From: a virus
DNA length: 64,000 nt
Virus record (IMG/VR): IMGVR_UViG_3300025132_000021
Coordinates: 32,001 to 96,000 of that record
Strand: one strand, 5' to 3'
The translations under genes were made by a program, and so were the position numbers. A model generated the notes under the pieces. It saw nothing but the letters and a program-made list of their open reading frames with translations, did not search any database and had not been told where the DNA came from. This document shows, piece after piece, positions 1 through 64,000 of this stretch. Each line of letters opens with the position of its first letter. Positions within the stretch are counted from its first letter, which is position 1.

Positions 1-75
1 GGACCTACAATCTTTCAGAGGATTTCGTGATTGTGCGTAGCCTCGCACAAGACCAAAAATAGACCGCAGCAAAGC

Positions 76-85
76 ATTAAGTAGT
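76..85 (+). promoter_or_regulatory. TATA-type promoter (ATTAAGTAGT) of the RNR gene; first of 37 copies of the consensus box
   Basis: Matches the window-wide consensus (C)TTTAAGTA(GT/TC); GGAGGA RBS at 111-116 precedes ATG 123. Confidence 0.75.
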
Positions 86-122
86 AGAGTTAATCATGCA
101 ATAAATTGTTGGAGGAATCATT

Positions 123-2153
123 ATGACAAATACAAACACAGATACAAATAGATTTACACTTTCAGATAATTTCGTAACTAAATACAAGAGGAAAAAAGCA
201 CCTTTTGGATTCAACGGATTAGGAGAGTTAGTTTATCATAGAACCTATTCTCGTATGAAGCCAGATGGTAAAAACGAACAATGGTGGGAAACAGTTCAAC
301 GAGTTGTAGAAGGCACATTCAATATGCAAAAGCGACACATTGATGCACATGGTTTGGGTTGGAATGCTTGGAAAGCCCAACACTCGGCACAACAAATGTA
401 TGACCGTATCTTTAACATGAAGTTCCTTCCACCGGGTCGTGGACTATGGGCTATGGGAACACCAATCACTGAAGAAAAGAAACTTTTCGCAGCCCTGAAC
501 AACTGTGCTTTCGTATCTACTGAAAACTTCAAAGGTGAGTTCTCCTCGCCTTTTTGTTTCTTGATGGATGCTTCTATGCTGGGTGTTGGAGTAGGTTTTG
601 ATACCAAAGGTGCTGGCACTTTAATTCTCAAAGGTCCAAACGAACAACGCCGTAGTGAACTATATGAAATCCCTGACACTCGTGAAGGCTGGGTAGAGTC
701 CCTCCGACTATTGTTAGATTCCTATGCTCAAGGCACAGGAGAAATTGAGTTTGACTATTCAGCAATCCGTCCAATGGGAGTTCCTATTCGTGGATTCGGT
801 GGTGAATCATCAGGACCAGAACCCTTGATTGAACTGCACCAAACAGTTCGTTCTATTCTTCTTCACGAAATTGGCAAACCAATTTCACTCACTGCTATTG
901 TAGACATTATGAATCTAATTGGCAAGTGCGTAGTTGCTGGAAATGTGCGACGCACAGCAGAAATTGTCTTTGGAGAGCCAGATTCAGAAGAATACCTTGA
1001 CCTTAAGAATTATGAGGTCAATCCCCACCGAGCCGAATATGGTTGGACTTCTAACAACTCTATTTTCGCAGAGGTTGGAATGAATTATGAACCTGCTGCC
1101 GAGCGTGTTCGCTACAATGGTGAACCCGGTTTTGCATGGCTTCACAATATGAAAGCCTATGGCCGAATGGCAGATGCCCCAAATTGGAAAGACCGCCGAG
1201 CCACAGGTGGTAATCCTTGTTTGGAACAAACTTTAGAATCCTATGAACTTTGTTGTTTGGTAGAAACTTTCCCTAACAACCACGATTCAGTAGAAGATTA
1301 TTTGGAAACTTTGAAATATGCTTATCTTTATGCTAAGACCGTAACTTTGGGGCAAACCCATTGGCCTGAAACCAACCGAGTTATGCTTAGAAATCGTAGA
1401 ATTGGTTGTTCCATGTCAGGTATTGCCCAATTTGTTGCTAACAAAGGATTAGGAGAACTACAAGCATGGATGGATAAAGGCTATGCCCACATTCAAAAAC
1501 TTGATGAAAACTATTCTGATTGGATGGCTATTCCTCGTTCTATCAAAACTACTTCTATCAAACCATCAGGAACAGTTTCTCTTTTGGCAGGTGCTACACC
1601 GGGTATTCACTTCCCCGAATCCAGATACTACATTCGTCGTATGAGATTGGGCGTAGGTTCAAATCTCGTTCCAGCCCTTGAGAAAGCAGGATACAAACTT
1701 GAACCTGCTTTTGGTTCAGAAGAAACTACTTTGGTAGTTGAAATCCCTGTTGATGTAGGAGAAGGTGTTAAAACTCTTGATAATGTTTCTATGTGGGAAC
1801 AACTTGGTATGGCATCTTTGGCACAACGCTATTGGGCAGATAATCAAGTATCTTGCACCGTAACTTTTGACCCAGAATCAGAAGGCTCTCAAATTGCGGC
1901 GGCTCTTGACCAATTCCAATATCAACTCAAAGGTATTTCTTTCTTGCCCCGATTAGACTTGGGTGCATATCCACAAATGCCTTATGAATCTATTGATGAA
2001 TCTACTTACCATGAAATGAAAGCACAACTTGGAAAACTTTCTTTTGGTCGTATCAAGGGTGAAGAAATCGTCGTAGAGCGTTTCTGCGATAATGATGTTT
2101 GCGAAATTGATTTTAACCCCGTAGATAATGAAGAAGTTAATGCTCAACTATAA
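123..2153 (+). CDS. nrdJ: Class II (adenosylcobalamin-dependent) ribonucleotide reductase, monomeric RTPR-like
   Basis: YHRTYSR, PPGRGLW, ALNNC, GNVRRTAE, catalytic NPCLEQ, TSIKPSGTVS, C-terminal redox pair CDNDVC. Confidence 0.95.
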   Translation: MTNTNTDTNRFTLSDNFVTKYKRKKAPFGFNGLGELVYHRTYSRMKPDGKNEQWWETVQRVVEGTFNMQKRHIDAHGLGWNAWKAQHSAQQMYDRIFNMKFLPPGRGLWAMGTPITEEKKLFAALNNCAFVSTENFKGEFSSPFCFLMDASMLGVGVGFDTKGAGTLILKGPNEQRRSELYEIPDTREGWVESLRLLLDSYAQGTGEIEFDYSAIRPMGVPIRGFGGESSGPEPLIELHQTVRSILLHEIGKPISLTAIVDIMNLIGKCVVAGNVRRTAEIVFGEPDSEEYLDLKNYEVNPHRAEYGWTSNNSIFAEVGMNYEPAAERVRYNGEPGFAWLHNMKAYGRMADAPNWKDRRATGGNPCLEQTLESYELCCLVETFPNNHDSVEDYLETLKYAYLYAKTVTLGQTHWPETNRVMLRNRRIGCSMSGIAQFVANKGLGELQAWMDKGYAHIQKLDENYSDWMAIPRSIKTTSIKPSGTVSLLAGATPGIHFPESRYYIRRMRLGVGSNLVPALEKAGYKLEPAFGSEETTLVVEIPVDVGEGVKTLDNVSMWEQLGMASLAQRYWADNQVSCTVTFDPESEGSQIAAALDQFQYQLKGISFLPRLDLGAYPQMPYESIDESTYHEMKAQLGKLSFGRIKGEEIVVERFCDNDVCEIDFNPVDNEEVNAQL

Positions 2154-2159
2154 GTAGTT
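2149..2159 (+). promoter_or_regulatory. TATA-type promoter overlapping the RNR stop codon, driving the downstream small RNA
   Basis: TATAAGTAGTT; 31 nt downstream is the first G of the 2180-2261 stem-loop and no ORF starts there. Confidence 0.7.
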
Positions 2160-2179
2160 GAAGCATACTAATACTAATT

Positions 2180-2261
2180 GGAGCCAACATCAAACACTAA
2201 CCGTTCTCGCCTTCCTCACCAACGGTTCTTCCCTCACCTCTCTTGGTGTCTGGCTCCACCA
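2180..2261 (+). ncRNA. Putative 82-nt small RNA with tRNA-like acceptor stem, A-CCA 3' end and pyrimidine-rich loops
   Basis: Helices GGAGCCA/TGGCTCC, ACATCAA/TTGGTGT and AACCGTT/AACGGTT; ends in ACCA; own promoter; loops contain CCTCACC twice. Confidence 0.7.
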
Positions 2262-2322
2262 TCTATTCCAATAAGCCTAAGCCTTGCCAATCTTTAAGTA
2301 TCAGTTCTGCATTAGACTATTT

Positions 2323-3000
2323 ATGGTGCTTGAGTTTTATCCCATAGAGTTTGATGATGACTCGGTAGGATTCGTAGCAGTAGAGTCAGAGTTTGAACCT
2401 TGGTTAATTGCAGCCGTAGGTGTTGGTTTTGAAGATATGAGTTATTCTGTTCTTGAAGAAGACGATGATGGCTTAGTAGAATTGATTATTGACGGGGACG
2501 ATTTTGACAACCTTCAAGATTTGTATGCAGAATATCAAACCTATGGTTGGGCAGTTATTGATGACGATGATTATGCAGAATGGGCTGAAGCCTTTTCAGC
2601 CGAACAAATGAGTGATGAAGATTATCTCTTAATGATTATAGAGTTTGATGAGAAAAATCCACAACCTGCGAAACCTTATCATATAAAGTCAAGTCTTTAC
2701 GAAGATGGCACAGTCCCTTCAATGGCATTCTTTTTGGGTGGGAAAACGGTCAATCCAAAAGTAATGCTCAAAGCAATTAGAGAAGGCAGAGTTGCTCGCC
2801 TCAATCGTAATGCCGACACCAAAGGCTACTATCGTGGAATCAATCTTGACCGCTTTTCTGGTAATAAATCTAACCGCCGAAACTTTTCACAAACTCGTCG
2901 TAATCTTAAGAAAGATATGTTCGGTTCAGTATCCCTCGGCAGCATCCTCACAGGTGTTGCAGCCCTCGGAACAATTTTGTATCTGGTTAATAGGAAGTGA
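2323..3000 (+). CDS. Tail-anchored hypothetical protein (acidic N-half, basic C-half); start revised to ATG 2323
   Basis: TTTAAGTA at 2293 is 30 nt upstream; C-terminal LGSILTGVAALGTILYLVNRK. Confidence 0.8.
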   Translation: MVLEFYPIEFDDDSVGFVAVESEFEPWLIAAVGVGFEDMSYSVLEEDDDGLVELIIDGDDFDNLQDLYAEYQTYGWAVIDDDDYAEWAEAFSAEQMSDEDYLLMIIEFDEKNPQPAKPYHIKSSLYEDGTVPSMAFFLGGKTVNPKVMLKAIREGRVARLNRNADTKGYYRGINLDRFSGNKSNRRNFSQTRRNLKKDMFGSVSLGSILTGVAALGTILYLVNRK

Positions 3001-3004
3001 ATAA

Positions 3005-3142
3005 ATGCAACATTTGGAAATCTTACTGAACTCCGCCCATCAACGCACCTCACACATTAACTTTTTAATGAATCATACTTCTGAAAAATTAACTCATTTA
3101 CAATCTAAGGCACAAGCCTTGATTGCACACTTAACCCAGTAA
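3005..3142 (+). CDS. Small hypothetical protein (45 aa), not in ORF track
   Basis: MQHLEILLNS...LTQ* fills the gap between a stop codon and the next promoter. Confidence 0.45.
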   Translation: MQHLEILLNSAHQRTSHINFLMNHTSEKLTHLQSKAQALIAHLTQ

Positions 3143-3174
3143 GTTTTAAGTATCAATAGTGTTTATGTTATTAC

Positions 3175-3486
3175 ATGGACAAAGATTTAGAATCCTTTAC
3201 TAAGGATTTGATGTTGTTAATCAACGCTTTCATTACCGATACAGGAGAGATGAAAGAAGTCTTAGCCAGACTCACAGAACAAATGGATACTTTAGAAAAA
3301 GATGTTGGCTACATGAACAAAGTGGTTCGTGATGGCAACGGTCGTCCACCACTAATGACTCGGTTAGAAGTTTTAGAAGAAAAGATTAACACCCTCAAAG
3401 AAACCACTAATCGTTGGTGGCAAGTTTGGGTAGCCGCAGTTCCCGGTTTGTTAGCCTTGCTTACAACTGGTGCAGTGGTGATGTGA
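3175..3486 (+). CDS. Coiled-coil protein with C-terminal membrane anchor
   Basis: Heptad-like helix then WWQVWVAAVPGLLALLTTGAVVM; promoter at 3145. Confidence 0.8.
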   Translation: MDKDLESFTKDLMLLINAFITDTGEMKEVLARLTEQMDTLEKDVGYMNKVVRDGNGRPPLMTRLEVLEEKINTLKETTNRWWQVWVAAVPGLLALLTTGAVVM

Positions 3487-3487
3487 T

Positions 3488-3682
3488 GTGGAACCATGCC
3501 CTTGTGAGCGTGGATTTATCAAAGGACGCTTACGAGGTGTAGATTTACAAATCCTCCCCGCACCCCTCCTTGATTGTGCCGCCTGTGAAGGAAATTATGA
3601 TTTCAAATTAGTGATGTGCCGAGACCCATGGGAAGGCAACTATTGGTATGAATGGCGGCTAATTCCTGCGCCCGGGACTTGA
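3488..3682 (+). CDS. Small Cys-containing (possible zinc-binding) protein
   Basis: CPC...CAAC; fills the gap between neighbours. Confidence 0.55.
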   Translation: MEPCPCERGFIKGRLRGVDLQILPAPLLDCAACEGNYDFKLVMCRDPWEGNYWYEWRLIPAPGT

Positions 3683-3720
3683 AGACAAGTTTTAAGTATC
3701 AGAACAGTCAAGGATAGTAT

Positions 3721-4170
3721 ATGCCTTATTCCGACCCTGCTAAGAAAAAAGCCTATCAAGATGCTTACAATAAAAGATATTATGAAACTTACAAAGATGC
3801 GAAGAATCTGGTTGGCAAAGCCACTGATTCTAAATCACAACTACGCCAAAAGAAAAAACTTTGGTTAATTCATAAGTTAGGAAACAAATGTGAACTTTGT
3901 GGCATTCAAGAGCCAGAAGTATTACAAGTTAAAACCACCAATAAAACACCTGTGCAAAAGTGGAATAATAACTATTACAAATCTATTTATGATTATTCTT
4001 GGGACAATTTGGAAACTTTACATCATTCTCTTAAGATTACTTGTGATGTTTGCTTACAAAAGAACCTCAAATCTACTAAGAAAACTTTGCAGACATTGTT
4101 TGAAGAAACAGAAGACCTTCCCAGAGGTTATTCCCTTGATGAAGATTTAGAACCAGAGACTAATCTTTAA
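3721..4170 (+). CDS. Zinc-binding protein with degenerate HNH-like architecture
   Basis: Basic N-terminal helix, LGNKCELCG...ITCDVC; catalytic His not evident; promoter at 3691. Confidence 0.6.
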   Translation: MPYSDPAKKKAYQDAYNKRYYETYKDAKNLVGKATDSKSQLRQKKKLWLIHKLGNKCELCGIQEPEVLQVKTTNKTPVQKWNNNYYKSIYDYSWDNLETLHHSLKITCDVCLQKNLKSTKKTLQTLFEETEDLPRGYSLDEDLEPETNL

Positions 4171-4196
4171 GTATCAGAGCAAACTAAGTGATAATA

Positions 4197-5912
4197 ATGC
4201 CTGTCTTTTTGATTACTGGATATGATGGCGAGGATGCCATCTTTTACAGAGAAACTCCTCACCATAATGGAGTTGGGCCGTTGTTAAATCAAGCAATTCG
4301 TGAACTATCTCAACTCCCTAATTCAATGATTATTATTGAAAGTTTGCATGAAGATTCACCCGAAACTCAAATGGAAAAGCATATTCCTTTTGCAGATTAT
4401 GAAGAGTTTTATGTAGATGAGTGGGACGCAGAATCTACTAAAAAGTCAGGTAAAGTAATTACCATGTCTGGCAAACCACACAAACCTCGTAAGTTGAAGC
4501 AAGACCAAGGCATTAGCCCAGAAGAAGCAATTCAAAGAATAGCATTTCGTAGTGAAACAAGTGATTGGGTAATTGAAGAAGTTAGTATTTATGATTCTAC
4601 TTATGGCAGTAAGGCTGATGGTTCACTTTACAATCCAGATTCTAATGAACGCATAGAGTTTGAAGAAGCAGATGTTCGCATGGATTATTACATCCCACCA
4701 ATGGAAAACATTTATGTAGATTATGACGAAGACGAGGACGAAGACGAAGATGTTGAGGCGGTTGTAGAAGAATCCATGATGGAAGCCGAAGGATTCTATG
4801 ACGAGGATGGCATAGGTCCTAAGTTTATGGCGGAAGGAAAAAAGAACTGTGGCTGTGGTCAAGACCCATGTAAGACTTACGGTGCAGAAACTTTTGAAGC
4901 ACCCAAAACCATGACCAAAACTCAAGCCAAGAAGAAGTTTATTGCTTTGGCTCAACCCTACTGGATAAAAGCACTAACTAAATTGAAGGAAGGCTATATC
5001 CAAGAGAAAAAGGATGACGACAAACGGAGAGGCGGTGAATCTGAATACTTTGAACAGTATGATTATGATATTGAAGACACAAACACCTATCTCAAGATTG
5101 CTAAATCTCAATCCAAGATTATGAACATCATTGGTTGTGATGATGGAGATACAGTCCTTAGAGAAATGATTCCTGACGGATTTTACCACCTTATCAACTA
5201 TCCACGAGAAGATTATGATACTTGGGAAACCACAATGGCTTATTTTGAAGGACCCAAAACAATTAAAAAACAATTGAAAGCCTTGTTGCCTTTTATTGAG
5301 GGCAAAGTTACGGTCAAGCCAAAGTCAAAGGCTAAGAAACCTAAATACTATCTTCATTTTGGTGAGGGTTTTACTGCTGATAAATGTGTTTATACTGGTA
5401 AAAAGTATGCTATGAACACAATTCGTTCCGCCAAAGCATTAGCAAATCAGATGTGGAATCTCGGACCTATGCCCGGTATGAATCGTGGATATGCAGATTT
5501 TACCATCAACGGTGAACATTATGGCAATATAGTAACATGGGAAACAGAAATTATAGATGCCGACACGGGAGAAGTGGTGGATTATTGGACACCATCAAAA
5601 GAACAAAAAGCCGCATATAAAAAGAAGGCTAATGCTATCAAAAAGGCTGCTAAACCTGCGGCAAAGAAACCCAAGCCCAAGCCACGGGCAAAAGCCTCTG
5701 CTAAGAAATCTAAGGCTAAGGCTAAAGCCAAGACTGGCCGCAAAGCACCTACAATTTCAGCCACCAAGCGAAAGATTGGAACTCGGATGCGAGGCAACGA
5801 TGGTAAAATGTGGGAAGTCAAGAAATCTGGAAAATCACAACGATGGATGGCTGGTGCAGAAACTCAAGAGTTTCGTTCACCATTAGATGACTCTTTTGAT
5901 GAAATACTATGA
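4197..5912 (+). CDS. Modular cassette protein (acidic segments, CGCGQDPC motif, Lys/Ala-rich tract, GNDGKMW module); start revised to ATG 4197
   Basis: Promoter at 4166; segments separated by WDAE, MEAE, FMAE, YGAE, AGAE. Confidence 0.8.
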   Translation: MPVFLITGYDGEDAIFYRETPHHNGVGPLLNQAIRELSQLPNSMIIIESLHEDSPETQMEKHIPFADYEEFYVDEWDAESTKKSGKVITMSGKPHKPRKLKQDQGISPEEAIQRIAFRSETSDWVIEEVSIYDSTYGSKADGSLYNPDSNERIEFEEADVRMDYYIPPMENIYVDYDEDEDEDEDVEAVVEESMMEAEGFYDEDGIGPKFMAEGKKNCGCGQDPCKTYGAETFEAPKTMTKTQAKKKFIALAQPYWIKALTKLKEGYIQEKKDDDKRRGGESEYFEQYDYDIEDTNTYLKIAKSQSKIMNIIGCDDGDTVLREMIPDGFYHLINYPREDYDTWETTMAYFEGPKTIKKQLKALLPFIEGKVTVKPKSKAKKPKYYLHFGEGFTADKCVYTGKKYAMNTIRSAKALANQMWNLGPMPGMNRGYADFTINGEHYGNIVTWETEIIDADTGEVVDYWTPSKEQKAAYKKKANAIKKAAKPAAKKPKPKPRAKASAKKSKAKAKAKTGRKAPTISATKRKIGTRMRGNDGKMWEVKKSGKSQRWMAGAETQEFRSPLDDSFDEIL

Positions 5913-6010
5913 GGAATTATTATGCACCCAAATACAATAGAAGCAGTTCGCAAATACCTACGAAACAAAGCATTAGATGAAACATATTCTTATTTCGGAG
6001 TAGATTAACT

Positions 6011-6145
6011 ATGATTTATCATTGTTTGCATTGTAATCAACCTATAATGCCCGGAGAATCCTCCATTAGATTACATGGTTCATCACCAGTTCACTTGACT
6101 TGTCAAAACAATAATACCTTTACTGCACCATGGGAACATAGATAA
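6011..6145 (+). CDS. Small zinc-finger protein (44 aa), not in ORF track
   Basis: MIYHCLHCNQPI...VHLTC: CxxC...HxxC. Confidence 0.6.
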   Translation: MIYHCLHCNQPIMPGESSIRLHGSSPVHLTCQNNNTFTAPWEHR

Positions 6146-6176
6146 GTTTATATTGGTCATTACATATAGTATTACT

Positions 6177-6557
6177 ATGACTAATTTTTGGGAAGACTTT
6201 TTCCGAGACATGATGAACAATTCTACGAATCCATATTCAGGATATAATACCAGCCATTATAGTAATCATTATATTCCTCGTAATCAAAAGCAAGGTGGAA
6301 TTGGCCGTTTGGCAAAAACACTTAAAGAAATCAAAGAACTGGTTGAAGCCCTTTTGAACAATCAATTAGAAACCAGCCACATTGTAGAAGAAAAGTTAGC
6401 AATTGATGATAACAAGTTTGAACTTAATTTAGTTGTAGAGAAGGAGATTGCAGGCGAAACCCGCCGATTCAACATCAATGTAGAAGAAGTTTTTGTGGAA
6501 GAGTCAGACGATGAAGAAGAGTCTGATGAAGATACCACCAATTATTTTACTGAATGA
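6177..6557 (+). CDS. Hypothetical protein with acidic tail; start revised to ATG 6177
   Basis: TTTATATT box at 6147, 30 nt upstream. Confidence 0.75.
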   Translation: MTNFWEDFFRDMMNNSTNPYSGYNTSHYSNHYIPRNQKQGGIGRLAKTLKEIKELVEALLNNQLETSHIVEEKLAIDDNKFELNLVVEKEIAGETRRFNINVEEVFVEESDDEEESDEDTTNYFTE

Positions 6558-6652
6558 GCATCACGCCCCAAACTTTAAGTAGTTGATAAGACCTATTGTT
6601 TAGTAGAGGAAACAGTGGGTTTCCTATGAACGACAAATAAAAGGTAATTTTA

Positions 6653-8365
6653 ATGAACAAAGAAAATAAACTAAAGAAGACATTTTTAACGATTTTAACA
6701 GCAATTATGCTTGCTATGAGTGCAGGTGTAGTTACTGGTGAAGGTTCCGACCCTCTTGACCCATCAGACGGTGGCGCAGATTGGGATGGCGACGGTTTGA
6801 CTAACAAAGAAGAACAAGACGCTGGAACTAATATGAACAACCCAGATTCAGACGGTGATGGACTCCCAGATGGTTGGGAAGTTGCTAACGGCCTAAATCC
6901 AACTAACGGTGGCGATGCTAACGGCGACCCAGATGGAGATGGTCTAACCAACTCTCAAGAATATGCACAGGGAACTAACCCAAACAATGCCGATACTGAC
7001 GGCGATGGCAAACCTGATAACACAGATGCCTTCCCTAACGACCCTAACGATGGAGAATACTCCGACTCCGATGGAGATGGAATCCCAGACGCATACGACC
7101 CAGATTATCAAGAGTCCCAAGCGGGTTCTGGTAATGGAGGCACAGAAGGCGGTGGCGAGTCTGAAGACAATGGACAAGGCGAAGGCCAAGGTCAGGGTCA
7201 AGGACAGGGACAAGGACAAGGACAGGGGCAAGGCCAAGGCCAAGGTCAGGGTCAAGGTCAGGGTCAGGGTCAAGGACAGGGCCAAGGTCAAGGACAAGGA
7301 CAAGGGCAGGGCCAAGGACAAGGGCAAGGCCAAGGTCAAGGTCAAGGACAGGGACAGGGCCAAGGCCAAGGTCAGGGTCAAGGACAAGGCCAACAACAAG
7401 GTCAAGGTCAAAGTCAAGGACAAGGACAACAAGGACAACAAGGCCAGCAAGGAAACCAAGGACAACAAGGACAGGCTGGACAACAAGGCCAACAATCTGG
7501 ACAACAAGGTAACCAAGGTCAGCAAGGCCAACAAGGGCAACAAGGTCAGCAACAAGATAACGGGCAAGGCCAGCAACAACAAGGAGGTCAGCAAGGCGGT
7601 CAGCAATCTGAACAACAAGCAGAAGAACAGAACGGCCAAAACCAAAATGGTGCTAACCAACAACAGCAAGGTCAAACCCAGAATGGTCAGCAAGGCCAGC
7701 AAGGTCAGCAAAATGACCAGCAACAAGGCCAACAGTTGGATAATCAAGACCAAAATGGAGATAACGACAATGATGGCGACGGTATTCCTGATGACTTAGA
7801 CAATGATGATGATAACGATGGAATCCCAGATACTATGGATGATTCACCTCAAGACCATGATAACGACGGCATTGATGATGCTGAAGATAATGATGATGAC
7901 GGAGATGGAATCAACGATAATGAAGAAGTCAATGATGGCAACGACAACACAGATATTTATGACCACGACAATGACGGTATAGAAGACCGTTTTGACTTTG
8001 ACATTGATAATGACGGAATTGACAACTGGAATGACCTGTATGAAAACGGGTCAGATGCCAGCCGAGACCACGACAATGATGGTATGGACGATGGTGTAGA
8101 CACAGACGACGATAACGACAACATTCTTGATGTTGATGAAATCGGCGGTGCTTGGTCTTCCTATCGCTACGACCATGATAACGACAACATTTGGGATGCA
8201 ACAGACCTTGATGATGATAACGATGGTCTATCAGACTGGTTTGAGAACAATGATGGCAACGATATGACAGGTCAATTTGACCATGACAACGATGGCGTTA
8301 GTGATTACTTAGACCTTGACGATGATGGCGACGGTATTCTGGACGAGTTTGAAAACGGCGTTTGA
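6653..8365 (+). CDS. Secreted/surface acidic protein with thrombospondin type-3-like DxDxDG calcium-binding repeats and a Gly-Gln linker
   Basis: N-terminal hydrophobic signal, many DxDGDG and DHDNDG repeats on both sides of (GQ)n. Confidence 0.85.
   Translation: MNKENKLKKTFLTILTAIMLAMSAGVVTGEGSDPLDPSDGGADWDGDGLTNKEEQDAGTNMNNPDSDGDGLPDGWEVANGLNPTNGGDANGDPDGDGLTNSQEYAQGTNPNNADTDGDGKPDNTDAFPNDPNDGEYSDSDGDGIPDAYDPDYQESQAGSGNGGTEGGGESEDNGQGEGQGQGQGQGQGQGQGQGQGQGQGQGQGQGQGQGQGQGQGQGQGQGQGQGQGQGQGQGQGQGQGQGQGQGQQQGQGQSQGQGQQGQQGQQGNQGQQGQAGQQGQQSGQQGNQGQQGQQGQQGQQQDNGQGQQQQGGQQGGQQSEQQAEEQNGQNQNGANQQQQGQTQNGQQGQQGQQNDQQQGQQLDNQDQNGDNDNDGDGIPDDLDNDDDNDGIPDTMDDSPQDHDNDGIDDAEDNDDDGDGINDNEEVNDGNDNTDIYDHDNDGIEDRFDFDIDNDGIDNWNDLYENGSDASRDHDNDGMDDGVDTDDDNDNILDVDEIGGAWSSYRYDHDNDNIWDATDLDDDNDGLSDWFENNDGNDMTGQFDHDNDGVSDYLDLDDDGDGILDEFENGV
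7172..7735 (+). repeat. Coding low-complexity repeat: (GGN CAR)n Gly-Gln run followed by a G/Q-rich tract
   Basis: Over 30 consecutive GQ dipeptides with mixed synonymous codons. Confidence 0.95.
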
Positions 8366-8469
8366 AGTCTATAATTTAACTTGTTATGACGGACGAGATT
8401 TCATTACGAAATCTTCTCTTGAACTCGTTAAAGAGTAGTGTTAAATAGGTGAAACCACCTACACTAATT

Positions 8470-8703
8470 ATGAACCCCGCCAAACTTACACCCGTTCAAA
8501 TGCGTGTCCTTTGTAGCCGAAATGAGTTAGAAACATTTGTCAAGCGTAGACTTTCTACCTTAAACAAAAGAAGTGCTGATTCATGGAATAAGCGAAACCA
8601 AAAAGTTCAGCGTTCAGAAGTTAATTTTTCTAATATCAATAAAGAAACATTGGTGTTCATGGCTTCGGCTTTGAGCAAGTGTGAGCGTAAAGACAATCTT
8701 TAA
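8470..8703 (+). CDS. Small basic hypothetical protein; start revised to ATG 8470
   Basis: GTTAAATAGG box at 8440; stop codon lies inside the next promoter. Confidence 0.65.
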   Translation: MNPAKLTPVQMRVLCSRNELETFVKRRLSTLNKRSADSWNKRNQKVQRSEVNFSNINKETLVFMASALSKCERKDNL

Positions 8704-8728
8704 GTATCAAAGAATACCATTAAACTTC

Positions 8729-8935
8729 ATGCGTAGTCGTGAAGATGTCTATGGAATGCTTAGAGAAGCAGTAGATTTGCAGGAAACATGGCGTTATGCC
8801 TATGACCAAGCCAAAGCGCAAGGCAACAAGGAACAAATGAGGATTTGTGTTCGCAATCATAAAGCATTAGAAGGAGTTATCAAAACCCTTCGGTGGACAC
8901 TTGAATATGCAGGTATTAGTAGTCCCTTAATGTAA
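8729..8935 (+). CDS. Small helical protein, paralog of the next gene; start revised to ATG 8729
   Basis: RNHKALEGVIKTLRWTL; promoter at 8699. Confidence 0.8.
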   Translation: MRSREDVYGMLREAVDLQETWRYAYDQAKAQGNKEQMRICVRNHKALEGVIKTLRWTLEYAGISSPLM

Positions 8936-8975
8936 ATCTTTATTAAGGTGCTTCAACAAACGAGGGTTGAAAACT

Positions 8976-9227
8976 ATGGCTGAAATGAGCGACCATCAAG
9001 ATACGAACCATTTTACTTATGACCGTAATTGGGACGAAATTGAAAATATGTTAGATGCTGCCGAGCGCATGATGAACAAATGGGTTAATCGTTTTTACGA
9101 GGCTCAAGTCAAAGGCGACCGTAGAACTATGAAAGATTGCGCTCGTAATAAAAAAGCCTTAGAAGGTGTTATCAAAACACTCCGATGGACATTGGGCGAT
9201 AAGAACATAGAACATCCATTAAATTAA
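8976..9227 (+). CDS. Small helical protein, paralog of the previous gene
   Basis: RNKKALEGVIKTLRWTL. Confidence 0.8.
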   Translation: MAEMSDHQDTNHFTYDRNWDEIENMLDAAERMMNKWVNRFYEAQVKGDRRTMKDCARNKKALEGVIKTLRWTLGDKNIEHPLN

Positions 9228-9270
9228 ACTTAGCAAATCTTTAAGTATCAGAACCGCCAAAGTCCTTATC

Positions 9271-19025: not shown

Positions 19026-19535
19026 GTGGACATCTCAAACTTAGTGGCAGATTTGTCCACCTTCAAAGAATCATTAACACAATTCCAATCTCATTTAGAA
19101 TCTCAAAGAGCCGCTACTATCAAAGGCCAGTTCAGAGAGTTCTCACAATCATTAGGAATTGTGGCCGATGCTGAAACGATTAACAATTTGTTTGAAAGTT
19201 TTGAATCTATTTCTTCAACTATTGACAACAATGACTTAAAATTGAGAGACCGTATTCTTAAAACTTTAGATTCGCAATTTGTCGCACAGATTTTAACTCT
19301 TAAAACAGCAGCCCGTGAATCAGAACTTCGGAGAATGACTTCGGACTTATCTGATTTTATCCGAGATATTCCTGCGAGCAGTAGTGATAAACAATTCATT
19401 CAAAACTTAATGGCTAAATCTTTGAAAACTCTTTCCTCTGAAGTTTCACTTCAGAAAAACTTAGGAGAAACCTACAATGAGGCTTGGATTCAATCTTTAC
19501 AAGTGCAAGCAGAAGAGATTTTTAAGAACTTTTAA
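19026..19535 (+). CDS. Helical hypothetical protein
   Basis: GAGGTGA RBS before GTG. Confidence 0.75.
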   Translation: MDISNLVADLSTFKESLTQFQSHLESQRAATIKGQFREFSQSLGIVADAETINNLFESFESISSTIDNNDLKLRDRILKTLDSQFVAQILTLKTAARESELRRMTSDLSDFIRDIPASSSDKQFIQNLMAKSLKTLSSEVSLQKNLGETYNEAWIQSLQVQAEEIFKNF

Positions 19536-19560
19536 GTAGTATTAACAACATAGTGATTGT

Positions 19561-20691
19561 ATGAGCGACTTCGGCGGCTTAGTTCGGGACGACACTTCGG
19601 AAGATAAATCCGAAGCCAAGACCCCTGAATCCAAAGCAAAATCTTCCTCCAAATCTAATGCAAGTTTAGCATCCGTATTGGGTGCTGATGATGTAGCCAG
19701 TTTGACCAGAAAATATGACCTTGACCCAGAACTCGGAGAGCGTGTTCTTGTTCCTTTGGTTAATTTCTTAGATAAATATGGCGTGGGCGATGCAGTTAAT
19801 GAATCACCAACTGTTTCAGGTATTATGAGTTTGGCAGAGTTCTGGAATGATATTGCCCCTGTTGTCAAAAACGCTGCTGATTATTTCGGAGGTCGTCAAA
19901 AGACTCTAAGCGAAGATGACCGAGAGTTCTTAGAAAGAATCCGACAGGCTCAAGAAGAATCCGCAGATTTAAGTTTGTTTCAAGATTCGGAAACCACATC
20001 TATTGGTGAATCTATTGTAGAAGAACCACCAGAACCTATTGAAATTGTAGATGACCCATTTACCAGCAACAAACCTATTGATTGGTCTCAAATGTTGGGT
20101 GCAGGCAAAACCCAAAGCAACCATTATGAAACTTCTTCCACACTTCAGAAGCAAGAAACTCAATTTGGCATCAGTGGATTAGAACAATTAGCCAGAGAAG
20201 CAGGATTGAGCATAGAAGAAGTTCAAGCCAAAGATGGTCAAAACAAAATCAACGGTGCAGACGCATCTAAAACAGGAGTAGATTATCTCGCTGAAGATAA
20301 TAATTTAGGAAGCGTTATTGATTCTGGAACTTCCAAGATTCAAGCAGCCATGAAAACTCAAGCCGAGCATTATGAGCGCACATCTCAAGCCCAATTTGAC
20401 CAAATGGAAACTCCTGAGTCGGCTCTAAAATATGACCCATTATCAGTAGCAGGTTTAGAACCCCCTGCTGCATTAGAAGGCGGTGGCTTAGAAAGTATGG
20501 AATCTTTGATGGCGAAAGCAGGAGTTTCTGCTGACGATATTAAAACCCAAAGTCCTGCTGATACTGTATTACCTACTGACACCGACGACCAAGTAGATAA
20601 CTACGAAGAAGTTGTTTTGCCTGAAGACCCCGGTATCGCACCTGCTGAAACTTTTATGGTAGACTTTTCTGACTATGAAGTTTTGGAGTAG
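19561..20691 (+). CDS. Acidic hypothetical protein
   Basis: Promoter at 19531; 376-aa ORF. Confidence 0.8.
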   Translation: MSDFGGLVRDDTSEDKSEAKTPESKAKSSSKSNASLASVLGADDVASLTRKYDLDPELGERVLVPLVNFLDKYGVGDAVNESPTVSGIMSLAEFWNDIAPVVKNAADYFGGRQKTLSEDDREFLERIRQAQEESADLSLFQDSETTSIGESIVEEPPEPIEIVDDPFTSNKPIDWSQMLGAGKTQSNHYETSSTLQKQETQFGISGLEQLAREAGLSIEEVQAKDGQNKINGADASKTGVDYLAEDNNLGSVIDSGTSKIQAAMKTQAEHYERTSQAQFDQMETPESALKYDPLSVAGLEPPAALEGGGLESMESLMAKAGVSADDIKTQSPADTVLPTDTDDQVDNYEEVVLPEDPGIAPAETFMVDFSDYEVLE

Positions 20692-20697
20692 TTAGTT

Positions 20698-21108
20698 ATG
20701 AATCCTATTTGGACACACTTTTGCAGCCATAAAATGGAAGATTGGCTAAGTTGGCTACGCACTATTCATATCAATTCTTATTTAGAACTAACTGAAAGAT
20801 TTATTGCTACTCACCCCTACTTTGTCCCTTCGGAAACTCATTTTGATGACCGACAGAATCAATTATTTCAAAAGTTGATTGTAGATTGGGATTTTATCAA
20901 CACCTTGAGTGATAAAGGATTGCTGGTTTGGGCTAATTCTAATTTTTTAGATTTCATAGAAGCCTTAGAACCTTATGGGATTAAATATCCTGATATTCGT
21001 AGACTCACTACCTTTTTGCGTCTGCATTTAGAATGGTTCACCAGAGTTTATCAATTTACCCGTGCTGACTTAATTTTAGAACTTAGGGAATCTGGTCGGA
21101 ATCTTTAA
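20698..21108 (+). CDS. Hypothetical protein
   Basis: ORF ends inside the next promoter (GRNL*). Confidence 0.75.
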   Translation: MNPIWTHFCSHKMEDWLSWLRTIHINSYLELTERFIATHPYFVPSETHFDDRQNQLFQKLIVDWDFINTLSDKGLLVWANSNFLDFIEALEPYGIKYPDIRRLTTFLRLHLEWFTRVYQFTRADLILELRESGRNL

Positions 21109-21133
21109 GTAGTTGGACTGTGTGATTCTAAGT

Positions 21134-23230
21134 ATGGTTCGTGTTAGCGACACAGCAGTAGATTACATCTTGGCATATTTCTGGCTACAAGGTGGCAAAG
21201 CAGGCAGGATTCGTAAAATTGGTCCAGATATGGCTGATTACTTGATTTCTAAAGGACACACATTTTCCCCTCGTGCAGAAAAGAAACTACGCACAGTTCC
21301 TTCTGCTTCTTTTTCTACTTCAGTATCTACTCCATGGACCAGCAACGCTGGTTGGATTGCTGCGACTTTCGGAGAATCCGCTTACAACATTGACGCATAC
21401 TATACTCGTAACCTACCCACAGGCCGTAGTATTGAATTAGGCACAGACCCTATGGGAAGCCCCGGTGGTGGAAAGGGTCGTGCTTGGAAAGCACAATCCT
21501 TTAATCAAACTGGTTGGGATGTTATCAACATTGAATCTATTGTAAATACTAATAAACCAGACCCTCGGTGGATTGCACTTTTGAACAATGTAGCCGTTTC
21601 TGGTGGTGCAAGTTTTACTGCTGATTTCCCAGTAACTAATCCTCGCTACGAAATTGGAAGTGGACTCATGCGCTATGCAGGAACACCACCAGCAATTTCT
21701 GGCGCACCGACTCCAACCACAGGTGCAACACCTCCTCCTCCACCAACACCTGCTGTTGAACCAGTAGTAGAACCAGAACCAGTAGTAGAAACAGTTGATG
21801 TAAGTTTTGATGATTTCAAAGACAATCTTTCTCTTGATGATTTGTCTGTCTTTGTTGTCAATGGGGCAAGCACTCCAACTATTAAGCCTTCAGACCGAAA
21901 GATTTCTTCTAAAGCCTTTGTTGCCAACGCAGGAAAGTTTTCAGTAGAGTCTGGACAGATTTCTATTACTATGAGAACACCAGATGCAGCCAAATTATCC
22001 AATGATTTAGAAGTGGCTTGGATTACTGGTGAACAAGACCCGTCAAAACTTGTTGATATGGAAGGAGATATGGTCACTATTACGGACGAAGAAGGTGAAG
22101 AATATGAAGTTCCAGCACCACCAAAGGTAAAGTTTATTGTTGATTGCGATGAAAAGAAAGTTTTCATTAGTGTTAATGGAGAAATGATTCAAGCCATCAA
22201 AGATGAGTCTGAATATGCTTTTGCTAAGTGTGAAATAACCGTAGAAGAACCCGCTAAAGGCGGTAAGATTACTTCATTATTCCTTGATGGAAGCCCTATT
22301 GAGTTCGGTAAAAAGACAGGGGCTATTTATGATTATGGATTCCCTATTCGTGGAGTCATGGGACTTCCTGAAAATTGTTATGCTGATGCTTATGATGCAG
22401 GAGAAGTTACCGCAGGAAAAGACCCAACAACTCAAATGTTCGCAGCCCGTGGAAAGTTTTATGCACTGGGCGGTCGTTTAATTCAATTTGGAACTCCTCA
22501 ATCTTACACTTATGATATGAGCCAAATGGACGAAAAGGTTCTTCAACCATTAGCACTTAACTTTGATACAGAACTGGATTTAGATAAGCAAGGAATCTTC
22601 TTTACCTTGTTATACCAGAACGCACTTACTGATGGCTCAAATCTTTTCCCCGGTTTTGACATCAACTCTACCGTAGATGCTAACATGGAAAATCTTTTAT
22701 TCCCTAATGATGTTCGTAATCTTCGTCCTAAGACAGAAGATAACAAGGTCATGCTACAAAAAGCAGGTGCTATACGCCGAGCAGGAGAAGGTATTGAAAA
22801 GATTGAGATTGATAGCAGCAATCTTCAAAGCACAGGTGAATTAGAAATCGGAGGTAAAACTTACACAACTGAAGTTTATTCTCAAGTTCAAGTAACTTTT
22901 GATGGAGGAGATACTATGTTGATTCCAGATGGAGATGACCGTTTCCGTGCTATTGACAATTCTGACTCCGAAATTATGGGAACAATTAGTGTAGATGAAA
23001 GCACAGAACGCCCACAAATACAGATTGTTTCAGGAGATTTAGATGATATTTATGAATCATTAGAAGCCTCTCGTCGTTCCAACCGTTTGTCCAAGAGATT
23101 TAATCGTGAAAGCAAAGGAGAAATTGTTAGCCAAACAGGTATGGTAAAGCAAGGAGATTCCTACTACATTATTATGGGTGTTGGTTCACAAACAGTAGTT
23201 GTTGAATTAGATATGGAACAAAAGGTGTGA
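21134..23230 (+). CDS. Large hypothetical protein with Pro-rich linker, first gene of the MoxR cluster; start revised to ATG 21134
   Basis: Promoter at 21104; PTPTTGATPPPPPTP linker; overlaps the next gene. Confidence 0.8.
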   Translation: MVRVSDTAVDYILAYFWLQGGKAGRIRKIGPDMADYLISKGHTFSPRAEKKLRTVPSASFSTSVSTPWTSNAGWIAATFGESAYNIDAYYTRNLPTGRSIELGTDPMGSPGGGKGRAWKAQSFNQTGWDVINIESIVNTNKPDPRWIALLNNVAVSGGASFTADFPVTNPRYEIGSGLMRYAGTPPAISGAPTPTTGATPPPPPTPAVEPVVEPEPVVETVDVSFDDFKDNLSLDDLSVFVVNGASTPTIKPSDRKISSKAFVANAGKFSVESGQISITMRTPDAAKLSNDLEVAWITGEQDPSKLVDMEGDMVTITDEEGEEYEVPAPPKVKFIVDCDEKKVFISVNGEMIQAIKDESEYAFAKCEITVEEPAKGGKITSLFLDGSPIEFGKKTGAIYDYGFPIRGVMGLPENCYADAYDAGEVTAGKDPTTQMFAARGKFYALGGRLIQFGTPQSYTYDMSQMDEKVLQPLALNFDTELDLDKQGIFFTLLYQNALTDGSNLFPGFDINSTVDANMENLLFPNDVRNLRPKTEDNKVMLQKAGAIRRAGEGIEKIEIDSSNLQSTGELEIGGKTYTTEVYSQVQVTFDGGDTMLIPDGDDRFRAIDNSDSEIMGTISVDESTERPQIQIVSGDLDDIYESLEASRRSNRLSKRFNRESKGEIVSQTGMVKQGDSYYIIMGVGSQTVVVELDMEQKV

Positions 23231-26200
23231 TTAGAATGGTAGATGAAGTAGAAGATATGGGACTAACTGTTCCAGAAGATGTTGAAGAAGTAATGGAAAC
23301 TTTAATTGAAGAAGTCGTTGAACCCACACCAGTTGAGCCAAAACTTTCAGGTTCAATCAAAGAACAACTCACTGCATTAGTTGGCGAAGATGGTGTTAGC
23401 ACTTTAGAAGAAGTTGCTAAATCTACTTACAAAGATTTAGATGAGTTCGCTAAGATTACAGTTATTGATACTGCTCTTGATTCTTTAGAGATTTTTACTG
23501 GTAAGAATCGTAGTCCTTTGAACATGGTTGCTTTGGATGCTGATGGAAACACTATTGACTTAGATGATGCAGGTATGGAACTTGCTGACAAAGGCTACGA
23601 AGGTTTCTCTTTAGATTCAGTCTTTGAGACCACCGTTTTTGAACCCGGATTTAGCCCAGAAAATATGGGAACTGCTCTCAAAGAAGTATTCCGTGCAAAA
23701 CTTACTTTAGGAGATTGGGAAGCCAAGCAAAAAACTCACACTGAACTACTTGACCCAGTGCGTAAGGCTATGACTCAACTCGGAGAAGTTTTCGGTTTTG
23801 ATAACTATGAACACTTAGAAATGTTCTTTGCAGCATGGTTGATGAAAGATTCTACTTGCCGTTTGTCTGGTATTCCCGGAACTGGTAAGACCACGGTTAT
23901 TGAATCAGCAGCAGTTCTGTTGTGCAATTCTTATGGATTCAACAAACAATCTCGTTTCGTTGCCCCAATCCGTGCTGACCCATATACTATGGAAGAATTA
24001 TTCGGAGAGAATCGTTCCTATGTGGCTCAAGAATACCCATCAGGTATGGAATATAACCTAACTTACTCAAACTCTGCTTATGAAACAGTTCGCAACGATT
24101 GGGACGAATGGCGTTTCACCAGTTGGTCTCGTCCCGGTGGTCGCAACCGTTCAGGTGCTTATCTTTATGATATGTCATTCTTGCACCCATCAGGTAAGCG
24201 TGATGGAGAACCATTCCAGAAAAAAGCCTTGGAAATTGGAAACTTTTACAAGTTGTTGAACAATTGTTATGTCGTTCAGGCTCCAGTTCAAGGATTTACT
24301 GACCCATCAGAAGGAAAGTCAGAAGGTAAAGAACTTTTGAAACAATTAGAGGAAGACCAAATCCAAACCGTAGTAGCACCTATCAAGTTGCTTAACGCTG
24401 ATGGAACTTTGGCTGATTTTGGAACACCATTGGTGTATGATGTTTATGATGTCCGAGGCAACAAGCATCAATTCCCAATGCAAGTCCGTTTCCCAGATGT
24501 AAATATGGCGGCTGAAACTGAAAACACTCAAAATTACAAGTGGATTTTAGAACAAGGAGATGCTACCGAGTTTATTCAAGATGGATACGGTTTGTTCACT
24601 GATGCTGGCCGTTCCGAAGGATACGGATTCCGTCAATATCTTATTGAAAACTTTGTAGACTTGCGAAGCAAAGATGCTCGTATTTCAGGAAAGTGGAAGC
24701 CAATTCTTGAAGAAATGCTTGAAGAAATTGGTGTGGCAAAGATTGACTACGAAAAGCGTGCTGATGAAGTATTGTATGGTATTGAGATTCAACAATCCAC
24801 TGTCACTGATAAAATCCGTGATGCTCAGATTTCAACTTATGAGTTTGAACCAGTGCCTCGTCCAATTGTTACTCAACCTATCAAGTTCTTTAACGAAGCC
24901 AACCGTTCACAGGCTGGTGTAGAAGACGCAGTTCTGGGTCTAATTGCCGAGCGAAAGGTAGAATACCGTGGTAAATCTTTTGATTCTCCAAACTTTGTTG
25001 CTTGGATGGACACTAACCCTCACCAAAAAGGAAACGACCTTGCGTTTATTGACCGTATTGATATGGAACTTTTGTTTAAGTCTATCTCTCTCGGTGAACG
25101 CTACTCACAATTGAGTGGTCGTTTCGGTGGTGGCGGTGGATTAGCCCCACAAGAACAAATTGTTTCTAAGTTAGCAGCAGGTGGCGACATTGGATTCACT
25201 GCTCTAAGATTCGGCAATCTTGCTAATCTGTGGCAATTCGTTCAGAAACAAGTTGGATTCGCACCACCGGGTCAGCAACCCGGGACCAGCACTTACGATG
25301 CTTTGCGTGAAATCTCTTATATTTCAGTTCTCTTCACCCAGCGTTTCCTTCCTCGCAACACCACCCTAAAGTCAGGAAATGAGACATTCAATGTAAGTGC
25401 TAAACAGGATTTCAATGAATCTCCGCTTATGGATTTCTCGGTGACTACTAATACTAACGAAGAAGGAAAGTCCAACATTAAACTTCAATCTGATATTAGA
25501 ACAACTTATTCCCAGCACACACCATCTAACATTGACCGTGTTCTTGGTTTCCGTTTCACTAACTCTTTGGTAAAACTTTCGTCAGCATTGGCCTTCCTTC
25601 GTGGAAAGTCTTATGTTACTCGTCAAGAAATCCTTGATGGGCTACCTTATGTGACTGCTCACCGATTAGGTCGTGCTAAATCCAGTAAAGGAGAAATCCA
25701 AGGTTTGCCAGCAGGTCTTCAGTTCAATAACGAACAAGAGTGGATTCGTGAAGCCATTGTTAATGGTTATCTACTTCAAGAAACCAACATTGGTTTCAGT
25801 CAAGGTGGATTACCACTTATGGACATTTGGGATTTGTATTACCGCCGATGTGTAGATGCACTTAAGAGCGCACCTGCACTCTTTTGGTATGAACAACAAG
25901 TGTTGATTCCATTACATAAAGCATTGATTGAAGCAGGCGCAGATGTGGGCAACAAGTTCACACCAGTTCACTGGCATATTGCTACTATGGTTGTTCAAAA
26001 CGAAAAGTCTGCAACTATGCAAAGTTTGACTAAGCCTTACCGAACCTACGCTCACGGTGATGATTACCAATCTAACTACAACCATTACCTAACTCGTGTT
26101 TTCAGCAATCCTAACCCTTCTAAGACTACGGCTGACCAATCATTATATGATTACTACCAACTTCGTGGTGAAATCTGTTCCGAACCTAACTTGTTCTCGG

Positions 26201-27204
26201 ACGACCGTGAAACTTTGTTAGAACTTTTGGCTTCTACTATGGATACCATTTCAGGCAAAGGCGCACCGGGCGGAAAAGGTTCAGGAGTTGCCAACCCAAC
26301 AGCGATTGTTGCTTCTAAGAAATTATCAGCCAAGACCCAAGCCAACGCACAACGCTATTCCGATACAACTTCATTCCAATGGAGAACCTATCAAGATTCC
26401 ATCGGAACATGGGGTCGTATGCTACAACTTGATGGAACAAGTGGTGTAGGAGGAGGCGCAACTGATGTTTTCACCGCATCCCAAACTTCTACGAGTCAAA
26501 AAGTTGCTGCTTCTTTTGCAGACCAAGCCCTAATGATTACAGGCCGTATGGAAGTCAAAGAACCCTCTAAGCGAGCCAGCGTTGCAGGTTCAGCCAGTTC
26601 CATGCAAAGAGACCAAATGATTACCCAACTCAACAAAGTTGAAATGGCATTTGCATCTTATCTGGGCGAAGGAGTTCGGATTCTAAGCGCAGCCGACGGC
26701 TCAACAGAAACCATGACATTTAATCAGTTAATGTCGGCTTGTCGTGAGTTTGTCACTCAATACCCTGCTCGTAAAGACATTACCACAGGGGCTTTTGAAG
26801 TTAATGGAATAGAAGTAGACCTACAAACAGAAGGTTTAATGGCTTGCTTCCCATTAGCCCACACAGCAGGTGCGCCTATGTCTACTGAATACACAGGTGA
26901 TGATTCTTTGCGTTTGTGGGTTCGTTTGTTTGAATCCAACCTAACTGGCAAAAAGGCAGCCACTCAATCAGGAGGTTCGGCTTTCGTAACTCTTAACTTT
27001 ACTATGGGTATCACTTCTAACTGGGCAACCAAGAAGGGAGATTTCCTTAATGTTGTTCCTTCAACAGATGATGACAAGAAAGCCTACATTATTGAAACTT
27101 ACAATGGTTCAGACCTACAAGACACAGGAAACTTGTCCAAGACTGACCTACTTAATTATCAATTCATGTTTGCAGAGTCTCTCAAAGAAGACACGGCTTA
27201 TTGA
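23227..27204 (+). CDS. Very large MoxR/dynein-related AAA+ ATPase with a long insertion
   Basis: Walker A GIPGTGKT; Walker B IKFFNEANR; TNP...AFIDRID; YVTAHRL lid motif. Confidence 0.85.
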   Translation: MIRMVDEVEDMGLTVPEDVEEVMETLIEEVVEPTPVEPKLSGSIKEQLTALVGEDGVSTLEEVAKSTYKDLDEFAKITVIDTALDSLEIFTGKNRSPLNMVALDADGNTIDLDDAGMELADKGYEGFSLDSVFETTVFEPGFSPENMGTALKEVFRAKLTLGDWEAKQKTHTELLDPVRKAMTQLGEVFGFDNYEHLEMFFAAWLMKDSTCRLSGIPGTGKTTVIESAAVLLCNSYGFNKQSRFVAPIRADPYTMEELFGENRSYVAQEYPSGMEYNLTYSNSAYETVRNDWDEWRFTSWSRPGGRNRSGAYLYDMSFLHPSGKRDGEPFQKKALEIGNFYKLLNNCYVVQAPVQGFTDPSEGKSEGKELLKQLEEDQIQTVVAPIKLLNADGTLADFGTPLVYDVYDVRGNKHQFPMQVRFPDVNMAAETENTQNYKWILEQGDATEFIQDGYGLFTDAGRSEGYGFRQYLIENFVDLRSKDARISGKWKPILEEMLEEIGVAKIDYEKRADEVLYGIEIQQSTVTDKIRDAQISTYEFEPVPRPIVTQPIKFFNEANRSQAGVEDAVLGLIAERKVEYRGKSFDSPNFVAWMDTNPHQKGNDLAFIDRIDMELLFKSISLGERYSQLSGRFGGGGGLAPQEQIVSKLAAGGDIGFTALRFGNLANLWQFVQKQVGFAPPGQQPGTSTYDALREISYISVLFTQRFLPRNTTLKSGNETFNVSAKQDFNESPLMDFSVTTNTNEEGKSNIKLQSDIRTTYSQHTPSNIDRVLGFRFTNSLVKLSSALAFLRGKSYVTRQEILDGLPYVTAHRLGRAKSSKGEIQGLPAGLQFNNEQEWIREAIVNGYLLQETNIGFSQGGLPLMDIWDLYYRRCVDALKSAPALFWYEQQVLIPLHKALIEAGADVGNKFTPVHWHIATMVVQNEKSATMQSLTKPYRTYAHGDDYQSNYNHYLTRVFSNPNPSKTTADQSLYDYYQLRGEICSEPNLFSDDRETLLELLASTMDTISGKGAPGGKGSGVANPTAIVASKKLSAKTQANAQRYSDTTSFQWRTYQDSIGTWGRMLQLDGTSGVGGGATDVFTASQTSTSQKVAASFADQALMITGRMEVKEPSKRASVAGSASSMQRDQMITQLNKVEMAFASYLGEGVRILSAADGSTETMTFNQLMSACREFVTQYPARKDITTGAFEVNGIEVDLQTEGLMACFPLAHTAGAPMSTEYTGDDSLRLWVRLFESNLTGKKAATQSGGSAFVTLNFTMGITSNWATKKGDFLNVVPSTDDDKKAYIIETYNGSDLQDTGNLSKTDLLNYQFMFAESLKEDTAY

Positions 27205-27240
27205 GAAAGTTTAAGTAGTTGAAGCCCATAAGGGATAGTG

Positions 27241-28575
27241 ATGACGGCTGGTTATTACGAAAAACCCGGTGGGGCTAATTTACCTCCAGAATTAGTGACT
27301 GCTGCTAATCGTTTGCGAGGCATCAATGGTTTAACTAACAAAATTGTTATTGTTCCTTCGGCCATGCACGAAGCCTACACTAATATGACTTACATTTCTC
27401 TATCAGGAGATTATCTTTCTATGGCTATGGAGGGAAACTATCATGGTTATCCAGAAAAACGCCTCCGTGAAGATTTAGATTTCGTTATTCAACACGAGAT
27501 TGGACATTTGAATATCCACCCCGGAGTTGCAGGCGGCGGTTGGAAATCCGAAATTGAAGCCATGCCCGTTGAAGGCAATAAAAAGGGTCAATGGTCTAAT
27601 GTATTATCTGATGTTATCGTCAATTACAACGCAGCCAATGGAACTCAATTGACAATTGGAGGCAAAGAAAAACTGGCCGAAGTTGCTCGTATGAGTAAGG
27701 CTATGTGGAATGCTTATGGAGGAGGATTCCGTAGTTGTTTTGATGGCTCTGCTAAAAACATGGGTTGTATTAAGCATCGTGAACTTCTTGATGCAGGAAA
27801 ATTAGTAGATAATCGCTACAATAACGGTCGTTATGACCCTCACGCCGCAGGAAATCCATATCTTGCAGCCGAAGATACACCAGAGTTTCAAAAATTATTG
27901 GGTCATGGTCGTGCGCCGCAGTTATATCCTGCTATTGCTCATTGTGTGGCTAACAAAATGCCTGTTGGCACAGATATGGGACCGGGAATGGGTCAATCCA
28001 GAACTGTTCAAGATTACCCAGATAATTGGAAACAAGTTAAACTTTTGGCTTCATTAGACATAGAATACTCCCCTAATGCAGATAAATGGTTGGGTTATAA
28101 CCCAACCCCCGGTAGTTGCCCCCTAACAGGAGGCTCAACTGAAAAAGTAGGTTCAATTGGTGCTGGTGAGTATCAAGTAGTGGCTACTCGCACTTATGAT
28201 GGAATAGAAAATCCAAAAAATGTTAGACCCATTGAGTTTTTCAAATTACGAAATGGAAGCAAAGATATTTGGGTTCCAGCCCACTATTGTATTAGCAAGT
28301 GTCCTCATTGTGGTGAGCCAGCAGCGAGTCAGTTTCAACTGGGCATGGGCTACAAACCAGCCCTCGCAGGACTGGTGGGTAGAGGAGATATAGACCAAGA
28401 CACAATTTCTCAAATTGAAAACAGCAAACTTTACAATGTTTTACTTTGTAATCTTAATGCAGGACTCTATGCTACATCTCAAGAAGGTTTTGATGGTAAA
28501 ACTGGACGAGATGCAGGAATAGCCTTTTTGAATGCTTGTGCTTGGGACAGACACCTATGTATGATTGGACGGTGA
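27241..28575 (+). CDS. Putative zincin metallopeptidase (HExxH) of the MoxR-vWA cluster
   Basis: AYT...FVIQHEIGH...NVLSDVIVN; CxxC near the C-terminus. Confidence 0.7.
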   Translation: MTAGYYEKPGGANLPPELVTAANRLRGINGLTNKIVIVPSAMHEAYTNMTYISLSGDYLSMAMEGNYHGYPEKRLREDLDFVIQHEIGHLNIHPGVAGGGWKSEIEAMPVEGNKKGQWSNVLSDVIVNYNAANGTQLTIGGKEKLAEVARMSKAMWNAYGGGFRSCFDGSAKNMGCIKHRELLDAGKLVDNRYNNGRYDPHAAGNPYLAAEDTPEFQKLLGHGRAPQLYPAIAHCVANKMPVGTDMGPGMGQSRTVQDYPDNWKQVKLLASLDIEYSPNADKWLGYNPTPGSCPLTGGSTEKVGSIGAGEYQVVATRTYDGIENPKNVRPIEFFKLRNGSKDIWVPAHYCISKCPHCGEPAASQFQLGMGYKPALAGLVGRGDIDQDTISQIENSKLYNVLLCNLNAGLYATSQEGFDGKTGRDAGIAFLNACAWDRHLCMIGR

Positions 28576-28579
28576 TATT

Positions 28580-31399
28580 ATGCCTTATGAAAGTAACACT
28601 TACATTTCGGAGAAGGGTAGAGAATACTCTGAACACATTTTTGATTCTTTGTTTCCATCCGACCCAACCACAGGTGAGATGATTGTTAATACGGTCTCTG
28701 ATGTAGTAGACCATTTCCGAGGACCCGGTGGAGATAACTTGCACAACACTTGTCAAATGATGAAAAAGTTTATTCAAGGTTATGAACAATTTGGTTGGAT
28801 AGAATCTTTTAATTCAGGAATCCATATTTGTCCAAAATGTCATCGTAGAGATTTTATTTGGTATTGGGAGTATCTTGATTTCGGACTTCGTTTAGATAAT
28901 GAGGAATGGACTTCTTCAGTAAAACTTCAGAAACAAGAGTATGATGTTGGAGGGGGCATGACCGATGTTGGCTATCGTTTTAACTGTCGTGTTCGTTGTA
29001 ATGAGGCTACTACTTGTAATCAGTGCCACGAAACAGTGACAGGAAAGTTTAGTAATTGTAAATCTTGTGGTTCTTCTGATGTATCTCAAGTAGGATGTGG
29101 TCACGAATCTTATACACAACATCTTGTTAAAGATAATAAATGGCAAACTTGGGTTGAGTCTGACCGAGGCCGAACCCAACAAAGAAGTATTTCTGTTTGG
29201 AATGAAGGCACAGGACAAATCTCCCCAACTTACAATATGCGACCCTTTATGTTCAGAGTAGCGTATAATGGCCCAGCACCTAAAGGGAAAATTATTACTG
29301 AACCTTCAGATGCTTACCAGTATATGCCTTCTTTAGAAATTGGTTATGAAACTTATGATGGAGAGCATCAAAGACCTTATGGCTACAAATGTCCCAATAG
29401 TGATTGTAATTTTGTCCGATATGCACCTCCTAATGGAGAAAAATATGATGTTGAGATTAGTGGTAGTTATCAGCAAACTAAAATGCAACTTTCAGGAACA
29501 AGCGACAAACCAAGTGGTATTTATCCTACTATCAATAATGGGAGAGAAGAAAACTGTGGTTTAGTCGGCAATATGGGTTCATGCCCAATGCCAAGTTGTT
29601 CTGGAACAAAATTAGTCCCCAACATATCTATCAAAGAAAAACTACCCTCTATTTGTTTCAAAGGTGGTAATCCCAAGATGGCAAGAACAGTGACCAGCAG
29701 TTGGCGAGTCGGAACTAAAGAGCCAGATGACGAGGGTATTCAAATAATCACTCAATATGTCAATAGACAGGTTGCTCGCTACCGAAACGCCACTCCAGTT
29801 TCATATCCATTTACGCCAGCCCTTCGTGCTTTTGCCCGTAGTCGTTCCGAGATTTGTCTTAAATGTTATCATTCTTCTTATTATGGTGGAGAATCAGCCC
29901 AATACTTTTGGAAACATGGAAAACTTCAAAATGAATGTGTCTTTTGTGGAGAATGGAAACCCTCGGAGAGAGCATTACATCCAAAAATGAGAATGAATCC
30001 ACCTATGCGAATGAAAATTGTTAATCCACAACCACTTGTGCCACCTCATATAGTAATCACACCTTCTGGACCTGCGATGAAAATGGGAGATTTAGGGGGA
30101 AGTATGAGAAGTGGACAATTAGATGAAACAGGAGGTATGATTTGGTCTATTCGTATGGATTGCCCACAAGCCCCAGAGTTTGCTTTGATGCAAATGCAAT
30201 TACAGATGTGGAGTTTAATGTCAATTCCAGAAAGTCCTATTGGACCACCAATGACAGGACAAGGAATCCAAATGTGTCCTAATGATGTAGAAGGCGTGGC
30301 CTTTGGAGAAGTAGCCAAAGAAAGATTAGAAGAAAAAATGAAAGAAGTTGAAGTCAAGGAAGATTCCGAAGAAGTTTTGACTACGAAGTTAGTTAATCTT
30401 AAGGGTGATGCACCTGACGGTTCAGGAACTATGAGAGATTATTGGAAAAGATTACAAACGGAATCCGAAGTGCCATTAAAAATAATAGTAGGTTCAAGAG
30501 TTGAGATAATTGGTGTAGACCGAGATGCAGAGTTTCAAACTATCACTACGGGAGATTTACTCAAATACCGACCCGGTGATTTAGAGGACAATCCTATTGG
30601 TCGCCAGTGGCAAGCCAAAGTCCGAACTGAAAATCTTTTACTACCGCCCGGAGAAGATTCTTTATTAGGAATCACAGCACCCGGTTTTTCCTTTGTGGTT
30701 TGTGAAGGCCGTAGTCGTGAAGCCTACCGAGATAAGCGAACCAATAATTGGGTTGATGTTAGCCCTGAATGTATTTCTTATCATAATCGTGAAGACCCCG
30801 CAAATCCACTTACAGACCCAATTTATTATCCACGATGGACACAAACTCCTGCTAACGATTTAAGACCACCCGCACGAGGCACTTCAGAAGGAACTACGGT
30901 TGCTAATGATGGAGATTATTATTGGAATCACACCACACACTTTTGTCAAGACCAATATGTTATTAACGATTATCTTTCTCAATTTATGGGAGGAAGTGCG
31001 TCAGAACCCACTTTAGAAAAGAGATTCCATGATTTCGGTTATGCTTGCGACCCAATTATTCAAGTAGACAAAGGTATTTACTACAATGTTTATGAATGTG
31101 CTACTTGTAAGAAAAAGTATGATATTGGCAGAGAACTACAAGCAGATGGAACATACAGCGAAGGCGCAGCCTCTATCGCTTACTGGAGTTCTAAAGGATT
31201 AGTAGATTCTGAAGGTAAAACTACGGATGAAGATTTATTCCCTCAAGAGTGCATTGATGCAGCCATTGAACAAGAAGAAGAAAACCCTGCAAACTTTGGT
31301 GTAGAAGATGCGACTATGCAAAACATGGGTCGTGGCGGTGGCCGAAGTGCCAAAGAAATGTTAGAAAATCCGAGATTGGTGGTGGAATTAGATGAATAA
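28580..31399 (+). CDS. Large multi-zinc-ribbon protein; start revised to ATG 28580
   Basis: Many CxxC pairs (CPKC, CNQC, CKSC, CLKC, CVFC, CATC); GGTGA RBS. Confidence 0.8.
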   Translation: MPYESNTYISEKGREYSEHIFDSLFPSDPTTGEMIVNTVSDVVDHFRGPGGDNLHNTCQMMKKFIQGYEQFGWIESFNSGIHICPKCHRRDFIWYWEYLDFGLRLDNEEWTSSVKLQKQEYDVGGGMTDVGYRFNCRVRCNEATTCNQCHETVTGKFSNCKSCGSSDVSQVGCGHESYTQHLVKDNKWQTWVESDRGRTQQRSISVWNEGTGQISPTYNMRPFMFRVAYNGPAPKGKIITEPSDAYQYMPSLEIGYETYDGEHQRPYGYKCPNSDCNFVRYAPPNGEKYDVEISGSYQQTKMQLSGTSDKPSGIYPTINNGREENCGLVGNMGSCPMPSCSGTKLVPNISIKEKLPSICFKGGNPKMARTVTSSWRVGTKEPDDEGIQIITQYVNRQVARYRNATPVSYPFTPALRAFARSRSEICLKCYHSSYYGGESAQYFWKHGKLQNECVFCGEWKPSERALHPKMRMNPPMRMKIVNPQPLVPPHIVITPSGPAMKMGDLGGSMRSGQLDETGGMIWSIRMDCPQAPEFALMQMQLQMWSLMSIPESPIGPPMTGQGIQMCPNDVEGVAFGEVAKERLEEKMKEVEVKEDSEEVLTTKLVNLKGDAPDGSGTMRDYWKRLQTESEVPLKIIVGSRVEIIGVDRDAEFQTITTGDLLKYRPGDLEDNPIGRQWQAKVRTENLLLPPGEDSLLGITAPGFSFVVCEGRSREAYRDKRTNNWVDVSPECISYHNREDPANPLTDPIYYPRWTQTPANDLRPPARGTSEGTTVANDGDYYWNHTTHFCQDQYVINDYLSQFMGGSASEPTLEKRFHDFGYACDPIIQVDKGIYYNVYECATCKKKYDIGRELQADGTYSEGAASIAYWSSKGLVDSEGKTTDEDLFPQECIDAAIEQEEENPANFGVEDATMQNMGRGGGRSAKEMLENPRLVVELDE

Positions 31400-31400
31400 G

Positions 31401-31502
31401 ATGAAATGTATAAAGCCGTTAGTCCATAATCCCCAATTTGAAGGAAAACATCATTGTAAGCATTGTGCCAGAGAAGCCACAGAACAGGAGGAATCTCAAT
31501 GA
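31401..31502 (+). CDS. 33-aa Cys/His micro-protein, not in ORF track
   Basis: MKCIKPLVHNPQFEGKHHCKHCAREATEQEESQ*; ATGA overlap with the vWA gene. Confidence 0.6.
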   Translation: MKCIKPLVHNPQFEGKHHCKHCAREATEQEESQ

Positions 31503-32689
31503 GTGATGTTCAAGCAGATTCGTGGGTAGACAACCCTTTTACTTTTGCCAAACAGTTTCCGTTGCCCGATATTAAGCCGTTGCCAGTTTCCCTTCGTAAT
31601 CCACTTAAAGATTGTTTTACGGCTTTGAAAGCAAAGTATATCAAAATGCCACCTGCTAAAATCAATCCTGTTGAACCAGTTAGCACTACTCAATGGACAC
31701 CTGAAATGGGAATGGGAGATACTTTAGCAGACCGATTCGCACCTAACCCTGCTTTTATTGGTTTGCCTCTTAAGCGTAAAGAAGTTCCAACCCAGCGTGG
31801 AACAAAAGGGTGGAACACTCATTACAACATCATGGTAGACCAATCAGGTTCTATGCAAGCACCATCCACCGATTTTGACGGAGTTACTATGGATAGAAGT
31901 ATGGTTTGTCGCTTGGCAACCGCTTGTTTAATCCAACAAGCCAGTTTGAACATAGACAGTTTTACTATTTACACCTATAACGATGTTGGCAAACTTGCAT
32001 GGCCGTTGCCAGATGGAGAACCCTCTTATGATTATCAAGGTGCTTTAGATTATCTTACCGCAGATTCCGTCAATAAGTTTTGGAACGGTTATGAAAAAGA
32101 CCAAGGTTCCGCAGGTTCATCAGCCTATACTCGTGAACATGGTTTGAATTATGCTTTGAATGCTTTAGCAGCCATGGTTCCAGACGGAGAAAACAATGAA
32201 GATTCGGCTTTTGAAGTAATGATTCGTAATTGTAAGAAACATGATATTCCCGGAATGATTACTGTATTTATTACTGATGGTCATAACTTAGCAGGTCCAG
32301 TTAAAAATGGAGAACGCTCAGACGATGCAGACGGAATGACTTTTGACCAGTGGATGCGTCAATTTGGTCATGTGTTTTATATTGTTCTTCAAAGTCAATC
32401 GGACGAAAGTGAAATCAGAAGATACAGAAACATGACTATTGAGGCGTTAATGAAAACTTATGGTTGGTCTCGTGAGTTGGCCTCAAAGTTTGTTTGGGGA
32501 TTCCCCGATAGTAAAATGATTGACCCAGAAACCGAAGAAAGAATTACTGAAGTTCAAGACCAAATGGGTTGGTTGTTTGCAGAAATTGGCAGAATCTTTG
32601 CTGGCACATCAGACGAGTTTGAAGACCTTGCTGAAGAACTTGGCGAAATTGGTCCAGATGGGGATTACAAGAATCCATTAGATGATTAG
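31499..32689 (+). CDS. von Willebrand factor A domain protein; start revised to ATG 31499
   Basis: MIDAS MVDQSGSM and VFITDG; GGAGG RBS. Confidence 0.85.
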   Translation: MSDVQADSWVDNPFTFAKQFPLPDIKPLPVSLRNPLKDCFTALKAKYIKMPPAKINPVEPVSTTQWTPEMGMGDTLADRFAPNPAFIGLPLKRKEVPTQRGTKGWNTHYNIMVDQSGSMQAPSTDFDGVTMDRSMVCRLATACLIQQASLNIDSFTIYTYNDVGKLAWPLPDGEPSYDYQGALDYLTADSVNKFWNGYEKDQGSAGSSAYTREHGLNYALNALAAMVPDGENNEDSAFEVMIRNCKKHDIPGMITVFITDGHNLAGPVKNGERSDDADGMTFDQWMRQFGHVFYIVLQSQSDESEIRRYRNMTIEALMKTYGWSRELASKFVWGFPDSKMIDPETEERITEVQDQMGWLFAEIGRIFAGTSDEFEDLAEELGEIGPDGDYKNPLDD

Positions 32690-32729
32690 AACCAAAACAA
32701 TTAAGTAGTCGTGCCTATAATGACTTATT

Positions 32730-33914
32730 ATGGAGTCAGGTTCACCAATTACCAAAGCAGACCATGTTTGCCTCGGTCAGAAACTAACTTTTCCAGCGTA
32801 TGGAGAAGATTCTTTAATTTCTAATGTCCTGTTTATCACAGGCAAGCGAGGTTCAGGTAAATCTTGGACAGCAGGTGTAATGATGGAAGAGTTTCATAGA
32901 CTTGGATTACAATTTGTTTGTTTTGATGCTTTGAATGCTCACGGTGGCATTGATAGTCTGCCCAGAGTGGAATCATTGAAACCAGAAATCGGACAGTCTA
33001 TTGATATGAAATCTTTAGTAGACCGTTTGAAGACTACGGATAAAAGTTTAGTAATTGCTTTAGGAGGTTTGCCTCTGGTTAAGCAACAAGAACTTATCGG
33101 AGATTATTGCGAAGCCTTGATTGAGGCACGACTTGGTAAAGGCATACACACAGTTATTGAAGAATGTCAAGACTTTGTTCCTCAAATGGGCAGACCTATT
33201 TCTTTTGACCCAATCGTAAGACTCTGCAAACTTGGTCGTGCTTTAGGATATGGTGCGTCTTTGGTTTCCCAACGACCCGCAGGTGTGAACAAAGAAGCCC
33301 TTTCGCAAGCATCGGTATATTTAGTTCACAATGTCATTAACAACCGAGACTTGAAAACTTTGGACGAACAATTAAGTTTTGGAACAGACAAGCGATTGAT
33401 TAAGAAAATCTTGAATGGTATTGCTTCGGCTCGCAAAGGAGAGTGTGTTGCCTATGCCCCAGAGTTTTTCCGAGACCGAGGTTATCTGGTTATTGACAAA
33501 GTTCGTGGCGACCGTCAAGCCAAACACACAGGAAACAATGTAGATGTGCGAAGCACTTTGGGTGGAGTTAGCCATAGCGAAGATGAAGAAACAGAACCTT
33601 TTGAAGCCGTAACTTCAGCAGCAGAGTTAATGCCCTTTGCTCGTCAAAGTTCCTCAATAACACCTGCACCAACCCTCGCTAACGAAACATCGCCTTCGGC
33701 TCTCCCGCCGCTTTCCCAAGAGTTTAGAGGTATGGCTAAAGAATATGATGTTTGGGAGCCAAGTGTTGATGATTATGCAACCGAGTATGATACTGAACCA
33801 TTAGTAGAAAAGAAAGAATCTAAAAATACCAAGTGGATTCCTGTTGCTGCTGTGGGAGGAGTTAGCCTTACCGCAGGATTGTTAATGGTTGTTTTACAAG
33901 GTTTTAAGCGATAG
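32730..33914 (+). CDS. HerA/FtsK-superfamily ATPase, candidate genome-packaging ATPase, with C-terminal TM anchor
   Basis: GKRGSGKS, TVIEECQ, LGRALG (Arg finger), LVSQRP; tail VAAVGGVSLTAGLLMVVLQGFKR. Confidence 0.85.
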   Translation: MESGSPITKADHVCLGQKLTFPAYGEDSLISNVLFITGKRGSGKSWTAGVMMEEFHRLGLQFVCFDALNAHGGIDSLPRVESLKPEIGQSIDMKSLVDRLKTTDKSLVIALGGLPLVKQQELIGDYCEALIEARLGKGIHTVIEECQDFVPQMGRPISFDPIVRLCKLGRALGYGASLVSQRPAGVNKEALSQASVYLVHNVINNRDLKTLDEQLSFGTDKRLIKKILNGIASARKGECVAYAPEFFRDRGYLVIDKVRGDRQAKHTGNNVDVRSTLGGVSHSEDEETEPFEAVTSAAELMPFARQSSSITPAPTLANETSPSALPPLSQEFRGMAKEYDVWEPSVDDYATEYDTEPLVEKKESKNTKWIPVAAVGGVSLTAGLLMVVLQGFKR

Positions 33915-33945
33915 TTTATATCGCTGATACCGCTTACTTAAGAGC

Positions 33946-34785
33946 GTGACTATTTTTAATACACTTAGGGTTGGACAACCTCTTCTGTTGTGGGAGGATG
34001 TCAGAGATAAAGTCCCTTATGATGTAGAAATAGACGATTTTCATTCTTTGAATGCAGGTGATTTTGCTCGTCGTTATAGTCAAAGTAAAGTTGAACTGGT
34101 TGGAGATATGCGCTGTCCAGTGTGGTTTGCAGTTAGTCCCAAGACCAGAAAAAAGCAACATTATTGGAAAGTTGCTCAAGCCAATGGCGAAATCAAGTAT
34201 GTGCTACCCACCGATATTTTTAGCAGAGCCAAAGTTGCTCACCATAATAAAAACTTTGACCGTTGGGTTCATTTAGACTTGATTGTTCCTGATGGAGATA
34301 TAATGGATGTTGATAGACAACACTTACAGAAACATCCTTTTTCTTTTTTGTGTCCTATGACTGACCAATGGCTTCGTTATTCTACAATTCGTGGAAACTT
34401 TATTCTTCAAACTTTGCCTTACAAGTCTAATATCGGTGCAAGAGGGATTGTAGACCCAGATGATATGGAATTAGTAATGAACATGGGACATCTGAATCAA
34501 TGGAACTCAAAGTTTTACAAGTCTAAACATGGAATCGGCTATGTAGTTTCTCCAAAGTTCAAACCCGAATACTCTATTTCTAAAAAACTTAATGCAACTG
34601 CTTGGGAAAACTCTGGCGAAAAATGGCCTACTACTTTTGAGATGGATAATACAGATTATTACTATATCCCTTTATCATATTTTGAACCTTATGCCATTCC
34701 AGTATCCGACCTTGACCCTCTAACTACCCATGTTCTCAACTGGACAATCACTGGTTGCGACGATTTGATTAGAGCAAATCTTTAA
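33946..34785 (+). CDS. Hypothetical protein
   Basis: TTTATATC box at 33915; 279-aa ORF. Confidence 0.75.
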   Translation: MTIFNTLRVGQPLLLWEDVRDKVPYDVEIDDFHSLNAGDFARRYSQSKVELVGDMRCPVWFAVSPKTRKKQHYWKVAQANGEIKYVLPTDIFSRAKVAHHNKNFDRWVHLDLIVPDGDIMDVDRQHLQKHPFSFLCPMTDQWLRYSTIRGNFILQTLPYKSNIGARGIVDPDDMELVMNMGHLNQWNSKFYKSKHGIGYVVSPKFKPEYSISKKLNATAWENSGEKWPTTFEMDNTDYYYIPLSYFEPYAIPVSDLDPLTTHVLNWTITGCDDLIRANL

Positions 34786-34821
34786 GTATCAGGACTAACC
34801 AATTCTAATTAGGTTTTACCT

Positions 34822-35229
34822 ATGACAATGGATAATGGATTTAACGAACCCCTAATTGAAGACCCTAACTCTACGGTCGCAGACTATCCTTGGGATGGAG
34901 ACCACGGGGCAACTCGTTCATACCACACCAGTTCAATGGCTGTTATGACAAACCCAATGCCCTCTATGGTCGCACCAGCAAAGGACGCTGTTAGCGAAGA
35001 GTTTGAAGGATTAAAAGAAGAAGTTTCAGAGTCATCACCAGAAGGTGCTGACATGGGACAGACTGGCGACGCTGGTGGCGACGCAGACGGACAAAACTTT
35101 GGACAAGACCAAGGTTCACAAGATACAAAGGCTGCTGAAGGCATCAATGTGCCTATTGTTGGCTCTGTTTCTTTGATGACTATTGGTATTCTTGGCGTAG
35201 TTGGCTTCTTACTTTACAGGAGAAAGTAG
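34822..35229 (+). CDS. Tail-anchored acidic protein
   Basis: C-terminal VSLMTIGILGVVGFLLYRRK. Confidence 0.8.
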   Translation: MTMDNGFNEPLIEDPNSTVADYPWDGDHGATRSYHTSSMAVMTNPMPSMVAPAKDAVSEEFEGLKEEVSESSPEGADMGQTGDAGGDADGQNFGQDQGSQDTKAAEGINVPIVGSVSLMTIGILGVVGFLLYRRK

Positions 35230-35266
35230 GGCAATCTTTAAGTAGTAAAAGGAATAAGGTGATTAT

Positions 35267-36124
35267 ATGGCACGAGTAATTGGAAATGCAGTTCTACCAG
35301 ATTTGCCCTATTCCCCAAATCTAAACCCACTACCTTCAGTTAATATCACCCGTGATACACTGGCAGGATACAATGCAAAAATTGAAATGGGTCAAGGATT
35401 AAGTGCCAAGACCCCACGACCAGCACCCACACTAAGTAAAATGCCTGTAATCGGAGTTCCCGAATCAGCACCATTGTCAATGGAAGCACAGGCTATGGGT
35501 GCAGGATATGGACAAGGTATTGTTCCAATGACCCCTCGCCCAGCACCTACACAAATTAACATTCCTCGTGTAGATGTTCCTCTTGGTAGTATGGCTCAAG
35601 ATTACGCTTTGCAGAATTATGATTTGATGGGTCAAGGTATTACGCCTTCCGCACAATATCTACGCCCAACTCACACTATGGAAGTTTATGCACCAGCCGC
35701 AGCACCTAATGTTGCAGGTCTTGAGCGCATGAAGGCTGAAACCATGATGGGTCGTGTCAATGCACACCAACCAGCCATGAACTTCGGTGGAGACCCAAGA
35801 TTTGAAGCAGAGATGACTTCAATTCGTCCAACTAACCCTCGTCTACTTGCTCGTGCGCCAACAGTCAATGTTAAGCAATCCGAGCAAAGAATCCCAATTC
35901 GTGAGTTGCCTCTTGTGCCAGCCAGCACACAACCACGAGTTCCAAATGTCGGCAAACTTGTAGGCCCAGTTAAGGCTATCAAGATGGAAGCCGAGTATGT
36001 AGCCCCTCCTATCCGCAACTCTGACCTCGGTGGTATGTTAAACAGCACCAGTCGTGTTGGAGGATTTGGAAACAGTAGCGGTCGTAGTTTCGGTGCAGAA
36101 GCACCTTTGACAATGCGACTCTAA
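35267..36124 (+). CDS. Pro-rich repeat protein with xAE-delimited segments
   Basis: Repeated GQG..TPRPAPT; MKAE, FEAE, MEAE, FGAE. Confidence 0.8.
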   Translation: MARVIGNAVLPDLPYSPNLNPLPSVNITRDTLAGYNAKIEMGQGLSAKTPRPAPTLSKMPVIGVPESAPLSMEAQAMGAGYGQGIVPMTPRPAPTQINIPRVDVPLGSMAQDYALQNYDLMGQGITPSAQYLRPTHTMEVYAPAAAPNVAGLERMKAETMMGRVNAHQPAMNFGGDPRFEAEMTSIRPTNPRLLARAPTVNVKQSEQRIPIRELPLVPASTQPRVPNVGKLVGPVKAIKMEAEYVAPPIRNSDLGGMLNSTSRVGGFGNSSGRSFGAEAPLTMRL

Positions 36125-36154
36125 ACAAAATAAAAAAACGGAGATGAACAAAAA

Positions 36155-36373
36155 ATGGATACAAAAGTAATAATTGTAGGAACAAGTTTGTTGGTAGTCG
36201 GTGCTTTCGCAGCATTGGGTGGAACTTTAGAAGCGTTCACTGTGCCTCTCCCAATCGTCGGCATGAATGCCCTTCAAGTTGGAGGCGTTGTCGTTGCATT
36301 GGTAGGTGTAGGAACTCTTGTAGGTTTTGACCCACTTCGCTTGAAGCAAGCCGCAGCCTCAACAGCATTCTAA
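36155..36373 (+). CDS. Small 2-TM membrane protein
   Basis: Two hydrophobic helices. Confidence 0.75.
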   Translation: MDTKVIIVGTSLLVVGAFAALGGTLEAFTVPLPIVGMNALQVGGVVVALVGVGTLVGFDPLRLKQAAASTAF

Positions 36374-36404
36374 GTGCCGCCTACGCTTAGGCGGTGAGAT
36401 AGAA

Positions 36405-36755
36405 ATGGATTCCAAAACTTTAGCAGAAACACAACGCATTTGTGATGCAGGGCTTGGGGCATATTTGTCTCAAAAGCACTCAGACTTTAGGTTGAAAAAC
36501 TTTAGTCGTGGAATTGTTGCTGGTTCAGTTTTCTCTGTTATTACCTATGGACTTATGAGTTTTGTCTTTGATATGAAAACACAAGCCATGTCTTATGCTT
36601 TAATTCCATTTGGTGCAGGTCTTCTTGGTGGTTCTTACCGAGGATTGACTCAAGCCGAGTCTGAAGATACTTTACATACCACTGATTTTGATGAAGTTTG
36701 TGCCAGTTTAGAATCTGATGAAGATGAAGATGAAGCAGAAGAAGATTCTGAATGA
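36405..36755 (+). CDS. 2-TM membrane protein with acidic tail
   Basis: Two hydrophobic segments; GGTGA RBS. Confidence 0.75.
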   Translation: MDSKTLAETQRICDAGLGAYLSQKHSDFRLKNFSRGIVAGSVFSVITYGLMSFVFDMKTQAMSYALIPFGAGLLGGSYRGLTQAESEDTLHTTDFDEVCASLESDEDEDEAEEDSE

Positions 36756-36794
36756 GCAGTAATCTTTAAGTAGTCGTTCCATTTCATTTTAATT

Positions 36795-37082
36795 ATGGCA
36801 ACAGATATGTTCTCCGTTATTGTCCCTATGGTCGTTGGTGTTGGTCTTACTGCGGTGGTTGTTAAACTACTAATGAAGAAAACCGAAAAGAAATCAGAAC
36901 AGCAATCTGCTTTGATTACATCACCTACTGAAAATGAGATGCTCATGCGTAGTTTGCTTATGCGACCTACCGTTAATGCAGAACTTAATGCTAAGTATGG
37001 CTCTGCACCAAGTCCAGTTTCAGTTAGCACCATGACTGACCTGATTGTGGGAACTCCTTTACCCAGAGCCATCTATTCTTGA
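36795..37082 (+). CDS. N-anchored small membrane protein
   Basis: Promoter at 36765; N-terminal TM followed by Lys residues. Confidence 0.75.
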   Translation: MATDMFSVIVPMVVGVGLTAVVVKLLMKKTEKKSEQQSALITSPTENEMLMRSLLMRPTVNAELNAKYGSAPSPVSVSTMTDLIVGTPLPRAIYS

Positions 37083-37091
37083 GGTTTTATT

Positions 37092-37652
37092 ATGAGAACT
37101 ACCTACCTTAATAGTCAAAAATACGCCTTAATTGGCACACTTGCTGCTATTTGTGGTGGTGTTTTGATGGTAGATTATTTACAAAAACAAAAAGTTAATG
37201 AATCAGAAGATGAAAAAGATTCTGATTGTGGTTGCTCTCATAAGAAAAATGCAGAAGCCCGAATTACTCGTGGACAAGAGGTTTATCAGTCTGAAATGAA
37301 CCAAGATGTTTCTGGTTCTGCTGCTGATTTGAACAGACTTAATCCAGTAGAAGTTGGCGGTGCAGAAGATGTCTACGGTGCTGAAAGTTTTGACACACAA
37401 TATGTTAATATGAATCCAATGGATTATCAGACTCCAACGGCTTTTAGCAACTATTCAGGTTATGCTTCCCAACCTTTTTGGGACCAAGCCAATGATTACT
37501 TGCCAGAATATCGCTTTGCTATGCCATGGTCCAGCAGTTATCTACCAGTAGATGCTTACCGACCTCAAGATTACCAAGGCTACCCAGCAGGCCCACTTCC
37601 TTATGATATGAGAACTCGTAGTATGAATTATACTACTTATCAACGCTCTTGA
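37092..37652 (+). CDS. N-anchored protein with xAE-delimited segments
   Basis: TM; KNAE, YQSE, GGAE, YGAE. Confidence 0.75.
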   Translation: MRTTYLNSQKYALIGTLAAICGGVLMVDYLQKQKVNESEDEKDSDCGCSHKKNAEARITRGQEVYQSEMNQDVSGSAADLNRLNPVEVGGAEDVYGAESFDTQYVNMNPMDYQTPTAFSNYSGYASQPFWDQANDYLPEYRFAMPWSSSYLPVDAYRPQDYQGYPAGPLPYDMRTRSMNYTTYQRS

Positions 37653-37686
37653 GAACTATTAAGTAGTATCTCTGACATTTAAGAGT

Positions 37687-38277
37687 ATGAAAACTCTTGA
37701 TGATGTGCAAGATGATAATTTTAATCCGAGGTATGCAGCCCCTAATTCTATGTTTGAATGGTTAAATGATAACTTACCTAATGGTTCTAAGATTTTAGAG
37801 TTCGGTTCAGGCACAGGAACAATTAAATTAACTAAAAGTTTTGAGGTCACTTCTATTGAAGATAATGAACAATGGTTGTATTTAGCCCCCGAAAGCACTT
37901 ACATTTATGCCCCATCAGTCAATGATTGGTATGATTGGCAAGCCTTAGAAATCTTACAAGATGAAACTTTTGAAGCAATTATTATTGACGGACCTGCTGG
38001 GATAAATAACCGAGTTCATTTGATAGATTGGATAAATGTTTATCCTAATGTTTTTAATCAAGCCAGATTTGTTGTCGTAGATGATGTCTTTTTACCAACT
38101 GGTGAAACGCCATTTGTTCAACTTTTCAAACAATTAGGGTGGGAATTACTACATCACAACCCAAGTGAGAAAGACGGTCATAATTGGAGTGTTTATGTTA
38201 AAATCCATGAATGTCCAGAATGCGGAGAAGAGTTTAATCGTTATAATGACATGATAGAATGTTGTGCTAATCTTTAA
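37687..38277 (+). CDS. Class I SAM-dependent methyltransferase
   Basis: ILEFGSGTGT, VTSIED, IIIDGP, VVVDD. Confidence 0.8.
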   Translation: MKTLDDVQDDNFNPRYAAPNSMFEWLNDNLPNGSKILEFGSGTGTIKLTKSFEVTSIEDNEQWLYLAPESTYIYAPSVNDWYDWQALEILQDETFEAIIIDGPAGINNRVHLIDWINVYPNVFNQARFVVVDDVFLPTGETPFVQLFKQLGWELLHHNPSEKDGHNWSVYVKIHECPECGEEFNRYNDMIECCANL

Positions 38278-38302
38278 GTAGTCGTAAGCCTCAACACATA
38301 CT

Positions 38303-38530
38303 ATGCGAAACTATCCAGCAGAGTTTTATGCGAAGGACAAAAAACCACTTCATCAAATTGGTTATAGTGTTTCTTTGGCTATGATGGCAGTAGGAGTTTT
38401 AGAAACTTTACATGGTGTCTATTATCAAGTGAAGCAAGGCGATGGAAACCTCATTCTTGGACCAGCCCTTTTTGTAGCAGGCGGTGGCACAGCCTACCTC
38501 TGGCTTAAAGAGGCTGGAGTTGTCTACTGA
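38303..38530 (+). CDS. Small 2-TM membrane protein
   Basis: Promoter at 38273; hydrophobic helices. Confidence 0.7.
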   Translation: MRNYPAEFYAKDKKPLHQIGYSVSLAMMAVGVLETLHGVYYQVKQGDGNLILGPALFVAGGGTAYLWLKEAGVVY

Positions 38531-39069
38531 TGAGTGTTGAGTGTCCAATTTGTTTTCAAAAGTTTGACTCTTTCCGAGGGCTAAATGGACACATGAACCG
38601 CCATAGACCTAAACGCTTGCGTGCTGAATCATCTAATATGGATTGTCCTATTTGCGGTGAAACTTGTAGTCAAGTTTCCAATACTGATTATGAATGTTCC
38701 ACTTGTGAAACTTTGTGGACTAAAATGCAAGGCGATGGATTTACCTATTTAGAGGCCGAAGAAGAAGATATTCTCGTTCCTTTTTTTGAAGGACAAGTCA
38801 TTATGCTGGATTGTCCCTTATGTAGTTATAGAACACCTCTTATTCAAGTAGGCTCAGGATTTTGCGAGGATTGTGGAGAGATGGTAAGTGCTTTTGAATT
38901 AAAACATTATTGTTTAGAGAATCACCCAGAATCAGTGCGAGACATTATTGAAGATGACATAGATGCTTATAATGAAGCAGAGTTTTGGCTACTTGAGAGT
39001 CATGCAGATTTTTGCCCAGCCATTCAATCAGGAGCCTTCACAGTAGAGGACATAGAAGATAACCTTTAA
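38530..39069 (+). CDS. Protein of three zinc-finger modules separated by LRAE and LEAE
   Basis: C2H2 (CPIC...HMNRH), then CPIC..CSTC, then CPLC..CEDC. Confidence 0.8.
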   Translation: MSVECPICFQKFDSFRGLNGHMNRHRPKRLRAESSNMDCPICGETCSQVSNTDYECSTCETLWTKMQGDGFTYLEAEEEDILVPFFEGQVIMLDCPLCSYRTPLIQVGSGFCEDCGEMVSAFELKHYCLENHPESVRDIIEDDIDAYNEAEFWLLESHADFCPAIQSGAFTVEDIEDNL

Positions 39070-39094
39070 GTAGTCGTATCGTGAAGGGTTTTTT

Positions 39095-39538
39095 ATGGCA
39101 CTAATGACCAACGGTTATGTTCGTAAAGATTCTAATTCTAAAATGGGATTCTTACCACCAACTTCAACAGAGGCTTTAATGATGGGAGATGGTTCATTGA
39201 TGGATACTGCTGCTTTCCGTGATGGACACCCAACTACTAAATACACTCCTGCTGAACTCGGCATGGATGTTACGGCTTCACCTTTTTACGACCCTGAGAA
39301 AACTCAAGCAGCCAAAGCCGAGCCACAGCCGAGCGAAGGCGAGACAGTGGCACAGGATAGCCAAACGGCTGCCGACTCGGAGTTCGGTGCAGATACTCTT
39401 AATCCATTAGGAGTTTCTATGCCAGATGCACTCCAAAACTTTAATTCGTGGGCATCTCTAAATGTAGGCAAAATAATTCTGGGCGCAGGAGTTCTATATT
39501 TAGCCTATCGTTTGGGGGCTAACACTAATGCTTCGTGA
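39095..39538 (+). CDS. Tail-anchored protein
   Basis: C-terminal KIILGAGVLYLAYR; promoter at 39065. Confidence 0.75.
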   Translation: MALMTNGYVRKDSNSKMGFLPPTSTEALMMGDGSLMDTAAFRDGHPTTKYTPAELGMDVTASPFYDPEKTQAAKAEPQPSEGETVAQDSQTAADSEFGADTLNPLGVSMPDALQNFNSWASLNVGKIILGAGVLYLAYRLGANTNAS

Positions 39539-40058
39539 GTGGCATCCCGGACAGCGTGTAACTTCAATTGCTGTTCAATCATTAGGAGTAGGAACAATTC
39601 TTGTTCCCTCAATTAGTCATGTAATCGTTGAGTGGGATGATGGTTCTTGGTCTAAAGAACGATACCAAGATATAATTTATGTTGGCGAGTCTAAACTTGA
39701 ACCCTTACCGATTCCCACCAAAGGTGGAAATCCGATACCCCGCCGAGGCTCTAATGATAGCACATTAGATGGTGCTAACAAACTTGACTTAGACCCACAA
39801 ATAGATTTTGATGATGACACTATTCCTAATCAGATGAATCCAGACAGACCCTCAAACCAAAATCCCTATTCTTCAGGTAGTCTGAATCCAGAGATATTTT
39901 CAGTTGAAAGTTTTGATGAGATTTCTTACGCACCCGACCGTGGACGATTTTCTAATCCAACCCTACTTAGACAACAAACTTTAGATTCGGCTTTAGAGCG
40001 TGCGATGACCAATTGGTTGCTACAAGGCGGAGGCGACCGAATGAGGAGGAAAATCTAA
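39528..40058 (+). CDS. Hypothetical protein with SH3-like N-terminal module
   Basis: PGQRV...GVGTI...VIVEWDDG. Confidence 0.6.
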   Translation: MLREWHPGQRVTSIAVQSLGVGTILVPSISHVIVEWDDGSWSKERYQDIIYVGESKLEPLPIPTKGGNPIPRRGSNDSTLDGANKLDLDPQIDFDDDTIPNQMNPDRPSNQNPYSSGSLNPEIFSVESFDEISYAPDRGRFSNPTLLRQQTLDSALERAMTNWLLQGGGDRMRRKI

Positions 40059-41248
40059 TGATGCCTACTTATTATCAATCTTTTGATACAGGAGAAACTA
40101 AAACTCTTGATGCTTGGTCTCAAGGCTATGTGCTTTACACCCAAGCCGATGGCAGCATGGTAGGTTATACTAAGTTTTCAAATGGGATTCCACCTATTAC
40201 TTTGCGCCCTGTTGATTCACCTCCCGGTTCTGCTTCAGGACCCAACTTCCCTCCATTTGGGATTCAAACATCTGCTTTGTTTCATGCCGAGTCTACTCAA
40301 TTTGATTTACTACGCCGAGAACTTCGCTCACAAGGTTTAGACCTGCAAGCCAGCAAGCGTATTCCTGAAAACTGGGTAATCTTACTTGAAGAAAGTTTGC
40401 CTATGGGTTTTTCTATGCAAGCCTTAGTTGCCCCAGAATACTATTCGGGTTATGATGCTGACCCATTCCAACAAGTAGTAGGAGGACAAGGTGAAGCAGG
40501 AATTAACCAACAAGGAATCGGAGTTATTCTTCGTGGCAACGGACAAATGGCTAAAGATATTTGGTTAGAGGGTTCTTCTTTAGAACGCCAAACTGAAAAC
40601 TTTGACAAAGCCGTTAAAGTAGCCAGTCAATTTCTTAATCCAGTTGTTTCTCATCAAAACATTGGTGCGATTGAAGGTCGTAGTCCTTTCAACACAGATG
40701 GACGACCTTGGAAACCGGGCGACCTTGTGAATGTTTCCAGAGATTCATTAGATGGAGGCGGTTTAGCCACAGCCCATGTAGTCCGAGTTTATACTACTGA
40801 TGTTTTAGTTGTTTGGCCTAATGATGCTGACCACCCAAAGTCTGAATATCCACGAGGTTGGTTCACTCAAGAAGATAAAGAAGATTTAATTTTCATTAAA
40901 GAAGACCCAGCATGGTTGGTCGCATGGAAAAAACTTCCCTTGGATTTATCCTCTCGTTATGGTGCAGAAACTCGTTATGAAAATGAGTTAGGATACAATA
41001 TGGATGGACGCTGGTTCACCCCAAGTAATCCACTACCTTTGTATGGAGGCACGGCAGAACGCCAACAAGAAGCCATGATGATGGGTTCTCCTCCACCATG
41101 GGCTACTATGATAGATATGCCAATAGGCTTATCACTTCGCACTACACCTAAGCATTCTTCTTCAGATATTTACACCGAGATGGATGAAATCAGTCTTCAT
41201 CTTCGTCGTCAAGAGGCTCTTGCTGAACTCACAGGACTTCGCTTATAA
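40058..41248 (+). CDS. Modular hypothetical protein; start revised to ATG 40058
   Basis: GAGGAGG RBS; FHAE and YGAE junctions; SH3-like WKPGDLV module. Confidence 0.75.
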   Translation: MMPTYYQSFDTGETKTLDAWSQGYVLYTQADGSMVGYTKFSNGIPPITLRPVDSPPGSASGPNFPPFGIQTSALFHAESTQFDLLRRELRSQGLDLQASKRIPENWVILLEESLPMGFSMQALVAPEYYSGYDADPFQQVVGGQGEAGINQQGIGVILRGNGQMAKDIWLEGSSLERQTENFDKAVKVASQFLNPVVSHQNIGAIEGRSPFNTDGRPWKPGDLVNVSRDSLDGGGLATAHVVRVYTTDVLVVWPNDADHPKSEYPRGWFTQEDKEDLIFIKEDPAWLVAWKKLPLDLSSRYGAETRYENELGYNMDGRWFTPSNPLPLYGGTAERQQEAMMMGSPPPWATMIDMPIGLSLRTTPKHSSSDIYTEMDEISLHLRRQEALAELTGLRL

Positions 41249-41287
41249 TAGCAAATCTTTAAGTATCGGAATGGATACAGATTGAGT

Positions 41288-42160
41288 ATGCGTCTGACTC
41301 AAGTAGGATTAGGTGTCGCTCTACTGTCTGTTGTCGCTTACATTAGTAGCGATAAAGTAAAGGACATGGCTTCCAAAGTTTTTGGAGCCGATGCCATCAC
41401 ACCCGCCGAATTAGAAGAAATGCACATTGAATCAAGCGGAGTCACAGTAGACACCGTTCCTGTTTCCAATGTTCAAGCGTTCCTCGGTTGGGAACAATTG
41501 CACCTGCAACACACTACGGCTGTTGCTAATGACTCGCCATTTATGGATGGCGTAGTTGATGCTCAACCAGTTTATACCAATCCATTTGACATCGGATACA
41601 GTTTTGACCAAGAGTATTACGGTGCAGAAAGTTTTAACGCTGATGTTAATGGAGGATACTCTGGAAACTATGCAGGACAAGGTGCATCTTCTTTTGATGT
41701 AGCAAACCCACCTAATGAAGTTCCAACCGCAGGAACTCCATATCGTGTTCAAGCCCACACAGGTCAGGTTTATTCCACAGACCCCGCAACTGGTGTCAAT
41801 GGACAACCACTTCCCTATTCGGGTGCAACCCCTGTGGCACGGCTTCCACCCGAAGTCAATTCTGACTTCCCATACATGGTGAGTTTGGTTAATGCACCGT
41901 TTGTTACTGTTCCCACTTCTGAAACTGGTAGCAACCGTTTTGGTAGTTTGGCTCGCAACTCTGTTGATGATGCTATCAACGGTCGTTTTGGAGAAACAGC
42001 ATTGGCTCCTGAAGTTGATGCTTCTTACATGAGTCCAGATGGAACAACTATGCCTTTGAGTCAATGGCGTAGCAAATACACAGTCCTTCGTCATTCAGAC
42101 ACAATGGTTTCAGCCATTCCGTTTAGTGGTGGAGTAGAATTACAGTTAAGGAGAGTATAA
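41288..42160 (+). CDS. N-anchored protein; start revised to ATG 41288
   Basis: Promoter at 41258; TM; FGAD, YGAE, FNAD. Confidence 0.8.
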   Translation: MRLTQVGLGVALLSVVAYISSDKVKDMASKVFGADAITPAELEEMHIESSGVTVDTVPVSNVQAFLGWEQLHLQHTTAVANDSPFMDGVVDAQPVYTNPFDIGYSFDQEYYGAESFNADVNGGYSGNYAGQGASSFDVANPPNEVPTAGTPYRVQAHTGQVYSTDPATGVNGQPLPYSGATPVARLPPEVNSDFPYMVSLVNAPFVTVPTSETGSNRFGSLARNSVDDAINGRFGETALAPEVDASYMSPDGTTMPLSQWRSKYTVLRHSDTMVSAIPFSGGVELQLRRV

Positions 42161-42162
42161 GA

Positions 42163-43833
42163 ATGAGTAAGAAAATGTTATATGTCCGTTCTAAGGATTA
42201 TTGGGGCTATGATGCTTCAGATTTTGATGCAACTATGAACTTTTACAAATATACTTGGGTTGTTCCTGAAGCCATGTATAACGACATGGACGATAGCAAC
42301 AAATCCCGTTTGTATCCTTGTGCTTTGTTTTATGTTCAAGGAGTTACTGATAATCATAATTTCTTAACTATCAGTGTAAATGTTGATGGCTCAAATGCTA
42401 CTGTTAAGGGTATGCAAGGCACAAAGCGTAGAACTCGTAAGTTTGAAGTTGGCGTTCCTTTTGCTTATACTGTTGGTAGTTTAACTATGAAAGAAGCACC
42501 AGCAGGTGCAACTTCAGTAGACTTTATTCAAGAAGAAGTTAAAGAAGGGCGAGCCACTACTGAAGGAAGTTTCATTATTGATGGTTTCCTAACTGAAGCC
42601 ACAGATATTGCTGAAGTTGTGGGACTAAGTTCTACTGCTGAAGCCGAAACCGTAATGGAGCCTGCTGATATGGCTTCACCTATGGAAGATGAACCAACTC
42701 CAAGTGGTTATGAACCCACATCTTATGAAGCCGAAATTGATGATTCAGTCGCAGTTTCCGATTTCTACCCTCAAGAATCTGCTCAAACCCACGATGTTGC
42801 TTCTGGACATGGTGTTCCAGTGGCTTACGGTTCTGGGTCTTCCCAGAATCTTGAACCTCCAGTTGTTGTAGATGATGAATACATGGCGGCTGAAGATTTT
42901 GAAGCAGAAGTTTCAGATTTCTACCCACAATCCTCTGCTGAAGTTGGCGATACTCAATCAGGACATGGAGTTCCAGTTGCTTATGGCTCTGGCTCATCAC
43001 AATATGTAGAGCCACCAGTTATGGTAGACGAAGAAATGGCTGCTGAATATGACGATTCCGTAGAAGTTTCTGATTTCTACCCGCAGGAATCTGCCCAAAC
43101 TCACGATGTTGCCTCTGGTCATGGCGTGCCAGTTGCTTACGGCTCTGGTTCATCTCAAAACCTTGAACCACCAGTTGTAGTAGATGAAGAAATGGCTGCT
43201 GAATACCAAAAAGGTCGTCGTGGTGCTGGTGGAAGATTCCGAAGCAAGCGTGCTATTCGCAACGAAGTGTTCGGAGAAACAGTTGCTAATCAAATGGCAG
43301 GTTATTGGAGAACAGGTGTCGTTGGCACAAACCCAGTCGTAGGTTCAGATGTTGCTCGTAGTAATCCTGACAAGCGATACAATTATTTTACTCAACCAGC
43401 AGTTCGTAATGAAAACACAGGAATGTATAACAAAGGACCTAACTTCCGTCAAGCACACAAGATTGCTAAGGGAGTTGCATGGGACAGAGTAGAACGCCTT
43501 GGACTCGCTGCTGAAGCAGAAGTTCTTATGGCTGAATCCAAGTTTGAAACTTTGGCTTCTAAGATTGCCAAGCAATACGAGAAGAAAGGTATGGAACCGG
43601 GCAAGGCTATGGATATTGGCCGACGCACCGCTTACAAAGTTGGAGTTTCTAAGTATGGTAAATCAGGTATGACTCGCAAATCAATTGCAGGTCGCAAGGC
43701 TGCTGAATCTTACTCCGCAGACCGATTCGTAGATTCACTTAATGAAGCCGCCCCAGCACGCCTACCTATTAAGGGCATGGCTGCTGCTATTGTTGGCACA
43801 CTTCTTGGTGTCGGCTACGCTATGAAGAAGTGA
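42163..43833 (+). CDS. Tail-anchored cassette polyprotein with three tandem ~50-aa repeats
   Basis: 3x VSDFYPQ...SGHGVPVAYGSGSSQ..EPPV..MAAE; tail GMAAAIVGTLLGVGYAMKK. Confidence 0.85.
   Translation: MSKKMLYVRSKDYWGYDASDFDATMNFYKYTWVVPEAMYNDMDDSNKSRLYPCALFYVQGVTDNHNFLTISVNVDGSNATVKGMQGTKRRTRKFEVGVPFAYTVGSLTMKEAPAGATSVDFIQEEVKEGRATTEGSFIIDGFLTEATDIAEVVGLSSTAEAETVMEPADMASPMEDEPTPSGYEPTSYEAEIDDSVAVSDFYPQESAQTHDVASGHGVPVAYGSGSSQNLEPPVVVDDEYMAAEDFEAEVSDFYPQSSAEVGDTQSGHGVPVAYGSGSSQYVEPPVMVDEEMAAEYDDSVEVSDFYPQESAQTHDVASGHGVPVAYGSGSSQNLEPPVVVDEEMAAEYQKGRRGAGGRFRSKRAIRNEVFGETVANQMAGYWRTGVVGTNPVVGSDVARSNPDKRYNYFTQPAVRNENTGMYNKGPNFRQAHKIAKGVAWDRVERLGLAAEAEVLMAESKFETLASKIAKQYEKKGMEPGKAMDIGRRTAYKVGVSKYGKSGMTRKSIAGRKAAESYSADRFVDSLNEAAPARLPIKGMAAAIVGTLLGVGYAMKK
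42736..43203 (+). repeat. Three tandem coding repeats, each ending in MAAE
   Basis: Visible at DNA and protein level. Confidence 0.9.
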
Positions 43834-43837
43834 TTTC

Positions 43838-44125
43838 ATGTATGGAGTTAATTCGTGGGATACCTACGGAACTCGTTTGGCCTTTAATGCTGATGAAGAA
43901 TCCGAAGATACTGAAGATTCTCAAGAAGATGTTGAAGAAACGACCCAATCTAAACCTTTGGCCGCCACTAAATCAAGTAATGTGTTAGGTTATGCAGTTC
44001 TGGGTGGAATTGGAGTCATGGCTTTTGGTTATCTTTACTTTATGATTAGTAATCCTCAAGCCTATGTTCAAGCCACGGCTATTCGCACAGGCGGAAACCT
44101 CTTGGGTCAAGCCTTAAGTTCATAA
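43838..44125 (+). CDS. Small single-pass membrane protein
   Basis: VLGYAVLGGIGVMAFGYLYFMI. Confidence 0.75.
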   Translation: MYGVNSWDTYGTRLAFNADEESEDTEDSQEDVEETTQSKPLAATKSSNVLGYAVLGGIGVMAFGYLYFMISNPQAYVQATAIRTGGNLLGQALSS

Positions 44126-44139
44126 GAGTAGTTTTACTT

Positions 44140-44502
44140 ATGAGTTCTATGGACGAGTTTAATTGGGGCATTTATGGTTATCCTGTTTCTGACGAAGATG
44201 AGTCAGAATCTTTAACTGAAATCACAGCCCTTGCTTGGACAGGAGATTATTCCAACTTAGATATTCAAGAATACCACTTTGTTGTAGGCCAACCCGACCC
44301 TCGTTGTAGCCAACATCAGGTCATGGCTATCCGCCGAGTTTCCTATCCTGATGCAGACCCAGAAATCCAAATACTTTTACAAGGCGAATGCACGGCTAAT
44401 TCATGGGAACAATTTAGAGTTTTAGCGTGGGAAACCTCTGCAATCGCAAAGGTGGCTTTTGAAAGCGAGATGTCTTGGGCAGGAACACCAAACTTTAAGT
44501 AG
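44140..44502 (+). CDS. Acidic hypothetical protein
   Basis: Ends inside the next promoter (PNFK*). Confidence 0.7.
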   Translation: MSSMDEFNWGIYGYPVSDEDESESLTEITALAWTGDYSNLDIQEYHFVVGQPDPRCSQHQVMAIRRVSYPDADPEIQILLQGECTANSWEQFRVLAWETSAIAKVAFESEMSWAGTPNFK

Positions 44503-44523
44503 TCGTTCAACTCAACTCTGATT

Positions 44524-45456
44524 ATGTCAGACGAAGGTATCTCTCCATTTTTAGCAGAGATTGAATCCGAGATTACTACGGAAGCAGCAGGTAATCCAAA
44601 CAATGCTGTCGCTTTTGATATGGAATCTCAAAAAAACTCCGTAGTCGGTGCAGTAGAAATTACTGATAGCGATTACTCCAAATATCTTAGTTCATCTCAA
44701 CGCTCATCTTTGCCTAAGCATTTACAAGAAGGAATTATTCGTAAAAAGAAAACTGCTGAAGCCGAAGAAGAAGCGATGCCCAGTTTTGAATCTCTTCGTG
44801 ATGAAACCAATGCTTCAGTTCCAGAGGCTCCGCAAGACCCTGCCGAACCTGAACCAGATATTAGCCACATGGGGGAAACTCCTGAACCCGGTATGTTTGA
44901 GCCAGACCTCGGTATTACCGAAGAAGGTGGTCCTGAAGAACCTCCCGCCGCCCCTTTGCCTCGTCCAGAACCCGTAGAAGTAAGTTTTGTAGCAGAACGC
45001 CTTAATAATCAAGAACAAGAACTTAAGATTGCCAGCATGACTCAAAAGCAATATGAGGATTGGTTGTTCCCTGATAACAAAGAAGAATCAGATTGGGCAT
45101 CAGGACAAGTGGCTTTGGCTCGTATCATGGCGAATCTCAAAGCAGCAGGCTATGATTCTGTCAGCCTAAGTTTAGATGATGAGTTATTCCCTGCTTATGT
45201 CCAAGTTGCTTCGGCACTTTGGAGTCGTCAAAACTTTTCAACACCAGTTCGTGAAGATGTTATTACTCAAATAGAAAACGCACCTGCGGCTCAATTGGTT
45301 TCCACTTTAGAAGCCACAGCCAGTGCAGTTCCCACAGAATTAGCGGCAGAACTTTTCAGAGTTCCTGTTGAAGAATCTACTAACTACATTCCTTATGTGG
45401 GTGTAGGATTGGCAACATTGTTTGCATTTATGAGTCCATTCTTCTGGAAGAGATAG
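44524..45456 (+). CDS. Tail-anchored acidic/Pro-rich protein
   Basis: Tail YIPYVGVGLATLFAFMSPFFWKR; promoter at 44494. Confidence 0.8.
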   Translation: MSDEGISPFLAEIESEITTEAAGNPNNAVAFDMESQKNSVVGAVEITDSDYSKYLSSSQRSSLPKHLQEGIIRKKKTAEAEEEAMPSFESLRDETNASVPEAPQDPAEPEPDISHMGETPEPGMFEPDLGITEEGGPEEPPAAPLPRPEPVEVSFVAERLNNQEQELKIASMTQKQYEDWLFPDNKEESDWASGQVALARIMANLKAAGYDSVSLSLDDELFPAYVQVASALWSRQNFSTPVREDVITQIENAPAAQLVSTLEATASAVPTELAAELFRVPVEESTNYIPYVGVGLATLFAFMSPFFWKR

Positions 45457-45493
45457 GCAAATCTTTAAGTATCAAGGACGGTGAGAATAATAC

Positions 45494-46297
45494 ATGAATC
45501 TTGACCTTGCTATTCAAAATGTTTTGAAGCGCAGTGAGATGGAGAACGCTATGCACGGCGTTATGTCCAACTTCGGCGGAACTTATCAACTTACTTCCTA
45601 CACCGAATCAGCCAAAGCAGCAGAAGATATTTTGGGAACTCCTGTGGCACACATGACTCCAAATGCTTTGAGCCGACCTACCTTGGTTCAACAGGCAGAA
45701 GTCTACGAAGCCAAGCCTCCTACTTCTAACATGAGTATGATGATTGATGGTTATGAAGTATCTTTTGACGCTCAAACTAAAAACTGGACTCTAAGCCAAG
45801 CAGGAAAGGCTGCTGGCTTCTGGGACAAACTTTTGGGTCGTGAGCCACAACCTACTATTATGGTTACTAAGTATGGAACTAATTCTACTAACCGATTCCT
45901 AAGTGCTGTGGAAAACTCTTCTATCAGCGCATCTACTAAAAATAAGATTGCAGGTTATGTTATGACCTCAATGCGTAGTGGTTCAGTTGAAACTTTTCAA
46001 CAAGGTTATTCAGTAGATACTAAACCTTCAGACGATGTGATTACTTCTTCATCATCTTCTCGCATTATGGAAGCCCCAACTCGTGAATATCATTCTCAAG
46101 AACTTAACCTTGCTTCCGAATATCAAGGAGTTGCCAAACAACGAAACAATACTTTCATGGGCGACACAGTTATTCCACAACCCTTGAGTTCTGCTCAAGT
46201 TGGTATGCTAAGAACACCACTCGGAGACCCAGTTGGACTTCATGTATCTCCGCCAACCCGCCACATGGGTAATGTAAAAACAAACCGAAGTCTTTAA
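45494..46297 (+). CDS. Hypothetical protein
   Basis: Promoter at 45464. Confidence 0.75.
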   Translation: MNLDLAIQNVLKRSEMENAMHGVMSNFGGTYQLTSYTESAKAAEDILGTPVAHMTPNALSRPTLVQQAEVYEAKPPTSNMSMMIDGYEVSFDAQTKNWTLSQAGKAAGFWDKLLGREPQPTIMVTKYGTNSTNRFLSAVENSSISASTKNKIAGYVMTSMRSGSVETFQQGYSVDTKPSDDVITSSSSSRIMEAPTREYHSQELNLASEYQGVAKQRNNTFMGDTVIPQPLSSAQVGMLRTPLGDPVGLHVSPPTRHMGNVKTNRSL

Positions 46298-46322
46298 GTA
46301 GTTGAACAGGAGAGTATGAAAT

Positions 46323-47345
46323 ATGAACGCAATAACGAATGTCGCTCAAGAATCCTATGATGGATTGATGGATTCAAGTTTCTATTCAGGTGTCGCTGGT
46401 ATTGCTGTCGGCGGTATCCTTGGTAGTGTTGTCACTCTACTTCCTTTTTACAAATTAGGAATGTTTGGTAATATCACTCGCACAGTAGCCACAATGGGTT
46501 CAGGTGCATACCTTGTTATGAAGTCTAACCAAGTAACTGGTGATATGCAATCTCTTTATCGTGGTGCAGGTGCAGTTCTCGGATTCATCGGCGCATCACA
46601 AGTTGTCGGTTATCTAACTGCAACCACAGGACTTTCCATCCCCGGATTCAACGGACTTGGTTCAGTTCTAACAGGAAGTTTTGCTTCTGAAGGAGAAGAA
46701 GTTATTGCCCAGCGTGGAGATGGCCGAGTTCTCGGACAAGAAACTGCTACTCAATCTTATTCTGACATTTACAATGCTGACACTTTTGAAGAAGGCACTG
46801 TTGAAATGCAAAACCGTGTTTCACCAGATGACCCAATCAACTCGGTTGTAGAAGAAGCCCCTCTCGGTCATGGAGTCACTCAATGGTTCGGTGCAGACGG
46901 TGTTTCCGCAACTGGCGGTGTTGCTCAAAGTTTTGGAGGAGTTGCTGAATCTTCTACTATGAATCATTCTCCTCAAACAAATGTTTCTCAATATGTTTCC
47001 TCTGTGGATTCATTGGGAACTCGTGCTATGAATCTTAACAAAGGTTCAGCACTTGTTCAGTCGGCTTATGGTAAGGGCTACGAACCTCCTGTCCACTACT
47101 CGGCTGAAGAACCAACAGTAAGTGTTGGACAACCAACTCCTACCCCAATGGCGGGTTCAATGCCTGACTTGTGGAGTGCTTACTCCAAGCCCGGAACTAC
47201 CGCCGAAGAAAGCATCATGGACACCGTTAGGATTATGGCTCCCGGTCAGCCTATTCAGTGGTATGGTGCAGAAACCAGTGCAACTGGTATGATTTCCAAC
47301 CATGTGTCTTCAGCAGAAGGCTTTGGCAGTGTGGTAGGACAATAA
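46323..47345 (+). CDS. Multi-TM protein followed by xAE/xAD-delimited segments
   Basis: About 3 TM segments; FASE, YNAD, FGAD, YSAE, YGAE, SSAE. Confidence 0.8.
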   Translation: MNAITNVAQESYDGLMDSSFYSGVAGIAVGGILGSVVTLLPFYKLGMFGNITRTVATMGSGAYLVMKSNQVTGDMQSLYRGAGAVLGFIGASQVVGYLTATTGLSIPGFNGLGSVLTGSFASEGEEVIAQRGDGRVLGQETATQSYSDIYNADTFEEGTVEMQNRVSPDDPINSVVEEAPLGHGVTQWFGADGVSATGGVAQSFGGVAESSTMNHSPQTNVSQYVSSVDSLGTRAMNLNKGSALVQSAYGKGYEPPVHYSAEEPTVSVGQPTPTPMAGSMPDLWSAYSKPGTTAEESIMDTVRIMAPGQPIQWYGAETSATGMISNHVSSAEGFGSVVGQ

Positions 47346-47367
47346 ATAAAATGAATGGTGATTAAAA

Positions 47368-47625
47368 ATGATTGATAAATACTGTGAATGGACACAAGGA
47401 AAAAATGGAAAACTGATTTGTGCAACGCTTTCTACCGTTGGTGGATTGCATTTGCTAATGACCGCCCCACAACCTGTGCTTGGTTTCTTGCCAAGTTTCA
47501 GTTTCAATGTAATGGGTCGTGAAGTTGGCGCACAACAAATTGTTGGAATTGGACTATTAACTTGCGGAGTCTGCTGCTTAGTAGCCTGCCGTGGTAGCCC
47601 AGTTGCTAACATGATGGATATGTGA
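47368..47625 (+). CDS. Small 2-TM Cys-containing membrane protein
   Basis: Two hydrophobic helices; GGTGA RBS. Confidence 0.7.
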   Translation: MIDKYCEWTQGKNGKLICATLSTVGGLHLLMTAPQPVLGFLPSFSFNVMGREVGAQQIVGIGLLTCGVCCLVACRGSPVANMMDM

Positions 47626-47637
47626 GTGTGATTAAAG

Positions 47638-48177
47638 ATGAACATTAAAGGAATGCTAATTAACAAATACACAGTCGGCGGTAGCCTTCTGTTAGTCGGT
47701 GCTGGATTCTTCAGCACTCGTTTTACTGACGCTCTATCTTACCAACTCTTTACCTTGCCATCGGGAATCCCAATGATTGGCGGTGCATCCGTCACTGTTG
47801 GCCGTGTCGCAGGTTTAGTCCCACTAAGTCTCGGAATCGCTTTCCTACTAAGTGAAGCACGACCTATCACCAGTCGTATTCCAGTAGTAGACCGTGTAGC
47901 CGCAATTGCAGACAACCTCGTTAGCGAGATTTCTGAACCAGTTTCCACTGAAGCCTCCACCATGGGCGCAGAAGAACTTGAAGCAGAAACCGTAGACCAC
48001 ATCAACCCTACTGAAGTTGCAGAAGACTCCGAAACAGAATCTTTTGAAGCAGAAGGTGGAAAGATGAAGTGGACTGATGCAGTTTCTAAGGCTCGCAAAG
48101 ACCTCGGAATTACTGGATTTACCCCTGTTAAGAAGGGAACTCCTCTTTACAACAAAGCCAAGTCATACACTGCTTGA
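47638..48177 (+). CDS. 2-TM protein with a basic C-terminal module after FEAE
   Basis: ...ESFEAE|GGKMKWTDAVSKARKDLGITGFTPVKKGTPLYNKAK. Confidence 0.8.
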   Translation: MNIKGMLINKYTVGGSLLLVGAGFFSTRFTDALSYQLFTLPSGIPMIGGASVTVGRVAGLVPLSLGIAFLLSEARPITSRIPVVDRVAAIADNLVSEISEPVSTEASTMGAEELEAETVDHINPTEVAEDSETESFEAEGGKMKWTDAVSKARKDLGITGFTPVKKGTPLYNKAKSYTA

Positions 48178-48215
48178 ACTTAAAAGTTTAATCATTGAAC
48201 CGTAGGTTGAATCTT

Positions 48216-48311
48216 ATGGTTCATAGACATTGGGACGATGAGCCTGAGCCAGAAATTACTTTAGGTCTATTACTGGTTATTATGATTTTCGTTTTGATTT
48301 CTTTTATCTAA
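48216..48311 (+). CDS. 31-aa membrane micro-protein, not in ORF track
   Basis: MVHRHWDDEPEPEITLGLLLVIMIFVLISFI*; TTTAATCA box 29 nt upstream. Confidence 0.55.
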   Translation: MVHRHWDDEPEPEITLGLLLVIMIFVLISFI

Positions 48312-48385
48312 GGGGTCGTAGTTTAATTTGGAAGAACAACTCGTTTGCGACGAGTAGGCTGGGAGTTCAAATCTCCCCGACTCCA
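48312..48385 (+). tRNA. tRNA-Ala(UGC), CCA not encoded
   Basis: Acceptor GGGGTCG/CGACTCC with G3:U70; anticodon arm ACTCG-TTTGCGA-CGAGT; T arm GGGAG-TTCAAAT-CTCCC. Confidence 0.95.
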
Positions 48386-48424
48386 TACTTAGTTTTATGT
48401 AGGTTATACTATGTATGATATACT

Positions 48425-48505
48425 ATGTATGACCCAGAGAATGACCAGTTCGGAGAAATTGGTGCTTTGTTTTTACTCTTTCTTATTATGGTGACCTTAC
48501 TATGA
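48425..48505 (+). CDS. 26-aa membrane micro-protein, not in ORF track
   Basis: MYDPENDQFGEIGALFLLFLIMVTLL*; ATGA overlap with the next gene. Confidence 0.45.
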   Translation: MYDPENDQFGEIGALFLLFLIMVTLL

Positions 48506-49392
48506 AATCAATTAGTTTGCATTGTTTTTTGGGTGAAAAACTCTACAAAGCAGAGGAAAAAGGCAACTTTGGTGATGAGATTTCCCCTATTATTGTGCAA
48601 AATCTTATAGGTTCTGACTATGATTTGAGATATAATGATGACAATTGTGATGAAAGATTGCTGGCAATAGGGTCATTATTGCATGATGCCCAACCAAATG
48701 ATTACATCTTTGGCACAGGTTTCGGTCTTGAAGATAACGATAAACTTTCAGAACTAAATGTTTGCGCTGTCCGAGGACCATTGTCTCGTGAAAAGTTATT
48801 AGAAATCGGTGTGGATTGTCCAGAAGTTTATGGAGATGCGGCTTTACTTTTACCTGATTATTATGAACCTAACTATCTTCCAAACTTAGAGGGAAAAATT
48901 GGTGTTGTCCCACATTGGACGACCTACCCACATTATGAGAAACTTTTAGCCAACTCTAAACAATTCTATTTTATCAACCCAACTAATTCATGGCAACAAG
49001 TTATTGATGAAATCTATTCTTGCGATAAAATCGTATCTCAAGCATTACATGGTTTGATTTGTGCTGACGCTTACCAAACTCCTAATGTTTGGTTAGAGGA
49101 AAATATCTGGGCTTGTGTTTGTGGCAAACTTAGTGTAGATTCAGTCCTTAATCCTATTGAACCTCAACCACCTTGCTCATGCGGGTGGAACTACCATTCC
49201 ATAGGTAAAAATCTACCATTCCATAATGGAAACTTTAAGTTTTTAGATTACTTAGCCAGTCAAAACCGAGAAGTATCTCCTATTTCCCACCTACGGGAAG
49301 CCATCGGTGCAGATTACTATGAAGATGGAAACCAAATAGACTTAGAATTATTAAGAAACTCCTTTCCATTTGGTCAAAATACAAACCTTTAA
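48502..49392 (+). CDS. Polysaccharide pyruvyltransferase family protein
   Basis: GNFGD, AIGSLL, AVRGPLSR, YGDAALL, VVPH, SQALHGLICADAY. Confidence 0.88.
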   Translation: MKSISLHCFLGEKLYKAEEKGNFGDEISPIIVQNLIGSDYDLRYNDDNCDERLLAIGSLLHDAQPNDYIFGTGFGLEDNDKLSELNVCAVRGPLSREKLLEIGVDCPEVYGDAALLLPDYYEPNYLPNLEGKIGVVPHWTTYPHYEKLLANSKQFYFINPTNSWQQVIDEIYSCDKIVSQALHGLICADAYQTPNVWLEENIWACVCGKLSVDSVLNPIEPQPPCSCGWNYHSIGKNLPFHNGNFKFLDYLASQNREVSPISHLREAIGADYYEDGNQIDLELLRNSFPFGQNTNL

Positions 49393-49397
49393 GTAGT
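49388..49397 (+). promoter_or_regulatory. Promoter of the putative capsid operon
   Basis: TTTAAGTAGT overlapping the upstream stop; ATG of a 7-codon uORF 30 nt downstream. Confidence 0.75.
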
Positions 49398-49417
49398 CAA
49401 AAAGTCCAATTAGTATT

Positions 49418-49441
49418 ATGAGCAACCATGTGTTGTTCTAA
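49418..49441 (+). other. Leaderless 7-codon upstream ORF (MSNHVLF)
   Basis: ATG at the same promoter-to-start spacing as other leaderless genes. Confidence 0.5.
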
Positions 49442-49468
49442 AACCAAAAAAAATGGAGAATGAAAAAT

Positions 49469-50161
49469 ATGAGTATGAGAAGCCAAGTATATGAATGGTC
49501 AAACCTCGCACCATCTGGACAAGAGTTCACTCTACGAAGAACAACTGCTGACTTGCCAAAGGCATTGACAGCAAATCGTGAGTATGACTTGTTTATTGGA
49601 GGCGTTGGATTGAACATTACCAAGCCAGCAGAAACGACCGCAACACAGTTTATTGTGATTGAAGATATTGCGTGCAGCCCAACCCTAAACGGTGCTGTCC
49701 AAATCCGAATCAACACAACTGACTACTTCCAGAACCCTGATGTTACCGATATGGTCGGTATCCCGGGACTGGCAAGCCCTTACCCTCGTGGCGCACCAGC
49801 AACAGTCAATTTGGCTGCTGCAACTGTCGGCGCAGGAATCGTAGATTCAGACAACATCCTAAAGTCTTTTGACCTTTACCCAGATGTTTATGTCCTACCG
49901 GGTCAGACTTTCCAGATTCTTTACACACCTCTTGAATCCAGTCTTGTTGGTGGCGCAGGTTCAACTGCGGTAGTCTCTGCATTCATCAAATACACACTAT
50001 ATGATGGACCAGACGCTCTTATTGCTAACAAACTTTTGGAACTTGGTGTCACCATCAACCCAAACAATGTTGATTGGTATAAGCGAAGTCTAATTGAACA
50101 ACAACAACGCTCTGCTGCTGCTTCTGCGGCTGCTATGGCTGCAACCAACGGAGGTGTCTGA
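49469..50161 (+). CDS. Putative major capsid protein 1 (single-jelly-roll type); start revised to ATG 49469
   Basis: About 230 aa, beta-strand pattern, tandem paralog, GGAGA RBS; fold is inferred. Confidence 0.6.
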   Translation: MSMRSQVYEWSNLAPSGQEFTLRRTTADLPKALTANREYDLFIGGVGLNITKPAETTATQFIVIEDIACSPTLNGAVQIRINTTDYFQNPDVTDMVGIPGLASPYPRGAPATVNLAAATVGAGIVDSDNILKSFDLYPDVYVLPGQTFQILYTPLESSLVGGAGSTAVVSAFIKYTLYDGPDALIANKLLELGVTINPNNVDWYKRSLIEQQQRSAAASAAAMAATNGGV

Positions 50162-50162
50162 A

Positions 50163-50849
50163 ATGAGTATGCGAAGTCAAGTATATGAATGGGACGCTGG
50201 CCGTGGAACTAACCAAGTTCAAGCAGCCGAAGCAGGACAAAGAATCAGTATTTTTATCGGCGGATTCGGTAACAACATTACCAAGCCTGCTGAAACCACT
50301 GCAACCGAGTTCGTTGTTATTGAAGATATTGCTGTAACCCCTACACTATCTATTGGTGTAGATGCAACAGCAGGTGCGGCTGTCACAGGTCTTGCTGATG
50401 GTTCAGTTCGTGGTCTACTTTACAACAGCGTTCAGGGTGTCGCAGGTCCTCGTGCCTACACTCAAGTTCGTATCAACACCACTGATTACTTCTTGAACCC
50501 TGACAATGTGCCAAACGACGGTATTCCGGGAACTGCTTCCCCATACCCACGAAGTATCAACTTCCAGCCTTCGTTCAACCTATACCCTGATGTATATGTT
50601 CTACCGGGTCAAGTTTGGGATGTTATCGTAACCTTCTACAACGCACTTGGTCTTGGAGATGCTGCTACTGGCGCACCTCTGGCTGGCACAACCAATGTTG
50701 TCGCTACTAACCAATTGCAGTGTTTCGTGAAATACACTCTGTATGACGGACCTGATGCACTCATCGCTAACAAGTTGTTGGAGATGGGTATTTCCATCAA
50801 CCCCGGAAATGTAGACTGGTATAAGCGAAGCCTTCTTGCTTCACAGTAA
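50163..50849 (+). CDS. Putative major capsid protein 2, paralog of the previous gene; start revised to ATG 50163
   Basis: Shares MSMRSQVYEW, NITKPAETTAT, RINTTDYF, LYPDVYVLPGQ, KYTLYDGPDALIANKLLE, NVDWYKRSL; GGAGGTG RBS. Confidence 0.6.
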   Translation: MSMRSQVYEWDAGRGTNQVQAAEAGQRISIFIGGFGNNITKPAETTATEFVVIEDIAVTPTLSIGVDATAGAAVTGLADGSVRGLLYNSVQGVAGPRAYTQVRINTTDYFLNPDNVPNDGIPGTASPYPRSINFQPSFNLYPDVYVLPGQVWDVIVTFYNALGLGDAATGAPLAGTTNVVATNQLQCFVKYTLYDGPDALIANKLLEMGISINPGNVDWYKRSLLASQ

Positions 50850-50870
50850 GTGTAGGACGCTGAAACCAAC

Positions 50871-50939
50871 GAGCCGTTAGGCTTGTGGCCGAGGTATTGC
50901 CGAAAGGCTACCAATGAAGCCACAGCCTGATGTGCGCTC
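50871..50939 (+). ncRNA. Structured RNA element with kink-turn and GAAA tetraloop, downstream of the capsid genes
   Basis: TGTGGC-C-GA-GGTA-TT-GCC-GAAA-GGC-TACC-AAT-GA-A-GCCACA plus outer helices. Confidence 0.7.
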
Positions 50940-50955
50940 TAAGGGAGTAGATGTC

Positions 50956-51174
50956 ATGCGTAGGCTGTTAAAGGATGTTATCGTTGTCGGCACAGCACTT
51001 TTTGTGTTAGGCACATGGATGACTTCGCACCACAGTCATAAGGTAATAACACAGGAACACCCTGAACATAAAGTTCGGGACTTCTTGATTTACACTTGTG
51101 TCGGTATTGCGTTAATCACCGTGGGCAGCAACATGATGACTGATGGGTTCGTTAGCAGACTCCGAGGAGATTAG
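50956..51174 (+). CDS. Small 2-TM membrane protein; start revised to ATG 50956
   Basis: GGGAG RBS; similar to the next gene (T.H, VG..L...GSN...G). Confidence 0.7.
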   Translation: MRRLLKDVIVVGTALFVLGTWMTSHHSHKVITQEHPEHKVRDFLIYTCVGIALITVGSNMMTDGFVSRLRGD

Positions 51175-51175
51175 T

Positions 51176-51376
51176 ATGACCGTCAAGAATAGTTCACTAT
51201 TGATTGGCGGTGTTATGTTTCTCACAGGGTTTGTTTTAACAACTTATCATGTGTCGTATCTGATGGACCCTCAACGAAGTGCGCTAAAACACCTCGTCTG
51301 GGCGATAGTAGGCGTAGGTTTGTTCCAAATTGGTTCAAACTTAACTGCCAGTGGAATCCATGATAAGTTGTCTTAG
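51176..51376 (+). CDS. Small 2-TM membrane protein, paralog of the previous gene; start revised to ATG 51176
   Basis: GAGGAG RBS; two hydrophobic helices. Confidence 0.7.
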   Translation: MTVKNSSLLIGGVMFLTGFVLTTYHVSYLMDPQRSALKHLVWAIVGVGLFQIGSNLTASGIHDKLS

Positions 51377-51387
51377 GTGTTGTTCAC

Positions 51388-51843
51388 ATGAGCATCTTTG
51401 ATGTAGATAAGTATTTTATTGTCAAAGATTGGGGCATTAACCCTTACGACCCAGATTCAACATGGGACGGATTGAAAAGCCTTCAGTTAAAAGAATTGAT
51501 GCGACTTGCTAAATCATTAACTGATGTTGATGGAGGCATGAAAAGCAACTACGAATCTTACAAAGAAAAGGATTCCTATGCGAAGCGAGACACACTCGTA
51601 GGTTGGATTATGGGTTTAATTTACTTTAATGATGTAAATTATTTCCACGACAAATTGAGTTCTCCGAAAGGATTTCTTGCACCCAGCCATCCTTTTGTAA
51701 TGTCTTTTGTTGAGTATTTTGTGCTGAACTATCAACGACCCACCCAGATTCTTAACTGTTCTGATGCCTTTTTAGTAAGTATGATGCGTCGTTATGGTGG
51801 AGGCAAATGGATTATTGCTCACAAGAAATATGGTGATGCTTAA
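51388..51843 (+). CDS. Hypothetical protein
   Basis: AGGTG RBS; 151 aa. Confidence 0.7.
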   Translation: MSIFDVDKYFIVKDWGINPYDPDSTWDGLKSLQLKELMRLAKSLTDVDGGMKSNYESYKEKDSYAKRDTLVGWIMGLIYFNDVNYFHDKLSSPKGFLAPSHPFVMSFVEYFVLNYQRPTQILNCSDAFLVSMMRRYGGGKWIIAHKKYGDA

Positions 51844-52463
51844 TGAATCCAGAGATATTTCAATCGCTACGACAGGCTCGTATTCTTAATTGGACTTATT
51901 TTGCTCACATAGAACAATTTATCCGTGCCAATCTTGAAGATTTTAAGAATCTTTACACTGATAGATACTGGCGTGCCAAAATGACAGACGAAGACCGCAA
52001 AATGGCGAGCCATCCAAATCGTGGATACAGATGGATACCTAATTATTTAGAGAAACAGCGTTCAGAATTACAAGAAAAACTTTTAGATTATGTAGTTGGA
52101 CCTGATAATTATGAAAGCGGTTTGTGGAGTAGTTCTAAGTTTTGTTATAGTTGTGGAGTTACACAAGAAGACCGCAACGATTTCTTAAGAGATATGAACG
52201 AATGCTTAAAAAGCAAATCTACGAAAACCCCTCCCGACGCATTTCTCACAGGCTTAGGTGTTTTAGAATATAAAAGGATAAGAAGTGCGTGTTTCCAAGA
52301 AACTTCTACTAAATATGACCCTAAAGTTTCTCTTAGTATGAGCGAAGAAAGGTGGGAAATGGGTTCAATTCCATTTGCGGCTACTATGAATTATGGTTTT
52401 TGTAGTGGTTGTTGGGACGATATTAAAAAACAGAGTCAAGAACTAATCCGAAGGTTTAAGTAG
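51843..52463 (+). CDS. Hypothetical protein with two CxxC pairs
   Basis: CYSC and CSGC. Confidence 0.7.
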   Translation: MNPEIFQSLRQARILNWTYFAHIEQFIRANLEDFKNLYTDRYWRAKMTDEDRKMASHPNRGYRWIPNYLEKQRSELQEKLLDYVVGPDNYESGLWSSSKFCYSCGVTQEDRNDFLRDMNECLKSKSTKTPPDAFLTGLGVLEYKRIRSACFQETSTKYDPKVSLSMSEERWEMGSIPFAATMNYGFCSGCWDDIKKQSQELIRRFK

Positions 52464-52485
52464 GTATCAACGCATAGTTAGCATA

Positions 52486-53373
52486 ATGTTTGATGTTATC
52501 GTCCCTACTTACAAAGTTTCTACCGAGTTCCTGAAACCTTGTTTAGACTCTATCTTGAATCAAAACTTTACAGATTGGCACTGTTGGATTGCAGATGGCA
52601 CACCCGAAGACGATGCTACTTACCAGCCCATGATGGACTTAATAGCAAACTATCCTGCGGATAGATTTACTTATCTGCGCCAATCGGGTCGTGGAGTTTC
52701 TCAAGCCCGAAACGAGGCTATTGCTCAAGGCACACAGCCCTTTATTGCTACTTTAGATGGTGATGATTTGTGGTATCCAGAACACTTAACTTGGATGGTA
52801 GAAGCGATTGAATCTACTACGGACGACCATGTTTTGTGGTGGGCAGGTGCAGATGCTCTCATAGAAATGATTTCAATGAAAACAGGAAACCATTATCAGA
52901 ACCGAGGCATTATTGGCTGGTTTGAAGATTACTCAAAGGTTCGTCCTGAAGATTTACATTTCTTTTTACGAGGCAACCCAGTTATTCCTTCCAACACAGT
53001 TTGTCGTCGTAATCGTTTTGAAACCGTTGGAGGCTACGATGAAGTCTTACAAATTGGAGAAGATACTGATTTATACACTCGTATGATTGCATGGGGTGAA
53101 CCCTACCGAGGCCATCAAATTGATGCTGTTTCAGGTTATCATGGTTGTGGACCACATCAAACTACTCAATTTGGTTCACAAAGTTCTGCGGCTCATGGTC
53201 GTAATGAAGACGAGTTAAAATCCGAGTTTATTAAACAGAAACTATACTGGTATGGCAAAAATAATGAAATGCCTGAATGTCCCGAAGGCGTAGACCCTGA
53301 TTATTGGTTCTGGTTAATAGATTCTGTGAACAACCGATTTAAGGATAACCTAATGTTTGAGATTCAGGGATAA
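52486..53373 (+). CDS. Glycosyltransferase family 2
   Basis: VIVPTY, GVSQARN, LDGDD, VGGYDE..GEDTDL. Confidence 0.92.
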   Translation: MFDVIVPTYKVSTEFLKPCLDSILNQNFTDWHCWIADGTPEDDATYQPMMDLIANYPADRFTYLRQSGRGVSQARNEAIAQGTQPFIATLDGDDLWYPEHLTWMVEAIESTTDDHVLWWAGADALIEMISMKTGNHYQNRGIIGWFEDYSKVRPEDLHFFLRGNPVIPSNTVCRRNRFETVGGYDEVLQIGEDTDLYTRMIAWGEPYRGHQIDAVSGYHGCGPHQTTQFGSQSSAAHGRNEDELKSEFIKQKLYWYGKNNEMPECPEGVDPDYWFWLIDSVNNRFKDNLMFEIQG

Positions 53374-53409
53374 TGAACCTTAAGTAAGTCCTACAATCTA
53401 TGCTATGCT

Positions 53410-54771
53410 ATGAGCCGAATTGAAATAGAAACTCCTATCGGGCCAATTAGTGCCGATTTAGACAACCTAAGCGAAGATTTATCCTACCTACTAAGTAAGG
53501 TCAAGAAAACAGACAAAATTGATGAATCAACTTTGGCTTTCTTAGGTATTGCTCGTGATGATGATAGCGTGGCCGTAGAGTCTAAGAGAACCTACTATCA
53601 CGATAGGTCTTATGTGTTTTGGATGGATGCTATGCTCACAGTTTTAGAAAAAGATTACCGAATTGTTAAAACTGAAAATTACAATTACGGCAACAACAAA
53701 ACCGCACCTATTTGGTTTGATGAAAAAGTAGGAGATAAAACTATTAAAGTTCCACACAAATTAGTGATGTTTGTAGAGTCTAAAACCAATGATGAAAGAT
53801 TTGTTATTACTTTCTCACCATTTGACGAGTTTGAAATTGATATGTGTTTTCAATTCCGTAGTGATAATGATTTTAATTACACAACTTTCTGGGAATCAGT
53901 AGAAAGTTATTTCTATACAGAAGGCTTGCTCAAGAATGCTCACTTTTCAGCCGATTTCAAATTATTAGATACTGAAACTTTTACATGGAATCACATGGTT
54001 ATCAAAGATACTCACCGCCGTAGTCTGGAAAGAAACTTAGTAAGGTTTATTGATTCCGTAGAACTTTTCCAAAGCAAAGGACTTCGTGGTAGTCGTGGAG
54101 TTTTGCTTGCTGGACCACCCGGAACTGGTAAAACTTTGACTTGTAAGGTTTTAATGAGCGAAATTGATGCCACAGTGCTATATGTGGCTCGTGATGCTAT
54201 CCAAAATGTAGGACAAATCACAGAACTTTACAAAATGGCACGCCGTTTTGCACCTGCAATCGTTATCTTAGAAGATATTGACACGCTTGGAGGATTGGGT
54301 CGTGATGAAGGCGACCACCCGCTACTTGGAGAGTTCCTTAACTGTTTAGCAGGAGTAGAAGAAAACAATGGAGTAGTTACTTTGGCAACTACTAATCATC
54401 CTGAAAAACTTGATTGGGCATTGACAGACCGACCCGGTAGATTTGATGTTAGAATTACTTTTGATTATCCAGATTCAGACCATCGGTTAGCGATTCTGGA
54501 GAAGTATCTTGAACCATTTAACACCAAAAAACTCAACCTCAAGAAGATTATTAAGCGAACCGAAAAGTTTTCAGGTGCTTATCTACAAGAGTTGGTTCAA
54601 TCTGCCTTTATGTTAGCCCATGAAGAATGTGGTTATTGTTCTGAACCTCAAATTACTTTAACTCATTTGGAACAAGCCATGGAACTTTTAGAATCCCAAC
54701 GACGAAAAGTTAGCCGTGAAAAGAACCTAAGTTATGGTGATGAAGTTACTATTGAAGAACTGTATAACTAA
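53410..54771 (+). CDS. Classical-clade AAA+ ATPase
   Basis: GPPGTGKT, ILEDID, ATTN, DRPGRFD, FSGAYL. Confidence 0.9.
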   Translation: MSRIEIETPIGPISADLDNLSEDLSYLLSKVKKTDKIDESTLAFLGIARDDDSVAVESKRTYYHDRSYVFWMDAMLTVLEKDYRIVKTENYNYGNNKTAPIWFDEKVGDKTIKVPHKLVMFVESKTNDERFVITFSPFDEFEIDMCFQFRSDNDFNYTTFWESVESYFYTEGLLKNAHFSADFKLLDTETFTWNHMVIKDTHRRSLERNLVRFIDSVELFQSKGLRGSRGVLLAGPPGTGKTLTCKVLMSEIDATVLYVARDAIQNVGQITELYKMARRFAPAIVILEDIDTLGGLGRDEGDHPLLGEFLNCLAGVEENNGVVTLATTNHPEKLDWALTDRPGRFDVRITFDYPDSDHRLAILEKYLEPFNTKKLNLKKIIKRTEKFSGAYLQELVQSAFMLAHEECGYCSEPQITLTHLEQAMELLESQRRKVSREKNLSYGDEVTIEELYN

Positions 54772-54809
54772 GAGTAATCTTTAAGTATCAGGTGCGCCAA
54801 CCTTTTAGC

Positions 54810-56690
54810 ATGAGTGATTTCAATTATTACTATACATTTTATGACAAGTCCAGAGGCGACGAAGTTTTAACGGCCTTGCGTCAAAGTGGGGCAGAGACTA
54901 AATCTGAAGCCATTGATTTTTTGATAGACGGTGGTTATTTACATTCTGACGAAGTTTATGATTCTGCTGTTGCTAATGCTATGGGCGACTTTTTAGGCAT
55001 TTCCTCGTATAATCCTGATGAAGATGAAGAGTTTGAAGCCCCAGTTGGCACTAAGCATTCCGCACTTGATGAAGTCCACCAAAGACTTCGTGAATCAGGT
55101 AAGAAAAGACGACAGCAAGAGATTGCTAAGGCTCGCCGTATGAAACAAAGAAAGTTTGATGCAGAAGGCACTGTCCGAATGAAAATTGAATACGAGTGGT
55201 GGTGCGACTTTTATGATGATGAAGAGGGGAGACTATACAAAGATTACAAAGGTTATTCACAAGACGATAGAATGAAAATTGAAGACTTAGTTAAGAGAGA
55301 AATTGAGTTCCATCTTGCATCTGGTGATTCCTCTGGGTATTACCCTTATGGAATGGCTGAACTTGGCTGGTCAGATGATGAAGGTTCTTATGATATTGGA
55401 TACGAGTTTTATGTCATGGCTGACGCAGACGATGGAGTAGTTTTTGATGCTGACATGGAAATGACTCCAGATATTATGGATTATCCCGGTTTGCCAGTAG
55501 TTCCTGATTCTTACGGCACTAATTCTGCTTTAGATTCTGGTAATGGTGTTCCAGTTTGGTATGGTTCGGCTGAATCAAACAGAGCGCATGGGCAATTACG
55601 CTACGACGCACGCTTTGACAGAGACCAAACAGGAGAACAAGAATTATTGCAGAATTACTATGTAAAATATAGGGTTTATGATATTGAGAACGATAAAACC
55701 TATAATGACTTGCACCCAGCATTCAGATATGAGTTTAACAAAATGATTAAAGCAGACATTGAAAGTAATTTTGATACTTTATGGATGAACGATGAAGAAG
55801 ATTTGCGGAACTTCTATGGAGAGATTGAGTATGAGGGTCCAGAAGGAGAAAAAGTAGTAATTGACTACGAGGCAACTTTGAGTCCACCTCAAATCCTATC
55901 GGAAAAATTATATTCAGATAGGAGTAATTCATATTATGAGTTTGGTGTGAACTTCAAGGGTGAAACTTTTGAAGCCCCATTCGCTGGCGCAGGTTCATTG
56001 TTTAAGTTTGGAGGAAACGATTCAGCCCTTGGCGGTTTTACCGCCAAAGAATTGACCGAATCTTCGTCCATTCACGGCGATTTTGACCACGCTTCTTTGA
56101 ATTATTCTGGTAAGCAAAACATTGAAGCCCGTGCTGAAAGTGCTAATCCAACAGGCGGTGCTACTGGCGACCAAATTATCGCATGGGAACATAATGGACT
56201 TTCTTCTCCATCTGGACCTCCTTCTGATATTTTCTGGTCTGAAGGTTCATCTGATGGTATCCATATTGTAATTCCATCATCACAAGTAAAGGAATTAACT
56301 AATCACTTTGGTATTTCCAAAGAACAATTAGAAAAAATTATGAAACACGCCATTAAGGAAGAGTTAGAAACAACTCAACAAGGAAGTTATGCCAGTTTCC
56401 CGTATGGATACAATGATGATTTATCTAACATACAACTTGATGCTGAAGGCTATGGAGATGTTCAAAAGTATGTTTCTATTGATTTTAATTGGGATTATTC
56501 TGGAGAGCATGAAGATGCTGTTTCTGATGGTGATTACTACATCACCGACCAAATTAAAGATTTGGTAGAATCGGAGGTAGAAAGCGGTGAATACAGTGGT
56601 AGTGGTTGGTATTCTTACACAGTTGAAATTGAAGATGATAAAGGCGAAATTACCGAAGAAGATGTAGATATTGATTATTCATGGGGATGA
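54810..56690 (+). CDS. Acidic cassette polyprotein; start revised to ATG 54810
   Basis: Promoter at 54780; FEAP, FDAE, FDAD, YGSAE, ARAE, LDAE junctions; contains the shared GLPV..WYGSAE cassette. Confidence 0.85.
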   Translation: MSDFNYYYTFYDKSRGDEVLTALRQSGAETKSEAIDFLIDGGYLHSDEVYDSAVANAMGDFLGISSYNPDEDEEFEAPVGTKHSALDEVHQRLRESGKKRRQQEIAKARRMKQRKFDAEGTVRMKIEYEWWCDFYDDEEGRLYKDYKGYSQDDRMKIEDLVKREIEFHLASGDSSGYYPYGMAELGWSDDEGSYDIGYEFYVMADADDGVVFDADMEMTPDIMDYPGLPVVPDSYGTNSALDSGNGVPVWYGSAESNRAHGQLRYDARFDRDQTGEQELLQNYYVKYRVYDIENDKTYNDLHPAFRYEFNKMIKADIESNFDTLWMNDEEDLRNFYGEIEYEGPEGEKVVIDYEATLSPPQILSEKLYSDRSNSYYEFGVNFKGETFEAPFAGAGSLFKFGGNDSALGGFTAKELTESSSIHGDFDHASLNYSGKQNIEARAESANPTGGATGDQIIAWEHNGLSSPSGPPSDIFWSEGSSDGIHIVIPSSQVKELTNHFGISKEQLEKIMKHAIKEELETTQQGSYASFPYGYNDDLSNIQLDAEGYGDVQKYVSIDFNWDYSGEHEDAVSDGDYYITDQIKDLVESEVESGEYSGSGWYSYTVEIEDDKGEITEEDVDIDYSWG

Positions 56691-56694
56691 TTTA

Positions 56695-58698
56695 ATGAGT
56701 TTCAAACCTCCTCAATCTGCGATTAACAACGCCAAGCGTGGCTTAAAGTTGCGTCAAGAGTGGGGTCGTGGAGGCTTGTCGCCCGCAGAGGCTAAGGCTC
56801 AAGGTATTGATTCAGGAGTTACTCGTGCCAGAAAGATTTCATCAGGCACAGTTTCCGAACATGATGTTCGTAGAATGTCGGCTTTTAACCGACACCGTAA
56901 AAACTATCGCCCTGAAAAGAAAATGCCCGACGGAGGACCAACCGCAGGAACTATTGCATGGTTGCTTTGGGGTGGAACTTCTGGTGTGAATTGGGCTAAG
57001 AAAAAGTCTGCTGCTATGAATGCCGAAACTTTTAGTTCTGATGAGTTCACTGAAGAAGAAGAAACTTTAGAAGAACTCTACGAAGATTACTTAGAAGAAT
57101 TAGATACTTACGGACACGATGGTCCTATTATGTCTAAATCTGAATATGGTCGTTACCTTTCAGATATGGAAGATAAAACTTTTGAGGCTCCTAAGATTTG
57201 TTGGGAATGCAACAAAGAATGGGAATATAGTTCACGAGATAAAAGCCATTCCAACTTCTGTCACGATTGTTCTCCAAGACCAGAAACTTTTGATGCTGAA
57301 GAATACGCACCAGAGATGACTGATGAAGAAATGGAAGAGATTTTGCGACAGCGTGAAGCCTTTGAAGAGGAATTAGAACGCTTACAAAATGACCCAGATT
57401 TTACTACTCTTGAAGCCGAAGACCCTGATGACCCTGAATTATTAGGCTACATGGTTAATGTTCCTGTTTTACATTATTACACAGTTGGTCCAGTAGAAGC
57501 GTATAACCGAGAAGATGCTGAAGATGAAGTAGTAGACAACTGGCGTTATTGGCGAAGCACTATTGACAACAATGGCGATTGGGGAGGTCCTATTTGGCGT
57601 TATCGTGGTATTGACATCAGCGAACCAGAAGCCTATTTCCCCACAGAGTATCAAGCCGAATACAAAACCATGCGTAAAGATGAAATCGGTCAATTAGTCT
57701 CTGCTACCAAAGCCTGCTTAGATGCTTTGAATGATTGTTTAGAAGATGATGGGCGTTTCAACATGGACGAATATGATGCTCTTTGGGCTACACATCCTAT
57801 TCTGGCAGACTTACAATCCAAAAGATTTGAAGCGTCTGGTCTAACTATGCCCGCAGGTTTCCAAGAAACTGACGATTATTATTCCGACGACGGCGCACAC
57901 ATTATTACTGCTGAAATCCCATTTTTGGCTCCTAAAGGATACTATATTTCTGATATGGAGTTCCATGATGGACACATTGAAGTAATTTTTATCAGCGAAG
58001 ATGATAAAACTTTTGATGCAGATTGGCGAGAATTGCCTCGTGATTCCAAAGGTCGCTGGATGTCTAAAAAACAACCAAAAGTTTCAACTTATTCTCGTAG
58101 TCTAATTACTCTGCGTGACTTATCTGAACAACTTCAAGAAGGTTTAGGATTAGAAGATTTCAACTCCGCTTACTTTACGGTTCAACAAATGTTAGATGCT
58201 TTCCCCGGTGGAGATTCTGCCGAAGCCCGCCGAGCCTTAAGAGATACCATAGAAGACACGGCTCTTGTGCTACAATATAATGAAGAAATTGATTATCCTA
58301 CTCATATTCAAATCATGGCAGACATTTACCGAGAATCTGGTGATGTTCCTCCAGAACAATACGAAGATGCAGTATTCAATAGACTTGCTTTTGAAGATGA
58401 GTTCGCTGCTGAACGCCGAGTTAAACCAAATCTCCCAAGAACCAGTCCAGACTACACTTATTCTGAAACTTTTGGAAAGAACATTGTTTTGTTGGCAGAA
58501 GATGACGAAGACGAAGGACCTACCGTAGAAGATTTTTTCCGAGAGGCAGAAAAACTTTTCAACAAATATGGTGAGTTCAATTGGGATTCAGAACAGCACG
58601 ATGATGGTTTGCACATCAGTTGCTTTTTAGTTCCGTGGAATGGGGCATATAACTTTTTCCAATACGACGAAGATTTTTCCGAATATCGTGATGAATGA
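56695..58698 (+). CDS. Cassette polyprotein with a basic N-terminal domain ending IAWLLWGG; start revised to ATG 56695
   Basis: MNAE, FEAP, FDAE, LEAE, YQAE, FDAD, FAAE, LLAE junctions. Confidence 0.85.
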   Translation: MSFKPPQSAINNAKRGLKLRQEWGRGGLSPAEAKAQGIDSGVTRARKISSGTVSEHDVRRMSAFNRHRKNYRPEKKMPDGGPTAGTIAWLLWGGTSGVNWAKKKSAAMNAETFSSDEFTEEEETLEELYEDYLEELDTYGHDGPIMSKSEYGRYLSDMEDKTFEAPKICWECNKEWEYSSRDKSHSNFCHDCSPRPETFDAEEYAPEMTDEEMEEILRQREAFEEELERLQNDPDFTTLEAEDPDDPELLGYMVNVPVLHYYTVGPVEAYNREDAEDEVVDNWRYWRSTIDNNGDWGGPIWRYRGIDISEPEAYFPTEYQAEYKTMRKDEIGQLVSATKACLDALNDCLEDDGRFNMDEYDALWATHPILADLQSKRFEASGLTMPAGFQETDDYYSDDGAHIITAEIPFLAPKGYYISDMEFHDGHIEVIFISEDDKTFDADWRELPRDSKGRWMSKKQPKVSTYSRSLITLRDLSEQLQEGLGLEDFNSAYFTVQQMLDAFPGGDSAEARRALRDTIEDTALVLQYNEEIDYPTHIQIMADIYRESGDVPPEQYEDAVFNRLAFEDEFAAERRVKPNLPRTSPDYTYSETFGKNIVLLAEDDEDEGPTVEDFFREAEKLFNKYGEFNWDSEQHDDGLHISCFLVPWNGAYNFFQYDEDFSEYRDE

Positions 58699-58733
58699 GA
58701 ATCTTTAAGTAGTCGTGATGATAAACAATTGTT

Positions 58734-60245
58734 ATGACTGACTTTGAGGCCATGTCCGTTTATGATGCGGGCGAAGACGACATTCTGAACACATTGAGTA
58801 AGTTCAGTAGAGATTATCCTTCCATGAATTACTCAAAAGGTAGTATGGAATACTTGACTTACACCAGTGGTGCATCCAACAAGTTCCACAATTTCTTCCT
58901 TGCTCAAGACGGTTCAGGAAACTATTTCGCTTTCAATGGCTATGCTCGTATTGGGTATGGTCCAACTATCCATCGTATTGCAGGACCTACTTCTGAAGAA
59001 ATGGCTCGTGGTGCTATGCGTAAAAAGATGCGTCAAAAGGAACGCAAGGGCTATGTGAACCGCACTCGTGATTTCAAAAGTTCTATGCGTGCTGAATATG
59101 TAGTCACTGAATCTGGACTTCCAGTTATTCCTGATTCCTATGGCACAAACTCCGCTTTGGACTCTGGACAAGGAGTTCCAGTTTGGTATGGCTCTGCTGA
59201 AGGTGATGACAAGGCTAATTCCGCCCGTAAGTTAGTTGAAATGCTCGGTAATGGAAAGATTGAAGTTAATTCAATTGATAATTTCGTCCAAAACTTTACT
59301 CGTGATACTGATTTCCATGAACTTAGTGAAGATGAATTAGATATTATTTTCCGTGATGGTTCAATGGCAACTATGATTGCTGATAAAACAGCAGATGGTT
59401 ATGAAATCAGCACAGTAGTTGTGGCTTATGACTCCGAACACCACAAGGGACAAGGATACAACGATGAGATGGACGAATCTCTCGGTATGAGACACCGAGG
59501 CTCACACAGCCAAAGTTTCAAAGACCGCCGAGATGAAGCCTCGGCTATGGATAAGCGACACTCCAAAATGGGTCGTAAATATGATGATGTGATGGCTATG
59601 GACAGTGAACACCACAAAGGACAAGGATATAATGATGAAATGGATGAATCTCTCGGAATGCGCCATCGTGGTTCGCACTCCCAAAGTTTCAAAGACCGAA
59701 GAGATGAAGCATCTGCTATGGATAAGAAATATGGCATGATGCGTAAGTATGACGATGTAGCCGCTATGGATGCTGAAGACTATGTAGTTCTTGAATCTGG
59801 ATTACCAGTTATTCCTGATTCTTACGGAACAAACTCTGCTCTTGACTCTGGACAAGGTGTGCCAGTTTGGTATGGTTCTGCTGAAGGAGATTATGATTAC
59901 CAAAGCACTATGGGCGACATTGACTCTGCACCATTTACAGAAGGCACAGTCAATCCAATTACTTTTACTCGTTTGGGTGCTTATGATGTCCCAGTGATTG
60001 ACAATTCTGAAGGCCAAGATTCCGCTATTGGAGGTCGTGGTGTCCCAGAATGGTATGGAAGTGCAGAAGGAGATTACGAAACTTTTATGGACGACTTTGA
60101 CCGCACTGAATACGAATACAAAGATGTTGAACTTGTTAAGCCTTTCAAGACTGGATTTATGGGTGCATTAGGAGTTATCATGGCTCCAGTAGCCGTAACT
60201 TTTGGTGCAGCACTTTTGGGAATGTTTTTGAACCGTGGTGAATAA
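58734..60245 (+). CDS. Tail-anchored cassette polyprotein with a WGR-like domain and internal repeats
   Basis: SNKFH...YARIG...KERKGY; three WYGSAE cassettes; two HHKGQ repeats; hydrophobic tail. Confidence 0.85.
   Translation: MTDFEAMSVYDAGEDDILNTLSKFSRDYPSMNYSKGSMEYLTYTSGASNKFHNFFLAQDGSGNYFAFNGYARIGYGPTIHRIAGPTSEEMARGAMRKKMRQKERKGYVNRTRDFKSSMRAEYVVTESGLPVIPDSYGTNSALDSGQGVPVWYGSAEGDDKANSARKLVEMLGNGKIEVNSIDNFVQNFTRDTDFHELSEDELDIIFRDGSMATMIADKTADGYEISTVVVAYDSEHHKGQGYNDEMDESLGMRHRGSHSQSFKDRRDEASAMDKRHSKMGRKYDDVMAMDSEHHKGQGYNDEMDESLGMRHRGSHSQSFKDRRDEASAMDKKYGMMRKYDDVAAMDAEDYVVLESGLPVIPDSYGTNSALDSGQGVPVWYGSAEGDYDYQSTMGDIDSAPFTEGTVNPITFTRLGAYDVPVIDNSEGQDSAIGGRGVPEWYGSAEGDYETFMDDFDRTEYEYKDVELVKPFKTGFMGALGVIMAPVAVTFGAALLGMFLNRGE
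59439..59777 (+). repeat. Two tandem coding repeats (57 and 56 aa) bounded by YDSE, MDSE, MDAE
   Basis: HHKGQGYNDEMDESLGMRHRGSHSQSFKDRRDEASAMDK occurs twice. Confidence 0.92.
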
Positions 60246-60247
60246 GT

Positions 60248-60601
60248 ATGAAAACAGGAAACTTTTTGGCTATTGGTCTGGCAATTGCTGGAGTCATAGT
60301 TGTTTTTCAAGGAATGAAAAATAAAGAAACCAAAGAGGCTCATGTTTCTCCATCTCAAGAACAATTCGTAGCACGCAACTGGGGAACAGTAGAGCGTGTT
60401 TCTACTGAACGCAACATTTTGGGAGGACAAGCCGTAGGACAAACTTTGAACTATAATGGCATGGGTATCACTCCTGCTGGGCTACAATCCTCAAATGGTA
60501 TTGGACAAGTTTTAGATTTGAATGTTTATGCAGCAACTATGCGTAGCACTGACCCTATCTGGGGACAGAACTACCCGGGTCGTGCTATTGGACAAGAGTA
60601 A
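60248..60601 (+). CDS. N-anchored small membrane protein
   Basis: FLAIGLAIAGVIVVF; GGTGA RBS. Confidence 0.75.
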   Translation: MKTGNFLAIGLAIAGVIVVFQGMKNKETKEAHVSPSQEQFVARNWGTVERVSTERNILGGQAVGQTLNYNGMGITPAGLQSSNGIGQVLDLNVYAATMRSTDPIWGQNYPGRAIGQE

Positions 60602-60644
60602 TCTTTAAGTAGTTGGGCAACGCCATAATACTTGGAGATAGATT

Positions 60645-61178
60645 ATGCTGGATTTTGCAGAACTTCGCAACCGTATTCTTTTGGGAGAAGATGAAGTCTC
60701 CGAAGATGTTAAAGAATCTCCAATAACTCAAGAGTTTCTCCGCCCTGCTACTGGTTTTCCAATTTTGTTTGGTGGACTTTCAGTTGCCTTTGTTATTGCC
60801 GATAAACTCAAGTTAGAAATCTTAGCCGAAGATGGTGAATACAACTATCGTCCTTTGATTCTTTCTATCTTTGGATTATTCCCATTGGGCTTTGGTCTGG
60901 GAGAACTATTCCGTGGACTCTCGGCTCAAAAACAATTTGAACGCTATGAACGCTTAGTCGTGGCTGCTGAATCCGAAGTTGAACGCCTTACCGAAGAAGA
61001 GGAAGAACAAGCAGAACAAGACAATGCTAACGAAGGCAACACCTACGAAGCCGAAAGTTTCTTTAATTTAGACCCAATTGCAGGAGTAGAAGGCGTATTT
61101 TCAGGACCTTTAGTGGGTCAGACTTCTCCTACTATGGGGCGAAGACCTTCGTATGAAGCACAGACCTTTGGATGGTAA
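60645..61178 (+). CDS. 2-TM membrane protein with acidic C-terminal region
   Basis: Promoter at 60604, GGAGA RBS. Confidence 0.75.
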   Translation: MLDFAELRNRILLGEDEVSEDVKESPITQEFLRPATGFPILFGGLSVAFVIADKLKLEILAEDGEYNYRPLILSIFGLFPLGFGLGELFRGLSAQKQFERYERLVVAAESEVERLTEEEEEQAEQDNANEGNTYEAESFFNLDPIAGVEGVFSGPLVGQTSPTMGRRPSYEAQTFGW

Positions 61179-61210
61179 GTATTAAGTAGTCGTAAGTAAT
61201 AGGTGATAAT

Positions 61211-62011
61211 ATGGAAAAGTTCTATTGTGTCGGTTGTAAAAATCACTACGAACTGGAGGTTGTAGAAGCCGTAGAGAAACCTTCAAAGGGAGGTAGCATT
61301 CGTTATTCTTTGGTTTCACGCTGTCCGAAAGGGCATAAAACTACTAAAATCTGCAAGCGAGAGGTTTATGATTCCTATTCTTCTATGGAGGCTGAAACTA
61401 TTGATACCACACCAGTTGAGGCTCCTGCCTCTGAACCTGAAGGTTCAGAACCAACCCCTGCGGGTCCTTCCGCCGTTCCTGCGGTTGATGACCCACGATT
61501 AGAAGTTCCCAAGGCTTTCTGTGCAGAACACAATGAAAGTTTTGAGGCTTGCGGTTGTTCCAGCAAAGATGCTGAAACCATTGTTGGCACAATGACTCCC
61601 GGTGTTAATCTTGAAGCCCTAACTCCTTTGGAGGGTGGCTTAGAAAACGGCGACGGAGAGCCATTAGTTCCTGCTGATGACTTCCTTCCAGAAGGCTCTG
61701 GTCGTGTGATTGGTTCACAATCTACCAGTCATAATTACACACCTATGCACGCTGAAGATGTAGGCGATGACGAAGATGTTTGCGACTCTTGTGGAATTGT
61801 TTGTGGATTAGATGAAATGGTTTATTTCGTAGATGAAGATGACGCTGTTCATCAGAGTGCTTGTTCTGCTTGCTTTGATTCTGAAGAAGTAGAAATGATT
61901 TATGTTGGTGAACCTCGTTCATGGGCAGACAGAAACCGTGCTAAACTTGCTACTGCGGCGGCTGCATTAGCACTTGGTATCCTTTATTTCAATTCCCAGA
62001 AAAAAGAGTAA
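61211..62011 (+). CDS. Tail-anchored protein with zinc-ribbon cassettes
   Basis: CVGC..CPKGH, CDSC..CSAC; MEAE, FCAE, MHAE; tail LATAAAALALGILYF. Confidence 0.8.
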   Translation: MEKFYCVGCKNHYELEVVEAVEKPSKGGSIRYSLVSRCPKGHKTTKICKREVYDSYSSMEAETIDTTPVEAPASEPEGSEPTPAGPSAVPAVDDPRLEVPKAFCAEHNESFEACGCSSKDAETIVGTMTPGVNLEALTPLEGGLENGDGEPLVPADDFLPEGSGRVIGSQSTSHNYTPMHAEDVGDDEDVCDSCGIVCGLDEMVYFVDEDDAVHQSACSACFDSEEVEMIYVGEPRSWADRNRAKLATAAAALALGILYFNSQKKE

Positions 62012-62043
62012 TCTTTAAGTATCAAGATGACTAAATCTTAGTC

Positions 62044-62613
62044 ATGGCAGGATACAATATCTCGTGCGACCCCGGTGATTTATACTCTCGTAAGTGTTAT
62101 GTCGTTACCTCATCAGGTGATAGACAAGAAATTATTGGCTATGACCAGCAAGGCAACCCTATTTCTAAAGCACCTACAACTGCGGCAGGAACAGCGTGGC
62201 AACCCAGCATCACAGTTTTAGATGATTCTGGAAATGCTTATCAACCTTATGGCAGCGCAGGACTACCATTTACTATGAGTGGAATCTCTGGTGTCGGAGG
62301 CATTATGCCCTCATCTGGTGCAGACCCACAAGATTGGAAGTATATTACTGAATCCGCACCCGGTTCACAAGCCCGAAAGATGTATCAAGAGCGCACCTGC
62401 AATCCGCTTTGGCCTACCTTTGGATGTAAAACTTCTAAGAATATCAATCCCACAGGCGTTACCACAGCCCCAACTGATGGCAACCCTCCTGCTGCTTCTG
62501 AAGCATGGTATAACAAGTATTTTGGTTGGTTTAATGCAGAAGAAGATAACTATGCAGACAAAACCACAGATTCTAAGATTTTGACATGGTGTAAAAGTTT
62601 ATTCGGTCAGTGA
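62044..62613 (+). CDS. Hypothetical protein
   Basis: Promoter at 62014. Confidence 0.75.
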   Translation: MAGYNISCDPGDLYSRKCYVVTSSGDRQEIIGYDQQGNPISKAPTTAAGTAWQPSITVLDDSGNAYQPYGSAGLPFTMSGISGVGGIMPSSGADPQDWKYITESAPGSQARKMYQERTCNPLWPTFGCKTSKNINPTGVTTAPTDGNPPAASEAWYNKYFGWFNAEEDNYADKTTDSKILTWCKSLFGQ

Positions 62614-62617
62614 TATT

Positions 62618-62923
62618 ATGACAGACCACGAAAAGAGTCGTATTGAAGAAGAGTTTGCTTCTAAGCAAAAGGCTCAAGAAATTGCGGCTCGTCAAGCATG
62701 GCGAGGACTTTTAGTTCCTGCTGTCGGTTCAGCAGCGTTTTTTGCGTCAGCCGTTGTTGGTTTTATTCGCACCTATCGTAAATATGGATTTCCACACGAT
62801 GCTTTCAAACCATTTGATTATGCTCTAATGGGTATTCCGTTTGTGATTATCGGCATGGCATTCTTCTATCAGTCTGAAGAAGCCGAGTTGGAAAGCAACG
62901 GAGGCAGTTCAAGTGCCGTTTAA
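62618..62923 (+). CDS. 2-TM membrane protein
   Basis: Two hydrophobic helices. Confidence 0.7.
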   Translation: MTDHEKSRIEEEFASKQKAQEIAARQAWRGLLVPAVGSAAFFASAVVGFIRTYRKYGFPHDAFKPFDYALMGIPFVIIGMAFFYQSEEAELESNGGSSSAV

Positions 62924-64000
62924 GTCCCGAAAACAGCAAGACTTCTTGCGAATCAATGAACCTGAAATCTATGATAGATGGATGCGTCTTTATGGACCTT
63001 ATGAAGCCGACTCTGAATCTTGGCAAGGCATTTCTTTAGCAGGTAAAGTAGATGAAATCTCTGAAATGTTAGGAACTCGTAAGAAAAAAGCCGAAGGTGA
63101 CCCAAGTTGGATGAAAAATCCTGAAGAGAAAAGAAAAGTTTTCTTAAAACTTCAGAAACAAGATGGAGTCCCTCGTATTTGTGAAGTCTGCGAAGATGCC
63201 TACACAGGTTTGTATTACTACACAGAAGATAACGAAACTTTTGTAGTTTGTCGCCCGTGTGTTCAACAAGGAGAACAAGATTGGTCAGAACTATTTGGTG
63301 TTAAACCAGATTGGACAGGTGAACGAGGAGGTCGCACTCGTAATTTAGTAATGCGTAGTGATTATGATTATGTGCCTAAAGCAGATTGTTCTAATTGTGG
63401 AAAACCTGCTGACTTTGCAGTTTATTCTTTGCCCGTTGGTAGCCGATATTTCTGTCAAGAACGCTGTTATTCTGATTATGTAGGATTGCCACCAGAGCCA
63501 GAAGGTTATTATGGCTACACAGCCGAAGATGAACCCGAATGGGTAGTATCTTCTGAAGATATTCAAATCGGAGATAAAGTTAGAAGTTATGATTTTTGTT
63601 TTGGAGGTAAAACTTTACAACTTGATTCTTATGTAGAAGGATATGTTTTACAAATTGCCCCTGTTGAATGGTGTTCACCAACTTGTAATCATTATCATAT
63701 TCGCACCACTGCTCGCCTAATGGGTGGAAAAGTGCAAGAAGATTACGAAGATTATTACTTTCCAGTAGCCGATGCGAACCAAACCGTAGTTAGGCGTTTG
63801 CGAAGTATGAATGCTGAAGATACTCCAAAGCGTATATTTAGCCTAAGTAATCTATGTTGCTCTCGCTGTGGTAGGTATAGTTTTTGTAAAGAAACTTTCA
63901 AATGCTTGCGAGAAGATTGTGACTATGAAGAAGAACCAAGAGAAAGAGTAAGTAATGTGATTACTCTCAAAGGTAAAGTAGTAGATAAAGGACATGGAAC
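62913..64000 (+). CDS. Cassette protein with several zinc-ribbon modules; runs off the window and is not in the ORF track
   Basis: GGAGG RBS, GTG start MPFKSRKQQDFLRINEPEIYDRW; frame open to 64000; YEAD, YTAE, MNAE junctions. Confidence 0.8.
   Translation, partial: MPFKSRKQQDFLRINEPEIYDRWMRLYGPYEADSESWQGISLAGKVDEISEMLGTRKKKAEGDPSWMKNPEEKRKVFLKLQKQDGVPRICEVCEDAYTGLYYYTEDNETFVVCRPCVQQGEQDWSELFGVKPDWTGERGGRTRNLVMRSDYDYVPKADCSNCGKPADFAVYSLPVGSRYFCQERCYSDYVGLPPEPEGYYGYTAEDEPEWVVSSEDIQIGDKVRSYDFCFGGKTLQLDSYVEGYVLQIAPVEWCSPTCNHYHIRTTARLMGGKVQEDYEDYYFPVADANQTVVRRLRSMNAEDTPKRIFSLSNLCCSRCGRYSFCKETFKCLREDCDYEEEPRERVSNVITLKGKVVDKGHG

What the first reader, a model, noticed from the sequence alone, without database searches (positions are those of the whole stretch)
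2149..2261. Stand-alone small RNA with tRNA-like acceptor stem, CCA end and anti-Shine-Dalgarno-like loops
Seen: a consensus promoter places the start exactly on G2180. The RNA folds as GGAGCCA/UGGCUCC + A + CCA, a bulged C, ACAUCAA/UUGGUGU, an internal loop CUUCCCUCACCUCUC, AACCGUU/AACGGUU and an apical loop CUCGCCUUCCUCACC. It has no D, T or anticodon arm, so it is not a tRNA. Both loops display CCUCACC, resembling the 16S anti-SD (UCACCUCC). Inference: it could mask GAGGUGA/GGUGA ribosome-binding sites (favouring the leaderless viral mRNAs, or tuning SD-led genes), or act as a tRNA or Y-RNA-like decoy.
Basis: partly seen in the sequence, partly recalled or inferred. Interest (0 to 1): 0.85.

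Follow-up and report, generated by a model that had tools for sequence, protein, structure and literature searches.

The report
Conserved small RNA of marine archaeal viruses
This stretch is a real, previously undescribed small structured RNA gene, shared by a widespread group of large marine archaeal viruses, that has a tRNA-like closing stem and displays pyrimidine-rich loops resembling the ribosome's mRNA-docking sequence; its function has not been tested.

Summary
Window 2180-2261 (+) folds as described (-23 kcal/mol, z -4.9). It starts 23 nt after TATAAGTA (2149-2156), a one-mismatch copy of the virus's own promoter box. That box, TTTAAGTA, puts the ATG of leaderless genes 22-23 nt downstream in 48 of 64 exact copies.

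The virus encodes archaeal PolD, so it is an archaeal virus.

The RNA is a family. Thirty-five of 80 marine metagenome loci with 82-99% identical NrdJ carry it at the same place, in about 9 lineages. A covariance model built from lineage A alone recovered most of the others at my exact coordinates; the second model recovered all of them. On 20 distinct sequences, 97% of cells pair and 15 of 21 pairs show compensatory changes (0/500 shuffles).

- The 3' tail is conserved as N-CC, not CCA.
- The RNA is not always stand-alone: a tRNA-Pro follows in 16 of the 35 loci, and a smaller analogue precedes tRNA-Ala in a third virus.
- Only the 3' internal loop keeps the anti-SD-like motif across lineages.

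There is no Rfam match, no paper found, and no hit in 151 Poseidoniia genomes. Function is inferred only. A trans-acting RNA that pairs with purine-rich, SD-like sequences is my leading guess. No transcript data could be obtained.

The parts
123..2153 (+). Upstream gene: class II (B12-dependent) ribonucleotide reductase NrdJ. Its TAA stop (2151-2153) lies inside the RNA's TATA box.
   Evidence: Pfam RNR_Alpha 1.1e-43 and RNR-II insertion domain 1.8e-15. The same overlap of stop codon and TATA box is seen in relative G001.
2149..2156 (+). TATA-type promoter box TATAAGTA, one mismatch to the viral consensus TTTAAGTA. It is followed by GTTGAA, as in a subclass of the viral promoters.
   Evidence: Genome-wide motif and spacing statistics. 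A TATA box lies 22-23 nt before the first G of the hairpin in all 19 distinct metagenome homologues.
2180..2261 (+). The small RNA, 82 nt, from the inferred start G2180 to the end of the ACCA tail. The true 3' end is unknown.
   Evidence: Fold z -4.9. CM matches cover exactly these coordinates. Covariation.
2180..2193 (+). P1, 5' strand: GGAGCCA plus ACAUCAA. The first six positions (GGAGYC) are nearly invariant across lineages.
   Evidence: Alignment A7. Of the 14 P1 pairs, 9 show changes on both sides and 99% of cells are paired.
2194..2198 (+). Short 5' side of the asymmetric internal loop (ACACU).
2199..2227 (+). P2 hairpin: 7-bp stem (2199-2205 with 2221-2227) and a 15-nt pyrimidine-rich apical loop (2206-2220).
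   Evidence: 6 of 7 P2 pairs show compensatory changes. The apical loop is 77-100% pyrimidine and mostly predicted unpaired across lineages.
2228..2242 (+). 3' internal loop CUUCCCUCACCUCUC. This is the conserved pyrimidine motif (consensus about YUYCCYYC-N-CYUCY) and contains UCACCUCU, a 7-of-8 match to the anti-SD UCACCUCC.
   Evidence: Aligned in all lineages. 78-93% pyrimidine, unpaired probability 0.71-0.94. Duplex with GGAGGUGAU is -7 to -15 kcal/mol and beats 90% of shuffles in 7 of 11 lineages.
2243..2257 (+). P1, 3' strand: UUGGUGU, bulged C2250, UGGCUCC.
2258..2261 (+). Single-stranded tail ACCA. Across lineages it reads N-CC-(A/C).
2293..2325 (+). Next promoter (TTTAAGTA 2293-2300) and, 22 nt later, the leaderless ATG at 2323 of a 225-aa ORF. 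No oligo-T terminator lies between the RNA and this promoter.

Best explanation
Window 2149-2261 is the gene of a virus-specific small structured RNA belonging to a family of large marine archaeal viruses.

Shown:
- The fold.
- Its conservation with many compensatory base changes on the + strand.
- A viral TATA box at a fixed 22-23 nt before the first base of the closing helix.
- Two pyrimidine-rich, predicted-unpaired segments.
- A conserved N-CC tail.
- Frequent fusion to a downstream tRNA gene in a single transcription unit.

Inferred:
1. Host RNA polymerase starts at G2180.
2. The closing helix plus ACC(A) is handled like a tRNA acceptor end. RNase P cuts at the following tRNA where one is present. 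Otherwise the 3' end is made by trimming or RNase Z, possibly followed by CCA repair. Either route gives a stable 64-89 nt RNA.
3. The RNA acts in trans through its exposed pyrimidine tracts. The conserved 3' internal loop imitates the 3' end of 16S rRNA (UCACCUCC). My leading mechanism is therefore pairing with purine-rich, Shine-Dalgarno-type sequences (GGAGG/GGUGA). This would lower initiation on SD-led messages relative to the virus's many leaderless messages.
For: Existence and strand:
- Fold z -4.9 on + versus -2.6 on -.
- 43 of 362 pair cells are G-U wobbles, which would be mismatches on the other strand or in DNA.
- There is no ATG between 2180 and 2322, and indels among homologues are not in threes.

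Promoter:
- 48 of 64 exact TTTAAGTA boxes have an ATG at 22-23 nt in this genome, and 53 of 73 in relative G001.
- All homologues keep the box at 22-23 nt.

Family:
- The gene is syntenic (after nrdJ) in G001 although it cannot be found by BLAST.
- It is present in 35 of 80 metagenome loci.
- Model R1, built from lineage A only, found lineages B, C, D, F, G, H and I full-length at my coordinates.
- Model R2 found all 29 copies among the 93 sources searched (904 kb, both strands), with nothing else at E<=5.
- Covariation score is 0.504 against 0.152 in shuffles, 0/500; slid controls give 31-47% paired against 97%.

Selection: within lineage A the RNA is 98-99% identical, while the end of nrdJ is 88-97% and the next gene 81-91%. 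The four variable sites are all unpaired.

Loops: pyrimidine content and accessibility; SD complementarity beyond composition.

Context: the virus has two translation classes, about 57 leaderless ORFs and 70 ORFs with GGAGG/GGTGA upstream.

tRNA linkage.
Against: - Both ends are therefore inferred.
- There is no terminator, and the next TATA box follows within 5-35 nt. The 3' end needs an unproven processing step, or the hairpin may simply be a 5' leader.
- The anti-SD resemblance is strong in only about two thirds of lineages. It is partly a consequence of C/U richness (shuffle p 0.002-0.44), and the lineages are not independent.
- The virus's own internal cistrons use SD sites, so a general SD mask would hit them too.
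- An RNA competing with ribosomes would need very high abundance.
- No extended complementary target exists in the viral genomes, and the host is unknown.
Confidence: 0.35

Rival explanations
1. Protein sponge or scaffold that works like a Y RNA. The rigid closing helix and the two pyrimidine tracts bind a host or viral RNA-binding protein. Candidates are a tandem KH-domain protein that normally holds the CCUCC end of 16S rRNA (a Dim2/Pno1-type factor) or another pyrimidine-tract binder. The RNA would titrate or redirect that protein during infection.
For: - The architecture matches: a long terminal stem (with a bulged base in some lineages), and a large pyrimidine-rich internal loop on the 3' side.
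- The loop motif is conserved as a pattern (UYCCYYC ... CYUC) rather than as one exact sequence, which suits protein recognition of short C/U words.
- The first six base pairs of P1 are sequence-invariant, which suggests a protein-recognised helix end.
- No nucleic-acid target was found in the viral genomes.
Against: - No Rfam Y_RNA/YrlA match.
- No TROVE/Ro gene in the virus.
- The bulge is absent in lineages B, C, D, G, H and I.
- No candidate partner protein has been identified.
Confidence: 0.25
2. A cis-acting tRNA-like processing or leader module rather than a trans-acting RNA. The helix plus N-CC would be a minimal substrate for tRNA-maturation enzymes. It would punctuate transcripts by defining the 3' end of read-through nrdJ mRNA, serve as the promoter-proximal leader of the viral tRNA-Pro or tRNA-Ala, or insulate the next leaderless promoter. 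This is comparable to mascRNA at MALAT1 or to mitochondrial tRNA punctuation.
For: - It always sits at a gene boundary, with its TATA box overlapping the nrdJ stop codon.
- It is fused to a promoter-less tRNA-Pro in 16 of 35 loci and in G001, and an analogue precedes tRNA-Ala in G002.
- There is no terminator of its own.
- The acceptor-like stem in lineages B and D (GGAGUCG/CGACUCC-A) differs from the viral tRNA-Ala acceptor stem (GGGGUCG/CGACUCC-A) only at position 3.
Against: - A pure processing signal would not need 98-99% conservation of two 15-nt loops or pyrimidine tracts in every lineage.
- It has its own promoter starting exactly at the helix, so no 5' cleavage is needed.
- It persists, highly conserved, in six lineages that have no tRNA.
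Confidence: 0.2
3. A functional acceptor-stem mimic. After 3' maturation to CCA, the minihelix would engage the tRNA machinery (an aminoacyl-tRNA synthetase such as AlaRS, EF1A, the CCA-adding enzyme, or ribosomal tRNA sites) as a decoy or an alternative substrate.
For: - A 7-bp G1-C72/G2-C71 stem, a purine discriminator and CC are conserved in all lineages.
- The stem is close to the viral tRNA-Ala acceptor stem, and lineage I even carries G3-U70.
Against: - 19 of 20 distinct sequences have A3-U70. By established knowledge of AlaRS identity, this abolishes alanine charging.
- The terminal A is not encoded in 5 of 9 lineages.
- This reading gives no role to the conserved pyrimidine loops.
Confidence: 0.07
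4. Not an RNA gene: a DNA-level element (protein-binding repeats, cruciform), an nrdJ terminator hairpin, or chance.
For: - The locus has an inverted repeat plus two direct CCTCACC copies and lies right after a gene.
- A loose descriptor gives about one chance hit per 450 kb.
Against: - G-U wobbles (43 cells) and compensatory changes fit RNA on the + strand only.
- No T-run follows.
- The promoter box is conserved at fixed spacing.
- CM E-values reach 1e-14 to 1e-4, with no false hits at E<=5 in 904 kb.
Confidence: 0.03

Closest known systems
tRNA and tRNA minihelix (acceptor stem plus T arm)
   Same: A 7-bp terminal helix starts G-C, G-C, followed by a single purine discriminator and CC(A). 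The RNA is often co-transcribed with a genuine tRNA. P1 is 12-16 bp, about the length of the coaxial acceptor/T-arm stack.
   Different: It has no D, anticodon or T arm and no T-loop motif, and it is not detected by ARAGORN or Rfam. The terminal A is not conserved. The interior is a hairpin flanked by pyrimidine tracts.
Y RNAs / bacterial YrlA (Ro60/Rsr-bound RNAs)
   Same: It is a small RNA whose 5' and 3' ends form a long stem (bulged in some lineages), with a large pyrimidine-rich internal loop. YrlA also combines this with a tRNA-like part, and some phages encode such RNAs (from my own knowledge).
   Different: There is no match to the Rfam models, no conserved Ro-binding helix sequence, no Ro/TROVE gene in the virus and no 3' oligo-U tail.
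Bacteriophage T4 stable RNAs species 1 and 2 (rnaC, rnaD) in the tRNA gene cluster
   Same: Both are virus-encoded small stable RNAs that are not tRNAs, are transcribed and processed together with viral tRNAs, and have a paired 5'/3' terminal stem. Their function is still unknown (from my own knowledge, not checked here).
   Different: The T4 RNAs come from a bacterial virus, are longer (about 120-140 nt), share no sequence similarity and are not known to carry pyrimidine-rich anti-SD-like loops.
3' end of 16S rRNA (helix 45 plus the anti-Shine-Dalgarno tail GAUCACCUCCU)
   Same: A hairpin is followed by a single-stranded UCACCUCY-type tract. In this genome the P2 stem even reads AACCG/CGGUU, followed 6 nt later by UCACCUCU. 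The viral SD sites (GGAGG, GGTGA, AGGTG) are complementary to the tract.
   Different: The tract is an internal loop, not a free 3' end. Identity to the anti-SD is 4-7 of 8 depending on lineage. There is no evidence that it meets mRNAs or ribosomal factors.
tRNA-like processing modules (mascRNA at MALAT1, MHV68 tRNA-miRNA units)
   Same: A tRNA-like element is placed at a transcript boundary, and tRNA-maturation enzymes would release a small RNA.
   Different: Those elements fold into cloverleaf-like tRNA mimics and belong to eukaryotic Pol II/III systems. Here only the acceptor end is mimicked, and the unit has its own promoter starting at the helix.

Membership tests
tRNA (Rfam RF00005 / ARAGORN) | Cloverleaf with D, anticodon and T arms and conserved T-loop/D-loop nucleotides | tested here: not met
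   ARAGORN finds only tRNA-Ala at 48312-48385 in the window. Rfam at E<=10 gives no tRNA hit on 1900-2600. The fold is one long interrupted hairpin.
tRNA (Rfam RF00005 / ARAGORN) | 7-bp acceptor stem, discriminator, 3' CCA | tested here: inconclusive
   The stem and discriminator are present in all 20 distinct sequences, and CC is always present. The terminal A is encoded in only 4 of 9 lineages; elsewhere the tail is ACCC or AACC.
Y RNA / YrlA | Match to the family covariance models; conserved Ro-binding bulged helix | tested here: not met
   No Rfam hit at E<=10 here or at gathering score in 8 homologous loci. The bulge is absent in 6 of 9 lineages.
Y RNA / YrlA | Co-occurrence with a Ro60/Rsr (TROVE) protein | tested here: not met
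   PF05731 has no match at E<=1 in the 160-kb virus record, which is about 65% complete. The host is unknown, so a host Ro cannot be excluded.
Archaeal H/ACA guide sRNA | Hairpin with a two-sided pseudouridylation pocket, a K-turn or K-loop (tandem G-A pairs) in the upper stem, and an ACA box right after the lower stem | tested here: not met
   By inspection, the 5' side of the internal loop is only 1-5 nt. The loops contain almost no purines, so no G-A K-turn is possible. The tail is ACC, not ACA/ANA. No Rfam hit.
Archaeal C/D box sRNA | C (RUGAUGA) and D (CUGA) boxes near the ends | tested here: not met
   There are no such boxes on the + strand. The only Rfam line is a chance snoZ278 hit on the - strand: 14.7 bits against a gathering score of 36, E 5.1.
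BHB-flanked circular RNA precursors (EndA substrates) | Bulge-helix-bulge motif: two 3-nt bulges separated by 4 bp, in the closing helix | tested here: not met
   P1 is continuous or has a single 1-nt bulge. The transcript starts at the first base of the helix, so no 5' flank is available.
Intrinsic or oligo-U transcription terminator of nrdJ | Hairpin or signal followed by a run of T | tested here: not met
   No T-run lies within 60 nt after the helix. The terminator scan found none at this site.
Anti-SD mimic (a working analogy, not a curated family) | Accessible tract complementary to the SD consensus used by the system | tested here: inconclusive
   The viral SD words are GGAGG, GGTGA and AGGTG. 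The 3' internal loop is unpaired (probability 0.71-0.94). It pairs with GGAGGUGAU at -7 to -15 kcal/mol, beating 90% of its own shuffles in 7 of 11 lineage representatives. Binding was not tested.

The most novel reading that the evidence does not exclude
A virus-encoded decoy of the ribosome's anti-Shine-Dalgarno end. An abundant, tRNA-processed small RNA would soak up SD sequences, or a factor that binds the 16S 3' end. That would shift the infected archaeal cell from SD-dependent to leaderless initiation, which is the mode used by the virus's promoter-proximal genes. It would be the first known RNA-based takeover of translation-initiation mode, and the first functional small RNA family described for archaeal viruses.
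Probability: 0.2. Interest if true: 0.9.

Novelty: new variant of a known kind. Interest (0 to 1): 0.7.

Why it matters
Almost nothing is known about non-coding RNAs of archaeal viruses. Here is a family with textbook-quality covariation, its own strong promoter and a global marine distribution (TARA and many JGI ocean metagenomes). It sits in large PolD-encoding viruses whose hosts are probably uncultivated Thermoplasmatota.

The design joins a tRNA-like end to exposed pyrimidine tracts that resemble the 16S anti-SD sequence. The virus itself splits its genes into leaderless and SD-led classes. Together these make a concrete hypothesis testable: that a virus controls which class of mRNA the host ribosome initiates on.

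Even if that hypothesis is wrong, the RNA is a new structured family for Rfam. It is also a marker for this virus group, and an example of a viral tRNA transcribed behind a conserved structured leader.

Tried and rejected
- Sigma-70 promoter scan: none at the site. The promoter is archaeal TATA-type.
- BLAST of the window against INPHARED phages: no match.
- Exact 18-mer of the RNA in IMG/VR: three hits, all chance matches inside an unrelated coding sequence.
- The protein downstream of the RNA (2323-2997): no Pfam family and no relatives in IMG/VR.
- NrdJ relatives in IMG/VR: the four closest (L006-L009) lack the RNA after nrdJ. The roughly 70%-identity group are unrelated contigs.
- BLAST of the RNA against related virus genomes found nothing. 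The homologue in G001 was found only by listing promoters that have no ATG after them.
- MAFFT/RNAalifold on unaligned homologues recovered only 6 pairs. CM-guided alignment was needed.
TROVE/Ro: none.
- Search for a cellular counterpart: not found with R2 in three Thermoplasmatota genomes or in 151 genomes of the class of a Poseidoniia MAG.
- R2 also misses the small G002 analogue and finds nothing in the distant relative on G006. Absence calls are therefore weak.
- 16S rRNA of candidate hosts: not present in the five MAGs tried. The host anti-SD is therefore taken from general knowledge and from the viral SD words.
- Target search of both loops against the viral genomes: only the trivial antisense self-match beats shuffled loops.
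- Literature searches found no description of this RNA, its promoter motif or this virus group. The magrovirus paper (PMC5434244) describes different viruses.
Full report
**What is there**

Window 2149-2261 lies between the stop codon of a class II ribonucleotide reductase gene (nrdJ, 123-2153; Pfam RNR_Alpha 1.1e-43) and the promoter of the next gene.
- P1: GGAGCCA-ACAUCAA (2180-2193) pairs with UUGGUGU-[C2250]-UGGCUCC (2243-2257).
- 5' internal loop: ACACU.
- P2: AACCGUU pairs with AACGGUU (2199-2205 with 2221-2227).
- Apical loop (15 nt): CUCGCCUUCCUCACC.
- 3' internal loop (15 nt): CUUCCCUCACCUCUC.
- Tail: ACCA (2258-2261).

ViennaRNA returns this very structure at -23 kcal/mol. The z-score is -4.9 and no shuffle of 200 folds as well. 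The complementary strand is much weaker, at z -2.6. ARAGORN and Rfam see nothing here.

**The genome and its promoters**

The window is part of a 160-kb IMG/VR virus record with inverted terminal repeats. It encodes the large subunit of archaeal DNA polymerase D (PF03833, 2.7e-69). The nearest cellular DP2 sequences (36-41% identity) are from Thermoplasmata, including marine group II/III MAGs. It is therefore an archaeal virus, probably of marine Thermoplasmatota.

A bacterial promoter scan finds nothing at the site, but the virus has its own sharply defined promoter:
- The octamer TTTAAGTA occurs 64 times. An ATG that opens an ORF follows after exactly 22 nt in 39 cases and after 23 nt in 9.
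- In the related virus G001 the figures are 42 and 11 of 73.
- This is the geometry of an archaeal TATA box with leaderless mRNAs.

At our locus TATAAGTA (2149-2156, overlapping the nrdJ stop) is followed by 23 nt, then T(-1)/G2180(+1). ORFs without such a box mostly carry GGAGG, GGTGA or AGGTG upstream. The virus therefore uses both leaderless and SD-led initiation.

**Finding relatives**

Sequence searches failed. Listing promoters that are not followed by an ATG turned up one case in G001, a 166-kb relative with 68% DP2 identity. There, right after its nrdJ, lies TTTAAGTA, then 23 nt, then a 69-nt hairpin. It has the same plan:
- a 7-bp GGACUCC/GGGGUCC end;
- one bulged base;
- a second helix;
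- a small upper hairpin with a UCUUUCUUC loop;
- a 15-nt 3' internal loop UCCUCUCGCCUCCAA;
- the tail ACCA.

One base later a tRNA-Pro(GGG) gene begins. The region is syntenic with ours: NrdJ is 83% identical and the neighbours are shared.

A third virus, G002 (53% DP2 identity), has a smaller hairpin with a CCCCUCAACCUCG tract and an ACCA tail. It lies 22 nt after a TTTAA box and 11 nt before tRNA-Ala. I regard it as a probable analogue only; the covariance model does not detect it.

**The family**

I scanned metagenome contigs with an alignment of viral NrdJ sequences. This returned 80 loci at 82-99% identity from TARA, JGI and other ocean assemblies. Thirty-five of them carry the hairpin directly after nrdJ. 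There are 19 distinct sequences in about nine lineages, which I label A to I. All share the following:
- a TATA box 22-23 nt before the first G;
- a 12-16 bp closing helix whose first six pairs are nearly invariant (GGAGYC/GRCUCC);
- an upper hairpin with a U/C-rich loop;
- a strongly asymmetric internal loop whose 3' strand is a pyrimidine tract containing CCUC;
- a single-stranded tail.

Homology test:
- A covariance model built from lineage A alone recovered lineages B, C, D, F, G, H and I as full-length matches at precisely the coordinates I had set by eye (E 3e-7 to 0.14).
- The second-round model recovered the sequences left out of training (G001, L162, L172, L178; E<=5e-4).
- That model gave no other hit at E<=5 in 904 kb on both strands.
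- It finds a single copy in the whole genome.

On the 20 distinct sequences:
- 97.2% of pair cells are standard pairs.
- 15 of 21 pairs show changes on both sides.
- The covariation score is 0.504 against 0.152 for shuffles (0/500).
- Sliding the 3' partners by 1-3 columns drops pairing to 31-47%.

The alignment was fitted to the structure, so these numbers lean towards it. The independent single-sequence folds agree, however. Forty-three cells are G-U wobbles, which only make sense for RNA of the + strand. Within lineage A the RNA is 98-99% identical, while the end of nrdJ is 88-97% and the next gene 81-91%. The four variable sites are all unpaired. I consider the existence of a selected, structured RNA gene established short of transcript data (about 0.9).

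1. The CCA end is not conserved. Tails are ACCA (lineages A, E, F), ACCC or ACCCC (B, C, D, H, I), AACC (G), and once GCCA. Only N-CC is constant.
2. The RNA is stand-alone in this genome only. In 16 of 35 loci and in G001 a nearly invariant tRNA-Pro(GGG), with encoded CCA and no promoter of its own, follows after 1-26 nt. Hairpin and tRNA therefore form one transcription unit.
3. Across lineages only the 3' internal loop keeps an anti-SD-like word. Examples are UCACCUCU, UCACUUCC, UCGCCUCC and CCUCCUCC; the consensus is roughly YUYCCYYC-N-CYUCY. The apical loop is conserved mainly as a U/C tract.
4. There is no terminator. The next TATA box follows within 5-35 nt, so the 3' end must come from processing, or the transcript runs on.

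**What the loops could do**

Both tracts are 77-100% pyrimidine, and the 3' internal loop is predicted unpaired (0.71-0.94). That loop pairs with the SD consensus GGAGGUGAU at -7 to -15 kcal/mol. This is better than 90% of its own shuffles in 7 of 11 lineage representatives, so order and not just composition contributes. The lineages are related, however, and the effect is modest.

No extended complementary site exists in the viral genomes beyond what shuffled loops give. This argues for a short generic target (SD-like), a host target or a protein.

In this genome the resemblance to the 16S 3' end goes further. P2 reads AACCG...CGGUU, like helix 45, and UCACCUCU follows 6 nt later. This is not conserved in other lineages, and I treat it as coincidence.

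**The tRNA-like end**

The closing stem of lineages B and D (GGAGUCG/CGACUCC, discriminator A) equals the acceptor stem of the virus's own tRNA-Ala (GGGGUCG/CGACUCC-A) except for A3-U70 in place of G3-U70. Lineage I has G3-U70.

By established knowledge of alanine identity, A3-U70 minihelices are not charged, so a chargeable mimic is unlikely. The likeness does suggest a descent from, or handling like, a tRNA acceptor end. The conserved N-CC is what RNase P, the CCA-adding enzyme and the ribosomal tRNA sites read on a tRNA. I could not test any of this.

**Comparison with known kinds**

- It is not a tRNA, Y RNA/YrlA, H/ACA or C/D sRNA, BHB substrate or terminator. Details are in the membership table.
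- It works most like two known kinds. One is the small stable RNAs that some viruses transcribe and process together with their tRNAs (T4 species 1 and 2, from my own knowledge). The other is Y RNAs, which have a terminal stem and a pyrimidine-rich loop.
- No counterpart was found in 151 Poseidoniia-class genomes or three other Thermoplasmatota MAGs, which is weak negative evidence.
- Literature searches returned nothing on this RNA, the promoter motif or the virus group.
Our RNA has no BHB motif.

**Verdict**

This is a real and new RNA family, with the anatomy shown and the function inferred. My rough odds for what it does:
- Trans-acting through the pyrimidine tracts by pairing with SD-like purine runs: about 0.35 as stated (about 0.2 for the full decoy scenario).
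- Protein sponge or scaffold: 0.25.
- Mainly a cis processing or leader module: 0.2.
- Acceptor-end decoy: 0.07.
- Not an RNA gene: 0.03.

The decisive missing evidence is transcript ends from marine metatranscriptomes and a translation assay comparing SD-led and leaderless messages.

Noticed in passing
Whole genome G000; e.g. window 2293-2325, 3145-3177, 3691-3723: The virus-wide promoter TTTAAGTA (usually preceded by aaYc) puts the ATG of leaderless genes exactly 22 nt (39 of 64) or 23 nt (9 of 64) downstream. The bases after the box fall into subclasses (TCAG..., GTCGT..., GTTGAA...), which may mark temporal classes. The RNA's promoter belongs to the GTTGAA class.
   Followed up: partly
L002:1504-1600 (genome 155371-155470, outside the window): A second copy of the GTTGAA-class promoter is followed, again after 23 nt, by the same first nine bases as the RNA (GGAGCCAAC). 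The sequence then diverges and runs into several T-runs. It may be a second short transcript or a partial duplication. The covariance model does not match it.
   Followed up: partly
L098:6957-7034 (-) and L150, L162, L165, L172, L176, L178: The viral tRNA-Pro(GGG) that follows the hairpin is almost invariant across lineages whose hairpins differ greatly. It encodes CCA and has an odd D arm. ARAGORN calls it, but Rfam found nothing at gathering score in the six of the eight loci searched that contain it.
   Followed up: partly
window 48312-48385: The viral tRNA-Ala(UGC) starts directly after the stop codon of a micro-ORF, has no TATA box of its own and lacks an encoded CCA. Its orthologue in G002 (L101:13163-13239, -) encodes CCA and is preceded by the small hairpin analogue.
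   Followed up: partly
L277 (G006:C16 about 49229-49314, - strand): Contig PALK01000017.1 (136 kb), binned as a Rickettsiales MAG, carries a DP2 57% identical to the virus's, so it is probably a mis-binned relative. It does not use TTTAAGTA. It does have TATAAATA, then 22 nt, then an 86-nt two-hairpin structure (-40 kcal/mol) closed by a 7-bp stem and followed by ACCC. This may be a different RNA with the same kind of end.
   Followed up: no
L165:5148-5171 and the same place in L166, L174, L176, L181, L184: In lineage F the spacer between the hairpin's ACCA and tRNA-Pro holds an extra small stem-loop (CUGCGG UUCAUU CCGUAG).
   Followed up: no
L010-L085: The viral NrdJ is about 70% identical to NrdJ on many IMG/VR contigs whose downstream genes have SD sites and signal-peptide-like starts, so they look bacterial. 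The viral gene may have been acquired from, or shared with, bacteria.
   Followed up: no
Pfam MCM (PF00493) gave no match in the 160-kb record.
   Followed up: partly

Follow-up and report, generated by a model that had tools for sequence, protein, structure and literature searches.

The ATPase gene and its core

The window, by which we mean the whole stretch of 64,000 nucleotides that was analyzed, is a part of a 160-kb virus record. A candidate packaging ATPase gene was found in it, and the following features were assigned to the gene and to the conserved core of its product.

32730-33914, plus strand: open reading frame of the packaging ATPase candidate, 394 aa, in three parts (core, linker, and C-terminal helix)
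32730..33539, plus strand: FtsK/HerA-type P-loop ATPase core, candidate genome-packaging motor (aa 1-270)
32841..32864, plus strand: Walker A (P-loop) motif G-K-R-G-S-G-K-S (aa 38-45), with 8 of 8 residues invariant in alignment A1 and aligned with the HerA P-loop
33147..33173, plus strand: Walker B region (aa 140-148), with invariant E144, E145, C146, Q147, and D148, aligned with the HerA Walker B strand
33267..33278, plus strand: S-Q-R-P motif (aa 180-183), the HerA/FtsK signature after the sensor strand, invariant in A1

The Walker A, Walker B, and S-Q-R-P/arginine-finger regions were intact and invariant across 44 homologues, whose core alignment contained ~120 invariant columns. The S-Q-R-P motif was also aligned with the same motif in the HerA chains 8yho and 9x1l. 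In family searches, the core matched PHROG phrog_2666, a "terminase large subunit" (E 5.1e-13), while Pfam DUF87 (HerA central domain) scored 20.2 bits, which is below the gathering score of 23.2. PF01935 has been assigned to several database homologues of the ATPase. A PDB sequence search with the core retrieved HerA chains. Foldseek matched the ATPase model to HerA (E about 2e-12) and to the packaging NTPase B204 of STIV2 (E 6.5e-11, TM(target) 0.73-0.75), and the best fold match in BFVD was the ATPase of Haloarcula virus PH1 (E 1.6e-12, TM(target) 0.77). SH1 ORF17 was the sole match in 50,697 phage and archaeal-virus records (25.6% identity, E 6e-3). The SH1 and PH1 ATPases, both of 240 aa, were the nearest known viral relatives. 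Furthermore, the gene was the only DUF87-like place, and the only FtsK/HerA-type gene, found in the 160-kb record, and no other packaging-type PHROG was matched among the window's 62 other ORFs.

We infer from this that the ATPase packages DNA. The same matches could be read as those of a membrane-bound HerA-like enzyme with a non-packaging role, such as defence, repair, or a secretion-like process, in that the best solved sequence and fold matches were cellular HerA helicases, antiphage HerA complexes included, and the DUF87 score was under its threshold. We consider such a role very improbable. The ATPase consists of the minimal motor only (about 265 aa), without the HerA N-terminal barrel and partner domains, and TM(target) reached 0.73-0.77 with viral ATPases versus 0.32-0.46 with most HerA chains (maximum 0.50). 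Additionally, a match to a NurA, Sir2, or DUF4297 partner was not seen among the window's ORFs.

Most of the gene was also recovered in an independent DNA assembly (X2), in which a 1199-nt contig spanned 32841-34039 with 1 mismatch and 0 gaps. Many marine sequencing runs were found to hold the virus. RNA-library contigs X15 and X16, both of one study, and X17 covered the ATPase gene with its linker and anchor included. Because DNA can occur in RNA libraries, these contigs were not counted as evidence of transcription.

Linker and C-terminal anchor

The remainder of the ORF carried the following features.

33540..33833, plus strand: acidic Ser/Pro/Thr-rich linker, predicted to be disordered (aa 271-368, 98 residues)
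33612..33644, plus strand: conserved island in the linker (aa 295-305), with the sole predicted linker helix at 297-303 and L300 in 81% of sequences
33753..33791, plus strand: short pre-anchor motifs W342 (98%) and E352-Y353-D354 (85-91%); the rest of the linker was unalignable
33834..33905, plus strand: predicted C-terminal transmembrane helix (aa 369-392), with conserved G376-G377
33906..33914, plus strand: two basic residues K-R and the stop codon, with nothing further after the anchor (chain end GFKR)

Position 33540 is the start of codon 271, the first residue past the conserved core, and the tail beyond it (aa 271-394) was rich in E, S, V, A, T, L, and P. The first-pass annotation had described about 100 low-complexity residues, including PFEA, and a C-terminal transmembrane segment with FKR behind the ATPase core. 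Both were recovered here, the former as the 98-aa linker with PFEA at aa 290-293 and the latter, by hydropathy and AlphaFold2, as a terminal hydrophobic helix. For the calling of membrane segments, hydropathy and the AlphaFold helix were the only criteria. With a Kyte-Doolittle mean of 2.1, the 19-mer from aa 370 onward was the most hydrophobic of the whole chain, and the AlphaFold2 model, which was built on a 44-sequence alignment, placed a helix at aa 370-393 with pLDDT of 65-81. The pLDDT of this model was roughly 75-94 over most of aa 11-260, with two 10-residue blocks at 66, and was <50 at aa 270-296 and 303-367. No further hydrophobic segment was found by hydropathy besides aa 369-392, and the N-terminus was without signal peptide or anchor (top 10-mer hydropathy of 0.70 in the first 35 aa). 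Pfam gave no match for the tail even at E 10.

The searches gave 395 homologues of the protein and 3705 relatives of its core, and we compared the tail among the 120 listed homologues (52-100% identity). As observed, the hydrophobic segment lay 3-11 residues from the C-terminus in 118 of the 120, and its retention in so many chains indicates that it is more than a chance feature. The two homologues without an anchor were short chains of 286 and 248 aa, and the 286-aa chain (P0072) stops just past the core. The first-pass annotation had laid weight on whether the tail is conserved; the layout was conserved, with a median pairwise identity of only 14% in the linker compared to 73% in the core, and of 36% in the anchor. 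Linker statistics were calculated for 116 of the 120 homologues, after two that missed the anchor pattern and the two short chains had been dropped. Among these, linker length ranged over 83-146 aa (median 95) and linker net charge had a median of -13, the uncharged anchor span had a median of 24 aa (range 19-33), and 2-6 residues with a median net charge of +2 followed the anchor. The flanks thus had median net charges of -3 (preceding the anchor) and +2 (following it), opposite to what the positive-inside rule would usually predict for a protein with its N-terminus inside. The N-terminal domain would be cytosolic, as expected of an ATP- and DNA-dependent motor. Judged from its sequence and model, the ATPase fits the layout of a tail-anchored membrane protein, i.e., one helix within about 30 residues of the C-terminus.

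Phylogeny of the ATPase

Trees of the ATPase core placed the protein in a clade of 23 representatives (FastTree local support 97, IQ-TREE SH-aLRT 89). A membrane segment followed the core in all 23 rows, one of which scored below threshold. This anchored clade was separate from an 80-row clade of longer HerA-like proteins without a membrane segment, which further argues against a non-packaging HerA-like role. Clustering with non-packaging cellular HerA-like proteins, which the first-pass annotation had named as the outcome that would speak against packaging, was therefore not what the trees gave. As far as the sequences tell, the anchored form is shared by a broader clade of uncultured relatives and is therefore not unique to the virus of the window.

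SH1 ORF17 and PRD1 P9 were present only in the second tree, as the coverage filter had removed SH1 ORF17 from the first. SH1 ORF17 grouped with core-only representatives in the IQ-TREE tree, not with the anchored clade; the placement of both proteins is unsure because their branches are very long (2.73, 3.57). IMG/VR single-protein scans with the second-tier anchored relatives P0145 and P0185 gave no confirmed locus. When the same two proteins were searched by tblastn against phage records, only an uncultured Caudoviricetes "hera helicase" and a Blautia phage terminase were matched, at low identity.

Gene neighbourhood and the membrane concerned

The ATPase gene lies in a block that is syntenic across distant relatives, in which it is the best-conserved gene. 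Two features downstream of it were of relevance.

34822..35229, plus strand: tail-anchored protein with an acidic linker, 135 aa, two genes downstream of the ATPase, with a hydrophobic segment at aa 107-133
36155..37652, plus strand: four small membrane-protein genes (72, 116, 95, and 186 aa), called by hydropathy

The 135-aa protein had no N-terminal hydrophobic stretch and no Pfam match at E 10, and its orthologues were found at the same place in L003, L030, and L031. The order of the four small membrane-protein genes was mostly kept in L003, L005, L030, and L031; their products could be pore or conduit partners of the motor. Upstream, the vWA-like neighbour gene (31463-32689) had no PDB sequence match. 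The candidate jelly-roll capsid genes (49469-50849 and 10582-13948) had no PDB sequence match, and their Atlas matches to the PM2 P2 and PRD1 P3 clusters were weak (0.75-0.77).

The first-pass annotation had suggested tethering to the internal membrane, and in that reading the anchor would sit in the internal virion membrane rather than in the host membrane. Alternatively, it may hold the ATPase on the host cytoplasmic membrane, where the enzyme would translocate DNA much as FtsK or a conjugative coupling protein does, either at a site of assembly or replication or during entry or exit of the genome. The layout mirrors the membrane segments, Pro/Gln-rich linker, and motor of FtsK (PMC11703096, in part), and a weak NCBIfam similarity to the DNA-import ATPase CedD was detected (E 1.5e-5, 23.9 bits versus a cut-off of 600). 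Moreover, host and virion membrane are indistinguishable from the present data. We regard a host-membrane translocase as unlikely, given that this is the only FtsK/HerA gene of the record, that it lies in a conserved block with membrane-protein genes, and that its nearest viral relatives are predicted packaging enzymes. The viral membrane of the PRD1 type also derives from a host membrane carrying viral proteins, as described in part of PMC4267777, and the two membrane assignments therefore largely merge.

A virus-encoded Get3/TRC40 homologue

The virus was found to encode a homologue of the tail-anchor chaperone Get3/TRC40.

14473..15618, plus strand: Get3/TRC40/ArsA-family ATPase, candidate tail-anchor chaperone (381 aa)

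The product matched Pfam ArsA_ATPase (E 3.5e-61) and NCBIfam TIGR00345 (202.4 bits, above the cut-off of 135), and its AlphaFold model had a pLDDT of 88.5. The top structural matches were the archaeal Get3/TRC40 structures 3ug7 and 3zq6 (VIA Z 25.9). Among 41 family members, the motifs G-K-G-G-V-G-K, D-P-A-H-S, and D-T-A-P-T-G-H-T were largely invariant, the rest being at least 90% conserved. A loop with conserved hydrophobic residues (aa 167-176) lay between helices 146-166 and 177-198, and hydrophobic periodicity was conserved on the helices equivalent to those lining the Get3 groove. The insert region showed only short gaps compared with M. thermautotrophicus TRC40; the alignment with E. 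coli ArsA ended at aa 154. The CxxC zinc motif, by which fungal and animal Get3 dimerise, was absent from the window's Get3 and present in 1 of the 41 family members; functional plant and some archaeal Get3 proteins without CxxC are described in part of PMC6593721. The viral protein additionally had an extra C-terminal beta-domain of about 65 aa (aa ~315-381), for which Pfam gave no match at E 10; the listed Get3 structure alignments ended at aa ~308-315.

An ATPase of the ArsA arsenite pump was considered and rejected. The viral protein is a single 381-aa domain, compared to the two tandem domains of ArsA in a chain of about 580 aa, and scored 98 bits against the ArsA equivalog TIGR04291, whose cut-off is 650. 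The VIA Z values for ArsA pumps were 19.4-22.2 versus 25-26 for the top Get3 chains.

We next analyzed the distribution of the gene. It was present in 5 of 5 related virus records. The syntenic MAG contig G005 carried it too, at a distance of about 18 kb from the ATPase gene, as in the window. Only 4 Get3 loci of at least 52% identity were found in IMG/VR, and these were the 4 contigs with the anchored ATPase. On contig G006, which is syntenic and 61 kb long, no match to Get3 was detected at E <= 1e-20; the expected position there is near the contig end. A genome family search for a viral Get1/EMC3-type insertase found none, the best being a sub-threshold hit of 13.2 bits.

Tail-anchor-like proteins were counted with a crude hydropathy rule and a small cellular baseline of 441 ORFs. 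The census gave 35 of 634 ORFs in three of these viruses compared to 8 of 441 in cellular contigs (Fisher p 0.0023); relative to membrane proteins, these were 35 of 140 and 8 of 125, respectively (p 4e-5). No excess of C-terminal over N-terminal single anchors was found, with the reversed-sequence control giving 15, 8, and 10 versus 12, 11, and 12, and the census was therefore compared with cellular contigs instead.

The first-pass annotation had named the ATPase as a possible Get3 client. In support of this idea, the virus has a Get3/TRC40 homologue of its own, and that gene shares its distribution with the anchored ATPase. Hence, the viral Get3 may bind the ATPase tail, and it is plausible, from co-occurrence of the two genes alone, that the anchored ATPase is its client. 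Archaeal Get3 homologues are reported to bind tail-anchored proteins (PMC6593721, in part, via its references 32 and 33). The same source states in part that the TRC40-type insert alone does not predict tail-anchor targeting and that the function of prokaryotic Get3 is still an open question.

It is quite possible, if somewhat short of an even chance, that the anchor is real and that its insertion proceeds without the viral Get3, through a YidC/DUF106-type insertase, SRP, or unassisted, with Get3 otherwise used, e.g., as a holdase for hydrophobic virion proteins. Get3 homologues with insert and groove are widespread and possibly general chaperones (PMC6593721, in part), the ATPase anchor is only moderately hydrophobic (2.1), and no viral insertase or receptor was found in the family search for EMC3/Get1; the extra beta-domain outside the listed Get3 structure alignments fits such another use as well. 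However, the viral Get3 lineage and the anchored ATPase were strictly co-distributed in IMG/VR, and tail-anchor-like proteins were enriched 3- to 5-fold. Furthermore, the nearest solved relatives of this chaperone bind tail anchors, and its presence in a virus with about a dozen tail-anchor-like proteins makes a simple fit with the client relationship. The anchored ATPase and the virus's own Get3 thus suggest a virus-run route by which proteins are mounted on the inner membrane.

Proposed role of the anchored ATPase

We think it fairly probable that this is the gene for the genome-packaging ATPase of a marine virus that is large (about 160 kb), tailless, and probably equipped with a membrane, and that the ATPase is synthesized in tail-anchored form. 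Without a signal peptide, and with an anchor that emerges from the ribosome only when translation ends, the protein would have to be inserted post-translationally from the cytoplasmic side, which would leave the motor on the cytoplasmic face. That face would become the capsid-facing side of the internal viral membrane, carrying the motor, with the short basic C-terminus on the luminal side, into which the DNA is packaged. On such a tether, a hexameric motor could occupy a capsid vertex several nanometres above the membrane, and its six helices could remain in, or contribute to, the membrane passage, a job done in PRD1 by P20 and P22. More speculatively, the viral Get3 homologue may capture the ATPase tail and other viral tail anchors and deliver them to the membrane. 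The full version, in which the viral Get3 loads about a dozen tail-anchored proteins including the motor onto the future inner membrane and the six motor helices form or nucleate the DNA conduit, is tentative and, in our judgment, rather doubtful.

Literature searches, which covered open-access papers and bioRxiv, turned up neither a tail-anchored packaging ATPase nor a Get3 encoded by a virus. If the full version is true, the virus would provide the first example of its own Get3 serving a defined set of clients, and also the first of a packaging motor with a covalent link to the viral membrane. The co-inherited Get3 and the enriched viral tail anchors would form a compact, genetically linked chaperone-client system, and could be used for testing what archaeal-type Get3 proteins do. 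An anchored motor on a length-conserved tether would also help to find the portal in tomograms and would serve as a ruler of motor-to-membrane distance.

Comparison with known packaging motors and Get3

The viral Get3 resembles archaeal Get3/TRC40 (M. jannaschii 3UG6/3UG7 and M. thermautotrophicus 3ZQ6) in being single-domain with intact P-loop and switch motifs, and differs from it in being virus-encoded, in its extra C-terminal beta-domain, and in lacking CxxC.

With respect to the motor, the fold match STIV2 B204 (PDB 4KFR/4KFT/4KFU) is a soluble monomer of about 205 residues. To our knowledge, B204 is the only viral packaging ATPase of the FtsK/HerA superfamily with solved structures. Separate small membrane proteins have been proposed for its pore, according to part of PMC4124505. 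The SH1 ORF17/PH1 ATPase of the Halopanivirales, haloarchaeal sphaerolipoviruses, is a minimal FtsK/HerA motor like the window's ATPase, but its 240 aa comprise the core only, without linker or hydrophobic segment. SH1 and PH1 are tailless viruses with an internal membrane (PMC5332951, in part), and the packaging role of SH1 ORF17 is itself only predicted (PMC4124505, in part).

In the sections of PMC11703096 that bear on this, viral FtsK/HerA packaging ATPases are motor-only, with membrane domains only in filamentous phages, whose gp1 (pI) has a membrane segment after an N-terminal ATPase. The gp1 protein has a periplasmic domain past that segment, and is thereby nearer to the second-tier relatives (P0143 and others) than to the tail anchor of the window. 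Bacterial FtsK is a membrane-bound member of the superfamily with a low-complexity linker between membrane part and motor (PMC11703096, in part). Its several N-terminal membrane segments and C-terminal motor are the mirror image of the window's ATPase.

We know of structural detail on the motor-membrane connection and on DNA passage through the lipid layer only for PRD1, where separate tiny membrane proteins serve these ends. The PRD1 vertex consists of P9, the membrane proteins P20 and P22, and the factor P6. The first-pass annotation had given as background that packaging ATPases of PRD1-like and halopanivirus-type viruses are soluble and dock through separate membrane proteins. This agrees with the docking of PRD1 P9 on P20 and P22, as given in part of PMC4267777, and with hydropathy; by the measure used for the ATPase, the top 19-mers of PRD1 P9 (1.12) and SH1 ORF17 (0.98) indicated no membrane segment, and PRD1 P20, P22, and gpi each had one. 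The PRD1 motor is located outside the internal membrane, above a transmembrane conduit (PMC4267777, in part). The PRD1 capsid is of the double jelly-roll type, and the PRD1 genome measures 15 kb, compared to the 160-kb record of the window's virus. In PRD1, ORFi and gene XX (P20) come immediately after gene IX, which encodes the ATPase, and the P20/P22 genes adjoin it or lie nearby, whereas in the window's virus the helix ends the ATPase chain itself and further small membrane-protein genes lie downstream. PRD1 P9 is a separate soluble chain of 227 aa, whereas the window's ATPase has motor and anchor joined by a tether of about 95 aa. The anchored-motor clade would be a natural single-chain version of the PRD1 vertex, with the job of P9, P20, and P22 combined in one chain.

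Architecture of the ATPase and its C-terminal tail

The 160,342-bp IMG/VR virus record holding the window has inverted terminal repeats, and the genes of the window are densely packed, nearly all on the same strand. Among them, the ORF at 32730-33914 (+) encodes a 394-aa protein with the following parts.

aa 1-270 (+): P-loop ATPase core with Walker A, Walker B and an S-Q-R-P motif
aa 38-45 (+): Walker A, invariant
containing E144-E145 (+): Walker B
aa 180-183 (+): S-Q-R-P motif
aa 271-368 (+): linker, rich in Glu, Ser, Pro, Ala, Thr and Asp
aa 369-392 (+): C-terminal hydrophobic stretch, the hydropathy maximum of the protein (19-mer mean 2.1), followed by K-R only

Conservation ended at codon 271 (window position 33540). 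In the AlphaFold2 model, built with 44 homologues, the core was confident, and pLDDT was below 50 at aa 270-296 and 303-367. The short helix 297-303 was the sole one in the linker, and a terminal helix spanned 370-393. Thus, the long low-complexity linker and C-terminal transmembrane segment claimed in the first-pass annotation were confirmed by both hydropathy and the model. The ORF was also recovered with one mismatch in an independent DNA assembly (X2), on a contig over 32841-34039. Contigs of two sequencing runs (X2 and X16) skipped 212-225 bases at 32927-33157, inside the core. The loose ends at this gap resembled diverged homologous sequence, and the gap probably reflects related strains under the 90% likeness limit, not a real deletion.

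Next, the tail was compared among the best 120 of 395 homologues (52-100% identity), which were mostly 381-446 aa long, from marine sources and on contigs of up to 170 kb. The anchor was kept in 118 of these 120 as a terminal hydrophobic segment ending 3-11 residues short of the C-terminus; the two others were chains of 286 and 248 aa. The linker was measurable in 116, after exclusion of two sequences without the anchor pattern and two short chains, and showed a length of 83-146 aa (median 95) and a median net charge of -13. Pairwise identity in this set was 14% in the linker, compared with 73% in the core and 36% in the anchor. Linker positions that were kept included L300, P326, W342 (98%) and E352-Y353-D354 (85-91%), and G376-G377 was conserved within the anchor helix. 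This pattern indicated that frame, length class, charge, short motifs and the terminal helix of the tail are under selection, but the sequence is not. The disordered linker and terminal helix are therefore more than chance, and such conservation would be expected for a flexible tether with docking motifs.

Identity of the ATPase and its gene block

PHROGs assigned the ATPase to 'terminase large subunit' (E 5.1e-13), Pfam gave a DUF87/HerA match at sub-threshold level only, and NCBIfam showed weak similarity to HerA and CedD. The sole match in 50,697 phage and archaeal-virus records was ORF17 of Haloarcula virus SH1 (25.6% identity, E 6e-3). SH1 is a tailless archaeal virus that contains a membrane, and ORF17 is its predicted packaging ATPase. 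The best solved fold matches of the model were HerA helicases and B204, the packaging NTPase of STIV2. The best predicted viral fold match was the ATPase of Haloarcula virus PH1 (240 aa), followed by a corticovirus NTPase and then by A32-like, adenoviral and virophage packaging ATPases. No second DUF87-like place was found in the 160-kb record, and the window's 62 other ORFs gave no match to a packaging PHROG. A check for a capsid gene gave a weak Atlas lead only. We infer a Varidnaviria-type packaging ATPase that is produced tail-anchored, in a virus group carrying a Get3 homologue.

The ATPase was the most conserved member of a gene block whose synteny extended to distant relatives. It was preceded by a protein of 1325 aa that matched an AAA lid (23227-27204), 445-aa and 944-aa proteins and, close upstream, a 408-aa protein (31463-32689). 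Downstream of the ATPase lay a tail-anchored protein of 135 aa, a 285-aa protein rich in Pro, and small membrane proteins. The 408-aa protein had a D-x-S-G-S (MIDAS-like) motif and no match in Pfam or among PDB sequences; it and the 1325-aa protein may form a pair of the MoxR/vWA type. The 136-kb and 61-kb contigs PALK01000017.1 and PBOB01000001.1, binned in MAGs labelled Rickettsiales and Acidiferrobacteraceae, were syntenic with this virus over ~20 kb. This synteny places them in the same virus group, and they are most likely viral contigs misplaced in bacterial bins.

Phylogeny of the ATPase core

A HMMER search with the core gave 3705 matches among 1.84 billion representatives. The 155 tree inputs were reduced to 120 cores by removing 31 fragments or poorly covered rows (including SH1 ORF17) and four intein-bearing chains. 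FastTree placed the ATPase within a 23-row clade with local support of 97. This clade comprised 15 true tail anchors, seven relatives with an internal membrane segment (70-100 aa past the core, then 85-110 aa more), and P0125, a relative whose C-terminal hydrophobic stretch was slightly below the hydropathy threshold. In the 'quick' IQ-TREE analysis of 62 rows, the identical 23 rows formed a single split (SH-aLRT 89), and SH1 ORF17, on a long branch, grouped with core-only representatives. The 80 long relatives (mostly 530-620 aa) without a membrane segment formed a clade apart from the 23 rows; when 20 of these 80 were scanned with Pfam, at least one (P0160) had a MarR-like winged-helix match near its C-terminus. 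The ATPase thus grouped apart from the long HerA-like relatives, and its reading as an anchored packaging ATPase withstood comparison with cellular HerA-like proteins. Other short tail-anchored ATPases (P0185 among them) formed a second, small clade near the long one, indicating that anchoring was gained or lost more than once.

In five more distant relatives (P0143, P0149, P0151, P0175 and P0189), the membrane segment was followed by 85-110 residues ending in a common P-F-x-Y-x-P-F-like motif. Three of these five carried inteins inside the ATPase, two with a LAGLIDADG domain.

A virus-encoded Get3 homologue and other tail-anchor-like proteins

The first-pass annotation had also proposed that the ATPase is possibly a Get3 client, and an unexpected supporting gene was present in the window.

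14473-15618 (+): Get3/TRC40/ArsA-family ATPase, 381 aa, 18 kb upstream of the candidate packaging ATPase gene

The product matched Pfam ArsA_ATPase (E 3.5e-61) and TIGR00345 (202 bits; cut-off 135), and the ArsA-pump equivalog was far under its cut-off. Its model was confident (pLDDT 88.5), and the best structural matches were archaeal Get3/TRC40, followed by Get3 of diatom, yeast and other eukaryotes, some of it in complex with tail-anchor helices. The structure-match score (VIA Z) was 25.9 for 3zq6 versus 19.4-22.2 for ArsA pumps. Hydrophobic periodicity was conserved on the helices corresponding to the client-groove lining in Get3, a loop (167-176) lay at the position of the TRC40 insert, and Met was enriched twofold in aa 70-198 relative to the whole protein. 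A CxxC motif was absent. An additional C-terminal beta-rich domain (aa ~315-381) had no Pfam match and lay beyond the listed alignments to Get3 structures, which reach aa ~308-315.

The gene was present in all five related virus records, and a syntenic MAG contig (G005) carried it with the same spacing to the ATPase as in the window; no match was found in the 61-kb fragment G006. An IMG/VR scan with the Get3 alignment gave 19 loci, four at ≥52% identity and the other 15 at 26-31%, and the four were exactly the contigs bearing the anchored ATPase. Any Get3 homologue was found in only seven phage records, at ≤33% identity. The ATPase tail may therefore be a client of this protein. According to a Get3 review, such homologues may act as general chaperones (PMC6593721). 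No viral insertase was found in the genome. Outside the window, an 88-aa ORF at G000:C1:113191-113292 had a 13.2-bit sub-threshold match to the EMC3/TMCO1 (Get1-like insertase) family, which is probably due to chance.

Other tail-anchored proteins were sought with a crude rule (one hydrophobic 19-mer segment starting after aa 30 and ending ≤15 aa from the C-terminus). This rule retrieved 12/206, 11/231 and 12/197 ORFs in three viruses, compared with 8/441 in cellular contigs (Fisher p 0.0023). When only membrane proteins were counted, the proportions were 35/140 viral versus 8/125 cellular (p 4e-5), although this enrichment holds against cells and not against other anchor types, because a reversed-sequence control showed N-terminal single anchors at a frequency similar to that of tail anchors in these viruses. 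In the window's virus (G000), 8 of the 12 also had no N-terminal hydrophobic stretch, and several of the proteins had orthologues in the other genomes, including the related viruses G001 and G003. Examples are the following.

2284-3000, 3175-3486, 34822-35229 and 58734-60245 (in the window): tail-anchor-like proteins
21747-23291, 26216-27205 and 154369-155028 (G000:C1): tail-anchor-like proteins

Many of the ~12 proteins per genome end in a Gly-rich helix and one or two basic residues, and some of the helices are preceded by a Thr-rich or acidic stalk. One, of 503 aa, bears a WGR domain.

Proposed topology and comparison with known packaging systems

At most 2-6 residues followed the anchor helix and a signal peptide was absent, so the anchor can be inserted only after translation ends. 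The motor would need ATP and DNA and would thus stay on the cytoplasmic side, which in a model of PRD1-type assembly ends up as the inner-membrane side that faces the capsid (PMC4267777). The membrane in which the tail sits would be this virion inner membrane, and a disordered tether of ~95 residues could bridge the distance from membrane to shell vertex. Contrary to the usual positive-inside rule, the anchor flanks had median charges of +2 after the helix (basic) and -3 over the 15 residues before it (acidic). Speculatively, a basic C-terminus facing a DNA-filled lumen would fit these charges.

Among the top 12-25 open-access papers and bioRxiv preprints listed per search, none described a packaging ATPase with a tail anchor or C-terminal anchor, or a virus-encoded Get3. 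The sole mention of 'Get3' in a giant-virus paper was a reference-list item.

The background assumed in the first-pass annotation, that packaging ATPases of PRD1-like and halopanivirus-type viruses are soluble and dock through separate membrane proteins, held. PRD1 mounts P9 on two such proteins, P20 and P22 (PMC4267777). By best-19-mer hydropathy, P9 of PRD1 (1.12) and SH1 ORF17 (0.98) had no membrane segment, compared with 2.3-2.5 for gpi, P20 and P22. Gene IX (P9) of PRD1 is directly followed by ORFi and gene XX (P20). The ATPase would functionally resemble P9 and a P20-type helix combined into a single chain. In a 2025 analysis, viral FtsK/HerA packaging ATPases are motor-only, membrane domains occur only in filamentous-phage gp1, and in FtsK a membrane domain is followed by a Pro/Gln linker and then the motor (PMC11703096). 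Given this order, the ATPase is the mirror image of FtsK, with the motor first, then the linker, and the membrane helix last.

What the first reader, a model, noticed from the sequence alone, without database searches (positions are those of the whole stretch)
49469..50849. Twin capsid-like paralogs plus a HerA/FtsK ATPase suggest an unusually large single-jelly-roll archaeal virus
Seen: two adjacent ~230-aa beta-rich paralogs behind a consensus promoter, a HerA/FtsK ATPase and numerous small membrane proteins. No HK97-type capsid, terminase, portal or tail gene is recognisable in 64 kb. Known: Halopanivirales (SH1, HHIV-2, P23-77) use two single-jelly-roll capsid proteins, an internal membrane and this ATPase family, with genomes far smaller than this window. 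Inference: a much larger, RNR- and tRNA-encoding relative, probably with a non-halophilic archaeal host.
Basis: partly seen in the sequence, partly recalled or inferred. Interest (0 to 1): 0.82.

Follow-up and report, generated by a model that had tools for sequence, protein, structure and literature searches.

The report
Jelly-roll capsid genes, giant archaeal virus
Two neighbouring genes encode related jelly-roll proteins that are most likely the main shell proteins of a tailless, 160-kb virus of marine archaea, a capsid type so far known only from archaeal and bacterial viruses five to eight times smaller.

Summary
Genes at 49469-50161 and 50163-50849 are paralogs (46% identity, E 8e-65). 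They form one two-gene operon behind the genome's TTTAAGTA promoter.

The window is part of a 160,342-bp linear virus record with 99-bp inverted terminal repeats. The record encodes both PolD subunits, an MCM-like protein, TFB and a class II ribonucleotide reductase. No terminase, portal or HK97 capsid match was found anywhere in it.

The scan noted this family before only on this same genome, not on other DNA.

The parts
49388..49395 (+). TTTAAGTA promoter element (archaeal TATA-like) of the A-B operon. Here it lies 81 nt before the start of A, so the transcript has a 5' leader, unlike most genes of this genome.
   Evidence: 30 copies in the window against 3.5 expected, all on the + strand. 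Genome-wide most copies lie exactly 30 nt before a start codon, but 72 nt before the open ATG at 49460 in this case.
49455..49459 (+). GGAGA Shine-Dalgarno-like site about 9 nt before the ATG at 49469
   Evidence: Read directly from the sequence.
49469..50161 (+). Gene A: 230-aa single jelly-roll protein, candidate major capsid protein
50145..50151 (+). GGAGGTG Shine-Dalgarno site inside the last codons of A, 11 nt before the start of B (translational coupling)
   Evidence: Read directly from the sequence.
50163..50849 (+). Gene B: 228-aa paralog of A, candidate second major capsid protein. It has no promoter motif of its own.
   Evidence: 46% identity to A, E 8e-65. Fifth most conserved core gene. 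The A-B tandem is kept in three related genomes.
50871..50939 (+). Stable hairpin directly after B; possibly the end of the transcript or a processing signal
   Evidence: RNA fold of 50847-50945: -38.8 kcal/mol, z -3.34, 0 of 200 shuffles as stable.
32730..33914 (+). Compact FtsK/HerA-type ATPase with Walker A GKRGSGKS near the N terminus and a C-terminal transmembrane anchor; candidate genome-packaging ATPase
   Evidence: It is a core gene, 55-72% identical in five related records.
10582..11082 (+). Family member E, N-terminal piece: 166 aa covering profile positions 4-151 of the jelly roll
   Evidence: hmmsearch with the family profile, E 2e-27. The same split occurs in G001 and G002.
11093..13948 (+). 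Family member E, second gene: 951 aa whose residues 807-879 supply the family's last strand and C-terminal helices (profile positions 157-216). Probably a spike or tower protein.
   Evidence: hmmsearch E 1.4e-13. Separate start with its own GAGG site. The two-gene form is conserved.
48502..49392 (+). Polysaccharide pyruvyl transferase directly upstream of A; possible glycan modification of virion proteins
   Evidence: Pfam PF04230, E 7e-13.
52486..53373 (+). Family 2 glycosyltransferase, a core gene downstream of the pair
   Evidence: Pfam PF00535, E 1.3e-20. In the core set.
50914..51376 (+). Two small ORFs just after B (50914-51174 and 51143-51376). The hydropathy scan flags two transmembrane segments in the first; the second was not flagged there and looks hydrophobic only by eye.
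   Evidence: Hydropathy scan. Both are 68-71% identical in G001.

Best explanation
A and B are the two principal shell proteins of a tailless icosahedral virus of marine archaea. The virus probably has an internal membrane, and its genome is linear, about 160 kb, with inverted terminal repeats.

Shown:
- Both are single jelly-roll proteins made from one leadered, Shine-Dalgarno-driven bicistronic operon.
- They belong to a conserved five-member jelly-roll family: A, B, C, D and the split member E.
- The same genome encodes a penton-like jelly-roll protein next to a 1375-aa protein with a weak tail-fibre match, and a membrane-anchored FtsK/HerA ATPase.

Inferred:
- A and B assemble, possibly as heteromers, into hexamer-like capsomers in the way SPV1 VP4 or the halopanivirus VP4/VP7 pair do.
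- The penton-like protein closes the fivefold vertices and carries the fibre.
- C, D and E fill special positions or form spikes.
- The ATPase pumps the genome through a vertex.
- Loop insertions, which differ between A and B and reach hundreds of residues in relatives, point outward as towers.

For: Conservation. A ranks first and B fifth among 38 genes shared by four genomes, above TFB and PolD DP2. The A-B tandem is kept in all of them.

Family behaviour. There are 270 representatives at 50% clustering, some with insertions that bring them to 300-650 aa.

ATPase. FtsK/HerA type, a core gene, with a C-terminal transmembrane helix.

No rival capsid. No HK97, terminase, portal or double jelly-roll profile matched in 160 kb.

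A with B. Complex prediction gave weak support: score 0.51, best of 3 controls 0.00. That mark was reached by 58 of 80 solved complexes and 2 of 110 mismatched pairs, but at 0.60 or under by only 7 of those 80 and by both mismatches that passed. The runs agree in at least 66% of contacts and the partner's pLDDT is at least 80.
Against: - No virion, proteome or expression data exist, so the capsid role rests on inference.
- There is no sequence-level link to any known capsid family in Pfam, PHROGs, NCBIfam or the PDB.
- Identity to the SPV1 chain is 14%.
- Five paralogs are more than any known single jelly-roll virus uses.
- Effective-codon-number analysis does not single out A or B.
- The ATPase lies 16 kb from the pair.
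- The orientation of the jelly roll in the shell cannot be told from a monomer model.
Confidence: 0.65

Rival explanations
1. A and B are abundant virion jelly-roll proteins but not the shell itself. They could be decoration, turret, cement or receptor-binding proteins on a particle whose true shell protein is among the many unannotated genes.
Against: A is the most conserved protein of the whole core, whereas receptor binders usually vary most. The SPV1 capsid chain stands three Z units above those other matches. The core set holds no other unexplained protein of capsid size except the penton-like one.
Confidence: 0.2
2. The genome is a tailed virus (Caudoviricetes) whose HK97 capsid, portal and terminase are too diverged to be recognised, and A and B are accessory head proteins.
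For: Automatic labels in the ESM Atlas place family clusters under Uroviricota. The ATPase's best PHROG is annotated 'terminase large subunit'. Tailed archaeal viruses reach similar genome sizes (own knowledge).
Against: PF05065 gave no match in six frames of the genome. All ORFs of 400 aa or more were scanned with Pfam without a terminase or portal match, and nearly all of them with PHROGs too; the PolD, PolX, MCM-like, RNR, TSP3-repeat, XPD-like and GNAT proteins were not sent to PHROGs. The PHROG match falls on the HerA-type P-loop region, and NCBIfam and the PDB call the protein HerA. The four-genome core has no unexplained protein of portal or terminase size.
Confidence: 0.05
3. The family has a non-structural role, such as carbohydrate binding or a nucleoplasmin-like chaperone, or the element is a linear plasmid-like replicon and not a virus.
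Against: The top matches of two different core proteins are capsid and penton proteins of archaeal icosahedral viruses. A fibre-like gene and an FtsK/HerA ATPase accompany them. IMG/VR holds four such records of 123-166 kb, two of them with terminal repeats.
Confidence: 0.07

Closest known systems
Sulfolobus polyhedral virus 1 (Portogloboviridae): capsid proteins VP4 (hexamers) and VP10 (pentamers)
   Different: SPV1 has a 20-kb circular genome, no recognisable polymerase and no packaging ATPase (PMC8459092; PMC8812541). Here the genome is linear, 160 kb, with inverted repeats, its own PolD replisome and an FtsK/HerA ATPase. Identity is only 14% and there is no sequence-level match. Which SPV1 chain is VP4 and which is VP10 is my inference, not read from the entry.
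Halopanivirales (SH1, HHIV-2, HCIV-1, P23-77; kingdom Helvetiavirae, now realm Singelaviria)
Double jelly-roll viruses (Bamfordvirae: PRD1, PM2, STIV, giant viruses of eukaryotes)
   Same: The same general module of jelly-roll shell protein, jelly-roll penton, spike and FtsK/HerA ATPase. Within that lineage genomes have grown to large sizes with multiple capsid paralogs (own knowledge).
   Different: No double jelly-roll protein was found. A and the penton-like protein each have one jelly roll. Language-model leads to PM2 P2 and PRD1 P3 clusters scored only 0.75-0.77, below the tool's trust level.

Membership tests
Halopanivirales / Singelaviria (two vertical single jelly-roll capsid proteins) | [quoted passage not shown] | tested here: met
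   A-B tandem, 46% identical. Single jelly roll in the AF2 model. The capsid role itself is inferred.
Halopanivirales / Singelaviria (two vertical single jelly-roll capsid proteins) | Specific structural or sequence similarity to VP4/VP7 (SH1, HHIV-2) or VP16/VP17 (P23-77) | tested here: inconclusive
Halopanivirales / Singelaviria (two vertical single jelly-roll capsid proteins) | Jelly-roll axis vertical to the capsid surface; pseudo-hexameric capsomers built of heterodimers | not testable with these tools
   Only a monomer model and one two-chain prediction (weak support, 0.51 against 0.00) could be made. Six chains exceed the size limit.
Halopanivirales / Singelaviria (two vertical single jelly-roll capsid proteins) | FtsK/HerA-superfamily packaging ATPase | tested here: met
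   Window 32730-33914: PHROG 5e-13, NCBIfam HerA 1e-9, PDB HerA chains 6.5e-7, Walker A present. A packaging role is inferred.
Halopanivirales / Singelaviria (two vertical single jelly-roll capsid proteins) | Single jelly-roll penton protein | tested here: met
Halopanivirales / Singelaviria (two vertical single jelly-roll capsid proteins) | Genome of about 16-31 kb | tested here: not met
   160,342 bp with 99-bp inverted repeats. Relatives are 123-166 kb.
Halopanivirales / Singelaviria (two vertical single jelly-roll capsid proteins) | Internal lipid membrane | not testable with these tools
   Only indirect signs: 18 of 71 window genes have predicted transmembrane segments, the ATPase is tail-anchored, and an ArsA/Get3-like ATPase is encoded.
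Portogloboviridae (SPV1) | VP4-like single jelly-roll capsid protein | tested here: met
Portogloboviridae (SPV1) | About 20-kb circular genome without a polymerase or packaging ATPase | tested here: not met
   Linear 160 kb with both PolD subunits and an FtsK/HerA ATPase.
Caudoviricetes | Large terminase subunit and portal protein | tested here: not met
   No Pfam match in any ORF of 400 aa or more and no PHROG match in those scanned. No core gene of suitable size is left unexplained. This holds at profile level only.
Caudoviricetes | HK97-fold major capsid protein | tested here: inconclusive
   PF05065 gave no match in six frames and no capsid PHROG matched. Not all unannotated proteins could be folded.
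Bamfordvirae (double jelly-roll capsid) | [quoted passage not shown] | tested here: inconclusive
   No Pfam or PHROG match. The one core candidate of suitable size (319 aa) folds as a single jelly roll. The other unannotated proteins were not folded.

The most novel reading that the evidence does not exclude
These genomes may be the first large-genome branch of the single jelly-roll capsid lineage. They are an oceanic group of archaeal viruses of 120-240 kb. Their shell protein is the closest structural relative yet seen of SPV1 VP4. The group has duplicated that gene repeatedly, gained an FtsK/HerA ATPase and acquired a complete PolD-based replisome. It would stand to Portogloboviridae and Halopanivirales as giant viruses stand to small double jelly-roll viruses, and would deserve a taxon of at least order or class rank.
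Probability: 0.45. Interest if true: 0.9.

Novelty: new variant of a known kind. Interest (0 to 1): 0.82.

Why it matters
Single jelly-roll capsid viruses with dsDNA genomes are known from a handful of isolates from salt lakes and hot springs, with genomes of 16-31 kb. A published scheme derives the two-capsid-gene halopaniviruses from an SPV1-like ancestor by gene duplication plus capture of an FtsK-like ATPase (PMC8812541). This genome has an SPV1-like capsid protein that is duplicated, together with such an ATPase, so it makes that scheme directly testable.

It would also show that this capsid type can enclose 160 kb or more. It would be a tailless archaeal virus with a genome as large as those of the largest tailed ones (own knowledge). 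It would add an abundant, unrecognised virus group to the ocean: 1669 protein clusters, including contigs filed in bacterial genome bins. The virus-borne PolD is notable in itself, because papers in the library describe PolD as found only in archaea (abstracts of PMC10721889 and PMC6741145).

Tried and rejected
- The search for related loci with the 58-sequence alignment failed because no conserved stretch was found. The two- and four-sequence alignments worked.
- SPV1 record KY780159 is not in the phage collection, so no profile-profile test against VP4 was possible.
- The SPV1 structure paper PMC6842630 is not held, so the chain identities in 6oj0 are inferred.
- tblastn of A against 50,697 phage records found nothing.
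- The family profile found nothing meaningful among PDB sequences.
- BFVD gave only generic small jelly rolls, with SPV1 VP4 at rank 9.
- Host assignment failed. Genome bins holding relatives are labelled Rickettsiales and Acidiferrobacteraceae, which looks like mis-binning. The nearest non-viral-looking PolD DP2 clusters (53-64% identical) carry almost no organism names, apart from one 'Thorarchaeota' label.
- Six literature searches found no description of this virus group or of a virus-encoded PolD. The library lacks most subscription journals, so this is not proof of novelty.
- I considered the 319-aa core protein as a hidden double jelly-roll capsid protein and rejected that after folding it.

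Full report
**The observation.** Two + strand ORFs lie head to tail at 49469-50161 (A, 230 aa) and 50163-50849 (B, 228 aa). BLASTP between them gives 46% identity, E 8e-65. The N terminus, several core segments and the last 45 residues are nearly identical, and insertions sit at different loops in each copy. The DNA shows matching direct repeats of 74-93% identity. Neither protein matches Pfam, PHROGs or NCBIfam.

**Transcription unit.** The 8-mer TTTAAGTA sits at 49388-49395. It occurs 30 times in the window, all on the + strand, against 3.5 expected from shuffles. Across the genome most copies lie exactly 30 nt before a start codon, which indicates TATA-like promoters of leaderless mRNAs. 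Gene A is an exception. Its motif lies 81 nt before the ATG, which leaves a leader carrying a GGAG site. B has no motif of its own, and GGAGGTG is embedded in the last codons of A, 11 nt before the ATG of B. A stable hairpin follows B (-38.8 kcal/mol, z -3.3). A and B therefore form one bicistronic unit.

**The genome.** The window is bases 32001-96000 of a 160,342-bp IMG/VR virus record. The first 99 bases are the reverse complement of the last 99. Coding density is about 96%. The record encodes:
- PolD large subunit DP2 (three Pfam domains, E 1e-83 to 1e-104) and a DP1-like small subunit;
- PolX, an MCM-like protein, an ATP-dependent ligase, an XPD-like helicase and a flap-nuclease-like protein;
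- TFB (E 3e-45), a class II ribonucleotide reductase and an ArsA/Get3-type ATPase;
- one tRNA-Ala.

The host is therefore archaeal. Homologs of A come from marine surveys, including Tara Oceans.

**More than twins.** There are five members:
- A and B, the pair in question.
- C and D, at L003:3320-4024 and 4024-4791, which is 2.3 kb beyond the window's end. They are 35-38% identical to A.
- E, which is split. The 166-aa ORF at 10582-11082 covers profile positions 4-151. The next ORF (11093-13948, 951 aa) carries positions 157-216 near its C terminus, so about 800 residues intervene.

The E split has its own start and ribosome-binding site. It recurs in G001 (172 + 966 aa) and G002 (175 + 977 aa), with different overlaps between the two ORFs. 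It is therefore real and not a sequencing error.

**Relatives and conservation.** IMG/VR holds three relatives of 166, 150 and 123 kb, one of them also with inverted terminal repeats. Other contigs carrying the protein reach 236 kb. I fetched all three genomes and compared them gene by gene. Thirty-eight genes are shared by all four. A is the most conserved of these (80, 75 and 59% identity; 1.36 bits per residue). It ranks above TFB and DP2, and B ranks fifth. C, D, the first gene of E (the 166-aa ORF), the FtsK/HerA ATPase, ArsA, an AAA ATPase and a glycosyltransferase are also core genes.

**Is another capsid hidden?** No. Every ORF of 400 aa or more, and most of 250-400 aa, was scanned with Pfam, and the unannotated ones with PHROGs as well. 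None matched a terminase, portal or capsid family. PF05065 found nothing in six frames. The core contains no unexplained protein of portal or terminase size.

**The ATPase.** The product of 32730-33914 has Walker A GKRGSGKS at residues 38-45 and a HerA-type core within the first 250 residues. A low-complexity linker and a C-terminal hydrophobic helix follow. It matches HerA models and HerA chains of solved structures and is 55-72% identical in five related records. It lacks the N-terminal barrel of cellular HerA, as the compact packaging ATPases of membrane-containing viruses do. That comparison rests on my own knowledge and was not tested.

**Interaction of A with B.** A two-chain prediction gave weak support: 0.51 against a best control of 0.00. 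The tool warns that a pass at this level is more often wrong than right unless the pairing was already likely.

**Reading.** The genome carries the full gene set of a tailless icosahedral virus of the jelly-roll kind: shell proteins, penton, fibre and FtsK/HerA ATPase. It also carries many small membrane proteins and two glycan-modifying enzymes that flank the shell genes. I put 0.65 on A and B being the major capsid proteins. The main rival, at 0.2, is that they are abundant surface proteins on a shell made by something still unrecognised.

**Comparison with known groups.** The virus works like SPV1 and the halopaniviruses. It fails the genome-size criterion of both. It has the ATPase and polymerase that SPV1 lacks. 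It shows no specific similarity to halopanivirus capsid proteins. I therefore file it as a new variant of the single jelly-roll capsid kind and not as a member of either family. I found no description of the group, or of any virus-encoded PolD, in the searchable library.

**Limits.**
- There are no expression or proteome data.
- Chain identities in 6oj0 and 6h82 are inferred.
- The host lineage is unresolved.
- Only two proteins could be folded.

Noticed in passing
window 10582-13948: One jelly-roll family member is split between two genes. A 166-aa ORF carries most of the sandwich, and the C-terminal 70 residues of the next 951-aa ORF carry the last strand and the helices. The split is conserved in two relatives, so one jelly roll may be completed in trans.
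   Followed up: partly
L003:11627-15190 (- strand) and L002:4245-5585; genome 106627-110190 and 19245-20588: The virus encodes both subunits of family D DNA polymerase (DP2 with three Pfam domains, E 1e-83 to 1e-104; a DP1-like protein). It also encodes PolX, an MCM-like protein, a ligase, an XPD-like helicase and TFB. Papers in the library describe PolD as exclusive to archaea.
   Followed up: partly
whole window, e.g. 46293, 52455, 58704, 62014: TTTAAGTA lies exactly 30 nt before the start codon of most genes (26 of 49 + strand copies in the genome). This implies leaderless transcripts from one uniform promoter. The capsid operon is one of the few with a long leader and a Shine-Dalgarno site.
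   Followed up: yes
genome ends (1-99 and 160244-160342 of the record): Perfect 99-bp inverted terminal repeats. Relative G001 (166 kb) is also classed as having inverted terminal repeats.
   Followed up: partly
L011, L012, L013: Contigs of this virus group sit in public genome bins labelled Rickettsiales and Acidiferrobacteraceae. This is probably mis-binning of viral contigs.
   Followed up: no
window 14473-15618: An ArsA/Get3-type ATPase (Pfam E 3.5e-61) is a core gene of the virus group, and the candidate packaging ATPase is tail-anchored. This hints at virus-directed insertion of tail-anchored membrane proteins.
   Followed up: no
window 48043-48177: The C terminus of a small membrane protein weakly matches the DVNP family of dinoflagellate and viral nucleoproteins (Pfam E 0.003, below the cut-off). 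A DUF5872-like basic stretch occurs in a 904-aa protein elsewhere in the genome.
   Followed up: no
window 6653-8365: A 570-aa protein carries bacterial thrombospondin type 3 repeats (Pfam E 6.7e-12), a calcium-binding surface motif.
   Followed up: no
L003:4827-5105 (first 93 residues of the penton-like protein): The N-terminal arm is disordered but has invariant basic residues (R10, K13, R14, Y16, R17, K18) across 48 relatives. It may contact DNA or membrane beneath the vertex.
   Followed up: no
window 23227-27204: A 1325-aa protein has only an AAA-lid match (Pfam E 5.5e-5). I did not test this beyond Pfam and PHROGs.
   Followed up: no
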